Virus record (IMG/VR): IMGVR_UViG_3300021256_000055
Coordinates: 71,124-135,123 of that record
Length of the DNA stretch: 64,000 nucleotides
Strand: one strand, 5' to 3'
DNA from: a virus
Taxonomy: Duplodnaviria; Heunggongvirae; Uroviricota; Caudoviricetes
The first letter of the stretch is position 1; each line of letters opens with the position of its first letter. The notes below the pieces were generated by a model that was not told the origin of the DNA, searched no databases, and saw nothing but the letters and a program-made list of their open reading frames with translations. The position numbers and the translations under genes were made by a program. Shown one piece after another: positions 1 through 64,000 of this stretch.

Positions 1-633
1 TACTTCTTCTCCAATAATCTCAAAATTAAACTCTGCTCCCATCTTCTTTTTACATCTTAGGAGCGTTTCATACATATATGGCCACTGAGTTTTAGCAATT
101 TTATAAATACCCTCATTTACATCATTACCTAAATCTACAGTATTTTCAGTATTTTCTAAGTCAGCTTCTGCTTCTGCTTCTACTTCGCTATCCGTAGGAG
201 TAGATACAGCTTCTTCTGGCTCATCAGCTGTATCATCTTCAATAGTTTTCTCAGCTGTTGGCTCTGTAGTATAATCTTCTTTCTTAGGCTCTTCAGCTAC
301 TGGTGTTTTAGCTACTGGAGATTCTACAGGCTTACCTTCAAATGGAATATCATCAGTGTTATTTAATTCAGGTTTAGAAATAGGTTCTTCTTTTTTAAGT
401 TCTGAAATCTCAGCTTTTACCGGTTCGGGCGCTTTTGCTGACTTTTCTATATTAAGGCCTTTTTTGAAAATATGAATACCTTCAATAAAGTCATCTTCTG
501 AAAGACCAATTGTATTATATCCTAGAGAATTAAAGTCATCCCAAGAAATTTTATCATCTTCTGTCTCAGAAACATAATTTTTTATAGCTATACGCCCTTT
601 TAATGTTAAAGCTTCGTTTAATTTCATATTCAT
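1..633 (-). CDS. Acidic, Pro/Glu-rich hypothetical late protein (partial, runs off window start); possible head/internal protein
   Basis: Manually read open frame from ATG 633 (MNMKLNEALTLKGRIAIKNY...) to base 1 with no stop; ACTAATT motif just upstream; not in ORF track because truncated. Confidence 0.75.
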   Translation of the reverse strand, partial: MNMKLNEALTLKGRIAIKNYVSETEDDKISWDDFNSLGYNTIGLSEDDFIEGIHIFKKGLNIEKSAKAPEPVKAEISELKKEEPISKPELNNTDDIPFEGKPVESPVAKTPVAEEPKKEDYTTEPTAEKTIEDDTADEPEEAVSTPTDSEVEAEAEADLENTENTVDLGNDVNEGIYKIAKTQWPYMYETLLRCKKKMGAEFNFEIIGEEV

Positions 634-640
634 AATATGT

Positions 641-676
641 AATTAGTATTCTACATTTCTAAAACAAAAACTAATT
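641..676. promoter_or_regulatory. Divergent pair of ACTAATT candidate late promoters
   Basis: Minus-strand copy 641-647 and plus-strand copy 670-676, each facing a downstream gene. Confidence 0.55.
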
Positions 677-727
677 TCTAAAGATAATGCTAATATATTC
701 TATAGCAGATATTTTTGGAGGATATAA

Positions 728-2404
728 ATGGGAAGAGTTATTACATTTGGTAGTAACGCTCGGCATTCCATCCTTGAAGGAATGCAAGAACTAGAAGATG
801 CAGTAATATCAACATTAGGCCCTCGTGGTAGAACAGTTATTTTAGACTCTGGTAATGAACATCCAGTAGCTACCAAAGATGGTGTTTCAGTTGCAAGATT
901 TATTACTTTTTCAAATCATTATAAACGTATAGGCGCTTCAATTGTTAAAGAAGCCGCTACTAAAACAGATGCCGTTGCAGGTGATGGTACAACATCCACA
1001 ACTTTACTTACTGTTGAGCTTTGTAAAGCAGGAAATAAGCTTATAGATATGAATCTTGATGCTGTAGAAATCAAAAAGGGCTTTGATAAGGCTTGTGCTG
1101 ATGTTTTAGACGCATTAAATACACAAAGAAAGGTTATTTCTGGGCCAGATGACATAAGGCATGTAGCTACAATTTCCGCTAATAATGACCCAGAAATTGG
1201 TGGTATTATTGAAGAGGCATTTTCATCTATTGGTGAGGGTGGTATTGTAAGTGCTATTGGTGCAAATAATCGTACTGGTAAAACAACAGTTACAGTTTCC
1301 AATGGTATGGAAATTGAAAAAGGCCTTATTTCAAGCGTATTTATAAATACAAAAAATAATACTTGCGAACTTGAAAATCCAGTATACTTAATTCATGGGT
1401 CACCTCTTAAGCAGCTTGATGATATTCGTGGTGTTTTACAGATTGTAAATAGGCAGAACAAAAGCTTAGTTATTTGTGCGCCTGTTTTTGATGAAATATT
1501 TTTATCAGAATTTATTGATAGTGTAGAAAAGGGAACTATTTCTGGCGCACTTATCTATCCAAGAGGTAACGATAGGGTTTCAATAGACCAATTCATAGAA
1601 GACCTTGCTGTCCAGGTTGGTGCAACAGTTCTTAATGGAAAATCTAAAATAACAATTGACTCTTTTGACCCACAAACTATGCTTGGTACATCAGAATCTA
1701 TTGTAATTGCTAAAAAGAAGACTACAATTATCGGTGGTGGTGGTACAGAAGATGCAATAGAAAAACGTGTTGAAGAACTTCGTGCAGAAATTGCTAAGAG
1801 TGAATCAGGTAATGATGATGAAACTAAGTCACTCGTAGATATTGGTCTTTTAAGAGAACGTATAGCTAATCTTTCTGGTGGTGTAGCAACAATTCATATT
1901 GGCGCTCTTACTCCTCTTGAATTAAAAGAAAAGAAAGATAGATATGAAGATGCTATTAGAGCTGTAAATGCAGCTATTACAGAAGGTATTATTGCTGGTG
2001 GTGGTGCGGGTTTGCTTCATGCAGTTAAAGCTGTTTCCGAAAATCATAAGACACTTGAAAACCCTACACAGGAACATGGATATCAGACTTTCTTAAGCAT
2101 CTGTGAAATGCCAGCTAAAAAGATTATTGATTCAACTGGTAAGAAAGGCGATTATATTATAGAAAAAATTAAGGAAACTGGAAACATAAATTACGGTTTT
2201 AATGCCAAAAAAGAAGTTCTTACAGAAACAATGTATGAGGATGGTATTATTGACCCAATTTTAGTTACAAAAACAGCTCTTGCTTATGCTACTTCTATTG
2301 CTGGTACATTTATTACAACTGACTGCGTAATTACAGATGAAGCTCAGAATGTTTCAGTTTCTGCAATTGATCCTCTTCTTGATGAAGAGAAAGGAATGCT
2401 TTAA
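728..2404 (+). CDS. groEL: Phage-encoded group I chaperonin (GroEL/Cpn60-like)
   Basis: TLGPRGR, TKDGVSVA, AGDGTTS, LSGGVATI, EKKDRYEDA, GIIAGGG, GIIDP motifs; GGAGG RBS. Confidence 0.96.
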   Translation: MGRVITFGSNARHSILEGMQELEDAVISTLGPRGRTVILDSGNEHPVATKDGVSVARFITFSNHYKRIGASIVKEAATKTDAVAGDGTTSTTLLTVELCKAGNKLIDMNLDAVEIKKGFDKACADVLDALNTQRKVISGPDDIRHVATISANNDPEIGGIIEEAFSSIGEGGIVSAIGANNRTGKTTVTVSNGMEIEKGLISSVFINTKNNTCELENPVYLIHGSPLKQLDDIRGVLQIVNRQNKSLVICAPVFDEIFLSEFIDSVEKGTISGALIYPRGNDRVSIDQFIEDLAVQVGATVLNGKSKITIDSFDPQTMLGTSESIVIAKKKTTIIGGGGTEDAIEKRVEELRAEIAKSESGNDDETKSLVDIGLLRERIANLSGGVATIHIGALTPLELKEKKDRYEDAIRAVNAAITEGIIAGGGAGLLHAVKAVSENHKTLENPTQEHGYQTFLSICEMPAKKIIDSTGKKGDYIIEKIKETGNINYGFNAKKEVLTETMYEDGIIDPILVTKTALAYATSIAGTFITTDCVITDEAQNVSVSAIDPLLDEEKGML

Positions 2405-2703
2405 TGGTAACAAATAGAAAAACTTTTAATGATCCAGATTATTATCAGCCAGTAGTAATCTGGGCAAAGCCTACAAAAGTAGGTTTTCATACAGAAACTG
2501 TTCCATATCAATTTATATCACCAAATGTATTTATTGATGAGGGAGACGCTGCAAAGTTCTTAATTCAATTTGTTAAAGGACTTCTAGCTACTGGTGATTT
2601 ACCTCCTGAAGTTCTTGATAAAAATGGCCAGTTAAATGAAAGAGTAATAAAAACGGCTATATATCCAGTAATTATAACGGAAATGGAATTAGATGCGGAT
2701 TAA
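2404..2703 (+). CDS. Hypothetical protein (99 aa) translationally coupled to groEL
   Basis: TAATG stop/start overlap; no GroES motifs recognised. Confidence 0.75.
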   Translation: MVTNRKTFNDPDYYQPVVIWAKPTKVGFHTETVPYQFISPNVFIDEGDAAKFLIQFVKGLLATGDLPPEVLDKNGQLNERVIKTAIYPVIITEMELDAD

Positions 2704-3130
2704 AATAGGTATGAAAAAACCTAAAAAAGAATCAGTTTGGAAAAATTTAACAAAACAACAAAAGCGAAATCGTCTTATGGTGTATTCTTTTTTAGGTATA
2801 TGGTACATTTGTGGTATTTTATCTTTTTTTATGAAACTTATACCTCTTGGTATAATCTTATGCTTTGTACCAAGTGTAGCTTTATATATTCTAGCAAAAT
2901 TGCCAGGATATATTATAAGAGACTACTGTAGAAGAGCAGAAAAAGAGTATCAATTACATAAAAATGATAAAGACCCAGAAAGAATTTATTTGACTGGAGA
3001 ACAAATGTATAGATATATACATGGAGAAGTTATAGACTTAAAAGATGGTAAAACAAGGCCATTCTCTTATAAGTCTATTATGCAAAGTAAACAACGCAGG
3101 GAGCAAGATAAAAATAATGGAAGAAACTAA
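2693..3130 (+). CDS. Hypothetical membrane protein (2 TM)
   Basis: Two hydrophobic segments after a basic N-terminus; overlaps neighbours in operon fashion. Confidence 0.7.
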   Translation: MRIKIGMKKPKKESVWKNLTKQQKRNRLMVYSFLGIWYICGILSFFMKLIPLGIILCFVPSVALYILAKLPGYIIRDYCRRAEKEYQLHKNDKDPERIYLTGEQMYRYIHGEVIDLKDGKTRPFSYKSIMQSKQRREQDKNNGRN

Positions 3131-3608
3131 AGAAAAGACGACAGATTCTGAAGTAATGATGGAAGCACCAAAAATGCTTAATGGACGTGAAGTTGAAGAT
3201 ATTAAAATTCGCTGTTCACGCCATGGTGATATTTCTCAAGGTTCTGTATACTTGAGATACTCAACAATTCAAGAAAGCACAAAAACAGTTATTAATAATA
3301 ATAATATTATGTGTATGTGTTGCTTAAATGAGCTTTATACTAAGCTTCAACAAACACCAAAAACAAATACTGTAATTTCTTATAAAAAAGATGATAATGG
3401 TAAATTGATTTTGGATGAAAATGGAAACCCAATCCAAATCGCTGAAAAGCAGGTTCTTTATCTTAAAGATAAAGAAGGCAATTTCATCTTAGATGACAAA
3501 GGTAATCCGGTACCAGAATATGAAGTAGGTACAACAACGGTTGAAGTTGTTTATAAAGATGAGCCTAAAAATGGTGAAGAAGTAACAAAAGACGCTGAAA
3601 ATAAATAA
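3117..3608 (+). CDS. Hypothetical protein with CxxH...CxCC motif and two D-x-x-G-x-x-I-L-D-x-x-G-N-P repeats
   Basis: Start moved to ATG 3117 (MEETKEK); CSRH and CMCC; DDNGKLILDENGNP / DKEGNFILDDKGNP. Confidence 0.7.
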   Translation: MEETKEKTTDSEVMMEAPKMLNGREVEDIKIRCSRHGDISQGSVYLRYSTIQESTKTVINNNNIMCMCCLNELYTKLQQTPKTNTVISYKKDDNGKLILDENGNPIQIAEKQVLYLKDKEGNFILDDKGNPVPEYEVGTTTVEVVYKDEPKNGEEVTKDAENK

Positions 3609-3619
3609 TATTTTTAGAA

Positions 3620-3651
3620 ACCCCTGTTAATATATTAAACAGGGGTATTTT
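3620..3651 (+). terminator. Intrinsic terminator
   Basis: acccctgtt-loop-aacaggggt stem followed by attttt, just after the 3608 stop. Confidence 0.75.
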
Positions 3652-3652
3652 T

Positions 3653-3868
3653 ATGTCTACATCTATTTGGCTAGTTATTCTAGCAATTATAGCGGGTATA
3701 AATATAATTTTAGGTATATTGAAAATAAAGGATAATTATATACAAGAAGGTGTTTATTCTTTTTTTATTTCTGCCTTTGCTATAGTACTTTTAATTTTAA
3801 TTAATTTTACAGGGCCCAATAAAAATGAGCCCCCTAAACAGGAGACTCACATTGAGCAGATTGGCTAA
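3653..3868 (+). CDS. Small membrane protein (2 TM)
   Basis: 71 aa, two hydrophobic helices. Confidence 0.6.
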   Translation: MSTSIWLVILAIIAGINIILGILKIKDNYIQEGVYSFFISAFAIVLLILINFTGPNKNEPPKQETHIEQIG

Positions 3869-3902
3869 AAATAAAGAGCATCTTTCGATGCTCTTTTTTA
3901 TT

Positions 3903-5729
3903 TTAGTCTTCAGAAAAATCCGCTTCCAAGTCACCAGCCATATAAGGAAGAAGGTCATACTTAATAAAGTAAACTTTCTGGTCATTCTCAAACTGCTGAT
4001 AAACTTCTGGTTTTAAGTAATCAGTAATACCTTTCTTTTCACACCATGTATCAAATCTTGCGAGTAACAAACCTGCAAGTGATGCAATAATACGAAGTTC
4101 AAGTCTAATACCAATACGCATATTTATCTTACTATTCTTATAGTTTAAGTCATTCATACAAGCCTTAAAGATTGCGAAAGACTCACGTTTTGCCCAATCA
4201 ACTAGTTCTGGCTCTGTAAGAGTTGTTTTACTTACATTAATCCAGTTAAGAACCTCTTCTGCGCGGAACAAGAATTGCTGTCTATTAAGGTAGATTGGAA
4301 TACAGTCACATCGAGACTGAATAGCATCATTCAAGTCTTCACGATTCAAGTTTGAAATCATTATCATTCTTGAAGTAAAGTAGAAAGAAGATGGAATTTC
4401 ATCTGCGATTTCATCAGCTACTGAGCCGTCAGCATTCATAACAGCCGCTGCCATATTATCTGAAGTTATACTGTTCAAGTCAATACCTTGAATAAATGTA
4501 TCCTGTTCTTTCAATGTCATTACTTTGCCATCTGGACGACAAAGAGGTTTACCACTCATAGCTTCCCTGAATTGTTCATAAGCCTTTCTCTCAGCTTCTG
4601 TAACTTTGTGCATTGGGAAACATTCTTTTAATTGAGCAGCTTCCTCTTTAGTAACATTACATTCATAAAGAAGTCCGCCAATACGATACTTAAGAATTCC
4701 TTCATCAACTTTAGATGTATCTACAGTGAATAATGTTCCTACTTCTGGAATTTCAGTATTAAGACATTCATCTAAGCCCATTTCTTTACGATAAAGCTTA
4801 GTTGCACCCTGACGAATAGTAGATGGAGTAGTAAGTGCATATCCATCTGGGTCCATTAAACACTTAAGGATGTTTTGAACATCATCATTGGTACTTGTAA
4901 CAAATCCGTCAGCATCATCAAGAATAATTACTTTATTTGCACGATTCTTAAAGAAGAAAACAATAAGTGGGGTAGGAGAAGCACCAATAGCGCCATGTGC
5001 TGTTTCAATTGTAGGTTTTGGACCCCTAGCAGTATTCCATTTTTCTACGCCTTTCTTAACAGCTTTAGCTACTGTATATGATTTACCAATACCTGGCTGA
5101 CCATAGATAAATGCAAATTGCTTCAATGAACGTCCTGATGCTACACGTTCAGAAGTCTGATAAATTTTATCAAACTTAGCATGAACAATTTCTTCAATTG
5201 AAGAACCTTTGGCATCAAAATCTGCAATAGCATTACGAAGATCTCTTAAAAATTTTGTTTCTGCTGAATCATCATCAGAACCTTCCTCATTAAAATCTTC
5301 TCTTGGGTCATCATCAGGTGATGCATATTTCTGTCCATTACTTGCAGTAATAGGAGTAGAATAATTTCCTTTACCCTCTGCCTTAGCAATACGTGCTTTA
5401 AGTTCATCTACAGTAAGTTTTTTAGCAGTAAATGAGTTATTATTCCAATCTGTTCTATTAAGATTAGCTAAATTGTAACCACTATCATTAAACTTTTCAA
5501 AAGTTCTATCTTCTGGATGGTCAACTGTAGCAAGAAAATATTTAAATATACAGGTAGATTTATTTATAGCTTCTTCAAGCTTACGCTGTTCTTGTCTTTT
5601 AATTCCCCAATCGTAACCTTCCCAAAGGTCTTCCAAAACGAGGTCTTCATTTGGGTCAAACATATACTCTGGAGGTAATGAGTCTGGTGGATTAATTGTA
5701 TCTGCTAATGTTCCTGTAATCATTGCCAT
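3903..5729 (-). CDS. AAA+ ATPase with large internal insertion
   Basis: Walker A GQPGIGKS, Walker B IILDD, IMISN sensor, AIQSRC arginine finger. Confidence 0.85.
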   Translation of the reverse strand: MAMITGTLADTINPPDSLPPEYMFDPNEDLVLEDLWEGYDWGIKRQEQRKLEEAINKSTCIFKYFLATVDHPEDRTFEKFNDSGYNLANLNRTDWNNNSFTAKKLTVDELKARIAKAEGKGNYSTPITASNGQKYASPDDDPREDFNEEGSDDDSAETKFLRDLRNAIADFDAKGSSIEEIVHAKFDKIYQTSERVASGRSLKQFAFIYGQPGIGKSYTVAKAVKKGVEKWNTARGPKPTIETAHGAIGASPTPLIVFFFKNRANKVIILDDADGFVTSTNDDVQNILKCLMDPDGYALTTPSTIRQGATKLYRKEMGLDECLNTEIPEVGTLFTVDTSKVDEGILKYRIGGLLYECNVTKEEAAQLKECFPMHKVTEAERKAYEQFREAMSGKPLCRPDGKVMTLKEQDTFIQGIDLNSITSDNMAAAVMNADGSVADEIADEIPSSFYFTSRMIMISNLNREDLNDAIQSRCDCIPIYLNRQQFLFRAEEVLNWINVSKTTLTEPELVDWAKRESFAIFKACMNDLNYKNSKINMRIGIRLELRIIASLAGLLLARFDTWCEKKGITDYLKPEVYQQFENDQKVYFIKYDLLPYMAGDLEADFSED

Positions 5730-5754
5730 AAAAATTATTACTCCCTTAATTATT

Positions 5755-5784
5755 AAAAAAGGGTAGGGATACTATACCCTACCC
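5755..5784 (-). terminator. Intrinsic terminator between scaffold-like gene and AAA ATPase
   Basis: gggtaggg-atactata-ccctaccc 8-bp stem; A6 on plus strand gives a U-tail on minus strand. Confidence 0.8.
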
Positions 5785-5810
5785 CTTCAAGTAGTCTCAA
5801 TTAAACAAGA

Positions 5811-6950
5811 TTATCTCTTGTTAAAACCTGACTTAAGGAAGTCTCCCCATTTGAAATTTCTCTTAGCAAGTTCTGCTTCGAGGCGCTGTTCAGCAAGGCC
5901 CTGAGCTGGCTTTTCAGCAGTCTCAGTAGATTCCTCAACTTTCTCATTAGACTCTTCAACTTTCTCAGCTGGTTTATCTTCAGTATCTGGAGTAAATTCT
6001 TCAGATTCTTTGATAGGCTCTTTGTTTTCTTCAGCAGCTGGTTCAGTAGATTCTTCTACATTACCAAGCTTCTTTCCAACTGGAACTTCGTTAAGAGGCT
6101 TTGTAGGCCAAGTATCAGCTGGTTCAGCTTCTTTAGAAGCGCCAGTAGCTGTACCCTTAACAAGCTCTTTCTCAGAAGGAATTTCAATAGCAGGTTTAGC
6201 CTGTTCGTCTTTACCTTCAGCAATACGAGCTTTAGAAGCCTCAATGCGTGATTCCATAACTGGAGCTGCTGGAGCAGCTGCTGCTGCATTAGGATCAGCT
6301 GGGGCACCAGTAACTGCAGGAACACCTGCGTTAGGGTCTGCACCCATATCTACAGGAGAAGCAATACCTGCCTGAGCTGCAAGAGCATCTACAGCAGTCT
6401 TAACCTGTGAAATCTGATCAACAACTTCCTGTGGAACTGGAGCTGTTGGAGTAGCCATTGCATTTGCGTCACCTTCTGCGCCTGTAACTGCTGCGCCTGC
6501 TGCCATTGTAGCATCAGCTGCGCCCATTACATCACCTTCTGAAAGACGTTTCTTTGCAAGAGCAACACATTTCTTAGATTCGTTAAGTTTGTCAAATACG
6601 CCCTTAACTGTAACTTTGTTTTCAACAATTTTTGATTTCTCTGAGCGAGTCTTCTCAAAGATACGAACTCTTTCTGAACGAGTAACTGGACCAAGGCCTT
6701 TAGACTCTTTGAACTCAGCAAATGCTTTGAGTGCCTTCTGGAATTCAGTTTCTTTTGCTTCATTAATTGGAGCCTCTGTTTTAGCTTTAGGCTCTTCTTT
6801 ACCTTCTTTTAAAGCTTTTTCCTCAGCTTTTACAGCTGCAGCGTAGCTTTCACGAATGAAGCTCATATCATATTCGTCCATTTCCTGTCCTGGGTGGTTA
6901 GCTTCTTTCCACTCAGCATACTTTGCGATAAATTCTGAAAATTTTACCAT
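5811..6950 (-). CDS. Acidic Ala/Glu-rich low-complexity protein, probable prohead scaffold/core protein
   Basis: About 14 (I/L/V/F)-x-E sites (INEA, LNES, VMES, IKES, VEES...), helical low complexity, short conserved-looking aromatic C-terminus (FKWGDFLKSGF). Confidence 0.6.
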   Translation of the reverse strand: MVKFSEFIAKYAEWKEANHPGQEMDEYDMSFIRESYAAAVKAEEKALKEGKEEPKAKTEAPINEAKETEFQKALKAFAEFKESKGLGPVTRSERVRIFEKTRSEKSKIVENKVTVKGVFDKLNESKKCVALAKKRLSEGDVMGAADATMAAGAAVTGAEGDANAMATPTAPVPQEVVDQISQVKTAVDALAAQAGIASPVDMGADPNAGVPAVTGAPADPNAAAAAPAAPVMESRIEASKARIAEGKDEQAKPAIEIPSEKELVKGTATGASKEAEPADTWPTKPLNEVPVGKKLGNVEESTEPAAEENKEPIKESEEFTPDTEDKPAEKVEESNEKVEESTETAEKPAQGLAEQRLEAELAKRNFKWGDFLKSGFNKR

Positions 6951-7022
6951 TTCGGTTATTTCCTATTTATTGTTAATCTTACATATTGCGTCGTTTGCAT
7001 TTATTCATATTTGAACGCATTC

Positions 7023-7058
7023 CCCGTATTTCTACGGATTAGGTCCTGTAGTGACCTA
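7023..7058 (-). promoter_or_regulatory. Two adjacent hairpins in the 5' leader of the scaffold-like gene
   Basis: Minus strand taggtc-actacag-gaccta and ccgta-GAAA-tacgg. Confidence 0.45.
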
Positions 7059-7124
7059 TTCATATAACAATCTATAAAAAAATTTTATATAATTGTAAAT
7101 AAATTAGTAATATTAAATTAAAAG

Positions 7125-7805
7125 TTACCAATCACAAGTGTAATCTTTTTTACCAAAATTACCAACATTATTAGCAAGTCTAGTATGTCCGCGAACAAAA
7201 TCCAAGTCAAATGTTAAATAAATCTTATTATTATATGAATAACCAAAATTATTTATAAAATCATTTTTAGACTCTAAACTTATACTACCAACTTTATACC
7301 TAATTTTACCAGTTTTTTCATCTCTATATGGCTTATTCATAGGTACTTTAACATCTATCCATATAATTGGTAAATCTGGTACTAACTCACCTGGTGCATT
7401 ATCTGATGAAAAACCAATAACAAGATCACCTACAGTGCTATTGAATTTATTATAAGCTGTTATACCTAATATATTTGCGGGTAAAATTTTCTGTACCCAT
7501 TCTTCTTTTTTTGAATTATAAAGTTCTTCAGTGTGTTTTACAATAATATTTTGATATCCTAAATCAAGAGCAATATAATTCAAAGCACTTAATACTACAT
7601 GCTCTGTAAGCGGTCCCCATACGTCAACTCTAAAATCTGTAGGATTTATCTGTTCAATATTATTATGATAATATTCTACTTTATCTAAAATCTCTTGCTT
7701 TGCATCACTAGAAAAATAGCTAGGTCCTTTATTTGCAAACGCTGCTAAAACCTCATTTATTTCTTCACTACAAATATCAAAATTTTCTTTAGTAATATCA
7801 CTCAT
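7125..7805 (-). CDS. Putative PD-(D/E)XK-fold nuclease
   Basis: GDLVIG...IWIDVK pattern; start at ATG 7805 overlapping upstream TGA. Confidence 0.45.
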   Translation of the reverse strand: MSDITKENFDICSEEINEVLAAFANKGPSYFSSDAKQEILDKVEYYHNNIEQINPTDFRVDVWGPLTEHVVLSALNYIALDLGYQNIIVKHTEELYNSKKEEWVQKILPANILGITAYNKFNSTVGDLVIGFSSDNAPGELVPDLPIIWIDVKVPMNKPYRDEKTGKIRYKVGSISLESKNDFINNFGYSYNNKIYLTFDLDFVRGHTRLANNVGNFGKKDYTCDW

Positions 7806-9396
7806 AAATATATACCTTATAGCCACAGTCGTACATAATATTGTAGCCTTCTTTTAATAAATTTAGTCTTGTTGATAGATCACTGTTAAAATCAAAATTA
7901 TCTTTTTGTTCTACCCAAGACCTTTTATTTAATGACCATGATTCAAGTTTACCGTCTCCTTTCCAGTAGTAAACTGATGGTACAGTATCTCTTAGATATT
8001 CCATAGCATTTGCTATATCATCTGGCCATCTCATATCATGATAATAAATCATACTTTCATCTGCATGCATTTTAGTCATCCAAATAACATATGCATGTAA
8101 GATATTTTCTATATAAGTTCCAACTTTAGAACATATTCTATTTAATTCCCAATTATATTCCTTTAGATATCTTGGTATTGAATATCCAGCCACTGAAACC
8201 AATTCGCCATTATAGTACATACCTAGTTTTAAGGATGCAGAGCCTTTACCCCATAAGTGATTATTTTCACAGAAGTCATTAAAAGTATCTAAGTCAATTT
8301 CTCTTATATCACAATTATAAGCAGAAATAGCTCTATCATAAATACCTAAAATATTTTTAATTTTAAATCTAACTATTTCTGGTTTAGTATACCAATAATC
8401 TTCCATTAAACCAATATAGGAAATTCCAAATTTCTCGCAATCCCTAGATTTTATTTGTAAATCATAATTACCAATATTAGAATGAGTTGCTGTTGAAATT
8501 AAATCAATTCCTACATTTTTTTCTGGAATATAAATATCAAAAGTAAAACCAGAAAAAGCATCATTATAGTCTGTTTTCGTTTCAAATCCTAATTTAGAAA
8601 TAAAAGCATTTATAGCACTTATCTGTCCTCGTGGTTTTACTGCTTTCATACAATTTGGACATCTATAAATTCTGGATTCATAAGTTACAGGAACTTCATA
8701 TCCACAAACGGCACATCTAAAATTATACATACCATTCTTAAAAATAAGATTTACATTTGGAAAATACTGTATAGCATTTAAGTAATCATTAAATCTTTTT
8801 TCTTTTTGTGGGGGAATATTATTTATTGAAGTTATTGTACTGTCATTATACTGGTCTTTTAATGAGTCAATCTGACTCTCCAATCTAATTCGCGTATAAG
8901 TTTCATAAGACCCATATTCTTCTTCTGCAGTCTGCTCAATATGCTTTTGTCTTATTGCATAAGCTTTTTCAACTGAGCCATATCTTTCCATCATACTAGT
9001 AAGGGATTTTAATCTAAAATCTGGTGCAAAAGCAGCATTTTCTACGCCTATAGTTTCCATTAAATGCTTTTTCTGGTTTTCATACCAAACTTTACCATAA
9101 TTTTCACCATACTTGGCTGCTTTTGTTGCTCTAATTTTTTCTTGTACTTCTGGACGGGCTTGTGGACTCGTAATCCCCGGCCCATATTTTGCTTCACAAG
9201 ACCTAGCCAACTTATGTGCTCGACAATAGATAAACTCTTTAGAAGAAGATAAATCAAAGTAAGACCTAACATGTAGTTTACCACATTTAGGACAATGACA
9301 CAAAATCTTAAATTTTCTCTTATCACTTTTAGGTTTAGGTAAATCTAAAAATTGACCATAGTTTTCAACTTCAGCATTATATGCTGGAAGATTCAT
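7798..9396 (-). CDS. Free-standing homing-endonuclease-like protein (Zn fingers, KYG repeats, Vsr/EDxHD-like nuclease, C-terminal GNAT-like region)
   Basis: CPKC, CAVC..CPNC, KYG/RYG repeats, FDIYIPEKNVGID..THS, FCENNHLWG...YNGELVSV...WELNR; GGAGG RBS before ATG 9396. Confidence 0.7.
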   Translation of the reverse strand: MNLPAYNAEVENYGQFLDLPKPKSDKRKFKILCHCPKCGKLHVRSYFDLSSSKEFIYCRAHKLARSCEAKYGPGITSPQARPEVQEKIRATKAAKYGENYGKVWYENQKKHLMETIGVENAAFAPDFRLKSLTSMMERYGSVEKAYAIRQKHIEQTAEEEYGSYETYTRIRLESQIDSLKDQYNDSTITSINNIPPQKEKRFNDYLNAIQYFPNVNLIFKNGMYNFRCAVCGYEVPVTYESRIYRCPNCMKAVKPRGQISAINAFISKLGFETKTDYNDAFSGFTFDIYIPEKNVGIDLISTATHSNIGNYDLQIKSRDCEKFGISYIGLMEDYWYTKPEIVRFKIKNILGIYDRAISAYNCDIREIDLDTFNDFCENNHLWGKGSASLKLGMYYNGELVSVAGYSIPRYLKEYNWELNRICSKVGTYIENILHAYVIWMTKMHADESMIYYHDMRWPDDIANAMEYLRDTVPSVYYWKGDGKLESWSLNKRSWVEQKDNFDFNSDLSTRLNLLKEGYNIMYDCGYKVYIYE

Positions 9397-9427
9397 AATA
9401 GCCTCCATAATACTAAATTAGGAAGCT

Positions 9428-10009
9428 TTATTTATTCCCAATCTGCTGCTTTAGTTTAGCGATAGTTTCTCTTATTGGCCGAATATCTTTATATTCAATA
9501 TTTTCAATTTTCTTTTCTAATTTATTGATTTTAGACTCTAAATCTTCTTTTGTATCAGAAATACTATCCTCTAATTGGCTAACGTCTTCATCAGTACGCT
9601 CACTTAATTTTTCTATTTCTCTAGCCACTAATTCAGTCATATTATCTTTAAGAACTTCCAATAAATGGGTAGTAACATCCCACCTAAAAGCATTTAAATC
9701 TAATTTAACGCCATCTGTAGCTTTAGCATTATTCTCAATTTGATTCATAAGATCAGCTACTTTTTCTTTAAGTATTTCTTTTAATGATTTTTCTGCAGAT
9801 TCAATTTCTTCTTCAAGCTCTACTTTATTTTTATGAATTTTTTCATATTGTACTTTATCGGAATCAATACTTTTTTGCTTATTTTCTTCAACTTCTTTTT
9901 CTAATGTCTCAAATCTTTGAAGTAATTTTCCACTTTTAACAAAAACCAAAATAATAGCTGCTAATGTACCAGCTACAGAACCTATTGCTGCCCAAGTTTC
10001 CCAATTCAT
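9428..10009 (-). CDS. N-terminal TM plus coiled-coil protein (possible holin/lysis accessory)
   Basis: One N-terminal hydrophobic helix then heptad-rich charged sequence; GGAG RBS. Confidence 0.55.
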   Translation of the reverse strand: MNWETWAAIGSVAGTLAAIILVFVKSGKLLQRFETLEKEVEENKQKSIDSDKVQYEKIHKNKVELEEEIESAEKSLKEILKEKVADLMNQIENNAKATDGVKLDLNAFRWDVTTHLLEVLKDNMTELVAREIEKLSERTDEDVSQLEDSISDTKEDLESKINKLEKKIENIEYKDIRPIRETIAKLKQQIGNK

Positions 10010-10192
10010 AATTTTTTAATTTCTCCGGAATTAATTAGGCTATAAAATACTTAAAGTTTAAAAACCATATATTAATAGCCGCTATCGCAAGGCTCAAATA
10101 TCCTTTCTTTCATTCATTAATTAATATAACTTCATTTTATGAAAATTCACATTAATTTACTAATTTTTTAAAATAAATATGGAGAAAATCAT

Positions 10193-10480
10193 ATGACAGA
10201 TTATGAAAAATCAGTATCTGACTCATTAGCTACTATGGCAAAGTCTTTTGATAGAATTGCTAATAGCTTATGTACTTATTTAGATGAAAATTTAAGGGTA
10301 TTACAAGAACGCAAAAAATTAGCAGAGGCTGAAACAGAAAAAAAGATTAAAGAAATCAATCAAATGAATAATACGAATGATACAGATGTTCAGCTTAAAG
10401 AACAAGCTCTTAGAGAGCGAGAGATTAGTGTTCGAGAACGTGAATTAAATATACGTGAAGCGGAGCTAGATGCAGAATAA
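10193..10480 (+). CDS. Hypothetical coiled-coil protein
   Basis: GGAG RBS, ACTAATT upstream, charged helical sequence. Confidence 0.7.
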   Translation: MTDYEKSVSDSLATMAKSFDRIANSLCTYLDENLRVLQERKKLAEAETEKKIKEINQMNNTNDTDVQLKEQALREREISVRERELNIREAELDAE

Positions 10481-10485
10481 AAATA

Positions 10486-10506
10486 AGCCACACAAATTGT
10501 GTGGCT
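10486..10506. terminator. Bidirectional intrinsic terminator
   Basis: agccacaca-aat-tgtgtggct between convergent genes, A/T tracts on both sides. Confidence 0.8.
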
Positions 10507-10514
10507 TTAATTTT

Positions 10515-11813
10515 TTAAAATCCTTTATTTGTACCAATATATTCTGGTGTCCATTCTTTTACATTTTTAAGTAAATATTTTTCATCATACTCTAATGGAA
10601 GTCCCTTTAATTTATTATACTCATTCCAATAAACTTTTGACCATTTACACTGCATTTTTGTTATTTCACATATATGCGTTGTTCTAACAAAATCGCCATA
10701 TTCCGCAAAACATCCACCAATACAATATGCGCAGGCTGAAGAAAACTCACAAGTTTTACATCTTTCCTCTTTAGAACAAGTATTATAGCAGCCCCCATGT
10801 CGTACTTTAATAAATGCCTCTTTATTATAAAGACCTCGGTCTACATCGCCAACTACCATTAAGTCACGAGTTTTATTAGTTTGTGTATGTGGTGCCCATC
10901 TAAAACATGGATAAATTTTTCCATTTATTCCTAAACATGGCATAGAACCAGACCCACATTTTGAAAGTCCATCTTCAGGTATCCTATGGTCAGCAAAAAA
11001 TGTTTTATCTAGCATTGACCAGAAAAGTTCATCATTATGCTCTAAAACATATTGAACACATAATTTTAATTGCTCATCTAGTAAAATATAATCTTCATTT
11101 GAAAGATGCATATCTTCCATAATAAAATTTTGATTAATATATCTAATTCCTAATGTTTCATGCATAAACTCTAAAGATTTTCTTAAAAATGGAATTGAGT
11201 CTTTTGCACAAGTCGCTTTAGTGATTAAGCACTCAGTAGGAAATGTTTCTTGATACCACTTCCAATTTTTTAAGATTGTATCCATTGTACCAATTTCTTC
11301 ACCATTAGGTCCACGTTGCTTAAAAATTCTATTTTTATCATGAATCTCAGGACATCCATCAATAGATACTCCTAGAGACAGATTATCTTTCCATCGTTCA
11401 CAAAACTGTTTAACATCTTCATTGCCGAATAATGTTCCATTAGATGATATATTACATCTCCAATTTTTTCGCCAACGTTTACAATATTCTGTATTTGATT
11501 TATTTACTTTATAAAGAAAATATTCAATAATAGATTCTACAGTAGATACATTCATTAAAGAATCTCCACCGATAAAATCTAAAATAATACCTTGACTTAT
11601 AATATTATCAAGATTGTCATCATTAGTATCCTTAGTAAATCCTAAGGGATCTTCATCATCAGTAATTAAATCTATAAATTTATAAGCTGTATCTAAGCTT
11701 AAATCTTTTTTTCTTTTATTTATTTCATAACAATATTTACAAGCTAAATTACAATCTTCTGTTGTATTAAAAGTTATAGTTAAGCCTGTAAACTCTGTTC
11801 CTTTTGTTATCAC
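10515..11813 (-). CDS. Radical SAM/SPASM peptide maturase, CXXX-repeat target family (TIGR04115-like)
   Basis: CNLACKYC (CxxxCxxC), DFIGGD, SSNG, SIDG..HDKNR, SPASM CGSG...YPC...CKTC..SACAYCIGGC...HIC; AGGAG RBS and GTG start. Confidence 0.93.
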   Translation of the reverse strand: MITKGTEFTGLTITFNTTEDCNLACKYCYEINKRKKDLSLDTAYKFIDLITDDEDPLGFTKDTNDDNLDNIISQGIILDFIGGDSLMNVSTVESIIEYFLYKVNKSNTEYCKRWRKNWRCNISSNGTLFGNEDVKQFCERWKDNLSLGVSIDGCPEIHDKNRIFKQRGPNGEEIGTMDTILKNWKWYQETFPTECLITKATCAKDSIPFLRKSLEFMHETLGIRYINQNFIMEDMHLSNEDYILLDEQLKLCVQYVLEHNDELFWSMLDKTFFADHRIPEDGLSKCGSGSMPCLGINGKIYPCFRWAPHTQTNKTRDLMVVGDVDRGLYNKEAFIKVRHGGCYNTCSKEERCKTCEFSSACAYCIGGCFAEYGDFVRTTHICEITKMQCKWSKVYWNEYNKLKGLPLEYDEKYLLKNVKEWTPEYIGTNKGF

Positions 11814-11822
11814 ACAATACTC

Positions 11823-12179
11823 CTATGGATGAAAATATAATGTTTTGTTAAAAATAACAGCTTGTGATATATCTAATTTATGTCCAAGTTTTCTTTCTAT
11901 TTCTTCTATTTCACTAGGAGATAGATGACTAAGGATATTATTAAATATTTCCTTATTTAGAAACTCAAACTCACATTTTTCAGCTAATAATTTGTTAAAG
12001 TAATTATAAATTTCATTTTTCTTAAAAAAAGAAAAGTTTATCTTACTCGCATCCATTGCGCTTTTATTACAATGATTCATGTTAAAAAATGCGTCATACT
12101 TATCTGAAAAATTATTTAATTTAAGAACAGGTATAAGAGTAGCCTTACAATCAGAACATACTATATTATCAAATGTCAT
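11823..12179 (-). CDS. CXXX-modification-system accessory protein B (118 aa, N-terminal CxxC)
   Basis: Real start ATG 12179 immediately after the target gene stop (the ORF-track extension to 12374 is an overlap artefact); resembles 13663-13977. Confidence 0.7.
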   Translation of the reverse strand: MTFDNIVCSDCKATLIPVLKLNNFSDKYDAFFNMNHCNKSAMDASKINFSFFKKNEIYNYFNKLLAEKCEFEFLNKEIFNNILSHLSPSEIEEIERKLGHKLDISQAVIFNKTLYFHP

Positions 12180-12180
12180 T

Positions 12181-13650
12181 TTATTTAAGCTTCCATTTAC
12201 TAAAAATTGCTTTAGATGAGCCATTAGCACAGCTATTACTACATGTATCCTGACAGGTATCTTTACATCCGTTAGCACAGTCATTCTTACAATTATTTCT
12301 ACAAGAGCCCGTACAAGAATCTCCACATCCTGATTTACAACCGTCTCCACAGCCACCTGCACAAGTACTGCCACATCCTACAGCACAGGCTTTAGAACAG
12401 CCACCATCACATTTAGCTCCACAACCAATTTTACAGCTTTCTGAACATCCTCCTGCACAAGCTTTTCCACAATCTTTAGCACAGTCTGTTCTACATCCTC
12501 CAGCGCAGGCACCACCACAGCCTTTTTTACAATCCGCACTACAACCTCCGGCACAAGCGCTACCACAGCCTACTTTACATGCTTCTGAACATCCACCCGC
12601 ACAACCGCCACCACAGCCTACTTCGCAACTTGCAAAGCATTTATTACTACAGCCGCTATAGCATCCGCCGCCACATCCAGTATAACAACCACCGCTACAA
12701 GTATTTCCACAGGATTCTTTTCCACAATTACTTCCAGAACAACCAGCATTACAACTACTTGCACAATCAGATGCACCCCATCCTGAACAGCACTTTGAGC
12801 TAAATACACAGTCGCCTTCTTGTCCAGAAGAACATGAGCTACCCGCGCATTTACCATCACAGTCTGATGAACAACCAACATTAGAACAAGCAGCGCCACA
12901 AGAACCAGTACATTTGCTACCACAAGCGCCTTTACACTGTGCGCCACAAGAGCCATGTTTACATGCGGCTGTACATCCATCTGCACAGCCATTTCCACAA
13001 TCTTTCTGGCAGGCTTTAGAACATCCACCGTCGCATTTAGCACCACAGCCTACTTTACAGGCCTCTGAGCATCCACCGGCGCAGCCGTTACCGCATCCTA
13101 CTTCACATGCTTTAGAACAACCACCATCGCATTTACTTCCACAACCTTTAGCACAATCTGCTCTACAGCCGCCGTCACATGAAGTTCCACAGCCTTTAGC
13201 GCAATCAGTGCTACATCCCCCCTTACAAGCAGCGCCACAGGATGATTTACAGCTACCTGAACATCCACTATCACAGTTGGTATTACCACAATTACCATTA
13301 CAGGTATTTCCACAATTTCCAGCACATCCCATACAGTGGTTTGTACAATTGGCTGCGCACCCGATTTTATCGTTTATATCTGAATCAACTTGATTTAGGT
13401 AATCTAAAAACCCACTATAAATTTGAGACCCCGCAAATACTGCATCTGGGTCTGAGTTCTTACCAAAATTATAAGGGTCAGTAGTATATCTTAAGCCATC
13501 AGCGGCTTCATCAAGAATATCTTTAACGTCAGTATCTGTATTAGACCCCGTAGAAAAAGTAGGAATATCTCCTGTATTATAAGCTGCTTTTTTAGCATTT
13601 ATAGACTTGATTATGGAATTAAGTTGGTTAGCAGTAATTTCAGAGGCCAT
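12181..13650 (-). CDS. Cys-rich CXXX-repeat protein, putative radical-SAM modification target
   Basis: 97-aa Cys-free N-terminus, then about 92 Cys mostly spaced CXXX; adjacent to rSAM. Confidence 0.92.
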   Translation of the reverse strand: MASEITANQLNSIIKSINAKKAAYNTGDIPTFSTGSNTDTDVKDILDEAADGLRYTTDPYNFGKNSDPDAVFAGSQIYSGFLDYLNQVDSDINDKIGCAANCTNHCMGCAGNCGNTCNGNCGNTNCDSGCSGSCKSSCGAACKGGCSTDCAKGCGTSCDGGCRADCAKGCGSKCDGGCSKACEVGCGNGCAGGCSEACKVGCGAKCDGGCSKACQKDCGNGCADGCTAACKHGSCGAQCKGACGSKCTGSCGAACSNVGCSSDCDGKCAGSSCSSGQEGDCVFSSKCCSGWGASDCASSCNAGCSGSNCGKESCGNTCSGGCYTGCGGGCYSGCSNKCFASCEVGCGGGCAGGCSEACKVGCGSACAGGCSADCKKGCGGACAGGCRTDCAKDCGKACAGGCSESCKIGCGAKCDGGCSKACAVGCGSTCAGGCGDGCKSGCGDSCTGSCRNNCKNDCANGCKDTCQDTCSNSCANGSSKAIFSKWKLK

Positions 13651-13662
13651 TTTAATTAAGTC

Positions 13663-13977
13663 CTATTCAGTTGGATGCCGCCAAATTTTACCGTCTAAGA
13701 TACGAATATCATCAGAAGGACTAATATGGTGGTTCTCAACTATTTTGTTAAAAGTTAAGTAATCAAGAACTTTGTTATTTGCTAGCTGATTATATACTGC
13801 ATGAAAATATTCCGAAACTTGTTCAGAATTTTTAAATGCTTTTGCATTCCCAAATAAGTTCTGAAGTTCTTCATTCAATATTGAATACTTTGTTTCAATA
13901 AAGCTAACATCTTTAATTTCGTCTTCAGTAAGCTCCGAAATTAGCTCAAGTTCTTTTCCACACTGATCACATGTCAT
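13663..13977 (-). CDS. CXXX-modification-system accessory protein A (104 aa, TIGR04116-like)
   Basis: AGGAGG RBS; CDQC then ISELTEDEIKD helix pattern recalled from TIGR04116-type proteins; gene context. Confidence 0.65.
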   Translation of the reverse strand: MTCDQCGKELELISELTEDEIKDVSFIETKYSILNEELQNLFGNAKAFKNSEQVSEYFHAVYNQLANNKVLDYLTFNKIVENHHISPSDDIRILDGKIWRHPTE

Positions 13978-13990
13978 GTGTATACCTCCT

Positions 13991-14009
13991 AATTAGTTTT
14001 TTAATTAGC
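13991..14009 (-). promoter_or_regulatory. Tandem RCTAATT candidate late-promoter motifs heading the rSAM cassette
   Basis: GCTAATT 14003-14009 and ACTAATT 13991-13997 just upstream of RBS and ATG 13977. Confidence 0.6.
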
Positions 14010-14049
14010 AAAATCTGAGGTTTTCTAAAATGTTCTTTTTCAAGGCTTA

Positions 14050-17000
14050 CTATGTTGTTATCCAGATAGCGCCATTAGTGGTTGGTGTTGTAGATGGGTC
14101 AATTTCTACTACTAAAGGCGCTTTAGGCCCTTGTGGTCCTTGTGGTCCCCGGTCTCCTTTATCCCCTTTTGCACCTTTCAAATAATCAAAAGTAAATGTT
14201 GTATTCGACCCTGATGTACTTGCTGTAACAGATGGAGTACCAACAGAGTTTATATTTTTACCAGCAGCAACACTAATAGATGGTACGATATATATACCAC
14301 GAGGTGTTGGTCGTGTATTAGCACTTGGTTCCACACTCTGGTCATTTATTGTATACTTTGATGACTTAACAGACCAGCTACAGATATATGTAGATTCTAA
14401 TAAATATTTTCCACCACCACGTAAATAAAATACTGGTACGCTACTATTTGTAAGCTGGGTATAACTAACTGGAGACTGGTTTGTACATCCAGTAACTGCT
14501 TGTGTCCAACTAAAATTATCAATAAACTTTATGCAAGTAGCAGGGGTAGATCCCCAACCACTTCTTTGCTCTTGAACCTCAAATTCAACTGAAAAACCTT
14601 GGCCATGAGTAGCCCAAGCCGGTTTTGTACCAGAATTAAGTTGGACAGTACATCTTAAATTTTGAACGCCATCACTACTTAGAGCAGTACCAACAACTGG
14701 GAACCAAGTATTACTATTTAGAGAAGATACATCTACCCAAGTTTTTGATATCCAAGGATCATTCATAGAATATGGCCCTGTCCAAGATCCACTATTATAG
14801 TGACATACCCATGTAGATGCAACATTTAATGCAGCAGTCATAGCGGATAGGTATAATGTACCAAATTTATAATTATCACCACCTATGCCACTACGATGTG
14901 GTATATAAAACCAAGTATACCAACAATTTCCAACAGGACCATTTGATAAGTTTACTGATCCATGTCGAGCTGGCGCATTAGTTTTACTAGTATTTGCTAT
15001 ACTTGCTAAGAAATCAGCAAGCTTAATTGCACTGTCACTGATGGTTACACCAAAACCATAATCATCTACAGCAGTTGATATTGCGGAATTTCTGTTAGAA
15101 ACTTCTGTATTTATATTGTCAGCAATTATACTATTTATTTCCTGATAATTACCAGCAGCGTTTCTAGTTTCAAGTTTTTCTATTTTAGTACTTGCAATCC
15201 AGCTTTCTGGGACACGCTGAATAGAATCTTTGATTTCATCAACACTAACAACGGTTCCTTGGTAGGAACCACTATAGCCTAACATAGTTCTTGAATATTC
15301 ACCAGGGTTACCATGTATATAATCTAATGTTATACCTGCATCATATCCGCTATTGGATAAGTAAACTTTAATACCTAGCCAGGTAACGCCATTATATACA
15401 AATGTAACTGGCTCTATACTAACTCCATGGGCTTCAACTTTATTAAGATTTATATAAGTTTTCCAACTATGAGAATATCCATGACCCGCAATAAATTCAA
15501 CTTGACCCACATTATGACCAGAAGACCTTACAAATGTTACTTTTCCACTTATATCCCAGTTATATGGACTATTAACTGCAGTAGAGCCTACCTCTAAGAC
15601 TTGCCCCAAAAATAAAACATAGGAAACACTTTCTGTTAACCGAGGCACAGTTAGAGTCTTAAAATATGAGTTTGCGGAAATATTATTACTAATAGAAGCA
15701 GACTTGCCTGAGATGCTATTTGTTGCAGAGATATCCTTAGTAGAAACTTTATTAGTTGCTGAAATACTGTCCGATGCAGAGAGAGTTTTAGTAGAAATAT
15801 CACCACTAACCGTTTCTTTGTTTACTGTTACTGAATCACCAATTAAAGAGCCATGAATAGGATTTGTTGCGGATAAATTATTAAATACGCCATTCTGTTT
15901 TAAGTCATCTAAGTCTGATTCTATACGCGCTTCAAATGCATCGAGTTCTTTTTCAGCACCATCTATAAAGCTATCTACTCTACTAGAAAGAGTAGCTTCT
16001 GTTTGAGAAACTCTATTTATTATAGATGTATCATTCTGTTTTCTTGCAGCTTCTTCTTTTTTAAGCTCATTTATAAATTGTGTGTAAAAAGTATTAACTA
16101 GATTTTGGGCTTCTGACGAAGTGATACCTGTAACAGTAACAACTTTACCTTCATCATTAAATCCCCAGTCCATCTGAGGATTTTCATCGCCATTAAGCGC
16201 ATAATTGAAAAGGCTATAGTTAATACTAATAGCAGGCTCTGGCTCATTTAGCTGCTTTTTAATTGTTACTCGAATATCATCGTCATATGATACAGCATAT
16301 GTATCATCAACCATATTATTATATTTTTCTACAGCATTAGTCATAACTGATGACATACGCTGCTTAAGTTTATCTATACTATCAGCTTTATTTTCATAAA
16401 GGTCTGTTTCAGGCGTAGATTTTTGTTGTAAAATTATGTCGTCTATAGTATCATTAGAAATATTTACTAATGACTGAATAGCTGAATCATTCGTTAAATT
16501 TTTTAGTGTTGTATTAAGATCCCCAACAAGCTTTGCCATTTCAGCCGTAACTTTTGGAGCATATACATTATCAAAGTAAGCATTTAAGCTACCATATTCA
16601 GAAAGAATTGAGGTATCATTTTCTATGTCTTCTTCCGCAACTCTATAGTATTTATCGCGTAAAGAATTAAGAACAATCTTATATACTTGAGTATCTTTAA
16701 TAGTATCAGGTACAATATCACTATGAATTGCATTATATTCTTCATTAAACTTTAAGTTAACATTATTAGCAATTTTAGTTTTACTGTCTTCAAGTATATT
16801 AATGCTATAATCAATGCTATTTCCTAATTTTCGTCCTCGTTCAAGACAATAAAGAGTATTATATAATTCTTCATAGTTAATAGAAGCAACAGCTGAACCA
16901 AATAGGTCTGTATAGTCTAACGCAACTTTATAGTCAGATGTACCCCAGTTAAAGGCAGGTTTATTGACATCAGACCAGCGTCTCGCATCATATGCTTTAA

Positions 17001-17082
17001 CTATAATAGGAGCGCCTGCTTCAGCGGCTTTCATAATATTTATTTGTTCTGGTATAGTTTTTTTAGATTTATCGTCAGCCAT
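14050..17082 (-). CDS. Tail fibre protein (coiled coil, knob-like domain, C-terminal collagen-like repeat)
   Basis: WYTWFYIPHRSG..GDNYKFGTL knob-type motif, GAKGDKGDRGPQGPQGP, AGGAG RBS before ATG 17082. Confidence 0.7.
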   Translation of the reverse strand: MADDKSKKTIPEQINIMKAAEAGAPIIVKAYDARRWSDVNKPAFNWGTSDYKVALDYTDLFGSAVASINYEELYNTLYCLERGRKLGNSIDYSINILEDSKTKIANNVNLKFNEEYNAIHSDIVPDTIKDTQVYKIVLNSLRDKYYRVAEEDIENDTSILSEYGSLNAYFDNVYAPKVTAEMAKLVGDLNTTLKNLTNDSAIQSLVNISNDTIDDIILQQKSTPETDLYENKADSIDKLKQRMSSVMTNAVEKYNNMVDDTYAVSYDDDIRVTIKKQLNEPEPAISINYSLFNYALNGDENPQMDWGFNDEGKVVTVTGITSSEAQNLVNTFYTQFINELKKEEAARKQNDTSIINRVSQTEATLSSRVDSFIDGAEKELDAFEARIESDLDDLKQNGVFNNLSATNPIHGSLIGDSVTVNKETVSGDISTKTLSASDSISATNKVSTKDISATNSISGKSASISNNISANSYFKTLTVPRLTESVSYVLFLGQVLEVGSTAVNSPYNWDISGKVTFVRSSGHNVGQVEFIAGHGYSHSWKTYINLNKVEAHGVSIEPVTFVYNGVTWLGIKVYLSNSGYDAGITLDYIHGNPGEYSRTMLGYSGSYQGTVVSVDEIKDSIQRVPESWIASTKIEKLETRNAAGNYQEINSIIADNINTEVSNRNSAISTAVDDYGFGVTISDSAIKLADFLASIANTSKTNAPARHGSVNLSNGPVGNCWYTWFYIPHRSGIGGDNYKFGTLYLSAMTAALNVASTWVCHYNSGSWTGPYSMNDPWISKTWVDVSSLNSNTWFPVVGTALSSDGVQNLRCTVQLNSGTKPAWATHGQGFSVEFEVQEQRSGWGSTPATCIKFIDNFSWTQAVTGCTNQSPVSYTQLTNSSVPVFYLRGGGKYLLESTYICSWSVKSSKYTINDQSVEPSANTRPTPRGIYIVPSISVAAGKNINSVGTPSVTASTSGSNTTFTFDYLKGAKGDKGDRGPQGPQGPKAPLVVEIDPSTTPTTNGAIWITT

Positions 17083-17090
17083 AAACTCTC

Positions 17091-18575
17091 CTATTCGGTT
17101 CTTTCCCAACAATATTTAACTGTATAAGGTGGCATAATATTGAATGCATCACCAGTAGCTTTACTATTACCGCCACCAGTAACTGTAATCTTTGCTGAGG
17201 TGGTTGTAGTATCATTTTTAGCGCTAGCATTATATAAAAGTGGATACGCATTTGATGAGCCACTGATACTATCTGTTTTTGTTATAGTTACTGTATGACT
17301 ATGCGCAGGTAAGTTTTTTGTTGCCAATGCTGCAGTTTTACTACCACCAGTAGTATCTACTGAGTCTGAATCACCAGCAGCATAAATAAAAGTATCTGTT
17401 ATACGTTTCCATTTTCCACCAAATAGCGTATCAGGTGAAGTATTCTTACTAGACCAATAGAGAGACCCTACTGGGTAAGATATATCTAGAACCATTCGTT
17501 TAATAGATTCTGTTAATTCTAGTTTAGAAGCGCTATCTAAATTTTCTGCGTTTTCAGATGCTTCTTTTAGGAATATCGGCTTTGCATTAGCTATTTTTTC
17601 ATCTATATCATTAAGAATAATCTCATGCAAAGAATTATCATAATCTTTAGCAGTTTTAAGTATACTTTCCTTATTAACAGTATCTCTAAACTCTGCTGTG
17701 GAAATAGCATCTGCAATAGCATTATTAAGTTCAGACCTAGTTACTTCAACTTCAGAATATGTAATATTTCCTTGTGAATCAGTCTTAACGCCATACTCTG
17801 GTGACGCGCCTACAGTAGCTTTTGCCAAATCGTAGGATACAGATAATACATTTTCACGTCCAAGATTTTTCCAGAATCGTAAAGTTATACCTTTTTCTTC
17901 AAGTTCTATTATTGTACCATCTTCTGTAGTTGGATATATTTCCATAACCTGAGACGCAAGCTTATTTACAATAGATTTCAAGTCATCTATAGATGGCGCA
18001 TTATTTTCATATAGTACTTTATCAGAATCTGGTAAAGTGCTTAATAATTCTTTTGTAGATTGTGAAATAACTTTATTAGCAGCGAGTATTATACTATCAC
18101 GTAGAGTTGTTTTAGCAATATTTTGAATTTCAGCAATATAATCATTTATAGTATCTGCATCACCACCGACTGCATGTATAAGCTCTTTAAAAAAATCGGT
18201 TTTAATTAAGCTCGCTTTATCTAATGCTGCGCAATCTACATCTATTTTTGTAGAAATATCAGATTTAACATTTGTTTCTAATAAATTAATCTGTTGTTCA
18301 GCATAGTCGATTGGACTTCCTAAGTTTTTACCACGCTCTAAATAATTTAATTGGTTTACTAAATCTGTAAAATTAAGAGTTGTATTCTCTGGGTTAGATA
18401 AAAGAGAAGTGTAATCCGTAACAATCTTATAATCAGAAATACCCCAGTTAAATACTGGATTTTCTGTACGCGCCCAAACTTGAGAATTTTCGGATTTAGT
18501 ATAAACTAAGCCGCCAGCATTTGCAACCTGCATTACGGCAATTTTTTGAGCAAGGTCTTTCTTAGATGCTGCCAT
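17091..18575 (-). CDS. Baseplate/tail protein with gp10-like C-terminal domain
   Basis: YPVGSLYWS..SPDTLFGGKW...GGSKT..L..KNLPAHSH...NIMPPY..YCWER; N-terminal about 330 aa paralogous to 14050-17082. Confidence 0.8.
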   Translation of the reverse strand: MAASKKDLAQKIAVMQVANAGGLVYTKSENSQVWARTENPVFNWGISDYKIVTDYTSLLSNPENTTLNFTDLVNQLNYLERGKNLGSPIDYAEQQINLLETNVKSDISTKIDVDCAALDKASLIKTDFFKELIHAVGGDADTINDYIAEIQNIAKTTLRDSIILAANKVISQSTKELLSTLPDSDKVLYENNAPSIDDLKSIVNKLASQVMEIYPTTEDGTIIELEEKGITLRFWKNLGRENVLSVSYDLAKATVGASPEYGVKTDSQGNITYSEVEVTRSELNNAIADAISTAEFRDTVNKESILKTAKDYDNSLHEIILNDIDEKIANAKPIFLKEASENAENLDSASKLELTESIKRMVLDISYPVGSLYWSSKNTSPDTLFGGKWKRITDTFIYAAGDSDSVDTTGGSKTAALATKNLPAHSHTVTITKTDSISGSSNAYPLLYNASAKNDTTTTSAKITVTGGGNSKATGDAFNIMPPYTVKYCWERTE

Positions 18576-18577
18576 TT

Positions 18578-19399
18578 TTATCTATTTACCTCCACAGTGC
18601 CAGTTGGGTTTGTCCAATTACCACCTGATATTTTAGTATGCTGGCACCATAGAGTATCCTCTAGAGTTTCCTGTAAAAGAACTACTGCTGTATCAGCCTT
18701 ATCTTCTTCATAACCTGAATTATTTTTATCATACCATTTACCATTATCAGAAGGTAATACGTAGTTAGTATTTTTTATATCACCACGAACTTTAACAGTT
18801 GCAGTTTGTTCGTCATTAGCTGCATTCTTGAAATGCTTTATACTATCACGGAATGGTAGGTCTGGATTATCTAATGAATTTCCAATAGCAGTACCCATGC
18901 GACCAATATATTTATAAAAAGAAATAGTTACCGCTTCATCAAGGTGTTCAGATACAAATTTTGCATCTGTAAAAGTTAAAGTACCCGCAGCAACATTAAA
19001 TATAGGATTTCCTACACCATATGCCAATCGGTGACCATTAAGATAAATTTTGGGAACATACGTATCACCAGAGTCCTCTAAAATAATATTTTTTAATTCT
19101 GGATTAGAAAAACTATTTAATGTTCCTTTTACTTTTGGTAATGGCAATGCATCATAATAAGAAATTAAATTATTTATAGTCGCACCATCATTAAAAGTAT
19201 ATACAATGCCTCTCTTAAAATGATTACCTTCAGTATCACTTGTATCTATAAGCTTACCTATATATTTTGGTGCAACTTCTGGTAAAAGATTTGCATCCCT
19301 CCAAATTTGGTTAGATTTAATTACTCTACCAACTGTTTTTTCGGGCTCTTCAAATTTTTCTCTAGAAGTTTCTACAAAGGATGTATATTCTTTATCCAT
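18578..19399 (-). CDS. Putative structural (baseplate/tail) protein
   Basis: Shares GVG....G.LTF / ISFY.Y.G.MG motif with the N-terminus of 19399-24180; operon context. Confidence 0.6.
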   Translation of the reverse strand: MDKEYTSFVETSREKFEEPEKTVGRVIKSNQIWRDANLLPEVAPKYIGKLIDTSDTEGNHFKRGIVYTFNDGATINNLISYYDALPLPKVKGTLNSFSNPELKNIILEDSGDTYVPKIYLNGHRLAYGVGNPIFNVAAGTLTFTDAKFVSEHLDEAVTISFYKYIGRMGTAIGNSLDNPDLPFRDSIKHFKNAANDEQTATVKVRGDIKNTNYVLPSDNGKWYDKNNSGYEEDKADTAVVLLQETLEDTLWCQHTKISGGNWTNPTGTVEVNR

Positions 19400-22300
19400 T
19401 AGATTAAATCCTCAATACTAATAGTTCTGAATGATAAACCAGAACCTTTTTTAATACCTACACGTATAATTAGCTTTCCAGAATAAGTGCTACGGCCAAA
19501 AGTGATTCTTTTACGAGTTGCTGTAGATTTACCAGCATACATAGCTGGGTCACCATCTTCACCACCCATATCGCCTACAGTAAGGAATCCATCATAAGGG
19601 CTATTACAGTCAATCCATTTTGTTATTGAAGGGTCGCCCGTACTAGCATTAGGATATATAACTTTAGCTTGTATAATTAAGTTTTCAGTTGATAATGAGT
19701 ATGGATCACATTTCCAAGCGTCTAACGCGTCATCAGCAACATGGAATCTTAGAGTAAACCCAGAGTTATAGTCTAAGATAACTTCACTTAAGTGGTCCTC
19801 ATCGAGGCCAAATTGTGTAAGTGTTACAAATCTATATTTTTCACCATCTATATCAGCGCCAGTTGTAACATTTGAGTAGTTTGTTTTTTCTAGTGGGTCA
19901 TACTCATAGTATATACCTTCTGGCCATTTATATTCCGAGATGGCTCTTGTTTTATCACCAACAGTTACATTTCTACCAACTTTTTGTAATTCATAGATAT
20001 AAACATCATCCGTCAGCTTAGCGCGAGAATCCCATTCTGCGTTACCGCAGAATGTGCGTTTATCTGGCTGATATTTTGGATATAAATCACTTCCAGAGAA
20101 TACACGCTCAGTTTCGGTAGTTGGGTCAAATCGAATATTATAGTTAAAAATATTATTAAACTGCTTACTATTACCATAAACATCATAGATTATAGCGCTC
20201 AAAGAGAAGTTTGTATAAACACCGTCATTATGTACAGGGTATGCATCGCGATACATAACATAGTCAAATACTTCTGGACTGCCATCGATATTAGGCGCAA
20301 TAGTAAATTGTGGTGTTTTCAATTCTGGGTCAATATTAGAGAAAACCTTAATAAGTTTATCATTATCAATATTTACAGCATCCTTAAGAGCGGCTTTTAT
20401 ACGGTATGTAAGGTTAAATGTAAATGGTGAATGTTTCATTTTAATTGATTTAACGCCTGAACAATATCCTGCCTCTTCTGCATTTATTACGGTATCAGAT
20501 ACAATTCCCTTACGAGATGCTACGTCATCCATTTCAGTCTGACCTAGCATATAAGGTTTTATAATTTCAATCTGATATGGTTCTGTAGCGCCTACTACGC
20601 CTTTCATAAATATAGGATTTTTAGGAGTAACGTCAGATACGCCAATCTTAAAAGTATGTACACCAATACCTAAATTGCCTACTGGAGTCATATCTGCTCT
20701 AGTACCATAGAAGTAGCCCTCACCAGCGAACTCATTTATATATGGATCAAATGGCTTATCAATATTCATCATTGTAAGTTGTTGGCCATTTTCTTCATCA
20801 TATTCAATAGTTACTGCATCAGACTTTGTAGTCATATCATGAGATTCTAAATCATTATCTATATAACCAGTAATTTTACCAGAATCACCAAAATAAAAAA
20901 TACTTTTCCAATCTTGGCCTCTAGGTGTTTGGACACTAAACTTAGCAACTGTACTATCAATATTTAAGTCATAAGCAGTCTCAATAGTATCGCCTATTAC
21001 ACCATTAGAGCTAACACGTCGGAATTGAGTAGTAAGGTATTGCTTAACTGGTTCAAGATGTAAAGTGGAAATATTTGCTGGGTGCTTAACTTGTAATTTT
21101 TTAAGTTCAACGTTAACTTGGTCGAAAGCTTCACCAATAGTTTTCTTACCTAAGTCTAATGCACCTAAGCCCCAACCATTTTCAAATGAGTCCCTTGCCA
21201 ACTTCCAGAACCAAGCTATACGTCCAGAAGAAGAATCTGTATTATTACCTGTAGTATAGATAGGAAGAATAGAATATACTGGGTCTTGATAAGCTCTATC
21301 TAATTTTTCAAAATAAGAACCATTCCAAATAATCCAGTCACCCGCAGTAAATACTAGACCACCTGTTAAAAGGTAATCTTTTAATTTATCACCATAACCA
21401 CTTGATGAGCTACTAGTGCCTGTATTTTCATCTAACTCTTCGCCCTCTTCAGGCTCCGCTAAAATATTTTTAACATCTTCCTCAGTAAGTTTTTCAAGTT
21501 GGTTTACCGCATCTATAGGTAACGATGTAGCTAATACTTTTAATTTACCATTTTCAAACTTATATTGGAGTACACTGTTTTGGTCGCTTACTGGATTATC
21601 TATATCAATTTGTGTTGAAGATGCAACTACCCAGAACCAACCAGGCTGTAATTTATGGTCATCAACTTTTAAGTCTAACGAAAGATATGGATGTTCATCC
21701 ATAGTTTCTTCAAAAGTTGGGAATCTACCCTCATTTGTATCAAATGCCCAGGAGCCAATATAAAGAAGACCACCATATGCTACAGAGTCAGGTAATTCTG
21801 TAAGTGGAACTTTACCAGCTACTAAGTCTGCTTTTGTTAAATATAAATCTTCAAGTGCACCTTGTAATGTTTCACCTGTATGAGTTTCTTCACCATCATA
21901 ATTATCATCACGCTTATATACATCATCTACTTTAATTTGAGATGCATCAATATGACATGAGAGCTCATATACATTTTCATCAGCTGTTGCTTTCCAAAAT
22001 AAGAATGCATCATCTATATTAAGAGATACTTTATTTTGGTCTTCATCATAAGTAAAATGATTAGCAAATTCTGCGTAGTTTAGATACTGGTCATTTTTCT
22101 TTGAATATATTGGGAACATTCCAACATTTGGAATTTCTCGACGGTTAATAGTAGCCGCAAATTTTCTAACTATACAGCCTCTAAATTGAACAATTGTAGG
22201 TTTTTCAGTTACATTCTGAAAGAAACAATTTCCAACTAAAACATCTTGGTGTTCCTTAAAAGATGCAACATCAGCTGTAATACTGGTTACTACTGCATGC

Positions 22301-24180
22301 GCTGCATCTACATCAATTTGTCCAAAGGTAGAATGGGAAACAGTAAGAACTATTTTTCCACTTTCAAGAGGCTCTTCAAAAGTATCAACATCATTTTTAA
22401 TAGTTACATTTTTATTAAAAGACGTTTCTGTAATGAAGATACTATTATCAGAGCTTTCTACACTTAAAGAACCAGTAGAAGTAACATTTCTAAGGATTAA
22501 AATAGATTTTTTTGACTTAAATACTAAATCTGGACCTTCAAAATGAATATTACGTGCTAAAATAATTCCATCTTGGTTAGAGTCATAAGAAATAGTTTTA
22601 TTATCACCCTTAATAATTACACTACCGCTTGTTTCACCAACAAAAGTAGCATTATTAAGTGCAGCTAAATCTAAGTCTTCTGATAATTCATATGTACCAG
22701 CTCTTAAGAAAATTGCGCCCTTAAAGTTTACTTTTTCAACACCATCCTCAATTATAGTAAAGTCAGATACAATTCTCTTAAAAATATCATTAAGATAGAA
22801 GCCAGTTTTATTTTTTACAACATAATCTGCAGATTTTGTGCTATACTCACCTTCAGCTGCAATAGTTACAGAATAATTTCTAGGACCATAATAATCTGGC
22901 GTGATAGAATCTGAATATGCTGAAATTGCAGCAGAGTCCATTGTTACTGATGGAGGTATTTTACCATTTATAGCAACAATAGTAAAACCAAAGTTACCAT
23001 CAAGCTCTTCTTTTGTAATAAATGGTAAATATTCCTGAGTAGTTTTATTCCAGTAGAGTAATAAAGCAGTTGTTTTTGTAGGGTCTTCAGTAATAGATAC
23101 AGTATATGTATCATCTGGAATAATAACATCTGTCTCAATAATGATAAATCCATTTTCATCTTTATTAGGAAGCTTATAAATACCCCCAGTAATTGTTTTG
23201 GCTTTACCACCATCAAAAGATGCTTGGCCATTCTCTACTACAACTGTATGGGTTTCGTTTTTATCAATACCTTGTGATACAAATGTAACCTTAAATGGAC
23301 CTGAAGAACTGCCTAGTTTATCTGAAAGTAAAGTACCAATTTCAGCGTCAGCAGAATCGTCGTAACCCTTTACCTTATCCTTAGTAAATGTATATTCAAG
23401 CGCAATAATTTTTTCAAGAGAAAGTGCGATACCTTCATTTTTATCAGCGCCATCCCAACCATATGTTGAGGCAAATCCATCTTCTACTTTATTTGCAAGT
23501 CTAGTGATTGTATCAAAGAGTGACGCATCATTATCATTTGGGTTATTAGTAAATGTATATACACCTTTAGCTATATGCCAGTTTTCAATTGGAAGTGTGG
23601 CGCCATCATAGCCATATGTGTCCTGGCGGAAGCCCATACCACCAGTATACTGATAGAAAGAAATTTTAGGTGGATGATTATGGTCTACACCCTCAGGTAA
23701 ATCACCATAGAAAGTAAGTACACCAGAGAATGTATCAAGCTGCCAGTCACCTACACCAAAGTAGATGCGTTTACCATCATCTGTTGTTAAATAATAGTTA
23801 TAGAGGTCAAGTGCAAAATTAAAAGGAATAATATTTTTTATTTGATTGCCATCTTTATCAACAAGCTTAAATGACTTATCTGTACCATTATCTATCTTTG
23901 TAAGAGGGTAATTTTCATGTTTAGTAAATACTGGAATATATGTAGACTCATCTTTTTGCCAAGTCCATACATCTCCATCTTTGAAGTTCTTAATTTTGTA
24001 GTACGTATCATCCTTGATTGTTGGTCTAGGAATCTGGTCATAATACATAAGCAACTGGTCAGGGCTAACGCTAAAGGCTGATGCCAATGACTCTTCAAAG
24101 AAGTCTCTACTAGTTCTGGTATCAGCTACTCCTGAGTAATGCTTATAAAGTTTGGTTGTTATTTGTTCTACACTTGGCAT
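19399..24180 (-). CDS. Large structural protein (1593 aa) with beta-helix-like region; probable baseplate/tailspike
   Basis: IFLRAGTYEL pectate-lyase-like start, GGLLYIGSW...GDWIIWNG tail-protein motif; adjacent to fibre genes. Confidence 0.6.
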   Translation of the reverse strand: MPSVEQITTKLYKHYSGVADTRTSRDFFEESLASAFSVSPDQLLMYYDQIPRPTIKDDTYYKIKNFKDGDVWTWQKDESTYIPVFTKHENYPLTKIDNGTDKSFKLVDKDGNQIKNIIPFNFALDLYNYYLTTDDGKRIYFGVGDWQLDTFSGVLTFYGDLPEGVDHNHPPKISFYQYTGGMGFRQDTYGYDGATLPIENWHIAKGVYTFTNNPNDNDASLFDTITRLANKVEDGFASTYGWDGADKNEGIALSLEKIIALEYTFTKDKVKGYDDSADAEIGTLLSDKLGSSSGPFKVTFVSQGIDKNETHTVVVENGQASFDGGKAKTITGGIYKLPNKDENGFIIIETDVIIPDDTYTVSITEDPTKTTALLLYWNKTTQEYLPFITKEELDGNFGFTIVAINGKIPPSVTMDSAAISAYSDSITPDYYGPRNYSVTIAAEGEYSTKSADYVVKNKTGFYLNDIFKRIVSDFTIIEDGVEKVNFKGAIFLRAGTYELSEDLDLAALNNATFVGETSGSVIIKGDNKTISYDSNQDGIILARNIHFEGPDLVFKSKKSILILRNVTSTGSLSVESSDNSIFITETSFNKNVTIKNDVDTFEEPLESGKIVLTVSHSTFGQIDVDAAHAVVTSITADVASFKEHQDVLVGNCFFQNVTEKPTIVQFRGCIVRKFAATINRREIPNVGMFPIYSKKNDQYLNYAEFANHFTYDEDQNKVSLNIDDAFLFWKATADENVYELSCHIDASQIKVDDVYKRDDNYDGEETHTGETLQGALEDLYLTKADLVAGKVPLTELPDSVAYGGLLYIGSWAFDTNEGRFPTFEETMDEHPYLSLDLKVDDHKLQPGWFWVVASSTQIDIDNPVSDQNSVLQYKFENGKLKVLATSLPIDAVNQLEKLTEEDVKNILAEPEEGEELDENTGTSSSSSGYGDKLKDYLLTGGLVFTAGDWIIWNGSYFEKLDRAYQDPVYSILPIYTTGNNTDSSSGRIAWFWKLARDSFENGWGLGALDLGKKTIGEAFDQVNVELKKLQVKHPANISTLHLEPVKQYLTTQFRRVSSNGVIGDTIETAYDLNIDSTVAKFSVQTPRGQDWKSIFYFGDSGKITGYIDNDLESHDMTTKSDAVTIEYDEENGQQLTMMNIDKPFDPYINEFAGEGYFYGTRADMTPVGNLGIGVHTFKIGVSDVTPKNPIFMKGVVGATEPYQIEIIKPYMLGQTEMDDVASRKGIVSDTVINAEEAGYCSGVKSIKMKHSPFTFNLTYRIKAALKDAVNIDNDKLIKVFSNIDPELKTPQFTIAPNIDGSPEVFDYVMYRDAYPVHNDGVYTNFSLSAIIYDVYGNSKQFNNIFNYNIRFDPTTETERVFSGSDLYPKYQPDKRTFCGNAEWDSRAKLTDDVYIYELQKVGRNVTVGDKTRAISEYKWPEGIYYEYDPLEKTNYSNVTTGADIDGEKYRFVTLTQFGLDEDHLSEVILDYNSGFTLRFHVADDALDAWKCDPYSLSTENLIIQAKVIYPNASTGDPSITKWIDCNSPYDGFLTVGDMGGEDGDPAMYAGKSTATRKRITFGRSTYSGKLIIRVGIKKGSGLSFRTISIEDLI

Positions 24181-24246
24181 TTATATTTTCCTTATTTCTT
24201 TATTATATAAAGTTAGTCGAGATTTTATAACGTACCCTTTAGTAGT

Positions 24247-24651
24247 CTAACTTAGACTTTTCGACATTATTTCGCCATATTCATCAGTATGATCATATTT
24301 ATAGCCACATTTATTATAAAATCCCATAACTTTTTTACTATTTGGTCTTAAATAAAGAGTTTTTATTCCAAATGCTATAGCTATAAATTCTATTTTTTCC
24401 ATTAGCATAGACCCAATACCTAAGTTTTGATAATCCGGACTAACAGATACTCCAAAAAGATAGCCATCTTCTAAGTTTTCTTCGGTATCTCTATCTTTAT
24501 ATTCTAAGCCTACCTGTCCAATAATTTGATTATCATCAAGGACTTCTAACTTTATGGAATGGGTTTCCATTACAAAGCCTTTGTTCCAATTAGAACAACC
24601 ATGATATACTAAATCTTTTCCAGAATTTATCTTATATATTAATCTACTCAT
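24247..24651 (-). CDS. GNAT-family acetyltransferase
   Basis: VSVSPDYQNLGIGSMLM motif A, FYNKCGY motif B; ATG 24651 overlaps upstream stop. Confidence 0.88.
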   Translation of the reverse strand: MSRLIYKINSGKDLVYHGCSNWNKGFVMETHSIKLEVLDDNQIIGQVGLEYKDRDTEENLEDGYLFGVSVSPDYQNLGIGSMLMEKIEFIAIAFGIKTLYLRPNSKKVMGFYNKCGYKYDHTDEYGEIMSKSLS

Positions 24652-25630
24652 TTGCTTTAGACCTATCATTTAATACTATAGAGTTTTTAGTTTGTATAAA
24701 GTATTTAGACTCTTTACAGATATCTAAAGTACCAATTTCACAATCCTTAAAAATAATCTTAATATCTTCAGGTAGTGCTTTTAACGCTTCAACTCTTTGA
24801 AAATATCTATCCTTAAAAATAATCTTTTTAGGATATTTTTTATGTTCCCTTTTTATATCTTCTAAAAAAGTATTTATATTAAAATATTCTGCTAAGCTAT
24901 AAAAATACTTTTCATTAAATGTCCATCTATACGCTATACAAAGCCAAGTATCTAAGAAATTATCATCAATTATAAGAATTTTAGATGCTTCATCTGGCAC
25001 AACAATATATTTTGCATCAAGCTCGTTTGCTTTAGCAATGATATAGTTTTGATACATTCTTAGAATGTTTTCATCAGAGTATTTTTTAATAATACGATTA
25101 CTTTCTTCAATCTGCACTTCTTGAGCTAAGTCCATAGACTGCTCAATTGGAGTAGCAAAAAATAAATCTACCTCATAATATCCTGATGGCTCTTCAGGAG
25201 AAGGAATTTTATGTTTGGTTTTTAATTTTTTAATCTTAAACCTACCAAAAGTAAGAGCTTCTTTTTCATAGTCATAAACTAGCTCTTTATTGCCTTCTGG
25301 TAAAATATATGCTTTAGTTCCTTTATCAAATACAACAATTCCGCTGAACTTACCAAAGTGGTCACGTAATCTAGGATTTTTATATTCATCAAACATACTA
25401 GAAGAATATGAAACAGATACTAGCCCTAAAGTAACTTCAGTTTCATTTGTGTCCTCTAGAGAAATGTATATGTAATCTGTTGCTTGAATACCACGATAGT
25501 AATAAGATTCTATTGGTTCACTAGCTAATATATCTTTATAGAATGCGCTAGGTTCGAATGCTCTTAAGCTATCACATTTTGTTTTCCAAAGATCTACTAA
25601 GCTAGCTTCAGATAAATTTGATAAAGCCAT
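24644..25630 (-). CDS. Hypothetical late protein (328 aa)
   Basis: Long ORF, ACTAATT 6 nt upstream, N-terminal NLSE-A site. Confidence 0.75.
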   Translation of the reverse strand: MALSNLSEASLVDLWKTKCDSLRAFEPSAFYKDILASEPIESYYYRGIQATDYIYISLEDTNETEVTLGLVSVSYSSSMFDEYKNPRLRDHFGKFSGIVVFDKGTKAYILPEGNKELVYDYEKEALTFGRFKIKKLKTKHKIPSPEEPSGYYEVDLFFATPIEQSMDLAQEVQIEESNRIIKKYSDENILRMYQNYIIAKANELDAKYIVVPDEASKILIIDDNFLDTWLCIAYRWTFNEKYFYSLAEYFNINTFLEDIKREHKKYPKKIIFKDRYFQRVEALKALPEDIKIIFKDCEIGTLDICKESKYFIQTKNSIVLNDRSKANE

Positions 25631-25636
25631 AATAAA

Positions 25637-25674
25637 AATTAGTAAGCGCTTCCACTAACCCATTAGAACTAATT
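25637..25674. promoter_or_regulatory. Divergent pair of ACTAATT candidate late promoters
   Basis: Minus 25637-25643 (6 nt before ATG 25630), plus 25668-25674. Confidence 0.55.
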
Positions 25675-25712
25675 AAAATAATAATTATACCTAAAATAGG
25701 AATTTGTATACT

Positions 25713-27005
25713 ATGGCAGATTTTAATACATTTGTAAAAAAGCTCTATGATGAGGGCTATTTTGAATTAAATAAAGATGGCACCAGTATTGATTGGTGCG
25801 TTAGTAAATTTACGGAAAATCCTAAATGGCCTGAAGGTCTTGATACTGAAAATTTTGATATTACTAGTATCAGTGATGAGCGCATCCATGGTTATGCTTG
25901 TGGAGACTGGCAGGAAGGAACAACATTCAGTATTGAGTTACATGATAATGACTTAGTATTTATTCCGTTTGATCCAGGAAAAAATGATAGTAAAGTAATT
26001 CTTAAGCATAAGCGTGCAGAAATGGCAGAAATTGTTAAATCAAATGTCAAATCTATTAAAGAAGCAAATGCAATGGAATATTTCTATAAACAACTTCATC
26101 TAATATTCCGTAGATATGAAGGCGAAGATTATGGTTTTGGCCGTGGTGAAGCTAGACATGGCGAAGAAAATGTATACATGCTCTATATACGTGGTAAAGA
26201 TGGAGTACAGGCAACAATTACTATAGAGCCTACAGATAGAGATGTTACATATAAGGTAAGATGTTTAGGATTTGTATCGGATGAAATGACTACTACTTCT
26301 ACGCGATTAGAAGCTGATATAGACCAGACAATTCATTCTATTGTAGTTTGGCTTAAAGATAAATTTAAACTTTACGAAGCATCCACTTATGATGAGAATG
26401 GAGACCTTACATCTATTAAAGAATCTGCAGTAACAGATACTAAGACTATTAAAAATCTTTTTAATGAGTTTAATAAAGAATTCTTTAATGGTGAGCTCCC
26501 AGATGTAGAAATTAAAATTACAAATAAAGATACTGAACACTCAAAAGGTGTAGCTGGTAGCTTTAACTTCCATAAGAGTATCCATACAAATAATGGAGAG
26601 AATAAACACTATACTCTTGCAGACCTTAAGAAAGAAAAGAATCTAGAAGGCGAAGCACAAAGAGCTCTTGATTATATTAAGGGAAATGCTTATATTGAGC
26701 TTCCTAAGGATATTGTAGAAAAGGGTAAATATTACTACGCATCTGTTCTTCTTCATGAAATGGTACATGAGTACATTGAATTCTGTACAAACTCTCATGA
26801 ATCAGATTGTCATGGGCCAGATTTCAAACGTAAAGTTGATGAAATTAATAAAAAGTCAAAAAATGAATGGCGAGTAGCCTATGAAGAAGTTCCACCAGAG
26901 CTTCATTCAGATAAGCCAATTGAGGAAAGACCTGAAGACATTAAGGAGTCTTTCTGGGGCGCATACTATAAAAATGGGCTAAATAATAAAAGCTTAAGAG
27001 ACTAA
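25713..27005 (+). CDS. Multi-module protein with C-terminal SprT-like Zn metalloprotease
   Basis: LFNEFNKEFFNGELP...LLHEMVHE...HGPDF; modules separated by IKE-A/LYE-A/IKE-S. Confidence 0.8.
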   Translation: MADFNTFVKKLYDEGYFELNKDGTSIDWCVSKFTENPKWPEGLDTENFDITSISDERIHGYACGDWQEGTTFSIELHDNDLVFIPFDPGKNDSKVILKHKRAEMAEIVKSNVKSIKEANAMEYFYKQLHLIFRRYEGEDYGFGRGEARHGEENVYMLYIRGKDGVQATITIEPTDRDVTYKVRCLGFVSDEMTTTSTRLEADIDQTIHSIVVWLKDKFKLYEASTYDENGDLTSIKESAVTDTKTIKNLFNEFNKEFFNGELPDVEIKITNKDTEHSKGVAGSFNFHKSIHTNNGENKHYTLADLKKEKNLEGEAQRALDYIKGNAYIELPKDIVEKGKYYYASVLLHEMVHEYIEFCTNSHESDCHGPDFKRKVDEINKKSKNEWRVAYEEVPPELHSDKPIEERPEDIKESFWGAYYKNGLNNKSLRD

Positions 27006-27028
27006 AACTAGATATAGTATATAAAAAG

Positions 27029-27053
27029 AAAAGCTCCTCATTGAGGAGCTTTT
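27029..27053. terminator. Bidirectional intrinsic terminator
   Basis: aaaagctcctc-att-gaggagctttt between convergent genes. Confidence 0.85.
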
Positions 27054-27075
27054 TAATTTTAGAAGAATATTTTTA

Positions 27076-27567
27076 TTAGTCTTCTGTCTGTCCTTCCATT
27101 GCTGCAAGGTCCTGAGTTTCAGAATCATCAAGAACAACACTAAGAGATTCAATAGCCATAGCTACAGATTCATAAGCGCCAGTATCAGCAAGATTAGCAG
27201 CTGACAATTTAGCCTGAACAGATTTAAGGTCTCTAATGATACCTTCAACAGACATTGTTTTGTCAGATTTACCAGCATTAGCAGCTTTTTCCATTCTCTT
27301 TACGATAGGGAAGATTGAATCACTGAATGATTTTCCAGCTGGTTTTCCACCTTCCAAAGCGTCATCTGGATAGAACTCATAGAAGTCTGCAATATACTTC
27401 TTCCACTTTTCATTAGCTGGAGTACCAGGTTTAACATGACTTGGGTCTTTATAAACGTCGAGTACCTCAGGAAACTCATTGATGAAATCACGAACATGGT
27501 CAGCCTTAGCTTTAGCCATTTCGCTCATCTTATAGATGTTTTCAAAAATTCTCTGATTTGCTGTCAT
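27076..27567 (-). CDS. Hypothetical late protein, possible internal head protein
   Basis: GAGG RBS before ATG 27567 (MTANQRIFE); two ACTAATT motifs upstream. Confidence 0.7.
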   Translation of the reverse strand: MTANQRIFENIYKMSEMAKAKADHVRDFINEFPEVLDVYKDPSHVKPGTPANEKWKKYIADFYEFYPDDALEGGKPAGKSFSDSIFPIVKRMEKAANAGKSDKTMSVEGIIRDLKSVQAKLSAANLADTGAYESVAMAIESLSVVLDDSETQDLAAMEGQTED

Positions 27568-27669
27568 TTCAAATTCCTCTAGAGTTTTTATTTTTATTGT
27601 GGAGTTGACATGTCGCCACAATAATTATTTTATAAATTAGTATATAACTAATATATTTTTAATTAGTTT

Positions 27670-29943
27670 TTAGTCAACATAAAGACCCATAGATTCCAAG
27701 AAAATATTAGTTTGACTCTTAACTGATTCATATGTTCTTACTAATGAAGCACCCGGGTCCCAAACTTTTCTTGGCATATAGTCATTTTCATATGTATCAA
27801 GAAGACTAATAGAAGCAGCTATGGAGTCGGTAGTATCTTTCGCAAGGTAGCCAACTTTAGAGGTTGTCCAAGCGATTTCGCTATATGGTGCTCCCGCAGG
27901 ACAAACACTATCAGTATAGATATTCTTTCCTTTTTTATGGTCAATCTTTATAGAGCCCGACTTACGTTTTTCATATTGTAACGATAAAAGATTATTTTTT
28001 ACCATGATATTTTTACCGCAAGCCCAACGTCTATGGAACGCATATTCAATCATGGACCTATAAGGGATAGGAGAGTTATCAACAGAGAGTAATTCAACAG
28101 CTACACCTGATCTTTCAAGTGCCTGCATAATAGAACGAGACTGGAAACCATCGAAACTTACATGTTGAATATTCATATGGCCTAAAGTTATTAAGTCTTG
28201 AATAAAGAACTTAAATGCGTCCAAGTTAATCATACCGCCTTTTGGAATAACCGGAATAGTAAAATCAGTTACATACATTTTAAGTTGGTTACCATCTAGG
28301 TCAACTTGGTCTGGAGCCCATTCAACATGACTTACAGCAATACTTGCAGTATCTCCACTAATAGCTAAGTCGACTGCGGCTGATCTTGGTATAGTCGGCT
28401 CATAATAGTAGTAATATTCATTCATAACTTTATTAAAGAAAATATCTTTAACTTGATTCCAGATTAAGTGCTCAGGATTTTCTTCTTTAAGTGCTATAAT
28501 ATTACTAAATACATTTTTTAAATTATTTTCAAATGCATCATCTATTACTTTTTGTTCATAGAAAATACGGTCAGCAGCGCCAGAAGGCTGTCCACACTGG
28601 TCACGCATAAATTGGACTGGGTTTTCAAGTGCCGCAGTTTTTTCGCTAACAGTACCAGAAGATGTTGTTTGCTCAGTTGGGCACCATATAATATCTTTTG
28701 GATTATACTGTGAAAGCTGAGCTTCTGACTCAATAACAGTTGTTGGCTTTCCACCACCTCCCTTAAATAGAGGGAATGCTACGCTGAAATCATGTTTTAC
28801 TTGGCCATTTTCATCTAATGCAGCCTTAAACTCATGTGGGAACAAATCCCAACGAGAGCCTTCAAGGAAGAAGTTTTTAGCATCAGTTCTAGCTTTTTCA
28901 TCAATCCACTTATCTATAATTGATTCCAAGTTATTTGGAGAGCTATCAAGTACGAAACGACCCATATAGTTACCATGCATACGTGAGTCAATACGATTTC
29001 GCATTTTGGAGAAGAACTTCCAAACATCATCTTCAGACCAACCATTCTCTTGGAAGAAGGCTAACTCGGTAAGATTACCTGAAATTAATGTAGCACCAAT
29101 GATATCCTTATCTCCAGATACCAATTTATAGTTGACACCATTCTGCATCTGAAGAGCCGAAGTCTTAGTAGCAGTTGTCCAATTAAGATGTTCTGCAATT
29201 TCAGTTGGGTCATCATTACTTTCAATCATATCTGCATGGCCACGAACCTGCGTAAAATATGGGCTTGATTCAATAATATTTTTAATAGGCTCTAGTAAGA
29301 TTTCAGAACCTTTTTTCTGAGACCATGCACCAAGAGCCTGAACGAATACAGTAGCAGAGGAAAGTCCAAAGTATTTATATGGATGCCACATCATAGCGAA
29401 TAATGTAGAAATATATAAGTTTACTAGAGCTGTAAGTGTAGATTTTCCAGTACCAATGCACGAATACCAAATACCATTTCTATATGGTTTTAATGGGTCC
29501 ATGAACTCTATAAAAGCTTTTTTGATTGGTTCAAAAAGTGTTTCAGCAGTTGGTCCAATATATTTTATGCTTAAGAATTCTTCAGGAGTTGGTGGTTTAC
29601 ATTTATAATTTAATCGCCAGCCCTCACTTAATAGGTCTGCTTTAAATCCATCAGATAAACTATCAGTTTTTGCAAGCCACTCAAGTGCAGCTTTAATATT
29701 ATCAAAGTTTAGAGCTTGAAACTCAGGAGTTTTTAATGCTTTTTCATCACCTTCTAATATTGCTTGAAAAATAGCGCCTAAGTTCCCTAATGTGTCTGGT
29801 AATAAAACAGTATTTTTTTGGTCAAGTCCATTATATGGTAAAATAAGACCTCTGTCATTACCAGATTTTTTCATTTCATATTTGGATTTTTCAGGGTCCT
29901 CTATATTAACTATCTTGGAGAGGTCACTTTCAACATTAAACAA
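27670..29943 (-). CDS. terL: Terminase large subunit
   Basis: Walker A SCIGTGKST, FVLDSSP coupling motif, RNase-H-like nuclease AVDLAISGD, SFDGFQS, KDTTD; GGAGG RBS with TTG start. Confidence 0.88.
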   Translation of the reverse strand: MFNVESDLSKIVNIEDPEKSKYEMKKSGNDRGLILPYNGLDQKNTVLLPDTLGNLGAIFQAILEGDEKALKTPEFQALNFDNIKAALEWLAKTDSLSDGFKADLLSEGWRLNYKCKPPTPEEFLSIKYIGPTAETLFEPIKKAFIEFMDPLKPYRNGIWYSCIGTGKSTLTALVNLYISTLFAMMWHPYKYFGLSSATVFVQALGAWSQKKGSEILLEPIKNIIESSPYFTQVRGHADMIESNDDPTEIAEHLNWTTATKTSALQMQNGVNYKLVSGDKDIIGATLISGNLTELAFFQENGWSEDDVWKFFSKMRNRIDSRMHGNYMGRFVLDSSPNNLESIIDKWIDEKARTDAKNFFLEGSRWDLFPHEFKAALDENGQVKHDFSVAFPLFKGGGGKPTTVIESEAQLSQYNPKDIIWCPTEQTTSSGTVSEKTAALENPVQFMRDQCGQPSGAADRIFYEQKVIDDAFENNLKNVFSNIIALKEENPEHLIWNQVKDIFFNKVMNEYYYYYEPTIPRSAAVDLAISGDTASIAVSHVEWAPDQVDLDGNQLKMYVTDFTIPVIPKGGMINLDAFKFFIQDLITLGHMNIQHVSFDGFQSRSIMQALERSGVAVELLSVDNSPIPYRSMIEYAFHRRWACGKNIMVKNNLLSLQYEKRKSGSIKIDHKKGKNIYTDSVCPAGAPYSEIAWTTSKVGYLAKDTTDSIAASISLLDTYENDYMPRKVWDPGASLVRTYESVKSQTNIFLESMGLYVD

Positions 29944-29961
29944 TTTTTACCTCCAATAAAA

Positions 29962-32205
29962 TTATGTACCAGCATAGTTAACCTTAGACTCTTCTTCAGC
30001 TGCGCCATCTTCATAAGATTTTGATGTGTTTTGGCCAGTTGCAAGTTTAGTATTAGCAGGTAATGATGTAGAAGAAGCACTTTGGCCATCAGATGCTTGA
30101 CCAGAAGCGCTATTTGCTTGCAAAAGACGATCAATTTCAGCTCTTACAACTTTAGTTCTTTTATTTGTTATACTATCAACATTTTGTTGGTTTTCGAGCT
30201 TAGCCCAAGCTTCATCACCAAAGAATACATGACCAAGCCAGTTATGCGCGCCAGCTTCCCAATCTGGAGTAAAGAAACAAAGAAGGTGATCATAGTCAGC
30301 TTGGCTTAAGCCAAGAGGTGTTTCTGCCCCTACTGATGGTTTTTGATTATCAGCAGTTTCCTCTGAATTTTCGCCTTGTTTCTCCTGTTCAGATTTCTCA
30401 GTATCTCCTGTCTGACCATCTTTAGCTTGTTTATCCCCAGGTGTATTTTTCTCATTTTTATTATCTGAATTTTGGTTATCAAGTTCAGTATTATTATTTT
30501 TTAATTTTTCAGCATCTTTTTCACTTGCGCCTTTTATAGAAGATTGGGTACCACCATCGCCAAATAAAGCATTTCTTTCTTCATCAGAATATACATCTTC
30601 GACTTTTTCTTCAGCCTGTGGTTGTGATGGATTACTTTGGAGTTTAGATGAGATATTCGCTTTTGCTGTTTGTGCTAACTCTTTAGTAGCATCTACATTT
30701 TTCTTCATTATGCCGATATTACCTAATGCATTCTTAATATCTCTTTTAAGCTGTTTACCACCAAATTTACCATAAGTGGCAGTATTCATATCATTTGGAA
30801 GCCAGCCAGCAGCTTTATATATTTCATCCATATCATTTTCATGACGTCCGCCTTCGGTAGACTGGAACTTATCTATAACTGCCCCTATAGAATCCATTGT
30901 TTGATCAAACTTATCACCAGAGCCACTAGTACCCTTTCCATTAGGTCGGCCATAGACGTCTCTTTGAGAAATATAAATCTGCCAATAATCAAAAAATGCC
31001 TTATAATTTGGTATATGACGCATAAGCGCTAATAATGCACCCTTTGGTGTTTCTTCGCTCTTACCATTATCTGCCGTATTATTATATATTTTTGTAAGTG
31101 GGTCTAGCCATAAATTTCGATACTGGTAAATAAAATTCTTCATAGAATTTAAGCCAGCAATCTGTTTTTTATTAAGTTCTAAATTTGGGAAATTAACATC
31201 TGGCATTTCGCTACATCTGTTAATTGGGCACCACTTCATAAAATTTTTATATATAGTAGGATAGAAAATATGAATATTTCTAATTGAGGCGTTTGTAGCA
31301 CCATTCTCTTTACAAGCGCGAATAATATCTATTTCAGTTAAATTACCAAATGCAATTTTAGCACCACCACGACCAAATACACGATTTTTAATTTCCTGTA
31401 TATAAAGTTTACTTACTTTAGTATCATTCCAAGGGTATACCGTTAGGTGAGAGTTCATGAAGTTATACATGGTATCACCACGCGCAACATCTTGAGATAA
31501 TTCCTTGAAAGATTGTGGTACATAAATAATACGCTGCCAATTACCTTTTTTACTAGAGTTAACAGTACTAGTAACAGAACCATTAGGGAGGCGAGACATA
31601 TTATCAACTTTAACGCCTAATTCAAAGTTTTGCCATGCATTTTTAGCAAAAGATTCGGTCATAAATAGATTAAATGGCCAAATAAAAACAGTTGCGGTAT
31701 GATTTTTATCATATACCGCATTATAAATACCATTGGTATTATCATTATTTATAAGAGCTGTACCTTGGTTGACTTTTACCTCGTAAACATTACCATTGGC
31801 ATCAACTCTATATTCTGTCTCTTCTGGCGCTTCTCTATTTGTCTGCCCATCATTTATAACAACTGCGGGACCCTTATCCGTAGTATTACCTTTTTGGTCA
31901 CCAGCAGGTGCAGCGTCATTTTCTAAAAGCTTATTGTATTTATATGGAATAGCACCAGTTTCATTAAAAAACTGCTTAAATTCAGATTTCATTTCATTAG
32001 TAGTACTAAGTACATCATCTCTTTCCCAGAGCATATAGAAATTACTGAAGTTATTTTCTCTAGCTTTCTTACATTCTTCCACAAGTTTATTATAGTCGGG
32101 TTTAGAATCAATGCAAGATACATAAGCATTTTCAAAAACTTTTTTCTGTCTATCTATAGTATGCTTATCAAAGCCGTCCGTAAAAAATACAATATAGTCT
32201 TTCAT
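29962..32205 (-). CDS. Large hypothetical late protein between portal and terminase
   Basis: 747-aa ORF, ACTAATT 6 nt upstream, low-complexity Q/N/D/E C-terminal part. Confidence 0.75.
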   Translation of the reverse strand: MKDYIVFFTDGFDKHTIDRQKKVFENAYVSCIDSKPDYNKLVEECKKARENNFSNFYMLWERDDVLSTTNEMKSEFKQFFNETGAIPYKYNKLLENDAAPAGDQKGNTTDKGPAVVINDGQTNREAPEETEYRVDANGNVYEVKVNQGTALINNDNTNGIYNAVYDKNHTATVFIWPFNLFMTESFAKNAWQNFELGVKVDNMSRLPNGSVTSTVNSSKKGNWQRIIYVPQSFKELSQDVARGDTMYNFMNSHLTVYPWNDTKVSKLYIQEIKNRVFGRGGAKIAFGNLTEIDIIRACKENGATNASIRNIHIFYPTIYKNFMKWCPINRCSEMPDVNFPNLELNKKQIAGLNSMKNFIYQYRNLWLDPLTKIYNNTADNGKSEETPKGALLALMRHIPNYKAFFDYWQIYISQRDVYGRPNGKGTSGSGDKFDQTMDSIGAVIDKFQSTEGGRHENDMDEIYKAAGWLPNDMNTATYGKFGGKQLKRDIKNALGNIGIMKKNVDATKELAQTAKANISSKLQSNPSQPQAEEKVEDVYSDEERNALFGDGGTQSSIKGASEKDAEKLKNNNTELDNQNSDNKNEKNTPGDKQAKDGQTGDTEKSEQEKQGENSEETADNQKPSVGAETPLGLSQADYDHLLCFFTPDWEAGAHNWLGHVFFGDEAWAKLENQQNVDSITNKRTKVVRAEIDRLLQANSASGQASDGQSASSTSLPANTKLATGQNTSKSYEDGAAEEESKVNYAGT

Positions 32206-32220
32206 ATCTTTAATTAGTTT

Positions 32221-34548
32221 TTACTCTTTAGTCAAATTAATATTACCAGGCTTGATATTTCTAATATCTTCCTGAATTTTTCTTAGCTCACCATTAAGGT
32301 CTATACCAGCTGATGATAGCGCTTTACTACTAGCTGCAGCATTTTTAATTACTTCTTTCCAAGACATATAAGGCTTAGATTCTTTATAATTCTGACCTGT
32401 TACAATAGCATTTCTGCCCATCTTGTAAGGGCTATGAACCTGCATACCATGCATAAGTAAATCTACCTCAGATTCGTTAAGCTTACTCTTACCAGGTTTA
32501 CCCTTCTTAGAATTACCTAAGAAATTAAATGTATCATAATCTACTGAACCTGCATCAATTTTTGGAACATACATACAATGTTTACCAGAGTTTGTATTTT
32601 TCCAATCTGTAAGGTGATTTTGCTCAATAAACCTCATATAGATATCTTCAGACATATTCTGGTATCTTTCACGAATAACAGCATGATGTTCTCTAATACG
32701 TTCTCGTTTTTCACGTAATGCCTTTTTTCTTTCAGCATTATAAGCTCGACGAGCTGATTCAGACATAGATTCATCACCACCCATATCATCGCCGCCCATA
32801 TCGCCTAGGTCGCCCATATCATCACCACCAAATTCATCATCACCGCCACCTTCACCATCATCGCCACCAGCTCCAGGAACTGGCTTTAAGAAAGCTGAAA
32901 GACGCATCCATTTCTGAATATCTGTAGCATCCAAGAATGAATATTTTGAAAGAATGTCTGTAACAACGTCTTCTGGTAAAGTATCTTCTTCGCTAATACC
33001 AAGAACGGCTTTAAGTAAATCTACAATAGATTTAGAAAGATCAATAGATGCTGACTGAGCCGAGCGTTTATCATCAGGCATTTCTTCTGCTGGGAATCTC
33101 ATGGAAAGAATAAATGGTGTGTTATAATCAAATTCGCCAGTAATCGCATAATGCATACGGATAAGTCTACCAATAGTTTCAAGAAGAACAGACTGGATAG
33201 AGTATACGTGTCTAGCAAATGGTTTATACTGTTCCATTAGAGAAATTCCAGAAACATAAGTTGAACCTTCACCACCATTAGGGTCAAGGTAGCTTAATGG
33301 AATATTAGCTGCATATGCAACGCGTTTCTGATAGTTCTCGAGGTCACCAATAAAGTCCATATCACACTTAGACTCATGAACTTCTATATCAAGCAATTCA
33401 GAAGGCATCCAAATTTTAGTATTTACAGTATATGGTTCCATTCCTGAACCAGTAGCAGAAACCCCCAAATTATCATATTGCTGTCGAACATTCTGTACTG
33501 TTTGCCATTGCTGAGCTGCTGGCATACTCTTTGGAGTAGATACCTTATAAAGCTGTACTGGGAAACTCATAGAGCGAGCAAGGCCTTGAAGAGCCATAGT
33601 AGAATGCGCTTGCTTAAACGGTGCAAGACAGTTAATAAGAGGAGGCCTACCATATGGATAGAATTCAGAATGATCTTCATTAAATCGGAAATGAGAGATT
33701 AACCAAGGCGGAGCCATAATACCATCATGGAGTTCAAATCCGAGAAGTTTATCGTCAAACATACTTGCTAAGTTTTCTGCTTCATCCATAGATGCTTTAG
33801 ATTTAAGTAAATTTACTAAATCTTTAATTTTTGCGCCACGGTTACGATTAGCTGCAATCCAACCATCTCTTTCTGCTAAGAACTTAGCAGTATGAATTGG
33901 AGAAAACTCCAAACGTTCCATAATATTATTTACTGGTAAAGGTTTAATCTGTTCAACACCAGATGTACCGATTTTATGTGCCCAGAATGCTTCACCATAT
34001 AATTCCAAGTCAAAACAAACTGCATTTAATCTAGACTGTGTAATTCCCCAAGAGTTAAGTAAATTATATGTATGCTCAACAAAGTTTGCATTTGGAGATT
34101 CAATTGAAATAATACGGTCCTGCTTATCAATTTGTGTAGCCTCATCCGCTACCAAGTGACAACATCTAGAAATAAATACATCATTATAATACATAAAAGA
34201 AAGCTCATTTATACGAGCTTGCCTATCTTGTATATCCGCATATGAAACAGAAGTTTCATCAAGATATGCATTAAAATAATGTGCTACTGTATCATTAAGT
34301 TTTTGACTATTAAAAGTAGAACCAATAGCTGCATTTTTTACACGGTATGCATCATTATTAAGGTCTACTTTAACAAATTTAATACCTAGCTGTTTCTCAA
34401 GAGCAGTTTCTGGTTTTTCATTATTAGATAAAGTTCTAAAACCAAATAAGCTATTTAATCTGTTTATAAATGATGAGTTTATAATACTTGATTTAGGCTT
34501 ACTATCGGATTTATATATTGTGTCTTCTTTAAGTTTAGTTTTTGCCAT
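32221..34548 (-). CDS. Portal protein (T4 gp20-like) with C-terminal extension
   Basis: YPYGRPPL...ARSMSFPVQLYKV...KIWMP...IGDLENYQKRVAYAANIPLSYL pattern; near terL. Confidence 0.82.
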   Translation of the reverse strand: MAKTKLKEDTIYKSDSKPKSSIINSSFINRLNSLFGFRTLSNNEKPETALEKQLGIKFVKVDLNNDAYRVKNAAIGSTFNSQKLNDTVAHYFNAYLDETSVSYADIQDRQARINELSFMYYNDVFISRCCHLVADEATQIDKQDRIISIESPNANFVEHTYNLLNSWGITQSRLNAVCFDLELYGEAFWAHKIGTSGVEQIKPLPVNNIMERLEFSPIHTAKFLAERDGWIAANRNRGAKIKDLVNLLKSKASMDEAENLASMFDDKLLGFELHDGIMAPPWLISHFRFNEDHSEFYPYGRPPLINCLAPFKQAHSTMALQGLARSMSFPVQLYKVSTPKSMPAAQQWQTVQNVRQQYDNLGVSATGSGMEPYTVNTKIWMPSELLDIEVHESKCDMDFIGDLENYQKRVAYAANIPLSYLDPNGGEGSTYVSGISLMEQYKPFARHVYSIQSVLLETIGRLIRMHYAITGEFDYNTPFILSMRFPAEEMPDDKRSAQSASIDLSKSIVDLLKAVLGISEEDTLPEDVVTDILSKYSFLDATDIQKWMRLSAFLKPVPGAGGDDGEGGGDDEFGGDDMGDLGDMGGDDMGGDESMSESARRAYNAERKKALREKRERIREHHAVIRERYQNMSEDIYMRFIEQNHLTDWKNTNSGKHCMYVPKIDAGSVDYDTFNFLGNSKKGKPGKSKLNESEVDLLMHGMQVHSPYKMGRNAIVTGQNYKESKPYMSWKEVIKNAAASSKALSSAGIDLNGELRKIQEDIRNIKPGNINLTKE

Positions 34549-34550
34549 TA

Positions 34551-34802
34551 TTAGTTTTCCTTCGTGATAGGAATTTCTCTAGAATAGAATTCAATTGGAA
34601 TGCCACGGGTACCATAATCATAGATACGCTCTATAAAATGTTGTATAACCTCCGCAGTATTTCTAGTGTCAGCCTTTATTTTAGGGTCCACTTCATTATT
34701 GGTATAAATAATATACCTTTCTAATTCTTTACCACAATCAATTAGTGAAATTTTAGTCATTATTTCATCATCTGATGTAAAATTAATAGTTTCTAATTCC
34801 AT
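34551..34802 (-). CDS. Hypothetical protein
   Basis: 83-aa ORF tightly packed in operon. Confidence 0.65.
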   Translation of the reverse strand: MELETINFTSDDEIMTKISLIDCGKELERYIIYTNNEVDPKIKADTRNTAEVIQHFIERIYDYGTRGIPIEFYSREIPITKEN

Positions 34803-34805
34803 GAT

Positions 34806-35093
34806 TTATCTTCTCCTAAATTGTGGCCTATCATGCGTTTCAATAATCCCTGTTAAAATTTTATGTGTATCAGCACTACATACTATAGTAACTAAAATTC
34901 CGCAGATAGAAAAAGTAAAATATTCTGAGTCTCTACCTTTATTATCAATCTTTCTATAGGGATTCATTGTTGCGATTGATGCTTTAATCTCCATTAGAAT
35001 ATCATCATCCAAAGATATGCCAGTGTTCTCAGGAAATCGTTTTAGGAATGTTTGAGTAAATTGATATGGCTTAGAACAACTAGTTGTTTTCAT
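34806..35093 (-). CDS. Hypothetical protein (possible RelE/BECR-like fold)
   Basis: 95 aa; FTQTFLKRF helix followed by three beta-like strands. Confidence 0.55.
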   Translation of the reverse strand: MKTTSCSKPYQFTQTFLKRFPENTGISLDDDILMEIKASIATMNPYRKIDNKGRDSEYFTFSICGILVTIVCSADTHKILTGIIETHDRPQFRRR

Positions 35094-35098
35094 ATTTA

Positions 35099-35638
35099 TT
35101 ACTCTTCAGATTTTTTAGATTTTTCTTTTATAGTTTTTTCTTTTGGTGTTGATTTTGCTACATCTTTCTTTTCAACAGACCCATGCATAATAAAACGTTC
35201 TTTATTTGCTAAATACATAGATTTATAATCAGCATCACTCGCAACTTCAAATCCAGTAGTTACCCCTATTGCGTATACAATACGAATCATGTTTTCAATA
35301 TCACGTCTTACAAGTTCTTCAAAACCAATATTAAGAACACTTTCAGTTTGATTTGAATTGATAGATTCAATAATATTTTTAATTGCTGTCTGGCCTAAAT
35401 CACTTCTACAGAAGAAGTCTGGAAGCATCTGAGTTAATTCTTTGCTCTTTTCAAGAGAGCCCTTTTTAGGTGCATTCTTTTGACTAATCATGCTCATAAT
35501 GCCTTCATTAAAAGCATCTGCCGCAATAGCCTTAAAATTTGATAGTGTTTTTCCAGTAGTTTCTAATTTAGCATTTCCAGCATAATCATTTATTGCTTTA
35601 TTTAAAGCATCAGAGTTAAGGTACTTGTTTAAGTCCAT
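35099..35638 (-). CDS. Hypothetical protein
   Basis: GGAGG RBS, 179 aa, Lys-rich tail. Confidence 0.75.
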   Translation of the reverse strand: MDLNKYLNSDALNKAINDYAGNAKLETTGKTLSNFKAIAADAFNEGIMSMISQKNAPKKGSLEKSKELTQMLPDFFCRSDLGQTAIKNIIESINSNQTESVLNIGFEELVRRDIENMIRIVYAIGVTTGFEVASDADYKSMYLANKERFIMHGSVEKKDVAKSTPKEKTIKEKSKKSEE

Positions 35639-35714
35639 CTCTATAATCCTCCAATATATTTTATATTGTATTTAGTAATTATTATAGTGGTTCAGAAAGA
35701 ATGCTAATTAAATT

Positions 35715-36185
35715 ATGAATATTCGAGAACATGAAAATGATTCCAAAATACGTGCTGGAATAATTATTAGGTTAAAGGGTACAAATAAAATCTTAATAGA
35801 GCATGCTACAGGTAAAAAAGCACCTATGCCTTGTATGGATATTCCAAAAGGGCATGTTACTACAGATGAGCCTATAATGGTAGGTGCAGTTAGAGAAATA
35901 AAAGAAGAAACTGGATTAAACTTAAACCTTGATGAATTAATACCTATGGGTGTATTTAGTTATAATAAGTCCGTATTACATATATTTTATATTGAAACTG
36001 ATTTTGATATAGACTCTTGTCATTGCGATTCTATGTTTATAGACCCCTACGGTAGGTCTTTACCAGAGGTAGATGACTATGCATTATTTGATATAGTATC
36101 TGATAACCTTGATTCATCACTTTTATATAATGGGCTAAAGCCTATTCTAAAACAAGTTTTTGAAAAAATAAAGCAGCTTAATTAA
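35715..36185 (+). CDS. Nudix hydrolase (T4 NudE-like)
   Basis: DIPKGH...GAVREIKEETGL Nudix box. Confidence 0.9.
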   Translation: MNIREHENDSKIRAGIIIRLKGTNKILIEHATGKKAPMPCMDIPKGHVTTDEPIMVGAVREIKEETGLNLNLDELIPMGVFSYNKSVLHIFYIETDFDIDSCHCDSMFIDPYGRSLPEVDDYALFDIVSDNLDSSLLYNGLKPILKQVFEKIKQLN

Positions 36186-36207
36186 AAAACTAGGGGTATA
36201 AGTCTTT

Positions 36208-36777
36208 ATGATAACTAAGAAACTGATACATTGGCGCGTAAATAATAAAAACTACTCTGTTCATTTATATACACCAAAACCTGATGGTATTTGTTTTACG
36301 GTAAATATTAATGGAACGTGTTATTATGCGCCTATGGTGTCAAGAATTTCAAAATATTCATGGATTTTTGACAGCTTTTATCATGGTATTACATTAAAAG
36401 TTAATAATAATATTTATTATCTATTTGATAGAACACCATATGTAACTATTGATTATACTGTAAAAGACGCACCCGCACCATATGCGTCTCGATACGTAGT
36501 AACCTCTATCAAAATATCTCTTAATACCGCAATAAATAAGAAAATACAGTTACAGTGTTTAACTCAGACTTCTCAATGGTTAAGTACAAGTAGCTGGACT
36601 ACCATATTAGAAATACCGGCTAAAGGTTTAGAGGCTGATTATTCAAAAGATATTAGAGCTCATAATGCGAACTGGCGAATAAATATTGATGGATGGACGT
36701 CTGAGTTTACGATAAATACAGAAGGTGAAGGGTCTAAAACTATAGATATACCTGAAGATAAATGGGGTGTTGAATGA
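36208..36777 (+). CDS. Hypothetical beta-rich protein, possibly tail-associated
   Basis: 189 aa, aromatic/beta-strand rich; GGGG RBS-like. Confidence 0.6.
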   Translation: MITKKLIHWRVNNKNYSVHLYTPKPDGICFTVNINGTCYYAPMVSRISKYSWIFDSFYHGITLKVNNNIYYLFDRTPYVTIDYTVKDAPAPYASRYVVTSIKISLNTAINKKIQLQCLTQTSQWLSTSSWTTILEIPAKGLEADYSKDIRAHNANWRINIDGWTSEFTINTEGEGSKTIDIPEDKWGVE

Positions 36778-38678
36778 TTAGTATAGGAATAACTATTTGT
36801 GATAAGGACTTTCATAATTTAGACTTTCTTCTTCAACAAATTAAAGAAAAAATAAAATGCAGTTATGAAATTATCATCATAGATAATAGAGAGCAACTTA
36901 AAGAAGAAAAGACTGCATGGCAGCCTACTTTTCAATTTGGGTATAATGCTTATCAGTTCACGGCAAGAGCAAAAATTATTGAGTTAGCTAAAGGTGACTA
37001 TATTTGGTTTATAGATGGCGATGATGAAATAGCTGATGTAACCAATTTTAACTATAAAGAGGATATTATTGTATTTTCCTATAATGATTATCCTAATGGT
37101 GACCATTACTATAATGAGCAAGTCTTAAAAGAAAATTTTATAAATTATGATATATTTCGTGAAATTGGTCCTACTTTATGGAATAAGTTTATAAAGAAAA
37201 GCCTCTTTAGTAAATCCTTTATAGAAAAATATAAATCAAAAACAATCGTACATAATGAAGACTCAATATGGCTCTATGAAGCGCTTATACATGCTAAAAC
37301 CATTAGAGAATCAAACAATTTAGTTTATTACCATAAAGAGGGGTACTCTAATAAAATTGGAAAAATTTCTTATGAAGACCTAGTACACTTAACCACTGGA
37401 CTTAAAGAATCTATAGAAATTCTTTCAGAAATACCAAATAAAGATATTAGTGAAAATATAATTAAGAATACTTATGCCTACTTAGGAACGTTTATTTCTA
37501 ATAATACAGACTTAGAAAAATCATTAAAGTTACTTATGGACTTAATTCCAAAAGATGACTTTAAGGAAGTTTTACAAACAAATATTTATTCAGAATGTCA
37601 ATCATATAGGCAGATGCAAAAGGTTATAGATATTGTTAAAGAACGCTATGGTGAAGAATTTCCATTTAAGAAAAGTGTCTGTAAAGTAACTTATGAAGAT
37701 GGGCATATAGAAGATTATGAATTTACGAATACAATAGAATTTGATAATATTGAAGAAACTCCTAATGGAACATGGAACCATACCTTATCAATTATATGCT
37801 TAGTATATGATGGAAATAAACAATTCCTTGCTAAATGTACATCTATGATTAATGACAATGTTCAAGTACCGCATGAAGTTATAATTGTAGATAATCGTGA
37901 TGATAAGTCCGATAAATTAAATTATATTGGAGACGCTAAAATTGTTGAAGCTAAAAAGAATATAGGAATTCTTGATGGAAGAAGACTTGGCTTTGAAGCG
38001 GCAACAAGTGATTACATATGGTTTGTAGACATAGACGACTATATTTTGCCAATAGATAATAATAATTATGGTGATAATGATATAATTATTTTCCCTTATT
38101 GCTTTAATGGTACTCATACATACAATCGTATTGGAGTATTTGAGAATACTGAATTCTTTACAGAATCACTTTATTGTATTATTAACCCATTTTTCTGGAA
38201 TAAATGGATTAAGAGAGAAATTCTAAAAAAAGCTTATAAAGATATACCACATTTTTTCTGTATATATAATGAAGATAATATTGTAACATTTACCGCTTTT
38301 AAGTACGCTAAATATGCTGAAATATTTGAAACATCTCCAATTTATACGCATGTAGTAAATAAATCTTCAACTACAACTAAACAGATTGTGGATGAAAAAT
38401 CAATTGATAAACTTTTTATAGGATTTGATCAGGCATCACAATATTTCCTAACAAATTTCGAGTTCTGTAAAGACCTAACCTATAAACCAAGACATGTTAT
38501 AAACTTTTATCTAGATGTTATGAATAATGCAGATGATATTGTTTTAGAGTACTTTGCAAACAAGCTGGTATCATTATTTGGTCAAGATAGAGTAATTCGG
38601 GCTATAGAATATATGAAACAAATAGAAGAATCAGCCTATAGCCGAATTGAGAAATATTTTTATAAAAATAATTCTTAA
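36774..38678 (+). CDS. Glycosyltransferase family 2 with two tandem GT-A domains
   Basis: IIIIDN...GDYIWFIDGDD and VIIVDN...SDYIWFVDIDD; both with LWNKF/FWNKW and (H/Y)NED. Confidence 0.88.
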   Translation: MISIGITICDKDFHNLDFLLQQIKEKIKCSYEIIIIDNREQLKEEKTAWQPTFQFGYNAYQFTARAKIIELAKGDYIWFIDGDDEIADVTNFNYKEDIIVFSYNDYPNGDHYYNEQVLKENFINYDIFREIGPTLWNKFIKKSLFSKSFIEKYKSKTIVHNEDSIWLYEALIHAKTIRESNNLVYYHKEGYSNKIGKISYEDLVHLTTGLKESIEILSEIPNKDISENIIKNTYAYLGTFISNNTDLEKSLKLLMDLIPKDDFKEVLQTNIYSECQSYRQMQKVIDIVKERYGEEFPFKKSVCKVTYEDGHIEDYEFTNTIEFDNIEETPNGTWNHTLSIICLVYDGNKQFLAKCTSMINDNVQVPHEVIIVDNRDDKSDKLNYIGDAKIVEAKKNIGILDGRRLGFEAATSDYIWFVDIDDYILPIDNNNYGDNDIIIFPYCFNGTHTYNRIGVFENTEFFTESLYCIINPFFWNKWIKREILKKAYKDIPHFFCIYNEDNIVTFTAFKYAKYAEIFETSPIYTHVVNKSSTTTKQIVDEKSIDKLFIGFDQASQYFLTNFEFCKDLTYKPRHVINFYLDVMNNADDIVLEYFANKLVSLFGQDRVIRAIEYMKQIEESAYSRIEKYFYKNNS

Positions 38679-39397
38679 TAATCTATAAAGGAGTCCATGT
38701 CCATATAGATAGAATAATGTAAGTGAGGTCCCGTAGAAGTTCCGGATCCTCTTCGGCCTTTAACACCTCCAGACCATCCAATCTCTTTACCCGCTTTTAC
38801 ATAGTCGCCTTCATGCACTTCTGTAAACGATAAATGCGCATATAAAGAAATTGTACTATCAGGATGTTTGATAATTACTAATCCTCCATAAGCAGAATGT
38901 CCTTTATATTTATATGGTCCATTATAATAAGATGGCCAAACTTCAGCAATATATCCATCTTTAGTTGCATATACAGGCGTTTTATCTGGACAAGCGATAT
39001 CCCATCCATTATGCCATTTACCAGAAGTACTCATGCCACCTGTATCTACTGCTGATATTGGTGAACGTAAACCTTGTGGGCTTGTCTTATAACCCATATA
39101 TTTTTTTGGTAATGGAGCAATAAACTTTATAATTTTTGGGGCATCTTCACCAACTAGAATAGCATCTGTTGTCTCAGGTACAAATTGTTCTTCAGTAATG
39201 GCAAGCAATTCCTCATCTGTAATAAGTTCAGGGCTTTCAATTTCTTCATCTGATAACCTAATTCGTGATCTGTCTTTAACAATGCTTGCGCTAACAAAAC
39301 CAACTGAAATAATTAATAAAAATAGACTTAGTATACCAACTACAATTATTTTGTGGCTTCTAAGCCTATCACCAATAGTTAATCCATTTTTCTTCAT
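38675..39397 (-). CDS. M23 family metallopeptidase with N-terminal membrane anchor (cell-wall hydrolase/endolysin candidate)
   Basis: HNGWD (HxxxD), TPVYA, YAHLS, STGPHLHY; hydrophobic helix near N-terminus. Confidence 0.9.
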   Translation of the reverse strand: MKKNGLTIGDRLRSHKIIVVGILSLFLLIISVGFVSASIVKDRSRIRLSDEEIESPELITDEELLAITEEQFVPETTDAILVGEDAPKIIKFIAPLPKKYMGYKTSPQGLRSPISAVDTGGMSTSGKWHNGWDIACPDKTPVYATKDGYIAEVWPSYYNGPYKYKGHSAYGGLVIIKHPDSTISLYAHLSFTEVHEGDYVKAGKEIGWSGGVKGRRGSGTSTGPHLHYSIYMDMDSFIDY

Positions 39398-39410
39398 GAT
39401 ATCCTCTTTC

Positions 39411-39444
39411 TAAAAGAAAGAGGGACTAGCAATGCTAGTCCCTC
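39411..39444 (-). terminator. Intrinsic terminator upstream of the M23 peptidase gene
   Basis: gagggactagc-aat-gctagtccctc 11-bp stem, U-rich tail on minus strand. Confidence 0.8.
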
Positions 39445-39479
39445 TCGTCTAAACTATACATATGTAAATATATTAGCCG

Positions 39480-40505
39480 TTATTTGCATACTTCACAAAA
39501 AACATTTTCATCTAGATGCTTTAATACCGCGTTTCGCATCCAGTCGATATCCTTAAGTTCTACAGGTGTAAAATTATATAAATCTGTGCCTACATTAATA
39601 CCGTTTCTTTTATATCTATTTTTTTCATGAATATGTCCAAAAAGATAAAATCTCTTATCATCAATTTCTTTATTCTTTAGTGGATTTATAGGTTCATGCC
39701 TAAGATAATATGTAAAATCTTTAGATTTAATAGTTACTTGGTCATTATCAGATATTTCTGCATTTTCTGGAAATTTAGATTTTCCATCACGTTCATAATT
39801 ACCAAAAATAAAATGTAAATTACCATTCAAACATTTTGCGCGATTTTCATCTCCAAAATCCCCAAGAATATATACATCGTCATTTGGCCTAACATTTTTA
39901 TTCCAATTTGAAATAATTTCTAGATCCATTTCTTCTACATTCTTAAAAGGCCTTTTAGAAAACTCTAAAGTTCTTTCTGCGCCAAAATGAGTATCAGAAG
40001 TAAGCCATGTTTTTCCTTTTTGCTCCAAATCATAAGTTACATCCAATAACATATCTTTTAATGTAGTATATACTTTTTTTCCGGCTTCTTCAGCTTTTAT
40101 AGCGATATACCTATTAGCATTCTTTGTTTTAGAATTTTCTGGAATACCAACATAAACACGTGGGCTACGAATCCATTCGCCAATTTCAAAATTAGATGTA
40201 AAACCTGGAAACTCGTCAGAACGTTCAAGCCAAAAAACAATAGCTGAAGCTTTTTTCATTGCTTCATGTTCCCAACTTGTTTGCTTTGTAAGGTCTTTCA
40301 CTTTATCATAGTTTTTATTTGTTGGATTCAAAGTATATCCATTAAAGCCCATGTCTTCTAGTAGGCTGTATGCTTCATTACGCCATTTATCACTAGCCTC
40401 ATAATCCTTTCTTGGGCAGGGACCGGCAAGAAAAATAGCATTTTTTACCTCTGATAAATCCGTCATATTACCTTTTTCATCAGCGGGTATAATTTTTGTA
40501 AACAT
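39480..40505 (-). CDS. Fusion: nucleoside 2-deoxyribosyltransferase-like domain plus calcineurin-like metallophosphoesterase
   Basis: IFLAGP..WR..TLNP..WEHEAM..IVFW..SNFEIG; then SDTHFG, LGDF, GNYE, RHEP, FGHIH, INVG. Confidence 0.85.
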   Translation of the reverse strand: MFTKIIPADEKGNMTDLSEVKNAIFLAGPCPRKDYEASDKWRNEAYSLLEDMGFNGYTLNPTNKNYDKVKDLTKQTSWEHEAMKKASAIVFWLERSDEFPGFTSNFEIGEWIRSPRVYVGIPENSKTKNANRYIAIKAEEAGKKVYTTLKDMLLDVTYDLEQKGKTWLTSDTHFGAERTLEFSKRPFKNVEEMDLEIISNWNKNVRPNDDVYILGDFGDENRAKCLNGNLHFIFGNYERDGKSKFPENAEISDNDQVTIKSKDFTYYLRHEPINPLKNKEIDDKRFYLFGHIHEKNRYKRNGINVGTDLYNFTPVELKDIDWMRNAVLKHLDENVFCEVCK

Positions 40506-40571
40506 TTATATACCTCCAAAATTATATTAGCACACAAGATATAGTTAAAATGGTACAAACTAATTTATATT

Positions 40572-43202
40572 ATGAAACTAGTATTTAATGAGATAACAAC
40601 ACCAGGAACAAGCATAGATGTATCTTTTGATGGTGGTAAAACTTGGTTAAACTATGATGTAGAACAGCTACGTCAAAATAATAATGAGATTCACTTTACT
40701 GAGGAACAATGTCCTGACTTAACACAAATTAAAATTAAAGGCCGATTTAAGACATACTCAGATGTGGATGTTTTATATAATCCTAGCACTATTGTTTCAG
40801 TAGCAAAACCAGAAGGTGGCGCCGCTTATACTTCGGATGCCATTATAAATTATGTTGGTGACCAGATTGGAAACCTAACTACAGATAAAATCGGAGCAGT
40901 AGGTTCCTATATTGATTCTATCCAGGAAAACAAAGGTATTATCTCCGCTAGCCATAAAGCCTTTGATACCATAATCAATAAAGATTCCACAAATACTAGT
41001 GTTCCTTCTTCTAAAGCTGTTTATGATGCACTTCAGTCTCTTGGAAATCTTTATACTATAAAAGAAAGTGTAGCATCTAAAGATAATTTACCAAAGACAA
41101 ATAATAATGATGGTGATGTTCGTAACTGTAAAGATACAGGTACAAACTATGTATGGATAAATAATAGTTGGTCACCATTAGGCGGAACAAATGCTATTTC
41201 TGCGTTAGACTTCGCAGGCGCAGTTGCTGATGGTGTTAGTAGGGAATTTATTACACAGGTTACACAAGATGATGGTTTAGTACATGCTACTAAAGCATTC
41301 CTACCTACTGCATCAGAAGAATACTTAGGTATTGTAAAATTAAATGATAGTGTAGCTAGCTCTTCTAAAACAACTGCCGCAACTGCAAATGCTGTTAAAA
41401 CCGTAAATGATTCGCTTATAACAGAAATTGCAAATCGTAAATCAGCAGAGGCCGTAATAAAGGTAGACCTTAAAAATGAAGTCGCTGACAGAAAAAATGC
41501 TATTAGTAGTATTTCTTCCGTAAATAATACCGCAATTAAGCAAGCCCTCGCTAACATTTCTGGGTATACTAATAACACTCGTCCAGATGTAAATAGAACT
41601 GTCTACGCATTTACTCAGGAAAATGGTAAAGTAACAATGATATTTAAGGATATAGAAATATCTCAAGATCAGGTTACGGGCTTAAAAGACGCTTTAGCTA
41701 AAGAAATCTATGACCGAGACGTCGCAATTACTACCGCTATAGATAGCTTAGATAGTAAAAAAGTTGGTAAAGATGGTAGTTACATTAAGTACGTTGAACA
41801 AGAAAATGGTATTGTTAAAGCAGAAATTAAGTCATTTGATGGTCAATTAAATGCTTTATCTGATACTACAAATGCGCCAAATTCTAAAGTTGTATATACT
41901 GCAATTATGGATGAATCCAATGCCAGAGACGCTGCGGATAAAGCTGAGGTAACCGCTAGAAATAAAGCAATTAATGACGCTATTGAGCTTCTAGACGTAG
42001 AAAGTGTTGGTTCAGATGGCTCTTATATAAATACAATTAAAGAAACAAATGGTAAAATTTCCGCAACTAAAAAAGCATTTGATAAGTCTATCACATCTAC
42101 GGCTACTGATAATAATGTACCAACTACAAAAGCGGTTTATAATGCTATTCAAGCATTAGGAAATGTATATAATATTAAGTCACCAGTTGACAGTTTTGAT
42201 GCGTTACCAGTTAAAGGTAACATTCCAGGTGATGTTCGTGATGTTAGAGATACTGGGGATAACTATGTATGGACAGGCGATGCGTGGGATAGATTGGGTG
42301 GTACAAATGCTATAAATTCATTAAATTATGGTGGAGCGGGCGCAAGCGGTACATCTACCGCATTTATAACTCAACTTACACAAACAAATGGTAAAGTTTC
42401 CGCTACAAAGGCAAACTTGCCGATATCCTCAACTGTAGTAGCTGGTATTGTTAAATTAAATGACACTCTTGATTCTGAGTCTGATACAGAAGCCGCAACC
42501 GCAAATGTAGCAAGACTTATTCAAAAAAATCTAAATAGTGAAATAGATGATAGAAAAAAATCAATTAGTGCATTAGATCATCAGCTAGAAAATACTAAAA
42601 AAACTATGTTACCTATAACGGGTGGCACAATGGAAGGAGATATTATCTTTAGTGCTACGCAAGAATTCCCAATTTCTGAGGTAAAGTATGCTAAAAACCT
42701 CTTACCTAGCGGAACTGCAGGATATGTATTAGTAAGTAATGGTACTGAAAGCTATCCTACCTGGCGTAGTATTACCTCTCTAATGTCAACCGGCAGTGAA
42801 ATCCTAGCGTCAAAATATAGTGTAAGAGTCGGCAAATTGTATTCAATACCTTTTTCAGAAGGCTTATATATATTATGCCTAGATGTATATGACTGGGTTA
42901 GTGAGACTACCACTGCATATAATTTAAAATTTAATAGTAGATTAGCAGAACGGCGAGAAAAGGGCATCTACAATTTACATAGTTTTGAAATTTCTTTTAA
43001 GAATGATAAGGGGTCAATCATTATAAGAAATTTGTCTAATGACATATACCAGGAACAAATTGACTTAGCAGACTCTGATAAGGGCTATGATAGTACACTT
43101 ACAGGTACTACAGTAATAAGACATAAATATCTCTGTTTTGATCATATATCGTCAGACCCCTATTTAGGAGATAACTATGTTAGTCGCATAGTTGTTCGCT
43201 AA
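40572..43202 (+). CDS. Tail fibre-like protein with large internal duplication
   Basis: Two GIVKLND...AATAN fibre repeats, two GDVR...TG.NYVW...LGG units, trimer-type coiled segments. Confidence 0.75.
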   Translation: MKLVFNEITTPGTSIDVSFDGGKTWLNYDVEQLRQNNNEIHFTEEQCPDLTQIKIKGRFKTYSDVDVLYNPSTIVSVAKPEGGAAYTSDAIINYVGDQIGNLTTDKIGAVGSYIDSIQENKGIISASHKAFDTIINKDSTNTSVPSSKAVYDALQSLGNLYTIKESVASKDNLPKTNNNDGDVRNCKDTGTNYVWINNSWSPLGGTNAISALDFAGAVADGVSREFITQVTQDDGLVHATKAFLPTASEEYLGIVKLNDSVASSSKTTAATANAVKTVNDSLITEIANRKSAEAVIKVDLKNEVADRKNAISSISSVNNTAIKQALANISGYTNNTRPDVNRTVYAFTQENGKVTMIFKDIEISQDQVTGLKDALAKEIYDRDVAITTAIDSLDSKKVGKDGSYIKYVEQENGIVKAEIKSFDGQLNALSDTTNAPNSKVVYTAIMDESNARDAADKAEVTARNKAINDAIELLDVESVGSDGSYINTIKETNGKISATKKAFDKSITSTATDNNVPTTKAVYNAIQALGNVYNIKSPVDSFDALPVKGNIPGDVRDVRDTGDNYVWTGDAWDRLGGTNAINSLNYGGAGASGTSTAFITQLTQTNGKVSATKANLPISSTVVAGIVKLNDTLDSESDTEAATANVARLIQKNLNSEIDDRKKSISALDHQLENTKKTMLPITGGTMEGDIIFSATQEFPISEVKYAKNLLPSGTAGYVLVSNGTESYPTWRSITSLMSTGSEILASKYSVRVGKLYSIPFSEGLYILCLDVYDWVSETTTAYNLKFNSRLAERREKGIYNLHSFEISFKNDKGSIIIRNLSNDIYQEQIDLADSDKGYDSTLTGTTVIRHKYLCFDHISSDPYLGDNYVSRIVVR

Positions 43203-43207
43203 ATATT

Positions 43208-43235
43208 AAAAGGCTAGGAGTTTTCCTAGCCTTTT
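43208..43235. terminator. Bidirectional intrinsic terminator
   Basis: aaaaggctagga-gttt-tcctagcctttt between convergent genes. Confidence 0.85.
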
Positions 43236-43257
43236 TAATTTAATCAAAAATTTTTAA

Positions 43258-43929
43258 TTAAATTGTAACTTTACGACCCTTATTTTTTGCATCCTTTGCA
43301 GGAGGCTGACAAGCCATAGCTTTTACTTTTTCTTCACCCAAAATCATAATCTGACGTTTGTGAACTTCATCATAATTTGGATAAACAACTGGATCTGTTC
43401 CCCTTGAATAAGAGTACTTATCTGGGAAGAAATATGCTTTTGCGCGAAGACGGAATCTTGTAAGCTGACGCTTTTCGTGTCCATTAAGGCCCATTGGACT
43501 GTCTGTATCTTCATAATACTTTACATTTTTCAATGCAAGGTAAAGACCAACAATTGGGCTTGGATATTTTTCATCTTCATCAAGCTTAGATACACCAATA
43601 AGAATTTTATCACCATCAGGAATGGCGACAATAGTTCCGGTAGGTTTACCACGAATAGTTGATACATACTTTGTACCATTTACATCGGATACTTCTTCTC
43701 CAATGTAAGCTGTACGAAGACGTTCAGACACATATTTTTTACCAGATTCTTCATACTGAATTACGTATTTATACGCTTCAATATTAAGCATAAGGGCTTC
43801 ATATGCGTCCTGTGGCATATCCATTTTTACGATTTCTTCCATTGAAAGCTCATTCTTCATGAACTTCAAAGCCAACTTTCTTATTACTTTAGAAGTGTAA
43901 TAGGGTGTTCTCTTTTTCATACTTTCCAT
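43258..43929 (-). CDS. Hypothetical protein
   Basis: 223-aa ORF with AAGGA RBS. Confidence 0.75.
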   Translation of the reverse strand: MESMKKRTPYYTSKVIRKLALKFMKNELSMEEIVKMDMPQDAYEALMLNIEAYKYVIQYEESGKKYVSERLRTAYIGEEVSDVNGTKYVSTIRGKPTGTIVAIPDGDKILIGVSKLDEDEKYPSPIVGLYLALKNVKYYEDTDSPMGLNGHEKRQLTRFRLRAKAYFFPDKYSYSRGTDPVVYPNYDEVHKRQIMILGEEKVKAMACQPPAKDAKNKGRKVTI

Positions 43930-43998
43930 AGTATGTTTTCCTTATATAAATTGGCTTGCTTGAATTTAAGCGCTTTGAAGCGCTTTCAAGCCAACTAG

Positions 43999-44553
43999 TT
44001 ACAAATAACAAACTCTTGCGTCTGAGATGTCAATTACATACTGAATATCACAACTTTTACAGCGCTTAAAAACCTTTTCAAAGTCTTCTTTATGCTCTTT
44101 TGAAAGTTTACTCATTTGTGTATACTTTTCACTCATCTCTTTAATAATAGGAATACCAGATTCTCTATTACCGGTAGTATCGGAGCGTTCAACTCCATTA
44201 GAAATATCAGCTTCTACGCGCTTCTGACAAAGTTCCCAATTTAATGAATCCTCAAAAAATAATAGGGTAACTTCAGAATTTTTAGACAAACGCTCAGCAA
44301 TAAATTTTAATCCTTTAGGACCACCAAGATTAGTATTAGTAATACAAATATCAGACTTATCCTTAACAGATTCTACAATACGATTACAAAGAGTCTTAAA
44401 TACTTCTTCATTTTTTGACTGATCACTGATATTTCCAGTAAGTTCTTTTCTAATGTCGTCCATACAAAGATTTTTATAATCTGGATACTTTTTCTGACAA
44501 AAAGTAGTTTTACCAGAGCCTGAACAGCCAATTGTGATAATTACTTTATTCAT
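43999..44553 (-). CDS. Polynucleotide-kinase-like P-loop kinase (AAA_33-type)
   Basis: IGCSGSGKTT, MDDIRKELTG..SDQ. Confidence 0.85.
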   Translation of the reverse strand: MNKVIITIGCSGSGKTTFCQKKYPDYKNLCMDDIRKELTGNISDQSKNEEVFKTLCNRIVESVKDKSDICITNTNLGGPKGLKFIAERLSKNSEVTLLFFEDSLNWELCQKRVEADISNGVERSDTTGNRESGIPIIKEMSEKYTQMSKLSKEHKEDFEKVFKRCKSCDIQYVIDISDARVCYL

Positions 44554-44554
44554 T

Positions 44555-45127
44555 TTATACCTTCACTCCAAGAATTTCTGGCCAAGTACGATCATCACGC
44601 ATATCATCTGTGACTTGTACACTCTTAGCTACTTCTTGTATAGCATAGATAGAATCCTCTAAAGAGGCATCCTTATCTGTTACTTCTAACTCAAGATAAT
44701 GATATCTTCCATTTACTTCTTCTAGTTCCATATGAACTAAAATTTTCTTTTCTTCCTTATTATCTTTTTTAATTGGAACTTCTCTAAAAAAAGACCAAGA
44801 ATTTTTTTCTTTATAAAAAAATTCTTCATAGCCAGAAGCAAAAAGTAAATTTTTTACTACTTTAATATCATCAACAAGAGTTTCCTCTTCTTCATTATAC
44901 TCATAACTTTTCTTAAAATTTTTATGCTTAAGAGTCAAATAAGATTTACCATTTTCTTCACGAATACGAATAACTGGCTCACCCTTAGCAATAGCCTTTT
45001 TTCTTGTTGAATATCTTGAATAATAAGAGTCTTTCTTAAAAAGATTTTCAGCTAACCTTTTAGCAAAAATAATGGAAATACGCTTAAAGTCTATTTCTGA
45101 CAAAGCATATTTTGTCTCAACTTCCAA
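44555..45127 (-). CDS. CYTH-family protein (class IV adenylate cyclase/triphosphatase-like)
   Basis: EVETK (ExExK), IRIR, LTLK, LELEV; GGAGG RBS with TTG start. Confidence 0.88.
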   Translation of the reverse strand: MEVETKYALSEIDFKRISIIFAKRLAENLFKKDSYYSRYSTRKKAIAKGEPVIRIREENGKSYLTLKHKNFKKSYEYNEEEETLVDDIKVVKNLLFASGYEEFFYKEKNSWSFFREVPIKKDNKEEKKILVHMELEEVNGRYHYLELEVTDKDASLEDSIYAIQEVAKSVQVTDDMRDDRTWPEILGVKV

Positions 45128-45235
45128 AATTAACCTCCAAGGAAATAAATCCTTATATTAAATTAGCTAAGCTAAAATTAAATGAAATACTCTACTTCTA
45201 TTATAATATGTATATAGTAGAAGTAAAGTATATTA

Positions 45236-46498
45236 TTACCATTTAACCTCAGCTTTTACGCCAAGTGCTTCCTTAAGAGGTAAATAAACCTCATTATAGC
45301 CTTTTTTAGAAGAAATCATTCTTTCTTTTAATTGTTCAACAACAGGTTTTCCATCAATAGCGCTGAAATAAACATTCTTCAAAGCTGGCTTAACTTGGTT
45401 ATTTACAAACTCTGCAAAATGTTTACGATTATGACGAGAATCATTTTCCCATACATCAATAGCATAAGCTACCTCAGCATCAAGTTTTTTATTAAACTCA
45501 ACCAACTGATTTACCTGAGCTTCAATTTTATCTTTAAGCTCTGGCGCATTTGGAAGAATATCGTCATGCTGCTCAGAGATAACTAATCGCCAAATGCCTT
45601 CAGGATTATCATTGTCGCGAACAAATTTCATATTAAGGTATGATGGTGACTTCATTTTTACACGAGTCCAAGTTTCTTCATCAACAACAACAAAGCCCTC
45701 ATTAGCAATACCATTCATTTTAGACAGCGCTTCAAGAATATCCTCTGGCTTATTAAGGTCCCAACGTTTTGGAATTGCAAAAGGAATATTAAACATTTTT
45801 GCTACTTCTTCTGGGCTATGTTCAATACCCCACTGGTCACGAGCACCATGGAACCAAAGTTTAGCTTCAGAGTACTTTACAATAATACGATTCTGTGGTG
45901 AAGTAAGCTCAAACATTAAAGTCCAACCATCTGGAATTTTGTTAATCCAATCCTCATCTACATGGAAATCAATTCGCTTTCCAGTATTATCTTTAATAAT
46001 TTCAGTTTTAGATTTTGGTGAATCCGCAACAATAGCTGCAGCTACCAAATCAAAATAATCTTTAACAGTATCTGTCTCATAATCAATCGGAGTAAAAAGG
46101 CCAGTACCACCATTAGTTACCCAGTAATCGCGACCCTTATACTTAAAACACTTAAGTAATTGACCATCAATTTTGTCCTGACACTTAAGCTTTTTAGATG
46201 CCCAATTAATTTTATCCGCATGTACATCATTAATATCAAAAAACTTAAGATATGGTGCGCAAATTACATTTACAGTACCGTCATCAAGAACTTCAACAAC
46301 AGTACCACGACACTGCTTTACGATTTTATTGCTCAAATCAGACTCAAATAAATTATAAACCAGCATGGTCCAATTTGGATGATATTCAAAATCTTTTACA
46401 GCTTGCAAATTATATGGTGCTTTCTTAAGCTTATCTTTCCAAGCTTTATTCTTAAAATTCTTTTTTATAAACTCTTCAAGTTCCTCAAAATTCTGCAT
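45236..46498 (-). CDS. RNA ligase 1 (T4 RnlA-like)
   Basis: KIDG motif I, MFEL, EGFVV, RVKMKSPSY; KQCRGTV...CAPYLKFF. Confidence 0.9.
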   Translation of the reverse strand: MQNFEELEEFIKKNFKNKAWKDKLKKAPYNLQAVKDFEYHPNWTMLVYNLFESDLSNKIVKQCRGTVVEVLDDGTVNVICAPYLKFFDINDVHADKINWASKKLKCQDKIDGQLLKCFKYKGRDYWVTNGGTGLFTPIDYETDTVKDYFDLVAAAIVADSPKSKTEIIKDNTGKRIDFHVDEDWINKIPDGWTLMFELTSPQNRIIVKYSEAKLWFHGARDQWGIEHSPEEVAKMFNIPFAIPKRWDLNKPEDILEALSKMNGIANEGFVVVDEETWTRVKMKSPSYLNMKFVRDNDNPEGIWRLVISEQHDDILPNAPELKDKIEAQVNQLVEFNKKLDAEVAYAIDVWENDSRHNRKHFAEFVNNQVKPALKNVYFSAIDGKPVVEQLKERMISSKKGYNEVYLPLKEALGVKAEVKW

Positions 46499-46509
46499 AT
46501 TTAATCCTC

Positions 46510-46731
46510 CTAAAAAGAAACAACTTTAATATTAGCAACATCTTGTATTCTGATAATTTTACCAGTACCTAAATCTAAAAAATTACCCCAATCCTCTGGA
46601 GTAAAACATCCATGGTCATAACAACTATTTTGTGGACGACATTTTTCACATGGATTTTTTGAAAATGCATCTATTTTATTTACTTCCAAAATATCTGAAT
46701 GGCCAGACTTAAATGATACTAATATTTTCAT
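46510..46731 (-). CDS. Small hypothetical protein with Cys cluster
   Basis: CEKC..SC..HGC. Confidence 0.6.
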   Translation of the reverse strand: MKILVSFKSGHSDILEVNKIDAFSKNPCEKCRPQNSCYDHGCFTPEDWGNFLDLGTGKIIRIQDVANIKVVSF

Positions 46732-46741
46732 AGTTAATTCC

Positions 46742-47122
46742 TTAATGTTTTTTTATACCAAAAACCCTATAGAAATGTTTTAGTTTTTCTTCTTTTTCTT
46801 TATTCTTTTCTATAACTTTCCATTCAGTATCATTATAGAATCGTTTATCTTCTAAATTATGATAGCCTCTTTGCTCAAGGAATTTTATAACATAAGGCCT
46901 TGCAAACTCCCACGCATCTTTAGTGGATGACGCATTTGCAAAAATTGGATTACAAGTTATAATATCACCATAATAAGATGATTCCCAAATACGATCAGCT
47001 ACTACTACAATATTTTTATCTTTATAAAACTCTGCCAAAAATCCTTTTTTATTATCTTCTACATCATACTCATAGCTATTAAGTACTGAAAAAGATGACT
47101 TTATTTCATCCAAGCTAATCAT
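46742..47122 (-). CDS. Hypothetical protein
   Basis: 126-aa ORF in packed operon. Confidence 0.7.
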   Translation of the reverse strand: MISLDEIKSSFSVLNSYEYDVEDNKKGFLAEFYKDKNIVVVADRIWESSYYGDIITCNPIFANASSTKDAWEFARPYVIKFLEQRGYHNLEDKRFYNDTEWKVIEKNKEKEEKLKHFYRVFGIKKH

Positions 47123-47125
47123 ATT

Positions 47126-47731
47126 TTAACCTCTTAATATTTTAATTGCTTTATCTGCTTCCGCCTGTGTAAGTCCAATATTAGAGTCACACTTAATGTA
47201 AGATTCTCCAAATAAACCTAAATCCATTTTAATATCATCCAAAACTACAAAACACTTAACTTCTGGATGGTGGTCTAACCAATGTTTTATCTGAAGACCT
47301 CTACCATAAAATTCTTTAGGCTCCACTTTATTTGGATTCTTAACTAGCCTAGCAATATTTCCCTCGTATCGCCAAACATATTCTTGATATTTTTCTTCTA
47401 ACTCAAGATTTCTTGACCAATCAGTCCAATCCTTAATAAAGATACCATATTTCTTTAATTCCTTTTTTAATGGCTTACTTAAAAATTTTGAAGTTTTATC
47501 TTTCTTAAAGAAGAAACTTTTCCAGGTAGAACTCATTACAATTCTACATTTGGTAGCTTTATAAATATCCCCCAAAAGCTTAACCGCGCGTGGGTCATGC
47601 ATTACGCCTTGTTCGCCTCTAGATAATTTTAGCCTATCATGATAGGCCGATGTAAAAAACTCTTCTGAGTTTAGTACACCATCTATATCTAAAAATAATA
47701 CTTTACTTTTATCTACTCTAGATTTACGCAT
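47126..47731 (-). CDS. HAD-superfamily phosphatase (Swiss-army-knife RNA repair type)
   Basis: FLDIDGVLN, VMSSTW, RGLQIKHWL, VVLDD, GLT; ATG 47731 overlaps upstream stop. Confidence 0.85.
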   Translation of the reverse strand: MRKSRVDKSKVLFLDIDGVLNSEEFFTSAYHDRLKLSRGEQGVMHDPRAVKLLGDIYKATKCRIVMSSTWKSFFFKKDKTSKFLSKPLKKELKKYGIFIKDWTDWSRNLELEEKYQEYVWRYEGNIARLVKNPNKVEPKEFYGRGLQIKHWLDHHPEVKCFVVLDDIKMDLGLFGESYIKCDSNIGLTQAEADKAIKILRG

Positions 47732-48200
47732 GATTTTTAGTAGGATCAAACATATAAGCGCCAGTTTTAAAACGATTATCGATACCGTTAAGCTTTAATG
47801 AAAGCCACTCTAGCTCATCTTCACAAGTATGAATAAGCTCTTGGTTTTTAAGAATGTTAGAGTCATAAATCTTATTAAGTTCATCTCGAACTATTTTATT
47901 AAACTCTTCACTCTTATAATTTGATGTATCATGATACAAAGTATATGTCCCAAAGCTATTTGTTTCAATCCTAAATTCAGACTTATTAAGCTTTTCTTTC
48001 TTTTCATTCATATCTTTTATAGAGCGATTAGCATCGTTAATACATTCTTTAAGCGCACTTACACGTGCGCAAAATGACATAATATCATCTATTGGTTTTT
48101 CGTGAGGAAGAAAGGCTGGTAAATTTGGTTTTACCAAGTCTTCTAAAACTTTATCCTGTTTTTTCTCTTCTTTTACAGGCTTATTTTTAAAAATACCCAT
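47724..48200 (-). CDS. Hypothetical protein
   Basis: 158-aa ORF. Confidence 0.7.
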   Translation of the reverse strand: MGIFKNKPVKEEKKQDKVLEDLVKPNLPAFLPHEKPIDDIMSFCARVSALKECINDANRSIKDMNEKKEKLNKSEFRIETNSFGTYTLYHDTSNYKSEEFNKIVRDELNKIYDSNILKNQELIHTCEDELEWLSLKLNGIDNRFKTGAYMFDPTKNHA

Positions 48201-48674
48201 TTATTTTTGTTCCTCCAATTCAATTCTATCATTTATCTCAATACGACTAAGCATTTCACCTAGGTCATCATAATTAATAACAACTTCCGATGCCATATTT
48301 CTTTTAATATTATTTTTATAAGCAGCATGAATATAGAGCTCTATAAAAATATCAGGTCCAAATCTTAAAAGACGAGTATCTTCAGGATCATCAATTATAA
48401 ATCGAACTATACAGCAATTTCCAGCGCAACCGCAGGATATATCAAGATAATCTCCATCACTCTGCCATTCATGAAGAAACTTTTCAATTTTGTTGATAGA
48501 TTCCTTTGTAAGCAAAAATGTATCCTTTATTTTTGGATCCCGGAATTTATTTCTATTAAAAAATCCTTTACGAATAAAAGATAACCAATAAAGTCCTAAA
48601 TCATCCTTATATAAAGCTATATATGATTTTTCCCAACCATCATACCATACAAGTTTATATTTACTTTTTTTCAT
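48201..48674 (-). CDS. Hypothetical protein
   Basis: 157-aa ORF; CGCAGNCC cluster. Confidence 0.7.
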   Translation of the reverse strand: MKKSKYKLVWYDGWEKSYIALYKDDLGLYWLSFIRKGFFNRNKFRDPKIKDTFLLTKESINKIEKFLHEWQSDGDYLDISCGCAGNCCIVRFIIDDPEDTRLLRFGPDIFIELYIHAAYKNNIKRNMASEVVINYDDLGEMLSRIEINDRIELEEQK

Positions 48675-48889
48675 ATATGATATTTTGCACCACCATTTCG
48701 AATCATAATTTCATGTTTATTTTTCATACGCTTATGGATTCTATTTCCAATTACTAGCGCTAAAGTCATACAAATTACAGTTATTATAATTGATCCTACT
48801 AGCCAAACGGGTGATCCTGTAATAAATGAAATAAAAAACATAAAACCTGCAAAAAAGCCTAATATAAATGATATAAAACACTTAAACAT
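48671..48889 (-). CDS. Small membrane protein (2 TM)
   Basis: GGAGG RBS, two hydrophobic helices. Confidence 0.7.
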   Translation of the reverse strand: MFKCFISFILGFFAGFMFFISFITGSPVWLVGSIIITVICMTLALVIGNRIHKRMKNKHEIMIRNGGAKYHI

Positions 48890-48925
48890 AAAAAACCTCC
48901 AATAGTTATATATAATATATAAATA

Positions 48926-48952
48926 AAGCGGAATAAGTCTATTATTCCGCTT
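48926..48952 (-). terminator. Probable intrinsic terminator
   Basis: aagcggaataa-gtcta-ttattccgctt stem after the 48974 gene. Confidence 0.65.
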
Positions 48953-48973
48953 AAAATTATATATATAAAATAA

Positions 48974-49204
48974 TTAATTATTAAAATAATCTATAGCTTC
49001 TACATTAGACATGCTATGAGTAATTCCATAAGTCATAGATTTTTTATCCGCCATTAAGCGAACGGCTGTTGAAGCATAAAACTCTACGCACTCTCCGCCT
49101 TTAAGGGTTTTTATAGTAGTTTTATCTAAATCTGTTGAGTATGTAAGGTTCTCATCTAATTTAGCTCTACTTTTAAGTATCCTATTAAGCTGTCCTAAAG
49201 TCAT
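48974..49204 (-). CDS. Hypothetical protein
   Basis: 76-aa ORF, GAGGA RBS. Confidence 0.65.
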   Translation of the reverse strand: MTLGQLNRILKSRAKLDENLTYSTDLDKTTIKTLKGGECVEFYASTAVRLMADKKSMTYGITHSMSNVEAIDYFNN

Positions 49205-49205
49205 A

Positions 49206-49442
49206 TTACTCCTCTAAGTATATAATTCCTTTATCACCTGAAATATCAGAATCAGCTTCATAAAAATTATAATCAAGAAGCGCTTCTATTATTACATCAT
49301 GCGCATCTTCTGCATCTTCTGTTTTATATTTTATAATAATATTATCAAGCTCTTCATCATAGATAACTTTAAGTTTATCAAAGTTTACATCCACTTCTTC
49401 AGTAATAATACTTAAAACTTTTTTTGCTGTTTTTTCAGTCAT
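49206..49442 (-). CDS. Hypothetical acidic protein
   Basis: 78-aa ORF, AGGAG RBS. Confidence 0.65.
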   Translation of the reverse strand: MTEKTAKKVLSIITEEVDVNFDKLKVIYDEELDNIIIKYKTEDAEDAHDVIIEALLDYNFYEADSDISGDKGIIYLEE

Positions 49443-49474
49443 ATACTAAATATGCTCCTAAATCTGCTATTTAG

Positions 49475-49933
49475 TTATTGTCCAAAAATTCTAATCATTT
49501 CATTAAAATAGCCATCTTTCCCAAAAGACCAAGATAAATCTCTTAAATGTGGACCAAGATATTGCCATGCGCTAGTTGTATATGGTATTGGTTCTATAGG
49601 CGCAGAAAAGTCATCGTCAAATTTACCTATAGCTAAAAGAAGACCATAGCTGTCTTGTATATGCTGCTGTATAAATTCCCAAACACCTTTTGCAGAATAC
49701 TTTGCATCTGCTAGAAGCATAGGGTCTCTAGCATAAATAATTAATTTTCCATTAAGTATTTCAGCTTTCTCTACACAAGCACAATTTAATAAAACCTCAG
49801 CTTCTTGAAGTACACCTGGTCTGATATCACTAACACAATTTATGCCACTGCAGTCTTTTTCAGGATGTTTAATAAAGAAAAATTGCGCAGTATATTCCGC
49901 TAAAGAATTCAGTATTTTTCCGATATCTTCCAT
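49475..49933 (-). CDS. Hypothetical protein
   Basis: Start moved to ATG 49933 downstream of neighbour stop. Confidence 0.65.
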   Translation of the reverse strand: MEDIGKILNSLAEYTAQFFFIKHPEKDCSGINCVSDIRPGVLQEAEVLLNCACVEKAEILNGKLIIYARDPMLLADAKYSAKGVWEFIQQHIQDSYGLLLAIGKFDDDFSAPIEPIPYTTSAWQYLGPHLRDLSWSFGKDGYFNEMIRIFGQ

Positions 49934-49943
49934 AATAAGTCCC

Positions 49944-50768
49944 CTACTCAAAATAATTAAAGCCATCAAACTTACTAGCTTCATCTACAAGTGCATTTGC
50001 GGCTAATACTTTATTATTCTGAAGTGATTTAACAACAATTGTTTTGGTAGCATATACTCTACGGCCATCTGAAAGAATTACAAATTGTTTTGTCCAATCT
50101 TTTACTATGCCCAAAGCTATTTCAAATCTTAAATTTTCACCATATGCATAAGCAATAATATCGCCTCGTTCTACCAATATATGATGTGAATCATAAATAG
50201 GTGGATATTCCGGCTTTTCCTTAACTTTTTTAAGCTGTTTTGGAATAGATACTGTTACCTTAGCAGTTACAACTTTAAACCAACTACGATTTATAGTTGG
50301 CTCAATTTTAGCCATATCATCAAAAAGCTTTTCAATAGTCGCATTAAGAACTTTAGGCGTAATAGAATTATCATCAGGACAAAACATATATTCAAACCTA
50401 TATTCTGTATGAACACCTCGCTCCCTATAATCAGGATAAAGGGTATTATTAGTAGGGTCAAATTGTCCTGCATTTGCATCATTTTCTATATCAGAATCCC
50501 ATCCTTTTGGATATATCTTACCTAATTCTCGTCTTAAATAATATTTAAGCTGTGCGCTGATTAAACCATGAAGAGTATATTGATCTCTAAGATCTGGAAT
50601 TCCAAGAGTATTACGCGCTCTAGTCTCAAGGTCGCTAACTGCGGATGAAATAATTAATTTACAATATTTTACTTTTTCGCATCTATCAGTAGCAACCTTA
50701 TTTGTATAATTAGAAAAGCTCATCCAACCAAGCTGCTTAGAGCTATAACAGTCTCTATACCACTTCAT
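49944..50768 (-). CDS. Hypothetical protein (C-terminal SH3/KOW-like segment possible)
   Basis: 274-aa ORF; VERGDIIAYA...ALGIVKDWT. Confidence 0.7.
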   Translation of the reverse strand: MKWYRDCYSSKQLGWMSFSNYTNKVATDRCEKVKYCKLIISSAVSDLETRARNTLGIPDLRDQYTLHGLISAQLKYYLRRELGKIYPKGWDSDIENDANAGQFDPTNNTLYPDYRERGVHTEYRFEYMFCPDDNSITPKVLNATIEKLFDDMAKIEPTINRSWFKVVTAKVTVSIPKQLKKVKEKPEYPPIYDSHHILVERGDIIAYAYGENLRFEIALGIVKDWTKQFVILSDGRRVYATKTIVVKSLQNNKVLAANALVDEASKFDGFNYFE

Positions 50769-50769
50769 A

Positions 50770-51594
50770 TTATTCTACCTTTGGCAATACAGCTTCAATA
50801 TAAGACTTATCTTGTGTAATAATAGACATATTCTCATCAATTACCCATTTTGATCTTGTAACTGGCAAAATACCCTTAGGTGTAGAAACATCCTCTGTTA
50901 CAGTCTTACGAATAACTGCGCTACCACGTTTTTCTACAGGAGTAAAATCATTCCAATTTACACCCTTCTGTTCGTGGAGCATATCTTGAATCTGACTATT
51001 ATTTTTTCCAAGCATTTCTTTATCGCTAAAGTAATGATGACCAAGCCCCTGAATGGAATTTCTAGATGCATCATTCTGTCTCCAGATGAAATAATTTACT
51101 ACTTCTTTTTCTGGGATATTAAATACACGCGCATCAAAATACCCACCAATATTGATACGGCTAGTCAAAGTATCTATATATTTCTTTTCAGCTTCTACAT
51201 TACTATTTTCTTTAATATAGCTGTTTGCTTCCTCCGCAAAGAATCTATTAAAGAACATAGAAGCCATAGATGCTGCAACTGAGCACATTTTTTGAACAGC
51301 ATACTCAAACCAAGCTGAAGTCTGGAGAGAATCATAATCAGTAATTAAAAGACTAATTTCGTCTGACTCAACATACCCAATTTTACAGCCCTGAATGTTC
51401 TCACATAAAGCCTGCGTAGTACGCTGCATAGTCTTAATAAAAATTTTATCATATGGCTTCTTAAAGCCTCTAGTGAAGCTGTGAAAATGGCAGCCATCTA
51501 TACGAATTATGGCAGGCATACGACGGCATAAATAGGTCTTAGAACGATTCTCATAAAATTCCTTCATTCTGTCCCCAAGGTTATCCTTAACCAT
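50770..51594 (-). CDS. thg1: tRNA(His) guanylyltransferase Thg1-like 3'-5' polymerase
   Basis: IRIDGCHFHSFT, GYVESDEISL, FDARVF, YFIWRQNDASRNSI. Confidence 0.95.
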   Translation of the reverse strand: MVKDNLGDRMKEFYENRSKTYLCRRMPAIIRIDGCHFHSFTRGFKKPYDKIFIKTMQRTTQALCENIQGCKIGYVESDEISLLITDYDSLQTSAWFEYAVQKMCSVAASMASMFFNRFFAEEANSYIKENSNVEAEKKYIDTLTSRINIGGYFDARVFNIPEKEVVNYFIWRQNDASRNSIQGLGHHYFSDKEMLGKNNSQIQDMLHEQKGVNWNDFTPVEKRGSAVIRKTVTEDVSTPKGILPVTRSKWVIDENMSIITQDKSYIEAVLPKVE

Positions 51595-51616
51595 GATTTT
51601 CTCCTTTAATTTTTAT

Positions 51617-51627
51617 TTATAATATGT
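51617..51627 (-). promoter_or_regulatory. ACATATTATAA candidate promoter element (one of four exact copies)
   Basis: Also at 45201-45211, 58501-58511, 62696-62706, all intergenic and oriented with the downstream operon. Confidence 0.55.
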
Positions 51628-51653
51628 ACTTAAATTTAATCAGTTCAAAATAT

Positions 51654-52103
51654 TTATTTATTATTCTCTAAGTATTCTTTAATGCGGTCTTCATAAAAAT
51701 AACGTGCTTGCCAATAACAATCTTCACCTGAAATAGTATGCTTAAGAGGAAAATTTAAAAGTTTTTCTAATGTATCTGTTTCTTCAGACCATTCGTTCCT
51801 AGCTTCTTTAATACTATTTTCTTTATATTCATAAGCATCTTCAGCTGTATAAAAAAGCTTTTCTAGAGGCGCGCCACTTACAGAGCCCCAATAATATGGA
51901 CTATCAATCTTTTGTCCCTTTTCATTTACATAGCATTGCCATTCTATTTTATTTATATACTTTACTATAGTAGGATGATCAGTTGCTGAGCCAATAATAT
52001 CATCTTTAAGCTCTCCAGTTATTTTTCCTTTCTCTGGACAACTATCGATATCTTTAACATAATAAACTACTAAATTTTTCTTTATATCTTCTTCTTTAAT
52101 CAA
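51654..52103 (-). CDS. Hypothetical protein
   Basis: 149-aa ORF. Confidence 0.7.
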   Translation of the reverse strand: MIKEEDIKKNLVVYYVKDIDSCPEKGKITGELKDDIIGSATDHPTIVKYINKIEWQCYVNEKGQKIDSPYYWGSVSGAPLEKLFYTAEDAYEYKENSIKEARNEWSEETDTLEKLLNFPLKHTISGEDCYWQARYFYEDRIKEYLENNK

Positions 52104-52551
52104 TTTTTAATTCCTTAAGGCATTTCTCAGTAAATACATCTTCTGGTTTCACACTAGAATTTTTAATTAAACTGTCTAGCTTTTCTAAGGCTTTCTTCAT
52201 ACCTTTTTTATTCCTATAGTATTCGCATATAGAAAGTGAAATATTATCCCTCATAAATTCTTTATATGAAGTAACTAGGTAGATACTTGAGTCATGTTCA
52301 TCGATATCTAAATATGCAATTTCTTTGCCATTTGAATTATATATATGAACTTCTGCTTCAAAAGTATTACCATCAAGCCAATCACAAGAAAAATGAAATG
52401 ACACATTCTTAAAATTTTCAGAAAAATAAATTGCCCATTTAAGTAACGCCTTAGTTCGCTTAGATGTTAAAAAATTATGATGTGGCCATTCTAATAACTT
52501 ACAGTATCTATTGTATCGGCTATTTTCTGCTTTAAGCTCTTTTAAATGCAT
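52096..52551 (-). CDS. Hypothetical protein
   Basis: 151-aa ORF, stop/start overlaps. Confidence 0.7.
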   Translation of the reverse strand: MHLKELKAENSRYNRYCKLLEWPHHNFLTSKRTKALLKWAIYFSENFKNVSFHFSCDWLDGNTFEAEVHIYNSNGKEIAYLDIDEHDSSIYLVTSYKEFMRDNISLSICEYYRNKKGMKKALEKLDSLIKNSSVKPEDVFTEKCLKELKID

Positions 52552-53030
52552 TAAAAAGTCTCCAAAATAGAAATATCATAAGGTAAATACATCTGGGCCT
52601 TTACTGGCTGAACCTTCATAAAAGTCCTAACCATAGTAGATGATATATCAGAATCCGTTGCTCTAAAATAAATCGTTTTTATAGATGGATCAAATGCTGC
52701 ATTAAATGCGGCTAGTTGATCTTCGTATAAATAATCTTGAGTATTTCTAATACCACGCACAATAAATTCGCAATCATGCTCAGCAGCTATTTCTGCCGGA
52801 ATAATAGATTCAGAATAGATTATTTTAATAGCATCTGGATTAGGTAATTTATTTTTAATTGCTTCTTTTATTGCTTCTATACTAGATGTAATTGTAAATT
52901 TTCTTTTTTTAGCTGGATTCTGTGAAATACAAATAAATACTTCATCAAATATCTTTGCAGCCTGTACTAATACAGATAAATGCCCATAAGTAAACATATC
53001 AAAACTTCCGGGATATAATGCTCTAGTCAT
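52551..53030 (-). CDS. coaD: Pantetheine-phosphate adenylyltransferase
   Basis: YPGSFDMFTYGH (HxGH-type), VRGIR..DYLYE, ISSTMVR. Confidence 0.9.
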   Translation of the reverse strand: MTRALYPGSFDMFTYGHLSVLVQAAKIFDEVFICISQNPAKKRKFTITSSIEAIKEAIKNKLPNPDAIKIIYSESIIPAEIAAEHDCEFIVRGIRNTQDYLYEDQLAAFNAAFDPSIKTIYFRATDSDISSTMVRTFMKVQPVKAQMYLPYDISILETF

Positions 53031-53295
53031 TTTTTACATCCTCCTTATCTGCTAATAAAATATCTGATTCAACACCCGCCATAGCTAATACTAAGCTTGG
53101 TAAATCTCCTTGAAATATATTATCCTTATAAATAAAAAATGATGTATTTAATGGATAATCTTTAACTGTTATATGATAATCATGATTTACATATAATGCA
53201 GCAATTATTTTTTCTTCGGTTTTACCACCCTCACCTGCATCTAAATTGAAAATATTCCAAGATGGTAAATCAGGATTTGTTTTTAACAATATCAT
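53023..53295 (-). CDS. Hypothetical protein
   Basis: Start moved to ATG 53295. Confidence 0.55.
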   Translation of the reverse strand: MILLKTNPDLPSWNIFNLDAGEGGKTEEKIIAALYVNHDYHITVKDYPLNTSFFIYKDNIFQGDLPSLVLAMAGVESDILLADKEDVKND

Positions 53296-53464
53296 ATAAC
53301 TTTCTTGCTTCCTCTTTTCTTGCTTCTTCAAATGCGTCCATTGATTCTTTATCTGGAAAAATAAAATCACAAGAATCAGGTGTAAAATTTTTAAACTTTG
53401 CACCAAATTGCATTGCTAGACTCATCTCCGCCTGATGTCTAAATTTTATAAACTTAGGCTTCAT
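53270..53464 (-). CDS. Hypothetical protein
   Basis: 64-aa ORF filling the gap, AGGGA upstream. Confidence 0.55.
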   Translation of the reverse strand: MKPKFIKFRHQAEMSLAMQFGAKFKNFTPDSCDFIFPDKESMDAFEEARKEEARKLYDIVKNKS

Positions 53465-53476
53465 AATAAATTATCC

Positions 53477-53677
53477 CTAATAAGACGTAACTTTTACACT
53501 ACCCATTTCGGTATTTTTTAAGGTTACTGTTGCTGAAAGTATCTTAGTATCTGACTCATATGGTCTGTCAGCCTTACTAAAAACCATATCGAATTTTACA
53601 GCATCTGTAGTTGCTCCGAACTTTTCAGCTATAATTTTCTTTAAGTCTGCTTCTGTTAGTTCAAATTTTGTATTCAT
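53477..53677 (-). CDS. Hypothetical protein
   Basis: 66-aa ORF. Confidence 0.6.
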   Translation of the reverse strand: MNTKFELTEADLKKIIAEKFGATTDAVKFDMVFSKADRPYESDTKILSATVTLKNTEMGSVKVTSY

Positions 53678-53680
53678 ATT

Positions 53681-54118
53681 TTAATCCTTATATAATGGAA
53701 ATTTTTTACTTATTTTATGTGCGGATTCATCATCGAGAGGCTTAAACCACATACCAATTCTACAACGACCATTGCCATTTTCATCTATAAACTCTGGCGT
53801 CAATTCAGTTTTACAGGCATCATCGATATACCCATAATCAATACCTTCTTTTAAGCCAAGCTCTTCTGCGGCGGTTTTGGCCTTATCAAGCTGGTTAAGA
53901 TTTCGTGCTTCACAAATTGTTTTTGTAAAAATATCATTGATGTAGTTATCAACAATTTCTTTACTTAAATCAAACTTAATATCGTATCCTTTAGCAGTTT
54001 TAATAAGATTTTTTCGAATAAGGTTCAACCAATAAGCTTCAGCACAATGTGATACCATTGCGGCTAACTTACCACTAGTTAAATGTAAATCTTTTCTTAT
54101 AATAAATACTCGTCTCAT
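53681..54118 (-). CDS. pth2: Peptidyl-tRNA hydrolase, Pth2 type
   Basis: IIRKDL.LTSGKLAAMVSH, KTIC, IDDACKTEL. Confidence 0.88.
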   Translation of the reverse strand: MRRVFIIRKDLHLTSGKLAAMVSHCAEAYWLNLIRKNLIKTAKGYDIKFDLSKEIVDNYINDIFTKTICEARNLNQLDKAKTAAEELGLKEGIDYGYIDDACKTELTPEFIDENGNGRCRIGMWFKPLDDESAHKISKKFPLYKD

Positions 54119-54126
54119 AATATTAC

Positions 54127-54576
54127 CTAATAATCTCTAATGGAATTTACACTACATTGTAGTGACTCTTCGGGTATATCCCCTACAACTTTAATAAGAT
54201 TAATATTTTCATTTATTGGAAGTTGCTTTGCCCATCTAAGTAGAAGCTTAGACTTTTTTAATATACAATCTGATTTTAGACCATTATATCTTATAACCAT
54301 CTTTATAGCTGGATTAGTATAAGAATGCCTAAGTTTTTCTATCCACCATCCTTTTGGAGGATAAGGTATTTCACAATTAAAAGCTACATATCCAGTAAGT
54401 TTAGGCTCTAATACCGTTTGCCATTTTTCATGACCAGAACAACAGTATTCAGTTCTATATCCCTTTTTATTTAATATCCATATAGCTTTTGCAATATAAT
54501 AATCTATCTCAGCTATATCAGAAAGATCAGAATCTGGTATAGGTATTTTTATTTTTTTATCGTCTGAATATAACAT
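54127..54576 (-). CDS. Hypothetical protein with Tyw3-like N-terminal motif
   Basis: EIDYYIAKAIWILNKKGYRTEYCCSGH. Confidence 0.5.
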   Translation of the reverse strand: MLYSDDKKIKIPIPDSDLSDIAEIDYYIAKAIWILNKKGYRTEYCCSGHEKWQTVLEPKLTGYVAFNCEIPYPPKGWWIEKLRHSYTNPAIKMVIRYNGLKSDCILKKSKLLLRWAKQLPINENINLIKVVGDIPEESLQCSVNSIRDY

Positions 54577-54577
54577 A

Positions 54578-54904
54578 TTAGCTCAATAAAGTCTTTAATA
54601 TTGTTTCTAAACTAAAATTCTCTAATGAATCTTTTGCGTTCCTATCACTATAATCAATCAATTTCTCAATATACTTATTTGCGTCTTCTTCAGATACGCC
54701 CAATTCTTTAAGCTCTTTAATTTGCTTCTCATAAATTTTTTGGTATGGACCAGCAGAGTATCTTGACTTCATAACTTTATTAACAGCATACATCATACTT
54801 TCAATCATGCCATTAAACTCAGTCATATTATCTTCTGACTCATGCGCCCATTTATCAATTGCGACCGGAATTGATATAGATACGTCACCAATATTTATAG
54901 TCAT
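54578..54904 (-). CDS. Hypothetical protein
   Basis: Start moved to ATG 54904. Confidence 0.65.
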   Translation of the reverse strand: MTINIGDVSISIPVAIDKWAHESEDNMTEFNGMIESMMYAVNKVMKSRYSAGPYQKIYEKQIKELKELGVSEEDANKYIEKLIDYSDRNAKDSLENFSLETILKTLLS

Positions 54905-54905
54905 A

Positions 54906-56153
54906 CTAATCCCACCATCCCATACCATTTTTATTCATATTATCACAAATCTTCTGATATAATTCTTTTCTATCCTTCAAATACATCATATTAGATTTAC
55001 GAATAAGCTTTCTTTTATCTTTATCCGGTGCATGTTCCCAAATTGCAGTATATTTATCATCTATATCACTAAGACTTCTCAACTTAATAATATCATGTCT
55101 TAACTGCCATAACTCACGAAGCGCAGGAATAGTACCTCTAATATGTTCTTTCATCTTTGGAGAAAGTAATTTATAATCAGCCCATTCAATATCAAAAGTT
55201 TGAGCATTATCAATAACAGTTTTTAAGACTCTATCTACAAGCTTAACTTTATTATCATCTACAGCCTCTTGAACTTTATCAAAATTGATTTCGTCAAGTT
55301 CAGTAAGTATTTGATAATCTTCATACTTATCTCTATAATGAGGAGCTTCTTTTTTTGCTCTCATATCTCCATCTGAAAAATCTATGTAATAAGTTTTCTT
55401 CTCTGGTGGAATTGTTGCTGGATCTATTAGAGTATCCGCCATGTATTCAATAAAAATACCTTTTTTAGTAGGAGTATTATATTTTGTTAAATAATAATGT
55501 CTAACGCCACTATCACTTACTTTCTTGCTTACTTTTTCATTTCCAATAAAAAGACGCAAGGCATAATCATCATCTGAATTCTTATAACTATAATATTCAA
55601 ACCAGGCATCTGAACCTGCATCTTTTCCAAAGTATCTATCAAAAACTTTCTGAATAGCCCATTTGTAATCAGACTCTAGTACATTTCTTTTAGTAAACCA
55701 AAATGTATCAATATAATGATCTTTCTGCGCATGCCACTTTCTAAGGCCATGAATCATATGAGTAAGTTTTAATTCCATCATACCCAGGATATCACCTTCT
55801 CCATCCCAAGTACGGTTTGTCGTTTCAAGCGCGTCCTCATGACACCTATAAGTTTTGCCTTCATAATCCCAGACTTTTTTAATATTTCTGAAACTATAAT
55901 AATATTCTCTTTCAAGAAACTGTTCTACTAGACGCTTCATTTCTGATTTATAATGATCCCCATACTCTTCAGGCTTATTATCTGGGTCAGCTCTGTATGC
56001 TGAACCATTAAGTCTATTATAAGCTCTAAGTCTATCAACCTGCTTATTTATAGCTTTTTCATTTGAGGAAATTACTTCTGTAAAAATATCATTCAATTGT
56101 GGGTCTGACTCTACGATTGTTAAAACCTTTTCAAATGATTCTCTAAGCGTCAT
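54906..56153 (-). CDS. Hypothetical protein (415 aa)
   Basis: Long ORF, AAGGA RBS. Confidence 0.75.
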   Translation of the reverse strand: MTLRESFEKVLTIVESDPQLNDIFTEVISSNEKAINKQVDRLRAYNRLNGSAYRADPDNKPEEYGDHYKSEMKRLVEQFLEREYYYSFRNIKKVWDYEGKTYRCHEDALETTNRTWDGEGDILGMMELKLTHMIHGLRKWHAQKDHYIDTFWFTKRNVLESDYKWAIQKVFDRYFGKDAGSDAWFEYYSYKNSDDDYALRLFIGNEKVSKKVSDSGVRHYYLTKYNTPTKKGIFIEYMADTLIDPATIPPEKKTYYIDFSDGDMRAKKEAPHYRDKYEDYQILTELDEINFDKVQEAVDDNKVKLVDRVLKTVIDNAQTFDIEWADYKLLSPKMKEHIRGTIPALRELWQLRHDIIKLRSLSDIDDKYTAIWEHAPDKDKRKLIRKSNMMYLKDRKELYQKICDNMNKNGMGWWD

Positions 56154-56175
56154 TTTTTATTCCTTTCAAAAATAA

Positions 56176-56376
56176 TTATTGATTACGATTCTTCTTGTTT
56201 TTTAACAGTTCACTACGGCTAGTATTTCCACCACTAAGAAGCGTAATTATATCTACTAAGTCATTATTATCAATGCGACCTGGACCTGATGATGATGCAT
56301 TATATCCAACTCTTAAAATTCCATCAGACCAATACACCAGTTTTGCTATTAATTCTAATTTTCGTTCCTTTTTCAT
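56176..56376 (-). CDS. Hypothetical protein
   Basis: 66 aa, ATGA overlap with upstream gene. Confidence 0.6.
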   Translation of the reverse strand: MKKERKLELIAKLVYWSDGILRVGYNASSSGPGRIDNNDLVDIITLLSGGNTSRSELLKNKKNRNQ

Positions 56377-57203
56377 TTTCTAAAAATAATATCTCCACTA
56401 GCATTTATATTATCGCCTGACCAATTACCCTTAATAGTAATATCCCCATCAGATGTAACATTTCCTGTAATATTACCATTTGCAACAATAGTATCATCAG
56501 ATGAAACGGTATTGGCTTCTATATTGCCACCTACAGTAAGAGTGCCATCGGATGTAACATCACCTTGGGTAGTTACGCTACCTTTAACCACTGCATTGCC
56601 TTCTGTAACCATACTACCTTCAAGGCTTCCTTCTAGGTTAGCATTACCGTCGCAAGCTACATTGCCTTTTATATCTCCATTTATTGTAGCATTACCACCA
56701 ATTTCAATATTACCTTCAATACTTTTACAATTTGCGGATATATTTCCCTCACAAGAAATTTGGCCAATAGTATTACTTGTTACAGTAATATTACCATCAG
56801 TTTCAATTCCGCCAACATTTCCCTCTATTACAATATTTAATGAAGTAATATCAATTGGTGAAGACTCATTCACCATTTTTTCTTCAACAGCTTTTACTAA
56901 ATCAATCTTTGGCTTAGACTCTTGTTGCTGCACTGGCTGTGGCTTAGGCGCAGGCTTTGGAGTAGATACTTCTTTTTTCGGAGTAAGTACGTCTCGTGGC
57001 TCAAGCTTTACGTCATATTTATATGAATCCTTAAAATATTTACTAATGCAAATATCATTTGCATACAAATCAGTACCATCATATTCAAGTGTTTTAACTT
57101 TTTTATGATTAGTAAACGCAGAAATGTCCATACTATTTATGGACACTCTACAATTTTCTAAGCCATAAATAGTAAAAGTTCTATTTTTTCCAAAAAGTCC
57201 CAT
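56373..57203 (-). CDS. Beta-solenoid protein (bactofilin-like or DUF4097-like)
   Basis: Repeated G-N/D-(I/V)-x-x-x units over the C-terminal about 150 aa; Pro-rich linker. Confidence 0.6.
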   Translation of the reverse strand: MGLFGKNRTFTIYGLENCRVSINSMDISAFTNHKKVKTLEYDGTDLYANDICISKYFKDSYKYDVKLEPRDVLTPKKEVSTPKPAPKPQPVQQQESKPKIDLVKAVEEKMVNESSPIDITSLNIVIEGNVGGIETDGNITVTSNTIGQISCEGNISANCKSIEGNIEIGGNATINGDIKGNVACDGNANLEGSLEGSMVTEGNAVVKGSVTTQGDVTSDGTLTVGGNIEANTVSSDDTIVANGNITGNVTSDGDITIKGNWSGDNINASGDIIFRK

Positions 57204-57421
57204 TATCTATTCCCCAAACTTTTAACAGGTATCGCATCAAATTTAGGATATGTATCTCCACTAGGAGAATTATAATAATCAGTAATAGCTTTAAAATGCT
57301 TAATCATTATATCTGCTCTTTTCTTTGAAGTTACATATCCTAAAAAAGTAGTATTATACGCTCCATTACCATTTGAAGTTTTAACTACATTTGTTTCTCG
57401 TATTATATAAATACTACTCAT
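57203..57421 (-). CDS. Hypothetical protein
   Basis: 72 aa, TAATG coupling. Confidence 0.6.
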   Translation of the reverse strand: MSSIYIIRETNVVKTSNGNGAYNTTFLGYVTSKKRADIMIKHFKAITDYYNSPSGDTYPKFDAIPVKSLGNR

Positions 57422-58479
57422 TATTCAAAATCTTCCTTATTTTCAACAGTTACTGGAAATTTTCCATACTGATAAGTTCCTGGTAATGGCAAGAATTCCT
57501 GTTTACACTTAACAGCTTCTTCAAACTTATACTTACAAGTACTTGTAACATCATAAAGATAATCAGGCATGTAGCTAAGCTTTTCCTGCTTTCTCTTATT
57601 ATTTACTTTTTCCATATCTTTACTAAGTGCATTACGCTTAACCAAAACATGGAAGCCGCCAGAAGTACGAACAATAACAAACTGTCCCTTACCAAAATGT
57701 TTCAAACCTTCATTATGAAGAATTTCAAAAATTTCTTTAATAGCAGTATCATTCTTCTTGTCTTCATCCATCAAATCAAAATCAAACTGAATATAAATCT
57801 TACGATTAAGATTTGTAGCATGTGAAGACTTTAAGTGCTTTGAAATTGTTCCAAGCTTATCAATACCATCAACAATACCGTCCCAGCTACGTTTAGCACC
57901 AGCATTAACCAATTCTGCCATCATCTTAACAGCAAGCTGTACAGAATCAGAAACTACCAATGATTCTTTTGAAGGATTTGGATAAAAATAAACTACCAAA
58001 CATTTATCTGGGTAGTCTTTACCATTTTTAGTAACCATACCTTCCTTGCGACATTCATAGCGATATACAGCTGATCTAAAAATATTAAAATCCCAAAGTT
58101 TAGACTTTGAACGTGGCGCAATAATTTCTCTAGATACCGCTTCAGTAATATCGTCCTTCATCAAATATGTCCGATATTCATCTTTCTTAAGTTTTCTAAG
58201 CTTAAAAAGATTTCTAATAGCATGAAGGGGCTTAGTATCTGTTAAAGCTTGTACTTCGTTAGAACTGAAAGATACAGGCTCTTCATTAGTTACTACCATT
58301 TCACGCATCATTTCACCACGACCAAGCTGATAAATAAGACGCTCATCAGCATCAAGCTTTTTATTTCGAGCGCTGAGACAAAGCATATATGACTCGTCTA
58401 ACTCTGGCTTTTCAACTACATGGTCAAAAAACCATTTAAGTTCTTTTTCATCCGCAACAAATTTGTAATAATCACTCAT
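57421..58479 (-). CDS. Putative archaeo-eukaryotic primase (AEP)-fold protein
   Basis: IQFDFD, RTSGGFHV, LPLPGT; GGAG RBS before ATG 58479. Confidence 0.5.
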   Translation of the reverse strand: MSDYYKFVADEKELKWFFDHVVEKPELDESYMLCLSARNKKLDADERLIYQLGRGEMMREMVVTNEEPVSFSSNEVQALTDTKPLHAIRNLFKLRKLKKDEYRTYLMKDDITEAVSREIIAPRSKSKLWDFNIFRSAVYRYECRKEGMVTKNGKDYPDKCLVVYFYPNPSKESLVVSDSVQLAVKMMAELVNAGAKRSWDGIVDGIDKLGTISKHLKSSHATNLNRKIYIQFDFDLMDEDKKNDTAIKEIFEILHNEGLKHFGKGQFVIVRTSGGFHVLVKRNALSKDMEKVNNKRKQEKLSYMPDYLYDVTSTCKYKFEEAVKCKQEFLPLPGTYQYGKFPVTVENKEDFE

Positions 58480-58520
58480 ATAAATCTCCAATTGTATTTT
58501 TTATAATATGTTATTATTTT

Positions 58521-59171
58521 CTATGGGTCCTGAATTTCACGCTGAATTATTACTAAATCTGAATCCTTATCCTCTGAAATAAATGTTTTTACTTTACATT
58601 CTTCCGGGTTCCAGTATGAGTCTCCAAAAATATAAACATCTGTAAACTCAAATCTACCTTTACCATCACCAAAAATACGGTCAAATACATCACAAACTTT
58701 AATTGATTCTACCTTATCCCGATGTATTTTATAGTCATGAAAATACTCAGAATAATCAATATAACATGGTTTTTCTAGCTTTTCTAAGACTTCCTCACCA
58801 TCACCTAATAAAGCCTTTTTCAAAAGGTCTATAGATAAGTTTTTTCTAATATACCTATCTACTATACCTTCAAAATTAGACCTTGGGCCAGAACGATAAC
58901 TATAAGGACTTGAGTCATGGGCAAAATAACTTTCTACACAATCAAGTACTTCCTTAAAATAATCATCTGGTTTTACAAAATAATAGCTTTGTTCGTCCTC
59001 ATCATCTAACTTATCAATAATAGTTTCATGTATATGAATGTCTGCACATGAATCTTTTCTAATATAGATTTCCCCTTTCATAAAGGCATTCCAATCTGAG
59101 CGCCTGATAAGAGTGAACGCATGGCAAGATGATGAGTTGGTTTCAAACATACCCAGCCTAATTGATTCCAT
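58521..59171 (-). CDS. FETNSSS-family hypothetical protein (paralogue 1)
   Basis: MESIRLGMFETNSSSCH. Confidence 0.75.
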   Translation of the reverse strand: MESIRLGMFETNSSSCHAFTLIRRSDWNAFMKGEIYIRKDSCADIHIHETIIDKLDDEDEQSYYFVKPDDYFKEVLDCVESYFAHDSSPYSYRSGPRSNFEGIVDRYIRKNLSIDLLKKALLGDGEEVLEKLEKPCYIDYSEYFHDYKIHRDKVESIKVCDVFDRIFGDGKGRFEFTDVYIFGDSYWNPEECKVKTFISEDKDSDLVIIQREIQDP

Positions 59172-59189
59172 AAAACCTCCAAAAAAATA

Positions 59190-59939
59190 TTATCTAGTCC
59201 AGTTAAATCCAAATTGTCTTACTAGATCATCGTATTCGCTAACTTTTAATACAAGGTCTGTTAACATAAAATTATGCCTAAACGGCTCTTTTGGTATATC
59301 AATAGCTACTTCGTCCTTATCATTATCTTCATTAAAATAAGACTTTGCTAAATTTTCTTCTAATGGTATCTGCGCAATTTTTTTATTAAGGGCCTCTGTA
59401 AATTCTTTACCTCGTAATGTATAAATTTTACCAAAGCTTTTATCTGCAGCATAAGATATTATAGCTTCCCTAAAATAATTTTCCATGTCTGTATGCGCTT
59501 TCGGAAAAATCTCTTTGCGTATACTTTTTAAAATACCTATACTATCCGGCATAGTTTTTATTTCCGGATTTTTTATAGCTTGACTAAGCATATATTTTTT
59601 AACTGAAAAAGGCACATAATTAGGGTGTGAATCCAATGTACTGTTAATTTCTTCTGGCGTTAAATCTGAGTCTCTCTTATCCCATTCTCTTACTTGATTT
59701 AATACCCACGGAATATAATTACAAATTTTTTCTGTTTCACGCCTGTCTAAGTATGATTCTGTTAAACATATACTATCATTTGTGCTTGAGGCTACAATAT
59801 ATGGATAAAAAGGTATTAAGTCATCAAGATGGTCAAATCTAAGTAGCATTTTATCGCAATATATTTTTTTAGATAAAATATTATCCTTAGAATTAAAAAC
59901 CTCATCTGCAAAATCACATATTCCAGAAAACTTTGACAT
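59190..59939 (-). CDS. Hypothetical protein
   Basis: MSKFSGICDFAD start immediately after upstream TAG. Confidence 0.7.
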   Translation of the reverse strand: MSKFSGICDFADEVFNSKDNILSKKIYCDKMLLRFDHLDDLIPFYPYIVASSTNDSICLTESYLDRRETEKICNYIPWVLNQVREWDKRDSDLTPEEINSTLDSHPNYVPFSVKKYMLSQAIKNPEIKTMPDSIGILKSIRKEIFPKAHTDMENYFREAIISYAADKSFGKIYTLRGKEFTEALNKKIAQIPLEENLAKSYFNEDNDKDEVAIDIPKEPFRHNFMLTDLVLKVSEYDDLVRQFGFNWTR

Positions 59940-59940
59940 T

Positions 59941-60366
59941 CTAATCATCCCAAGAAAAATCTAATGTAACTTGTTCAGGTAACTTTATGCTGTGAAGAAG
60001 CTCATTATAACTCATAAATTTACCAATAACTTTTGAAGCAGCTAAATTTCCAGCATCAAGCCAATCCTCAAATTCATCTATATCTTTCGGTATTGGGTTT
60101 GTTAAATCCAACTTTTTATATCTATTATTATGTTCAGTTAAAAGCTTACAATATAGGTCATAACCATCTTCTAGAGGCATAATTTCAACAGAACAATCTT
60201 TTCTTATTCCTGGCTCGCCATACTCATCACCATCGGGATGTACATAAAATACATGTTTATCAAAACTAAATTCTCTACATTTTTCAAATAAAATTTTATT
60301 TACTGTAGTAAATACATGCTGACTTGATGAATTTGTCTCAAATACGCCAACTCTAATAGTTTCCAT
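59941..60366 (-). CDS. FETNSSS-family hypothetical protein (paralogue 2)
   Basis: METIRVGVFETNSSSQH. Confidence 0.75.
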   Translation of the reverse strand: METIRVGVFETNSSSQHVFTTVNKILFEKCREFSFDKHVFYVHPDGDEYGEPGIRKDCSVEIMPLEDGYDLYCKLLTEHNNRYKKLDLTNPIPKDIDEFEDWLDAGNLAASKVIGKFMSYNELLHSIKLPEQVTLDFSWDD

Positions 60367-60369
60367 GGA

Positions 60370-60744
60370 TTACTCCGTAGTTTCTACAAAAAGCATTTTT
60401 TCAAAGCCTCCACGTTCATCCGCTTTAGCTTTTCGTTTATTATTTACAGAATCCATCATTTTTGTTATTGGAGTATGATAACAAAGGCCATGTAAAACTT
60501 CAAGAACATCTGCCATTTCTTCTACAACACGCTGAGCTTCTTGATTAGAATAATTTTCTGTATTCACAGAAATCATAAAATCATTATAGGCTTCTTTTAA
60601 TTCGTTAATTTCTTCATCAAGCTTAACCATTAAAGCAGGAATAATATCAGGCTGCTTTGTAATACGACGAAGTGTAACTGTCTTTCCTTCGGCGGCCATT
60701 AGTTCTGGAATTTTATCCCTAACAAGTTTTCTAATTTCTTTCAT
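60370..60744 (-). CDS. MazG-like nucleoside triphosphate pyrophosphohydrolase
   Basis: KLVRDKIPE, KLDEE..E, EEMADVLEV, ERGGF. Confidence 0.85.
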   Translation of the reverse strand: MKEIRKLVRDKIPELMAAEGKTVTLRRITKQPDIIPALMVKLDEEINELKEAYNDFMISVNTENYSNQEAQRVVEEMADVLEVLHGLCYHTPITKMMDSVNNKRKAKADERGGFEKMLFVETTE

Positions 60745-60983
60745 TATTGGACCTTCTTAAAAATTCTCTTTTTTCCGTCTTTTATAACTTTGTAAATTGC
60801 AAGGCAGCGTCTATCAGGGAATTTTTGCATTATAGCTTTTGCTTCAATATAACTTTTATATCTACCACCAATAATGCTATCCTTGCTTTCATCTTTTAAA
60901 ATAAAACATAATACTTCAGAATTAAAATCCTCAATAAAACCATTTAAGTCTTCTAATTCTGAGAGTCCATCCAAATTTGCCAT
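60744..60983 (-). CDS. Hypothetical protein
   Basis: 79 aa, GGGAG RBS. Confidence 0.65.
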   Translation of the reverse strand: MANLDGLSELEDLNGFIEDFNSEVLCFILKDESKDSIIGGRYKSYIEAKAIMQKFPDRRCLAIYKVIKDGKKRIFKKVQ

Positions 60984-61010
60984 TTACTTATTTCTCCCAC
61001 AAAAATATAA

Positions 61011-61448
61011 TTAGCCATCAAAATAATAAGTATCTAGCTCGACAAATCCTGTATCTGGATTTAATTTATAAGTTGATTCACTCTCATATGACCCATGCTG
61101 CCATCTTTTAAAAGAATAGAAATTCCAAACAGCCCAATAATTGGGGTCATTTAATACTTTATCAGTAAACATTTCAAGGCTGATCTTACTTAAGTCATCA
61201 GTCCCAAAACAATTTTTAAGTTCGCTTGACCAAAAACCTTTTAATGGTTCTACCTTATGCTTTCTTATATTATCTAAAGCTAAATGATATGCATCCTCAA
61301 AAGACATAAGCTTAGCATGAACTAAGTTTGGCATATAGAGTACAAACTTATTTTTCTTAAATAAATTAAAATCTGACTGCTCAGCCAAAATTAAGCCATG
61401 CGCAGAAGAAGAGTTTGTCTCAAATACACCTACTCTAATAGAAACCAT
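61011..61448 (-). CDS. FETNSSS-family hypothetical protein (paralogue 3)
   Basis: MVSIRVGVFETNSSSAH. Confidence 0.75.
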   Translation of the reverse strand: MVSIRVGVFETNSSSAHGLILAEQSDFNLFKKNKFVLYMPNLVHAKLMSFEDAYHLALDNIRKHKVEPLKGFWSSELKNCFGTDDLSKISLEMFTDKVLNDPNYWAVWNFYSFKRWQHGSYESESTYKLNPDTGFVELDTYYFDG

Positions 61449-61450
61449 AA

Positions 61451-62188
61451 TTATACCTTAATCTCTGAAAATACTTTACCAATTGAATCATGAATAACTA
61501 AATCAGCCATACTATCTGCTTGAGTTTGGTCTCGATTAATTATTACAAGATTTTTACCATGGAAATACTGAACTATATTAGCCGCTGGGTAAACTCTCAA
61601 TGAAGTTCCAGCAATAATTAAACAATCAGCCTTAGATACTGCTTCCAAAGCAGCATTCCATGTAGTCATAGGAAGTTCTTCCTCATAAAAAACAATATCA
61701 GGCTTAATTAAACCACCACATTCACAAATCATATCATTTGTTTTTTGATTCTTAACTTCTTCTAAGCTATACTCTTTATTACAAAGACAGCAATGATTTG
61801 TAGCAATTGTTCCATGAATTTGATAAACTTTTTCAGAACCTGCTTCTTGGTGGAGATTATCAATATTCTGAGTAACAATAGCCTTTAACTTACCCGCTTT
61901 TTCTAATTCTGCAAGTTTTAAGTGAGCAGCGTTTGGTTTAATATCTAAGTTCTGCCCTTGCATAAGAATTTTATCTCTATAAAACTTATAGAAAATACTT
62001 GGATGCTTTTTAAAAAAGGAAATACTTAAAATAGTTTCTGGCTCATAATTATCATATTGCTCAGAATAAAGACCATCTTTGCTCCTAAAATCTGGAATAC
62101 CAGATTCTGTTGAAACGCCTGCTCCACCAAAGAATACGATATTATTTGATTGGTCAATTATTTCCTGTAATTTTTCTACGTCTGTCAT
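61451..62188 (-). CDS. cobB: Sir2-family NAD-dependent protein deacylase
   Basis: GAGVSTESGIPDFRS, TQNIDNLH, HG, CCLC/CECG Zn site, KPDIV, GTSL.VYPA, INRD. Confidence 0.95.
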   Translation of the reverse strand: MTDVEKLQEIIDQSNNIVFFGGAGVSTESGIPDFRSKDGLYSEQYDNYEPETILSISFFKKHPSIFYKFYRDKILMQGQNLDIKPNAAHLKLAELEKAGKLKAIVTQNIDNLHQEAGSEKVYQIHGTIATNHCCLCNKEYSLEEVKNQKTNDMICECGGLIKPDIVFYEEELPMTTWNAALEAVSKADCLIIAGTSLRVYPAANIVQYFHGKNLVIINRDQTQADSMADLVIHDSIGKVFSEIKV

Positions 62189-62190
62189 AC

Positions 62191-62664
62191 TTAGTTTTCC
62201 TCATTTGGAACCTGTGAATACTCAATAGGTTTCCATTGTAAATTTTTTACACCATACTTATTAAAAAAATCTTCATCATCAGCTCTAGCTAGCTCATAAT
62301 GAAAAGAGTATTTGTCGGATACCTTAAATAGATATGGCACATCTATTTTGTACATGGGGGGCATTTGATCTATACAATGCGTCCATGAAAGTTCTTCTTT
62401 AGAGTTAATCCTATTCTCAAGTCTTTTTATTTCTGAAAAAAGGTGGTCTGACAAAGCTACTCTAGGCGATGATGGCATATATTCTGGGCTAATCCTATAT
62501 TCATGTCTATTATCGAAGATAAAATAACCAATATTTGAAAATTTTGACCACTCACTCCATTTTGCATTTGTAGCACTATTAGAGTTATCTTCTCTATATC
62601 TAAATTCAACTGGTATTTTATTTTGATGCGCAGTTATTACATCTATTTTTTGATTATCCGTCAT
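62191..62664 (-). CDS. Hypothetical phage protein
   Basis: N-terminal domain resembles the N-termini of the two tail proteins at 14050-18575. Confidence 0.65.
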   Translation of the reverse strand: MTDNQKIDVITAHQNKIPVEFRYREDNSNSATNAKWSEWSKFSNIGYFIFDNRHEYRISPEYMPSSPRVALSDHLFSEIKRLENRINSKEELSWTHCIDQMPPMYKIDVPYLFKVSDKYSFHYELARADDEDFFNKYGVKNLQWKPIEYSQVPNEEN

Positions 62665-62723
62665 TATAGGCCCTCTATTATTAATATAATAACATTTATA
62701 ATATGTAAATAAGTTTATTAAAG

Positions 62724-62756
62724 TAAAAAGAAAAAGGCGGCTTAGAAGCCGCCTTT
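62724..62756 (-). terminator. Intrinsic terminator after Rnl2-like gene
   Basis: aaaggcggct-taga-agccgccttt with U-rich tail on minus strand. Confidence 0.85.
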
Positions 62757-62772
62757 ATAAATTGTAGAAAAC

Positions 62773-63999
62773 TTACGCTTTCTTAAAGTTTACACAATCA
62801 TTATGAATCTTTCCTAAGCCTCGATCTGAATACTGGAAGTTCTTTACCTTAAATGATGTTCCAATACCTTTATCTTTATCAAAGTTCTCAGTTCGAACTA
62901 CAACACCTTCGTGCTGCATAAAGTCTTTCCAAAGCTTTTCTTTAGGAAGTTCTTCTTTATAATTGTCTAAGTTTTCAAGCCATGAATGAATTTTGTCTCC
63001 CTCTTCTGGAACCCAAACAGCTTTTTCTGCAAAAGAAACTGCTGAATCAACATCAGGCATGATATCCTTAAGAGTTCCTGTCCAAAGAAGTGGTACAACT
63101 CGCATACCAAACTTATCCGCAATTTTAACCTGGTCAGTATATGTACCCTGATTAAGAGTAAAATAATCCTTAACTTCATAAAGGAACCAATGATTATCCT
63201 TAAAGTCATAGATATTATCCTGAATTCCAGGTCCTACCTGCTCACCCTGAAGAATTGGACATGTACCAGTTTCCTTGTAATATGCCTTCATCTTTGCGAG
63301 CACATCGTACTTTTTCATCATCTTCCAGAAGAGTGAGCTGTCTTCACATGTATAAGCATTATTACGTGAACATGGATAAGCACCAACAAGCTTATTCTTT
63401 TTAACAATAAATCCACGTTTTTCAAATACAGGAACAACAGTAAATGACTGACCTTCAATTTTTGCTGTTACAACAACTTTTTCTTCAGCAAACTTTGTAA
63501 GATCACACTTTCTATTCTGAATAGTTGTCTCATCAGATTTAGAAATTAAACCTGTTGGAAAACCACCAGCAGAATTCTGATGTTTCTTCTGCCAAATACG
63601 TCCTATCCAACGTGTAGCTACATGTCCTAAACAGAACTTAACCCACTTTGGATATGCTTTTTTAGTAGTAGACGTACGAGTAGGAGATGCGTCTTCTTCC
63701 GGCTCATACTTACGAATCTGAAGCAAGTCAGTAATATCATCACCCGCTTTAAGTTTGCTAATATCTTTTTCTTCGAGAGGGAGTTCTTTTAATGGAACAA
63801 TCAATCCCCAAGATTTAATAGTTGCAAACTTCATAGGCTTAATTACAAAACCCTTTGCAGATTCTTTGTAACAACGCTTACGAAGCCATTCCCAAGCGTC
63901 GATTTCAGGAAGAATTGCGCCCTCCTGAATAAATGCCACCAACTGTCCAGGCTGGATATCCTTTGAAACCATTGCTTCATAGCCATTTTCAACCATAGA
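62773..63999 (-). CDS. RNA ligase, Rnl2/DRB0094-like (probably 5'-truncated by window end)
   Basis: AKIEGQS motif I, LQGEQVGPGIQDN, HEGVVVR, SFKVKN; frame open to window edge. Confidence 0.9.
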   Translation of the reverse strand, partial: SMVENGYEAMVSKDIQPGQLVAFIQEGAILPEIDAWEWLRKRCYKESAKGFVIKPMKFATIKSWGLIVPLKELPLEEKDISKLKAGDDITDLLQIRKYEPEEDASPTRTSTTKKAYPKWVKFCLGHVATRWIGRIWQKKHQNSAGGFPTGLISKSDETTIQNRKCDLTKFAEEKVVVTAKIEGQSFTVVPVFEKRGFIVKKNKLVGAYPCSRNNAYTCEDSSLFWKMMKKYDVLAKMKAYYKETGTCPILQGEQVGPGIQDNIYDFKDNHWFLYEVKDYFTLNQGTYTDQVKIADKFGMRVVPLLWTGTLKDIMPDVDSAVSFAEKAVWVPEEGDKIHSWLENLDNYKEELPKEKLWKDFMQHEGVVVRTENFDKDKGIGTSFKVKNFQYSDRGLGKIHNDCVNFKKA

Positions 64000-64000
64000 A

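Follow-up and report, generated by a model that had tools for sequence, protein, structure and literature searches.

A divergent CXXX-repeat radical-SAM cassette in a giant gut phage suggests chemical modification of a tail-fiber component with antibiotic-type peptide chemistry

Why does a giant gut phage (jumbo phage) carry, next to its baseplate and fiber genes, a radical-SAM/SPASM enzyme (rSAM) together with a protein that has a cysteine at every fourth residue, and is the product of this pair part of the virion? The window examined here is the whole 64,000-nt stretch of DNA that was analyzed (IMGVR_UViG_3300021256_000055:71124-135123), which comes from a genome record of 258.5 kb estimated to be 88% complete. 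Four minus-strand genes follow one another in the order helper A, target, helper B, and rSAM, with intergenic gaps of 12, 1, and 9 nt. A sequence-only reading had described four packed genes of 104, 489, 118, and 432 aa, the second of them a CXXX target with a 97-aa N-terminal domain, and all four stand as open reading frames (ORFs) of these sizes at the following positions.

17091-18575, minus strand: baseplate/fiber protein, second gene upstream of the cassette, carrying the C-terminal domain of T4 Gp10
14050-17112, minus strand: fiber-like protein of 1,020 aa, directly upstream of the cassette, with a collagen-like GXY run near its C terminus
13978-14049, minus strand: 72-bp spacer with two tandem CTAATTA copies and a GGAGG ribosome-binding site
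13663-13977, minus strand: helper A, an ORF of 104 aa
12181-13650, minus strand: target, whole gene, an ORF of 489 aa
13360-13650, minus strand: target N-terminal domain (aa 1 to 97), aligning with the N-domains of phage-type targets of both rSAM clades
12229-13359, minus strand: CXXX-repeat core of the target (aa 98 to 474), with two arms, an irregular center, and a 16-residue super-repeat
12181-12228, minus strand: target C-terminal tail and stop codon (aa 475 to 489), ending in ...NGSSKAIFSKWKLK
11823-12179, minus strand: helper B, 118 aa counted from an internal ATG
10515-11813, minus strand: radical-SAM/SPASM maturase, 432 aa, with a GTG start and without an N-terminal RRE domain
10485-10507, both strands: bidirectional intrinsic terminator closing the cassette, with a 10-bp stem, a 3-nt loop, and T-runs on each strand

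The protein encoded two genes upstream of the cassette matches Pfam PF21939 Gp10_C (66.4 bits versus a cutoff of 27) and tail PHROGs (e.g., phrog_5717 at an E value of 1.6e-18). The gene between it and the cassette had been called a tail-fiber gene; its N-terminal ~300 aa match the Gp10_C protein (E value of 1e-21), but the family searches gave it no tail family match of its own, and among PHROGs, it matches phrog_10903, a family of unknown function (E value of 6.5e-17). On this evidence, the 1,020-aa protein is a fiber-like paralogue of the Gp10_C baseplate protein. A scan of the 72-bp spacer, from the upstream stop codon at 14050 to helper A, predicted no terminator, and the hairpin with its T-run was found at the end of the cassette, both as had been claimed. 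The motif said to mark structural genes fared less well. Its tandem copies do lie ahead of helper A (14002-14008 and 13990-13996), but the window holds 13 copies of CTAATTA, 10 of them within 80 nt upstream of an ORF on the same strand; one such ORF encodes a Nudix hydrolase and the others, apart from the cassette, belong to no recognized structural family. CTAATTA is thus an upstream motif of a general kind, and a specificity for structural genes is unsupported. The reported lack of a peptidase or transporter agrees with the neighbors scanned, among which no such family was recognized, with four of the nine larger ones matching no family at all and a 95-aa ORF (10193-10480) lying outside the scan.

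Among 36 families, TIGR04115 was the best match of the rSAM (202.4 bits; E value of 1.4e-59; model positions 3 to 354 of 359), at a score below the curated cutoff of 350 bits. The next-best families, all below their cutoffs as well, were PapB (109 bits; 108.9 bits with the PapB-type model NF047865, for which the cutoff is 340), QhpD (67 bits), and SCIFF (59 bits); TIGR04463 was matched at an E value of 7e-11 only, and anaerobic sulfatase maturases and other SPASM families were also matched. The radical-SAM cluster motif (C21-x3-C25-x2-C28) and the full SPASM set (C286...G...C303, C346, C352-x2-C355-x5-C361-x2-C364-x3-C368, C382) are present, and these cysteines are invariant across 12 members of the clade. 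In the rSAM tree, the enzyme falls with other large-phage enzymes in a 100%-supported clade, which by this placement is a deep jumbo-phage sister clade to true TIGR04115. The description "TIGR04115-like" thus stands for the best-matching family and the rSAM/SPASM type but not in the strict sense, given the score and the tree. Genomic context also points to this family, the CXXX-repeat target gene being separated from the rSAM gene by helper B alone. In the profile search that the sequence-only reading had proposed, with TIGR04114, TIGR04115, and TIGR04116, the rSAM family came out best, every score was below its cutoff, and TIGR04116 was reached only by remote homology.

That remote link concerns helper A, which combines an N-terminal CxxC with a long helical hairpin and a C-terminal beta-hairpin (AF2 model; pLDDT of 93). 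Neither helper matched the TIGR04116 HMM (cutoff of 50 bits) even at an E value of ≤10, and the helpers of clade relatives scored 22 bits (L016; L numbers denote surveyed loci) and 14 bits (L002) against the same cutoff. The alignment of window-clade helpers nevertheless matched that of 29 true TIGR04116 members in hhalign (probability of 95.3%; E value of 2e-8; 85 columns), and among ESM Atlas structures the helper A model matched a cluster named "CXXX repeat peptide modification system protein" (TM scores of 0.53/0.59). By profile alignment and predicted structure, the helper A group is a remote TIGR04116 homologue of the same fold or superfamily. Helper B is probably a paralogue of helper A that has diverged: both have an N-terminal CxxC and similar C termini (..YFHP/..WRHP), and against a helper profile built without it, helper B scored a weak 12.4 bits (E value of 0.013), as the second-best frame in the genome.

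The target contains 92 cysteines, the first at residue 98. The Cys-to-Cys spacing is exactly 4 in 80 of 91 intervals, and 81 of the 92 units are CXXX. The core gave six subthreshold matches to the TIGR04114/PF27846 repeat model (best, 13.6 bits versus a cutoff of 20), the protein scored 12.2 bits against TIGR04117 (cutoff of 50), and the core matched phrog_6085 (E value of 1e-6). Short non-Cys C-terminal tails similar to that of the target occur in clade relatives. Could such a frame be the by-product of a simple DNA repeat? Local GC content is 0.40, versus about 0.30 to 0.36 in adjacent blocks, with a strong GC skew, and several long overlapping frames are open in the region. However, homologues sharing both N-domain and neighbors occur in dozens of diverged phages, the gene is tightly spaced to those flanking it and has a ribosome-binding site, a 96-nt in-frame unit distinguishes a strain variant, and the same frame was called in an independent assembly. 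No other of the 1,351 frames of the 258.5-kb genome has a Cys repeat of this kind, and we regard an artifact as extremely improbable.

The N-domain probably serves in recognition and/or docking, although it may instead have originated as a leader peptide. Across phage-type targets, its alignment has a mean column identity of only 24%, with no invariant column outside the Cys run; a profile search of the genome found the target frame alone (45 bits). The AF2 model of the domain has three helices at low confidence (pLDDT of 56), and nothing ties the domain to a docking fold known from baseplates. The corresponding domain of the L100 protein is C-terminal, which argues against a cleaved leader.

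A survey of homologous cassettes yielded 475 rSAM homologues at an E value of ≤1e-20, and a Cys-repeat protein, a helper of ~90 to 113 aa, and an rSAM lie side by side in most of 80 IMG/VR loci. True TIGR04115 enzymes are found in phages (L020, 634 bits; L048, 514 bits; L054, 466 bits), and their cassettes occur in baseplate and tail-fiber modules of unrelated phages and prophages, so that the linkage to tail genes that had been predicted does recur. In L020, a 66-kb provirus, a baseplate wedge gene (phrog_6) and a baseplate gene (phrog_1160) lie just upstream of the cassette; in L046 (206 kb) and L048, a tail-fiber gene is immediately upstream, at a distance of 22 bp in L046. The cassette of L094, a Neglectibacter prophage, is flanked by a baseplate gene and a tail-fiber gene, and L095 and L098 are similar. 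In L014 (388 kb), L051, L054, L072, L098, and L137, the target is directly preceded by a gene for a protein with a Peptidase_G2 autochaperone domain of the phi29 gp12 type, while in L053 and L058 a Peptidase_G2-type gene is just upstream of the rSAM gene, with small targets downstream. A verified tail-seed homologue was present in the loci of 14 of the 24 dereplicated viral clusters having a target, as compared with 0 of 22 bacterial TAT-type loci, although a 20-kb locus in a phage of 40 to 70 kb often includes tail genes by chance. Placement in a baseplate/fiber module recurs across lineages. The exception is L004, a close relative, in which the cassette follows NrdD and no recognized tail gene adjoins it; the neighbors in L016 and L017 gave no match to tail families, most of them matching no family at all. 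The system is also carried by cultured SPN3US-like phages (giant phages of enterobacteria); in the SPN3US record, the Cys-rich ORFs are unannotated, and one is overlapped by an annotated coding sequence in another frame.

Other phages also have CXXX repeats fused to fiber or receptor-binding-type domains, an arrangement not seen in this window. In L070, a 284-kb phage, a 451-aa tail fiber located two genes before the rSAM gene ends C-terminally in CXXX repeats, and it matches the PDB entries 9d93, a tail collar fiber (E value of 1e-8), and 6v8i (E value of 3e-3). An 809-aa protein of L029/L031 consists of a CXXX region and two ALK-like Gly-rich domains and is encoded between fiber genes and a gene for a protein whose N terminus, by our own reading rather than by a family search, is that of a GH25-type lysin. 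Together with the recurrence in tail modules, these fusions lend comparative support to the earlier proposal that the target is a virion protein; L004 does not fit it.

Synteny alone is weak evidence in this case because accessory cargo genes are known to cluster in regions adjacent to tail-fiber genes, which are classic moron sites. The cassette could thus be late-expressed cargo in an insertion-tolerant region, its product being a large RiPP-like or metal-binding Cys-rich protein active inside the infected cell or freed at lysis, with possible roles in competition, metal/sulfide handling, or host manipulation. Cellular members of the family are clearly nonvirion (Bacteroidota chromosomal targets have TAT-type signal peptides, and Clostridia members are peptides of 59 to 80 aa), which favors this explanation, as do the position behind NrdD in L004 and the cassette's own upstream motif and terminator. 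We nonetheless consider it unlikely. Cargo accounts poorly for the in-frame fusions to a real fiber (L070) and to receptor-binding-type domains (L029), or for cassettes placed between baseplate and fiber genes rather than at the end of the module (L094, L098, and L100). In phage-type targets, there is a distinct domain of ~100 aa and no signal peptide, and no exporter was recognized among the scanned neighbors. Furthermore, the cassette is conserved in large phages of 206 to 388 kb (L014, L046, L070, and the phage of the window), which we take to be lytic and in which, at such genome sizes, the probability of fiber adjacency by chance is small.

Alternatively, the product could be fiber associated but differ in its chemistry or its role. 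The array of cysteines might mainly bind metal or Fe-S, or form disulfides outside the cell; the rSAM might convert Cys to formylglycine or introduce dehydro residues, epimerizations, or interchain links; or the target might serve as a scaffold during assembly and not stay in the particle. We know of no TIGR04115 member with a known product or chemistry, and some SPASM enzymes related to this one, which also matches sulfatase maturases, catalyze other reactions, such as formylglycine formation. PapB (freyrasin), the SCIFF maturase CteB, and QhpD are SPASM enzymes that form Cys thioethers using Asp, Glu, or Thr acceptors at fixed offsets, and such residues are sparse in the target, where X is mostly Gly, Ala, or Ser. 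An assembly role would fit the position of the cassette directly beside a gene for an autochaperone-type (Peptidase_G2) domain in many lineages. On the other hand, these three are the nearest characterized relatives by score and all make thioethers, and a strict 4-residue Cys spacing kept over 377 residues while the X residues vary has the look of a repeat read by an enzyme. We judge this second alternative to be quite unlikely.

The reading that we prefer, with a probability of roughly 0.55, is that the cassette is a divergent jumbo-phage form of CXXX-repeat radical-SAM maturation adapted to a protein of the tail-fiber apparatus rather than to a secreted peptide. The cassette, with its own upstream motif and end terminator, would be transcribed together with, or just after, the baseplate and fiber genes. 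As the rSAM/SPASM enzyme lacks a recognition domain, helper A (TIGR04116 type) and probably its paralogue, helper B, would help to engage the conserved 97-aa N-domain, after which many of the 92 evenly spaced cysteines would be modified by the enzyme. Judging from its nearest characterized relatives, PapB, the SCIFF maturase, QhpD, and CrpC, the most likely products would be intramolecular Cys-S-to-carbon thioether bridges. Since no peptidase family was recognized among the scanned neighbors, the N-domain would be kept. Once modified, the Gly/Ser/Ala-rich repeat would form a covalently stapled rod or tip on or beside the fiber, resistant to reduction and proteases, and would be incorporated into the virion. 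Such a structure might, as the sequence-only reading had supposed, do without disulfides. We advance the general form of this mechanism tentatively, at somewhat less than even odds: in many phages of anaerobes and in SPN3US-like phages, a radical-SAM/SPASM enzyme installs serial thioether staples in a Cys-every-fourth protein of the tail fiber or tip. If true, this would be a first instance of a virion structural protein being cross-linked enzymatically by RiPP-type chemistry, and the cataloged "CXXX-repeat peptide" family would largely serve phages as an accessory to host recognition. Our literature search found no paper on a phage tail-module CXXX cassette and no description of a separate radical enzyme with helpers acting on a virion protein.

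Several known systems resemble parts of this one. In the HK97 capsid, isopeptide bonds form a chainmail, and phi29 gp12 and endosialidase fibers have autocleaving C-terminal chaperone domains. These systems likewise dedicate a posttranslational step to hardening or assembling a virion part, and the gp12 type is linked to the present one by the Peptidase_G2-type autochaperone genes directly beside the cassette in several lineages; however, their reactions are autocatalytic, whereas the system in the window would need a separate Fe-S/SAM radical enzyme and helper proteins. A classical RiPP precursor has a short leader, which is removed by a protease, and is exported, in contrast to the ~100-aa N-domain here. 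QhpD cross-links a protein subunit rather than a free peptide. The closest parallel for thioether cross-linking of a whole protein by an rSAM enzyme is CrpC/CrpA of Methanococcus voltae, in which a TIGR04463 rSAM/SPASM enzyme installs ranthionine cross-links on a Cys-rich protein (PMC13692751, 2026). Both systems pair a SPASM rSAM with a protein-sized, repeat-rich, Cys-rich substrate, and CrpA is engaged through its N-terminal region without a leader protease, as is proposed for the target. CrpC/CrpA differs in its rSAM family, in its 17-residue motif with C-X-X-Q/D, and in being archaeal and cellular without a TIGR04116-type helper, whereas the system described here is viral. The closest counterpart is the CXXX-repeat system itself (in TIGRFAMs/NCBIfam, the TIGR04115 maturase, the TIGR04116 partner, and the TIGR04114/PF27846 repeat target), which to our knowledge has been defined by comparative genomics without biochemical characterization. 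The cassette shares with it a SPASM radical-SAM enzyme, a helper of the same fold or superfamily, and a Cys-every-fourth substrate, side by side. It differs in the subcutoff score and separate clade of its enzyme, in having two helpers, both missed by the HMM, and in a 489-aa target with a 97-aa nonsignal N-domain; TIGR04119 (CXXX_matur domain protein), which the cellular systems also include, had no match at an E value of ≤1 in the 258.5-kb, 88%-complete record. The settings also differ, a jumbo-phage tail module as opposed to a Bacteroidota chromosome with TAT-signal targets.

The window derives from a jumbo phage represented by a 258.5-kb IMG/VR viral contig (GC content, ~32%; estimated completeness, 88%), and a megablast search of the cassette region against cultured phages returned no match. 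ORF calls placed the four genes of the cassette exactly where the sequence-only reading had put them, with intergenic gaps of 12, 1, and 9 nt:

13663-13977, minus strand: helper A, 104 aa
12181-13650, minus strand: target, 489 aa
11823-12179, minus strand: helper B, 118 aa
10515-11813, minus strand: radical-SAM (rSAM)/SPASM enzyme, 432 aa

As also described earlier, no terminator was predicted in the 72-bp spacer to the upstream gene, and the cassette is closed by a terminator, a bidirectional hairpin at 10485-10507. The upstream gene encodes a 1,020-aa fiber-like protein whose N-terminal 300 residues are shared with the product of the next gene, which bears the T4 Gp10 C-terminal domain. A short distance downstream of the cassette lies a gene for a 536-aa HNH/homing endonuclease (7798-9408; phrog_3339, E = 2e-46), homologs of which are also found near the cassettes of two other loci (L004 and L013). 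The window additionally encodes a phage Cpn60/GroEL-type chaperonin (728-2404); in an independent assembly, the identical gene is assigned to Pfam Cpn60_TCP1. The NrdD family was not found in the phage's record, and thus the genome itself offers no marker of an anaerobic lifestyle.

Helper A is preceded by two tandem copies of CTAATTA. This motif occurs 13 times in the window, and 10 of these copies lie no more than 80 nt upstream of an ORF on the same strand, which is a strong enrichment. Examples from the motif count are as follows:

10032-10038: CTAATTA copy
25669-25675: CTAATTA copy
27660-27666: CTAATTA copy
32211-32217: CTAATTA copy
35704-35710: CTAATTA copy

The proposal that the motif marks structural genes did not hold, since CTAATTA is likewise found ahead of a Nudix gene and of genes without a known family; PHROG and Pfam scans of the CTAATTA-preceded genes in the window yielded no evidence for structural identity. 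We read the motif from its placement as a general promoter-like element and a candidate phage promoter rather than a marker of structural genes.

A direct count gave 92 Cys residues in the target, with 80 of the 91 Cys-to-Cys spacings being exactly four residues, and no other Cys-repeat frame of this kind exists in the whole genome. The 377-residue core (24% Cys, 23% Gly, 12% Ser, and 11% Ala) displays a 16-residue super-repeat and has an irregular center. In one metagenomic contig of a related strain (sequencing run X3), an in-frame stretch of 96 nt is missing from the target gene (12509-12606), corresponding to 32 residues, or two super-repeats. This length variant, seen in a single low-depth contig, suggests variation in repeat number and would suit a rod that tolerates changes in length rather than a globular fold. 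The AF2 model of the N-terminal domain (N-domain; residues 1 to 97) had a pLDDT of 56, a quality insufficient for a fold search. A profile search with this domain for longer fused proteins returned one match because Cys-rich words crowd the candidates.

The enzyme had been described as a CXXX-repeat maturase, and this assignment stands in part: TIGR04115, the rSAM maturase of the cataloged CXXX-repeat system, is by far the top family (202 bits across the entire model; E = 1e-59), followed by PapB, QhpD, and the SCIFF maturase, but the score falls below the curated cutoff of 350. The enzyme retains the complete set of radical-SAM and SPASM cysteines, and these are invariant across its relatives. 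The protein begins directly with the radical-SAM core and therefore lacks a recognition domain of its own. Helper A was modeled by AF2 with a pLDDT of 93 as a strand, a long helical hairpin, and a beta-hairpin; a Foldseek search of the PDB with this model gave no hit at an E value of ≤0.001, only generic helical hairpins and no PqqD-type RRE. Its ESM Atlas model has a match in the cluster "CXXX repeat peptide modification system protein," and an alignment of helpers from the window's clade matched 29 genuine proteins of TIGR04116, the partner family of the cataloged system, with 95.3% probability (E = 2e-8). Helper B is weakly similar to helper A, ranking second among the frames of the genome with a profile built without helper B (E = 0.013), and two helpers are likewise present in relatives L007 and L014. 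A complex prediction for the target N-domain and helper A scored 0.01, which counts neither for nor against binding.

Homologs of the enzyme are numerous in metagenomes (475 at an E value of ≤1e-20), and most of the 80 viral loci recovered by a profile search contain an adjacent Cys-repeat protein (110 to 540 aa), helper (90 to 113 aa), and rSAM gene. Genuine TIGR04115 members are also carried by phage contigs (634, 514, and 466 bits). In a quick rSAM tree (SH-aLRT support only, midpoint rooted, and used for starred clades alone), three well-supported groups were resolved, namely, a large-phage clade that includes the window and also Margulisiibacteriota contigs, a group of Clostridia phages and prophages, and a group of Bacteroidota chromosomal enzymes. 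Targets of the first two groups have in common an N-terminal domain of ~100 aa, in which one helix near the start bears a basic motif and another immediately precedes the first Cys; those of Bacteroidota start instead with a TAT-type signal (SRREFFKKAAK), and some Clostridia encode peptides of 59 to 80 aa. The Bacteroidota systems (L108, L147, and ~20 further loci) are chromosomal TIGR04115 systems with TAT-type-signal targets, and their true TIGR04116 gene lies ~1 kb downstream of the rSAM gene, with a ~320-aa gene in between, a layout that differs from that of the phage cassette. The Margulisiibacteriota contigs, from Candidatus Termititenax/Margulisiibacteriota metagenome-assembled genomes (MAGs; L141, L142, L143, and L145), encode targets of 495 to 667 aa with 79 to 122 Cys residues; their neighbors include a helicase, and the contigs may represent phage or prophage DNA that was assigned to the MAGs during binning. 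In a 136-kb viral contig (L079, 4210-11759), two paralogous ~200-aa proteins with another Cys pattern (CNYSCTCNCNYACTCN) are encoded amid four to five rSAM-like genes, with fiber genes upstream, in what looks like a more elaborate variant of the cassette.

The linkage to structural genes proposed for homologous cassettes was supported by a survey in which neighbors were annotated with PHROGs, Pfam, PDB, and Atlas. Propagation of the verified tail proteins by phmmer identified a tail homolog in the locus for 14 of the 24 dereplicated viral clusters that have a target, a lower bound that chance explains in part for small phages but not for genomes of 206 to 388 kb; the same propagation gave 0 of 22 for the TAT-type bacterial loci. 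In L020, tail, baseplate-wedge, and baseplate genes precede the cassette; in L046 (at 22 bp) and L048, it is immediately preceded by a tail-fiber gene; and in a Neglectibacter prophage (L094), it is flanked by baseplate genes and a tail-fiber gene, with similar arrangements in L095 and L098. In six loci (L014 [388 kb], L051, L054, L072, L098, and L137), the products of the genes immediately ahead of the target gene share a C-terminal domain, which Atlas places with the Peptidase_G2 autochaperone domains of phi29 preneck appendages (score, 0.95; TM, 0.76). A Peptidase_G2-type gene also lies directly upstream of the rSAM gene in L053 and L058, where small targets follow the rSAM gene.

Three other phages provide the strongest evidence that the repeat may be a structural module. 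A 451-aa protein of L070 (284 kb) matches solved tail collar fiber and upper fiber proteins over its first 220 residues and ends in nine CXXX units, with an rSAM gene two genes downstream. L029 and L031 encode an 809-aa protein comprising ~230 residues of CXXX repeats and two ALK-like glycine-rich domains; its gene has fiber genes on one side and is followed by a helper and then an rSAM gene, and the neighbor on the other side is, by our reading of its N terminus, probably a GH25-type lysin. In a Ruminococcaceae MAG prophage (L100; 11226-11972 and 19119-19721), the order is reversed, with the CXXX repeats first and a conserved recognition-type domain ("...EYRRRG...") at the C terminus, which is hard to reconcile with a cleaved N-terminal leader. 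Our reading of N-terminal sequences suggests that the cassette of this prophage follows P2-like baseplate V/W/J/I and fiber genes, with the Cys-repeat genes coming directly after these genes and the rSAM gene.

These data lead us to propose, with a probability only slightly better than even (roughly 0.55), as the most likely reading that the enzyme, with one or both helpers, recognizes the N-domain and modifies the array of cysteines, the product then residing in or on the fiber apparatus. Against this stand the relative L004, in which the cassette adjoins NrdD, and the known phenomenon of fiber-adjacent cargo genes. For the chemistry of the proposed modification, thioether bridges would be the best guess because the closest characterized families all make thioethers and because cross-linking of a Cys-rich protein by a SPASM enzyme has now been demonstrated (PMC13692751). 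The usual acceptor residues are scarce in the target, so a chemistry other than thioether formation is possible.

Sequences nearly identical to the window were found mainly in animal-gut metagenomes (the runs aligned to the window being X2, X3, and X8), and every run except the probable source sample contains just part of the window sequence. Two source-sample metatranscriptomes contained next to none of the window's words, and alignment of one of them, X21, gave zero cover. Contigs from a bovine-gut metatranscriptome match portions of the rSAM, target, helper A, and fiber genes with 95 to 99% similarity; these are no proof of cassette transcription, with DNA carryover being possible.

Distant rSAM homologs (26% identity) occur in SPN3US-like giant phages. 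The annotation of Salmonella phage SPN3US (NC_027402) suggested an rSAM locus without a Cys-rich neighbor; this was ruled out by three unannotated Cys-repeat ORFs in the DNA:

3109-3501: Cys-repeat ORF, 130 aa
3512-3916: Cys-repeat ORF, 134 aa
3932-4138: Cys-repeat ORF, 68 aa

These ORFs have N-domains of ~60 aa and lie between the gene for virion structural protein gp099 on one side and two rSAM genes on the other; the second ORF overlaps the Ala/Val-rich gp100 (3585-3920), which is in another frame of the same strand. Since cultured SPN3US- and phiEaH2-like phages carry this related gene set, the question is directly testable by experiment.

If the proposal is true, radical-SAM peptide chemistry, hitherto associated with antibiotics and cofactors, also serves virus-particle construction, which would explain what an orphan, widespread rSAM family is for, and phage structure would gain a new type of covalent reinforcement, beside the HK97 chainmail. 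Fiber maturation would then include an oxygen-sensitive step, which could restrict host range or gut-phage production, and the repeat proteins could be of interest as enzyme-stapled, protease-resistant scaffolds. The type of system, TIGR04114 (the repeat target) to TIGR04116, is already cataloged, and a literature search found no study of it and no paper tying it to phages. To this type the window adds a deep-branching jumbo-phage form that has a protein-sized target and two helpers.

Follow-up and report, generated by a model that had tools for sequence, protein, structure and literature searches.

The 489-residue cysteine-repeat protein P0001, the sole CXXX protein encoded by a 258-kb phage, is, judged by the sequences of the gene and its neighbours, the target of a divergent CXXX-repeat radical SAM/SPASM cassette of the TIGR04115/TIGR04114/PF27846 type. 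This cassette is located at the end of the tail-fibre operon of the phage. The chances are about even that the two cysteine arms of the protein run antiparallel as a stapled hairpin rod, with a 16-residue super-repeat as the lengthening module. The system is of a known kind, often met in phage tail modules and catalogued by NCBIfam and Pfam, and the window, i.e. the whole stretch of 64,000 nucleotides that was analyzed (bases 71124-135123 of a 258,524-bp IMG/VR virus record), holds a divergent member of it. Our analysis adds a rule of balanced arms, a conserved aromatic tip and a paired extension of the arms, none of which we found described.

A radical SAM cassette at the end of the tail-fibre operon

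Features of the cassette, with window coordinates, strand and basis:
13663..13977, minus strand: accessory A, 104 aa, with an N-terminal CxxC, 12 nt upstream of the P0001 gene (orthologues, alignment)
12181..13650, stop codon included, minus strand: P0001 gene, 489-aa Cys-repeat protein (ORF translation)
11823..12179, minus strand: accessory B, 118 aa, starting directly after the P0001 stop codon (L090 orthologue in the same position)
10515..11813, minus strand: radical SAM/SPASM maturase, 432 aa (HMM search, identity to related enzymes)
10485..10507, no strand assigned: two-way terminator-like hairpin with a 10-bp stem, 5 GC pairs and T-runs on both strands, directly after the maturase gene

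The start of the maturase gene lies 368 nt downstream of the P0001 stop codon, with one small gene intervening. HMM searches gave TIGR04115 as by far the best family of this enzyme (202.4 bits, E 1.4e-59, under the cut-off of 350), with a match covering profile positions 3-354 of 359, and the PapB family NF047865 as the second (109 bits, E 3e-31). The cysteines of the radical SAM CX3CX2C motif (C21, C25 and C28) and those of the SPASM cluster (C286, C293, C303, C346, C352, C355, C361, C364, C368 and C382) are invariant between the maturase and the L008 enzyme, and the protein is 47-58% identical to enzymes adjoining Cys-repeat genes on five other phage contigs. The earlier note, made from the letters and open reading frames of the window, had labelled the cysteine-rich protein a target, and this downstream enzyme with TIGR04115 as its best family bears the label out.

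The genes of the cassette are tightly spaced in the order accessory A, target, accessory B, maturase and terminator, and the gene order was also found in L008/L009, L014 and L090. Orthologues of accessory A are present in L089 (55% identity) and L014. Both accessory proteins align with small proteins from related cassettes; accessory A has no HMM match of its own and shows a weak similarity to accessory B (E 0.023). The hairpin behind the maturase gene is likely to be the end of the operon. The same strand carries, farther upstream, a protein of 1020 aa whose end is collagen-like and one of 494 aa (gene 17091..18575) that matches tail and tail-fibre PHROGs. The sole PHROG match of P0001 itself was phrog_6085, of unknown function (E 1e-6). 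From the position of its gene, P0001 may belong to the virion.

The cassette resembles the catalogued CXXX-repeat system in its long arrays with Cys at every fourth position, in the adjacent radical SAM/SPASM enzyme with TIGR04115 as best family, in its small helical partner protein and in the mostly viral nature of its ESM Atlas neighbours. These feature neighbours belong to clusters of PF27846 ('tSAM_targ_Cxxx_rpt'), mostly from Uroviricota, with PF27846 in 42-53% of their members and a score of 0.89-0.90. It differs by scores under the curated NCBIfam cut-offs for target, maturase and partner protein alike (13.6 vs 20 bits, 202 vs 350 bits and no match, respectively), and by the two accessory genes that flank the target. 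The 13.6 bits are those of the best of six sub-threshold TIGR04114 stretches on the P0001 array. TIGR04116 had no match anywhere in the phage at E values up to 10; against the small partners of related cassettes this profile gave 34 bits for L011 and 21 bits for L012, with a cut-off of 50. A search of P0001 against the Pfam copy used returned no match, and neither did a megablast of the cassette against GenBank phages.

Dedicated maturase, small partner proteins and a leader-like N-domain with a helix preceding the core all fit RiPP logic, and the protein could be read as a RiPP-like product outside the virion, released at lysis or kept inside the cell as a toxin, decoy or anti-defence factor, with the N-domain as a cleaved leader. 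We hold this reading to be very improbable. The cassette sits within the tail-fibre operon and has no protease or exporter, since none of its neighbouring ORFs matched a peptidase or transporter family, and in relatives the N-domain and array are fused C-terminally to proteins of 500-2000 aa with adhesin-type domains.

Two arms of equal length around a central insert

Features of P0001, with window coordinates, strand and basis:
13360..13650, minus strand: N-terminal domain, aa 1-97, Cys-free and leader-like, ending in ...GSQIYSGFLDYLNQVDSDINDKIG-C (alignment with about 30 homologues)
12832..13359, minus strand: arm 1, aa 98-273, 44 Cys, 175 residues from first to last Cys (Cys positions)
12766..12831, minus strand: central non-repeat insert SSGQEGDCVFSSKCCSGWGASD, aa 274-295 (22 aa), the proposed hairpin tip (sequence)
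12229..12765, minus strand: arm 2, aa 296-474, 45 Cys, 178 residues from first to last Cys (Cys positions)
12184..12228, minus strand: C-terminal tail ANGSSKAIFSKWKLK beyond the last Cys (comparison with relatives)

P0001 contains 92 Cys between aa 98 (13357-13359) and aa 474 (12229-12231); the hand count of about 92 over 12229-13359 in the earlier note was exact. The 91 Cys-to-Cys spacings are of 4 residues in 80 cases, 5 in six, 8 in two and 3, 6 and 1 in one case each. The array is composed of 24% Cys and 23% Gly, the remainder being mostly Ser, Ala, Lys, Asp and Asn. The insert SSGQEGDCVFSSKCCSGWGASD holds the single CC of the protein, one Phe and one Trp, and divides the cysteines into 44 before, 3 inside and 45 after it, at the place where the earlier note had put the split, except for a shift of one base. 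The irregular units of 5 residues show no exact mirror symmetry about the insert. Open reading frames in other frames across the array (12618..13046, 12914..13393 and others) were rejected as genes and regarded as repeat artefacts, because the conserved flanks in L090 exist for the Cys frame alone.

An exhaustive HMMER search with P0001 recovered 399 proteins at E values up to 1e-3. Arrays occur in three settings: after an N-domain of about 100 aa, as in P0001; at the C-terminus of proteins of 500-2000 aa, with the N-domain of about 100 aa directly preceding the array; and flanked by the N-domain on one side and a large C-terminal domain on the other. Members of the N-domain family begin with a helix and have another whose end reads ...D-[DL]-x-x-x-[GL]-x-C; in P0001, AF2 placed helices at aa 7-25 and aa 79-93, with a pLDDT of just 60-69. 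Many relatives share a conserved C-terminal cap, C-x-N-S-[AS]-R-[IY]-G. Among full-length homologues, L090 is the nearest; it is encoded on a 1.9-kb metagenome contig with a P0001-like gene order. This protein of 57 Cys has an N-domain 54% identical to that of P0001 and shares the insert and the C-terminal tail as well, its cap reading CANKSSNSKSTWKLS.

The position of the break in the array was analyzed in the relatives. A break was defined as a spacing of at least 7, and 30 arrays of at least 20 Cys had exactly one. The arm asymmetry was at most 0.15 in 19 of these 30, vs 4.5 expected for a uniform break position (binomial p 2e-9), and permutation of the second arms among the proteins gave 9.65 balanced arrays expected (P 5e-5), both statistics treating as independent the representatives of 50%-identity clusters, which are not independent. 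The arm pairs span from 10/13 to 43/47 Cys. The composition of the break follows its position: central breaks are hydrophobic or Trp-bearing and off-centre ones polar, the hydrophobicity declining with rising asymmetry (rho -0.56, p 0.001), and all eight Trp-bearing breaks are central. Typical central breaks are CSGGWDWGC, CSDSWAWGC, CKGGWYVGMC, CNGWLVPTGC and CWFLFIAPC, of which CKGGWYVGMC is followed by CC, as in P0001. In compact arrays, Trp clusters at relative position 0.4-0.6 (25/67).

Comparison with L090 showed the same balance at another length. Its arms measure 104 and 102 residues vs 175 and 178 in P0001; both arms differ by about 72 residues and equality is kept. The insert is conserved in L090 as SGGQAGSCLGSSKCCGNWGASG, where CSGGQAGSCLGSSKCCGNWGASGC corresponds to CSSGQEGDCVFSSKCCSGWGASDC of P0001, and L089 carries a 53-nt insertion at the point of the P0001 insert. 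Recent duplication of a whole arm was rejected as the source of the balance, since 16 of the 20 balanced proteins examined had arms without direct similarity to each other (z < 2). In P0001 the arms do resemble each other (z 6.1), and these two may share a history.

The central breaks in 19 of 30 arrays, the conserved insert with balanced arms in L090 and the Trp-bearing or hydrophobic nature of the central breaks favour a hairpin. The earlier note had proposed a hairpin-folded fibre with the insert at its tip as one of two folds, and it is this fold that gains comparative support; its suggestion that the tip binds a receptor is a guess. Forty-six compact arrays, about half of those in the family, have neither a break nor a central signature, which means either that the hairpin holds for a subclass only or that unbroken arrays pair between chains; such arrays may be linear or pair in that way.

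The arrays might also be linear shafts, in which a local thioether ring would staple each CXXX unit, the insert would be a hinge or kink and the arms would never touch. PapB and ranthipeptide maturases process tandem short Cys-containing repeats, and the PapB family ranks second, at 109 bits, among the matches of the P0001 maturase. PapB, however, joins Cys to Asp within one strand, in CX3D motifs, whereas the +4 position, that of the acceptor, is always Cys in the P0001 array. The unbroken half of the family's arrays speaks for a shaft, as do the spacer-like arrays between the N-domain and large C-terminal domains in P0012, P0015 and P0016 and the N-terminal array of L026, ahead of a C-terminal region of 587 aa. 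A shaft gives, on the other hand, no reason for the central break in 19/30 arrays, and leaves unexplained the equal arms in both L090 (104/102) and P0001 (175/178) and the confinement of Trp to central breaks. We consider a linear shaft rather unlikely.

A 16-residue super-repeat restricted to the P0001 lineage

Features of the super-repeat, with window coordinates, strand and basis:
12964..13203, minus strand: five 16-aa units in arm 1, aa 150-229 (unit lag, layout, pattern; TRF 48-nt periods)
12244..12627, minus strand: eight 16-aa units in arm 2, aa 342-469, of which six are strict (aa 342-437) (layout, pattern)

The CXXX units of P0001 are grouped in fours. Identity at non-Cys positions between unit i and unit i+4 was 0.34, vs 0.167 +/- 0.026 in shuffled arrays (z 6.4), and none of 5000 unit shuffles reached the observed value. 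Identity was 0.33 at lag 8 and about 0.09, under the shuffle mean, at lags 1 and 3. The grouping in fours had been read from the sequence in the earlier note and is confirmed, though the super-repeat spans about 55% of the array and not the whole of it. Thirteen units lie in register, five at aa 150-229 and eight at aa 342-469, with the consensus C-[KA]-[KV]-G-C-G-x-x-C-[AD]-G-G-C-[SR]-x-[AD], and 11 of the 13 match the strict pattern C..[GD]CG..C.[GD]GC.... The units of the two arms share one residue register (aa 214 to 342 = 8 x 16). The blocks are found in the middle of the arms, 56-135 residues before the tip and 57-168 after it, and it is to these mid-arm blocks that the extra arm length of P0001 relative to L090 corresponds.

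The peptide CGAKCDGGCSKAC is present at aa 202-214 and at aa 410-422, encoded by stretches in which 5 of 39 nt differ, all synonymously, as the earlier note had reported. Over all pairs of the 13 units, pS was 0.68, near saturation, and pN 0.32. This supports old copies maintained by selection on the protein, and recent slippage was rejected as the origin of the repeat on the pS value; the earlier note had drawn the same distinction from the single peptide.

A strong 16-residue period was observed in none of 14 viral homologues (none above a lag-4 z of 2.4), nor in L090 (z 0.6). Among 150 database relatives, a strong lag-4 signal (z of at least 4.4) was seen in six, with a different unit, and none held more than two copies of the strict 16-aa unit, vs 11 in P0001. 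The arrays of the homologues are not multiples of four units (e.g. 57, 44, 33, 72 and 80 Cys). As far as the compared sequences reach, the super-repeat is lineage-specific and does not represent a fold period of the family.

This result bears on the other fold of the earlier note, a solenoid with 16 residues per turn, in which the four CXXX units would form the sides, the cysteines would be packed or bridged inside, as in the disulfide-braced beta-helices of insect antifreeze proteins, and the insert would separate two blocks. A turn of 16 residues does not characterize the fold of the family, given that the phase is missing in 14 of 14 viral homologues and in L090, as in nearly all the relatives sharing N-domain, insert and cap, and that array sizes are not multiples of four; the expectation of the earlier note that repeat number would change by four CXXX units at a time failed on the same sizes, and homologues lacking a 16-aa phase are the first of the two observations that it had named as refuting its view. 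P0001 itself does have a strong period of 16 maintained by selection, Gly positions (4, 6, 11 and 12) that differ between the four units and arms in one residue register (8 x 16). The phase nevertheless covers only about 55% of the array, a solenoid leaves the equal arms unexplained, and none was produced by structure prediction. With the single sequence, AF2 gave no usable model of P0001 (pLDDT 41.6); with a 24-sequence alignment, pLDDT was 40.9 for the whole chain and 30-45 across most of the array, and the ESM Atlas model had a pLDDT of 0.46. Pairing arm 1 with arm 2 and the tail in a complex prediction gave a score of 0.00, to which the tool attaches no verdict and which counts neither for nor against a contact between the arms. 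We regard a solenoid as improbable.

Recurring groups of four Cys, in an array where Cys makes up 24% and is interspersed with Gly, Ser and Ala, also recall a metal or iron-sulfur scaffold, in which the four thiolates of each 16-aa unit would bind a chain of ions or clusters and the radical SAM enzyme would have another role or none. The strict CXXXC spacing is unusual for a cluster or metallothionein motif, however, and in numerous phages the gene comes together with a maturase from families that modify peptides. We hold such a scaffold to be very improbable.

A proposed hairpin rod and its closest precedents

In the hairpin-rod reading, the best supported of those considered, the Cys-free domain of about 97 aa would probably be the handle by which the maturase and the accessory proteins recognize P0001. 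Arm 1 and arm 2 would run antiparallel and pair as one long rod, held by covalent staples that the maturase would install; by analogy with its nearest characterized relatives, these may be thioethers, which, unlike disulfides, would work in the reducing cytoplasm and lend a phage protein the bracing that secreted proteins gain from disulfides. At the other end from the insert, the N-domain and the C-terminal cap would meet at the base of the rod, and the insert would be its exposed far end. The 16-aa super-repeat would be a module that lengthened both arms in step in the P0001 lineage and was later kept by selection. Contact of the far end with a receptor is conceivable within this scheme. Taken together, the observations of the earlier note are confirmed and its interpretation is partly supported.

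We infer covalent bracing from the kinship of the maturase with thioether-forming radical SAM/SPASM enzymes and from the precedent of the sactipeptide hairpins (PMC8172795). In sactipeptides, radical SAM/SPASM enzymes introduce nested thioethers from Cys, and this ladder of bridges locks the chain into a hairpin with its two halves antiparallel (PMC8172795). P0001 has in common with sactipeptides such as thurincin H, subtilosin A and ruminococcin C a radical SAM/SPASM enzyme and a leader-like N-terminal part. These are, however, secreted peptides of 30-60 residues with 2-4 bridges, Cys in the donor half only, and a protease and exporter, whereas the P0001 array has 377 residues, Cys in both arms, neither protease nor exporter and putative bridges. 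The donors of thurincin H, Cys4, 7, 10 and 13, are not in CXXX spacing either (PMC8172795).

The NCBIfam and Pfam entries for the CXXX-repeat family are bioinformatic only. Our literature searches turned up neither experiments nor structures for the CXXX-repeat radical SAM system, and nowhere did we see balanced arms, a conserved aromatic tip or a C-terminal cap described for the family. The present comparison supplies a testable family architecture: two arms matched in length, together with a recognition domain, a tip bearing aromatic residues and a cap at the C-terminus. A subclass of the CXXX-repeat proteins might even represent a new kind of fibre, a single-chain antiparallel hairpin rod with dozens of enzyme-installed thioether rungs, matched arms lengthened in step by added repeat units and a conserved aromatic tip in contact with the host surface. 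We see this as possible, if on the unlikely side; such a fibre would be a giant virion-borne analogue of the sactipeptide hairpins. If the arms are truly stapled together, phages would use RiPP-type chemistry to make a covalently braced element in the reducing cytoplasm, and the balanced-arm rule would guide experimenters toward the cross-link sites. P0001 is a good test case, being very regular and the sole target in its genome, with a much shorter relative, L090, that shares its tip.

With the N-domain alone, neither a word-indexed homologue search nor a metagenome scan returned anything. A two-sequence alignment of the N-domain recovered L090 from the metagenome scan and nothing from the viral scan. 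A scan of viral contigs for the maturase gave 80 loci, most of which have a CXXX-rich ORF beside the enzyme. As a lead toward pairing between chains, in some phages (L048-L062) two short CXXX proteins of matched size, e.g. with 17/15, 19/17 and 16/15 Cys, are encoded side by side.

Other layouts of Cys-repeat proteins in other loci

Cys repeats are arranged in several other ways outside the locus of P0001, the CXXX-repeat target protein. At the loci of viral contigs L048-L062, two separate short CXXX proteins are encoded by adjoining genes (about 7820-8700 per locus), and the Cys counts of the paired proteins go together (17 + 15, 16 + 15 and 19 + 17). Such pairs would fit two matched arms delivered as two chains, which would then pair.

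The 159-kb phage L010 encodes a Cys-repeat protein made mainly of 5-residue units (L010:3763-4988; spacing 5 x35, spacing 4 x9), followed by a separate 72-aa ORF with 4-residue units. Two paralogous proteins adjoin a distant radical SAM relative at L071:1514-2733, and their repeat, CxCxCxxx (CSCDCNYACTCNCNY...), differs from CXXX. At L026:1704-4154, an 817-aa protein carries an N-terminal CXXX array followed by a 587-aa C-terminal region, which holds a duplicated Gly-rich segment (...GGGGGGWYGG...SGYVYT...YYLTDA...); this order indicates that the array can stand before a large distal domain.

An insertion at the proposed hairpin tip and a C-terminal cap

L089, an ENA metagenome scaffold of 1445 nt, is closely related to L090, the nearest full-length homologue of P0001: across 798 nt, L089 and L090 are 92% identical in nucleotides. 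L089 contains a net 53-nt insertion of 11% GC (L089:1100-1168), placed between CCG and WGAS, exactly at the proposed hairpin tip, the central non-repeat insert between the two arms. The insertion shifts the frame and leaves arm 2 out of frame; an A-run (AAAAAAT) lies immediately 5' of arm 2, where a -1 slip would bring the frame back. The gene could be split or broken, the insertion could be an assembly error, or programmed frameshifting could be involved.

After the last Cys, many members of the CXXX-repeat family share a conserved cap, C-x-N-S-[AS]-R-[IY]-G, of which no earlier description was found in the literature. It reads CANKSSNSKSTWKLS in L090, and in the window:
12184-12228, (-) strand, C-terminal cap/tail of P0001, CANGSSKAIFSKWKLK

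Genes flanking the cassette

Past the cassette, a coiled-coil protein is followed by an HNH / homing-endonuclease-like protein, and a large protein is encoded immediately upstream:
9428..10009, coiled-coil protein, hydrophobic segment at its N-terminus
7798-9408, (-) strand, HNH / homing-endonuclease-like protein, 536 aa (phrog_3339, E 2e-46)
14050-17112, (-) strand, 1020-aa protein

The only PHROG match of the 1020-aa protein is one of unknown function. Its C-terminal end is a short collagen-like G-X-Y run (GAKGDKGDRGPQGPQGP), and it is probably a fibre protein.
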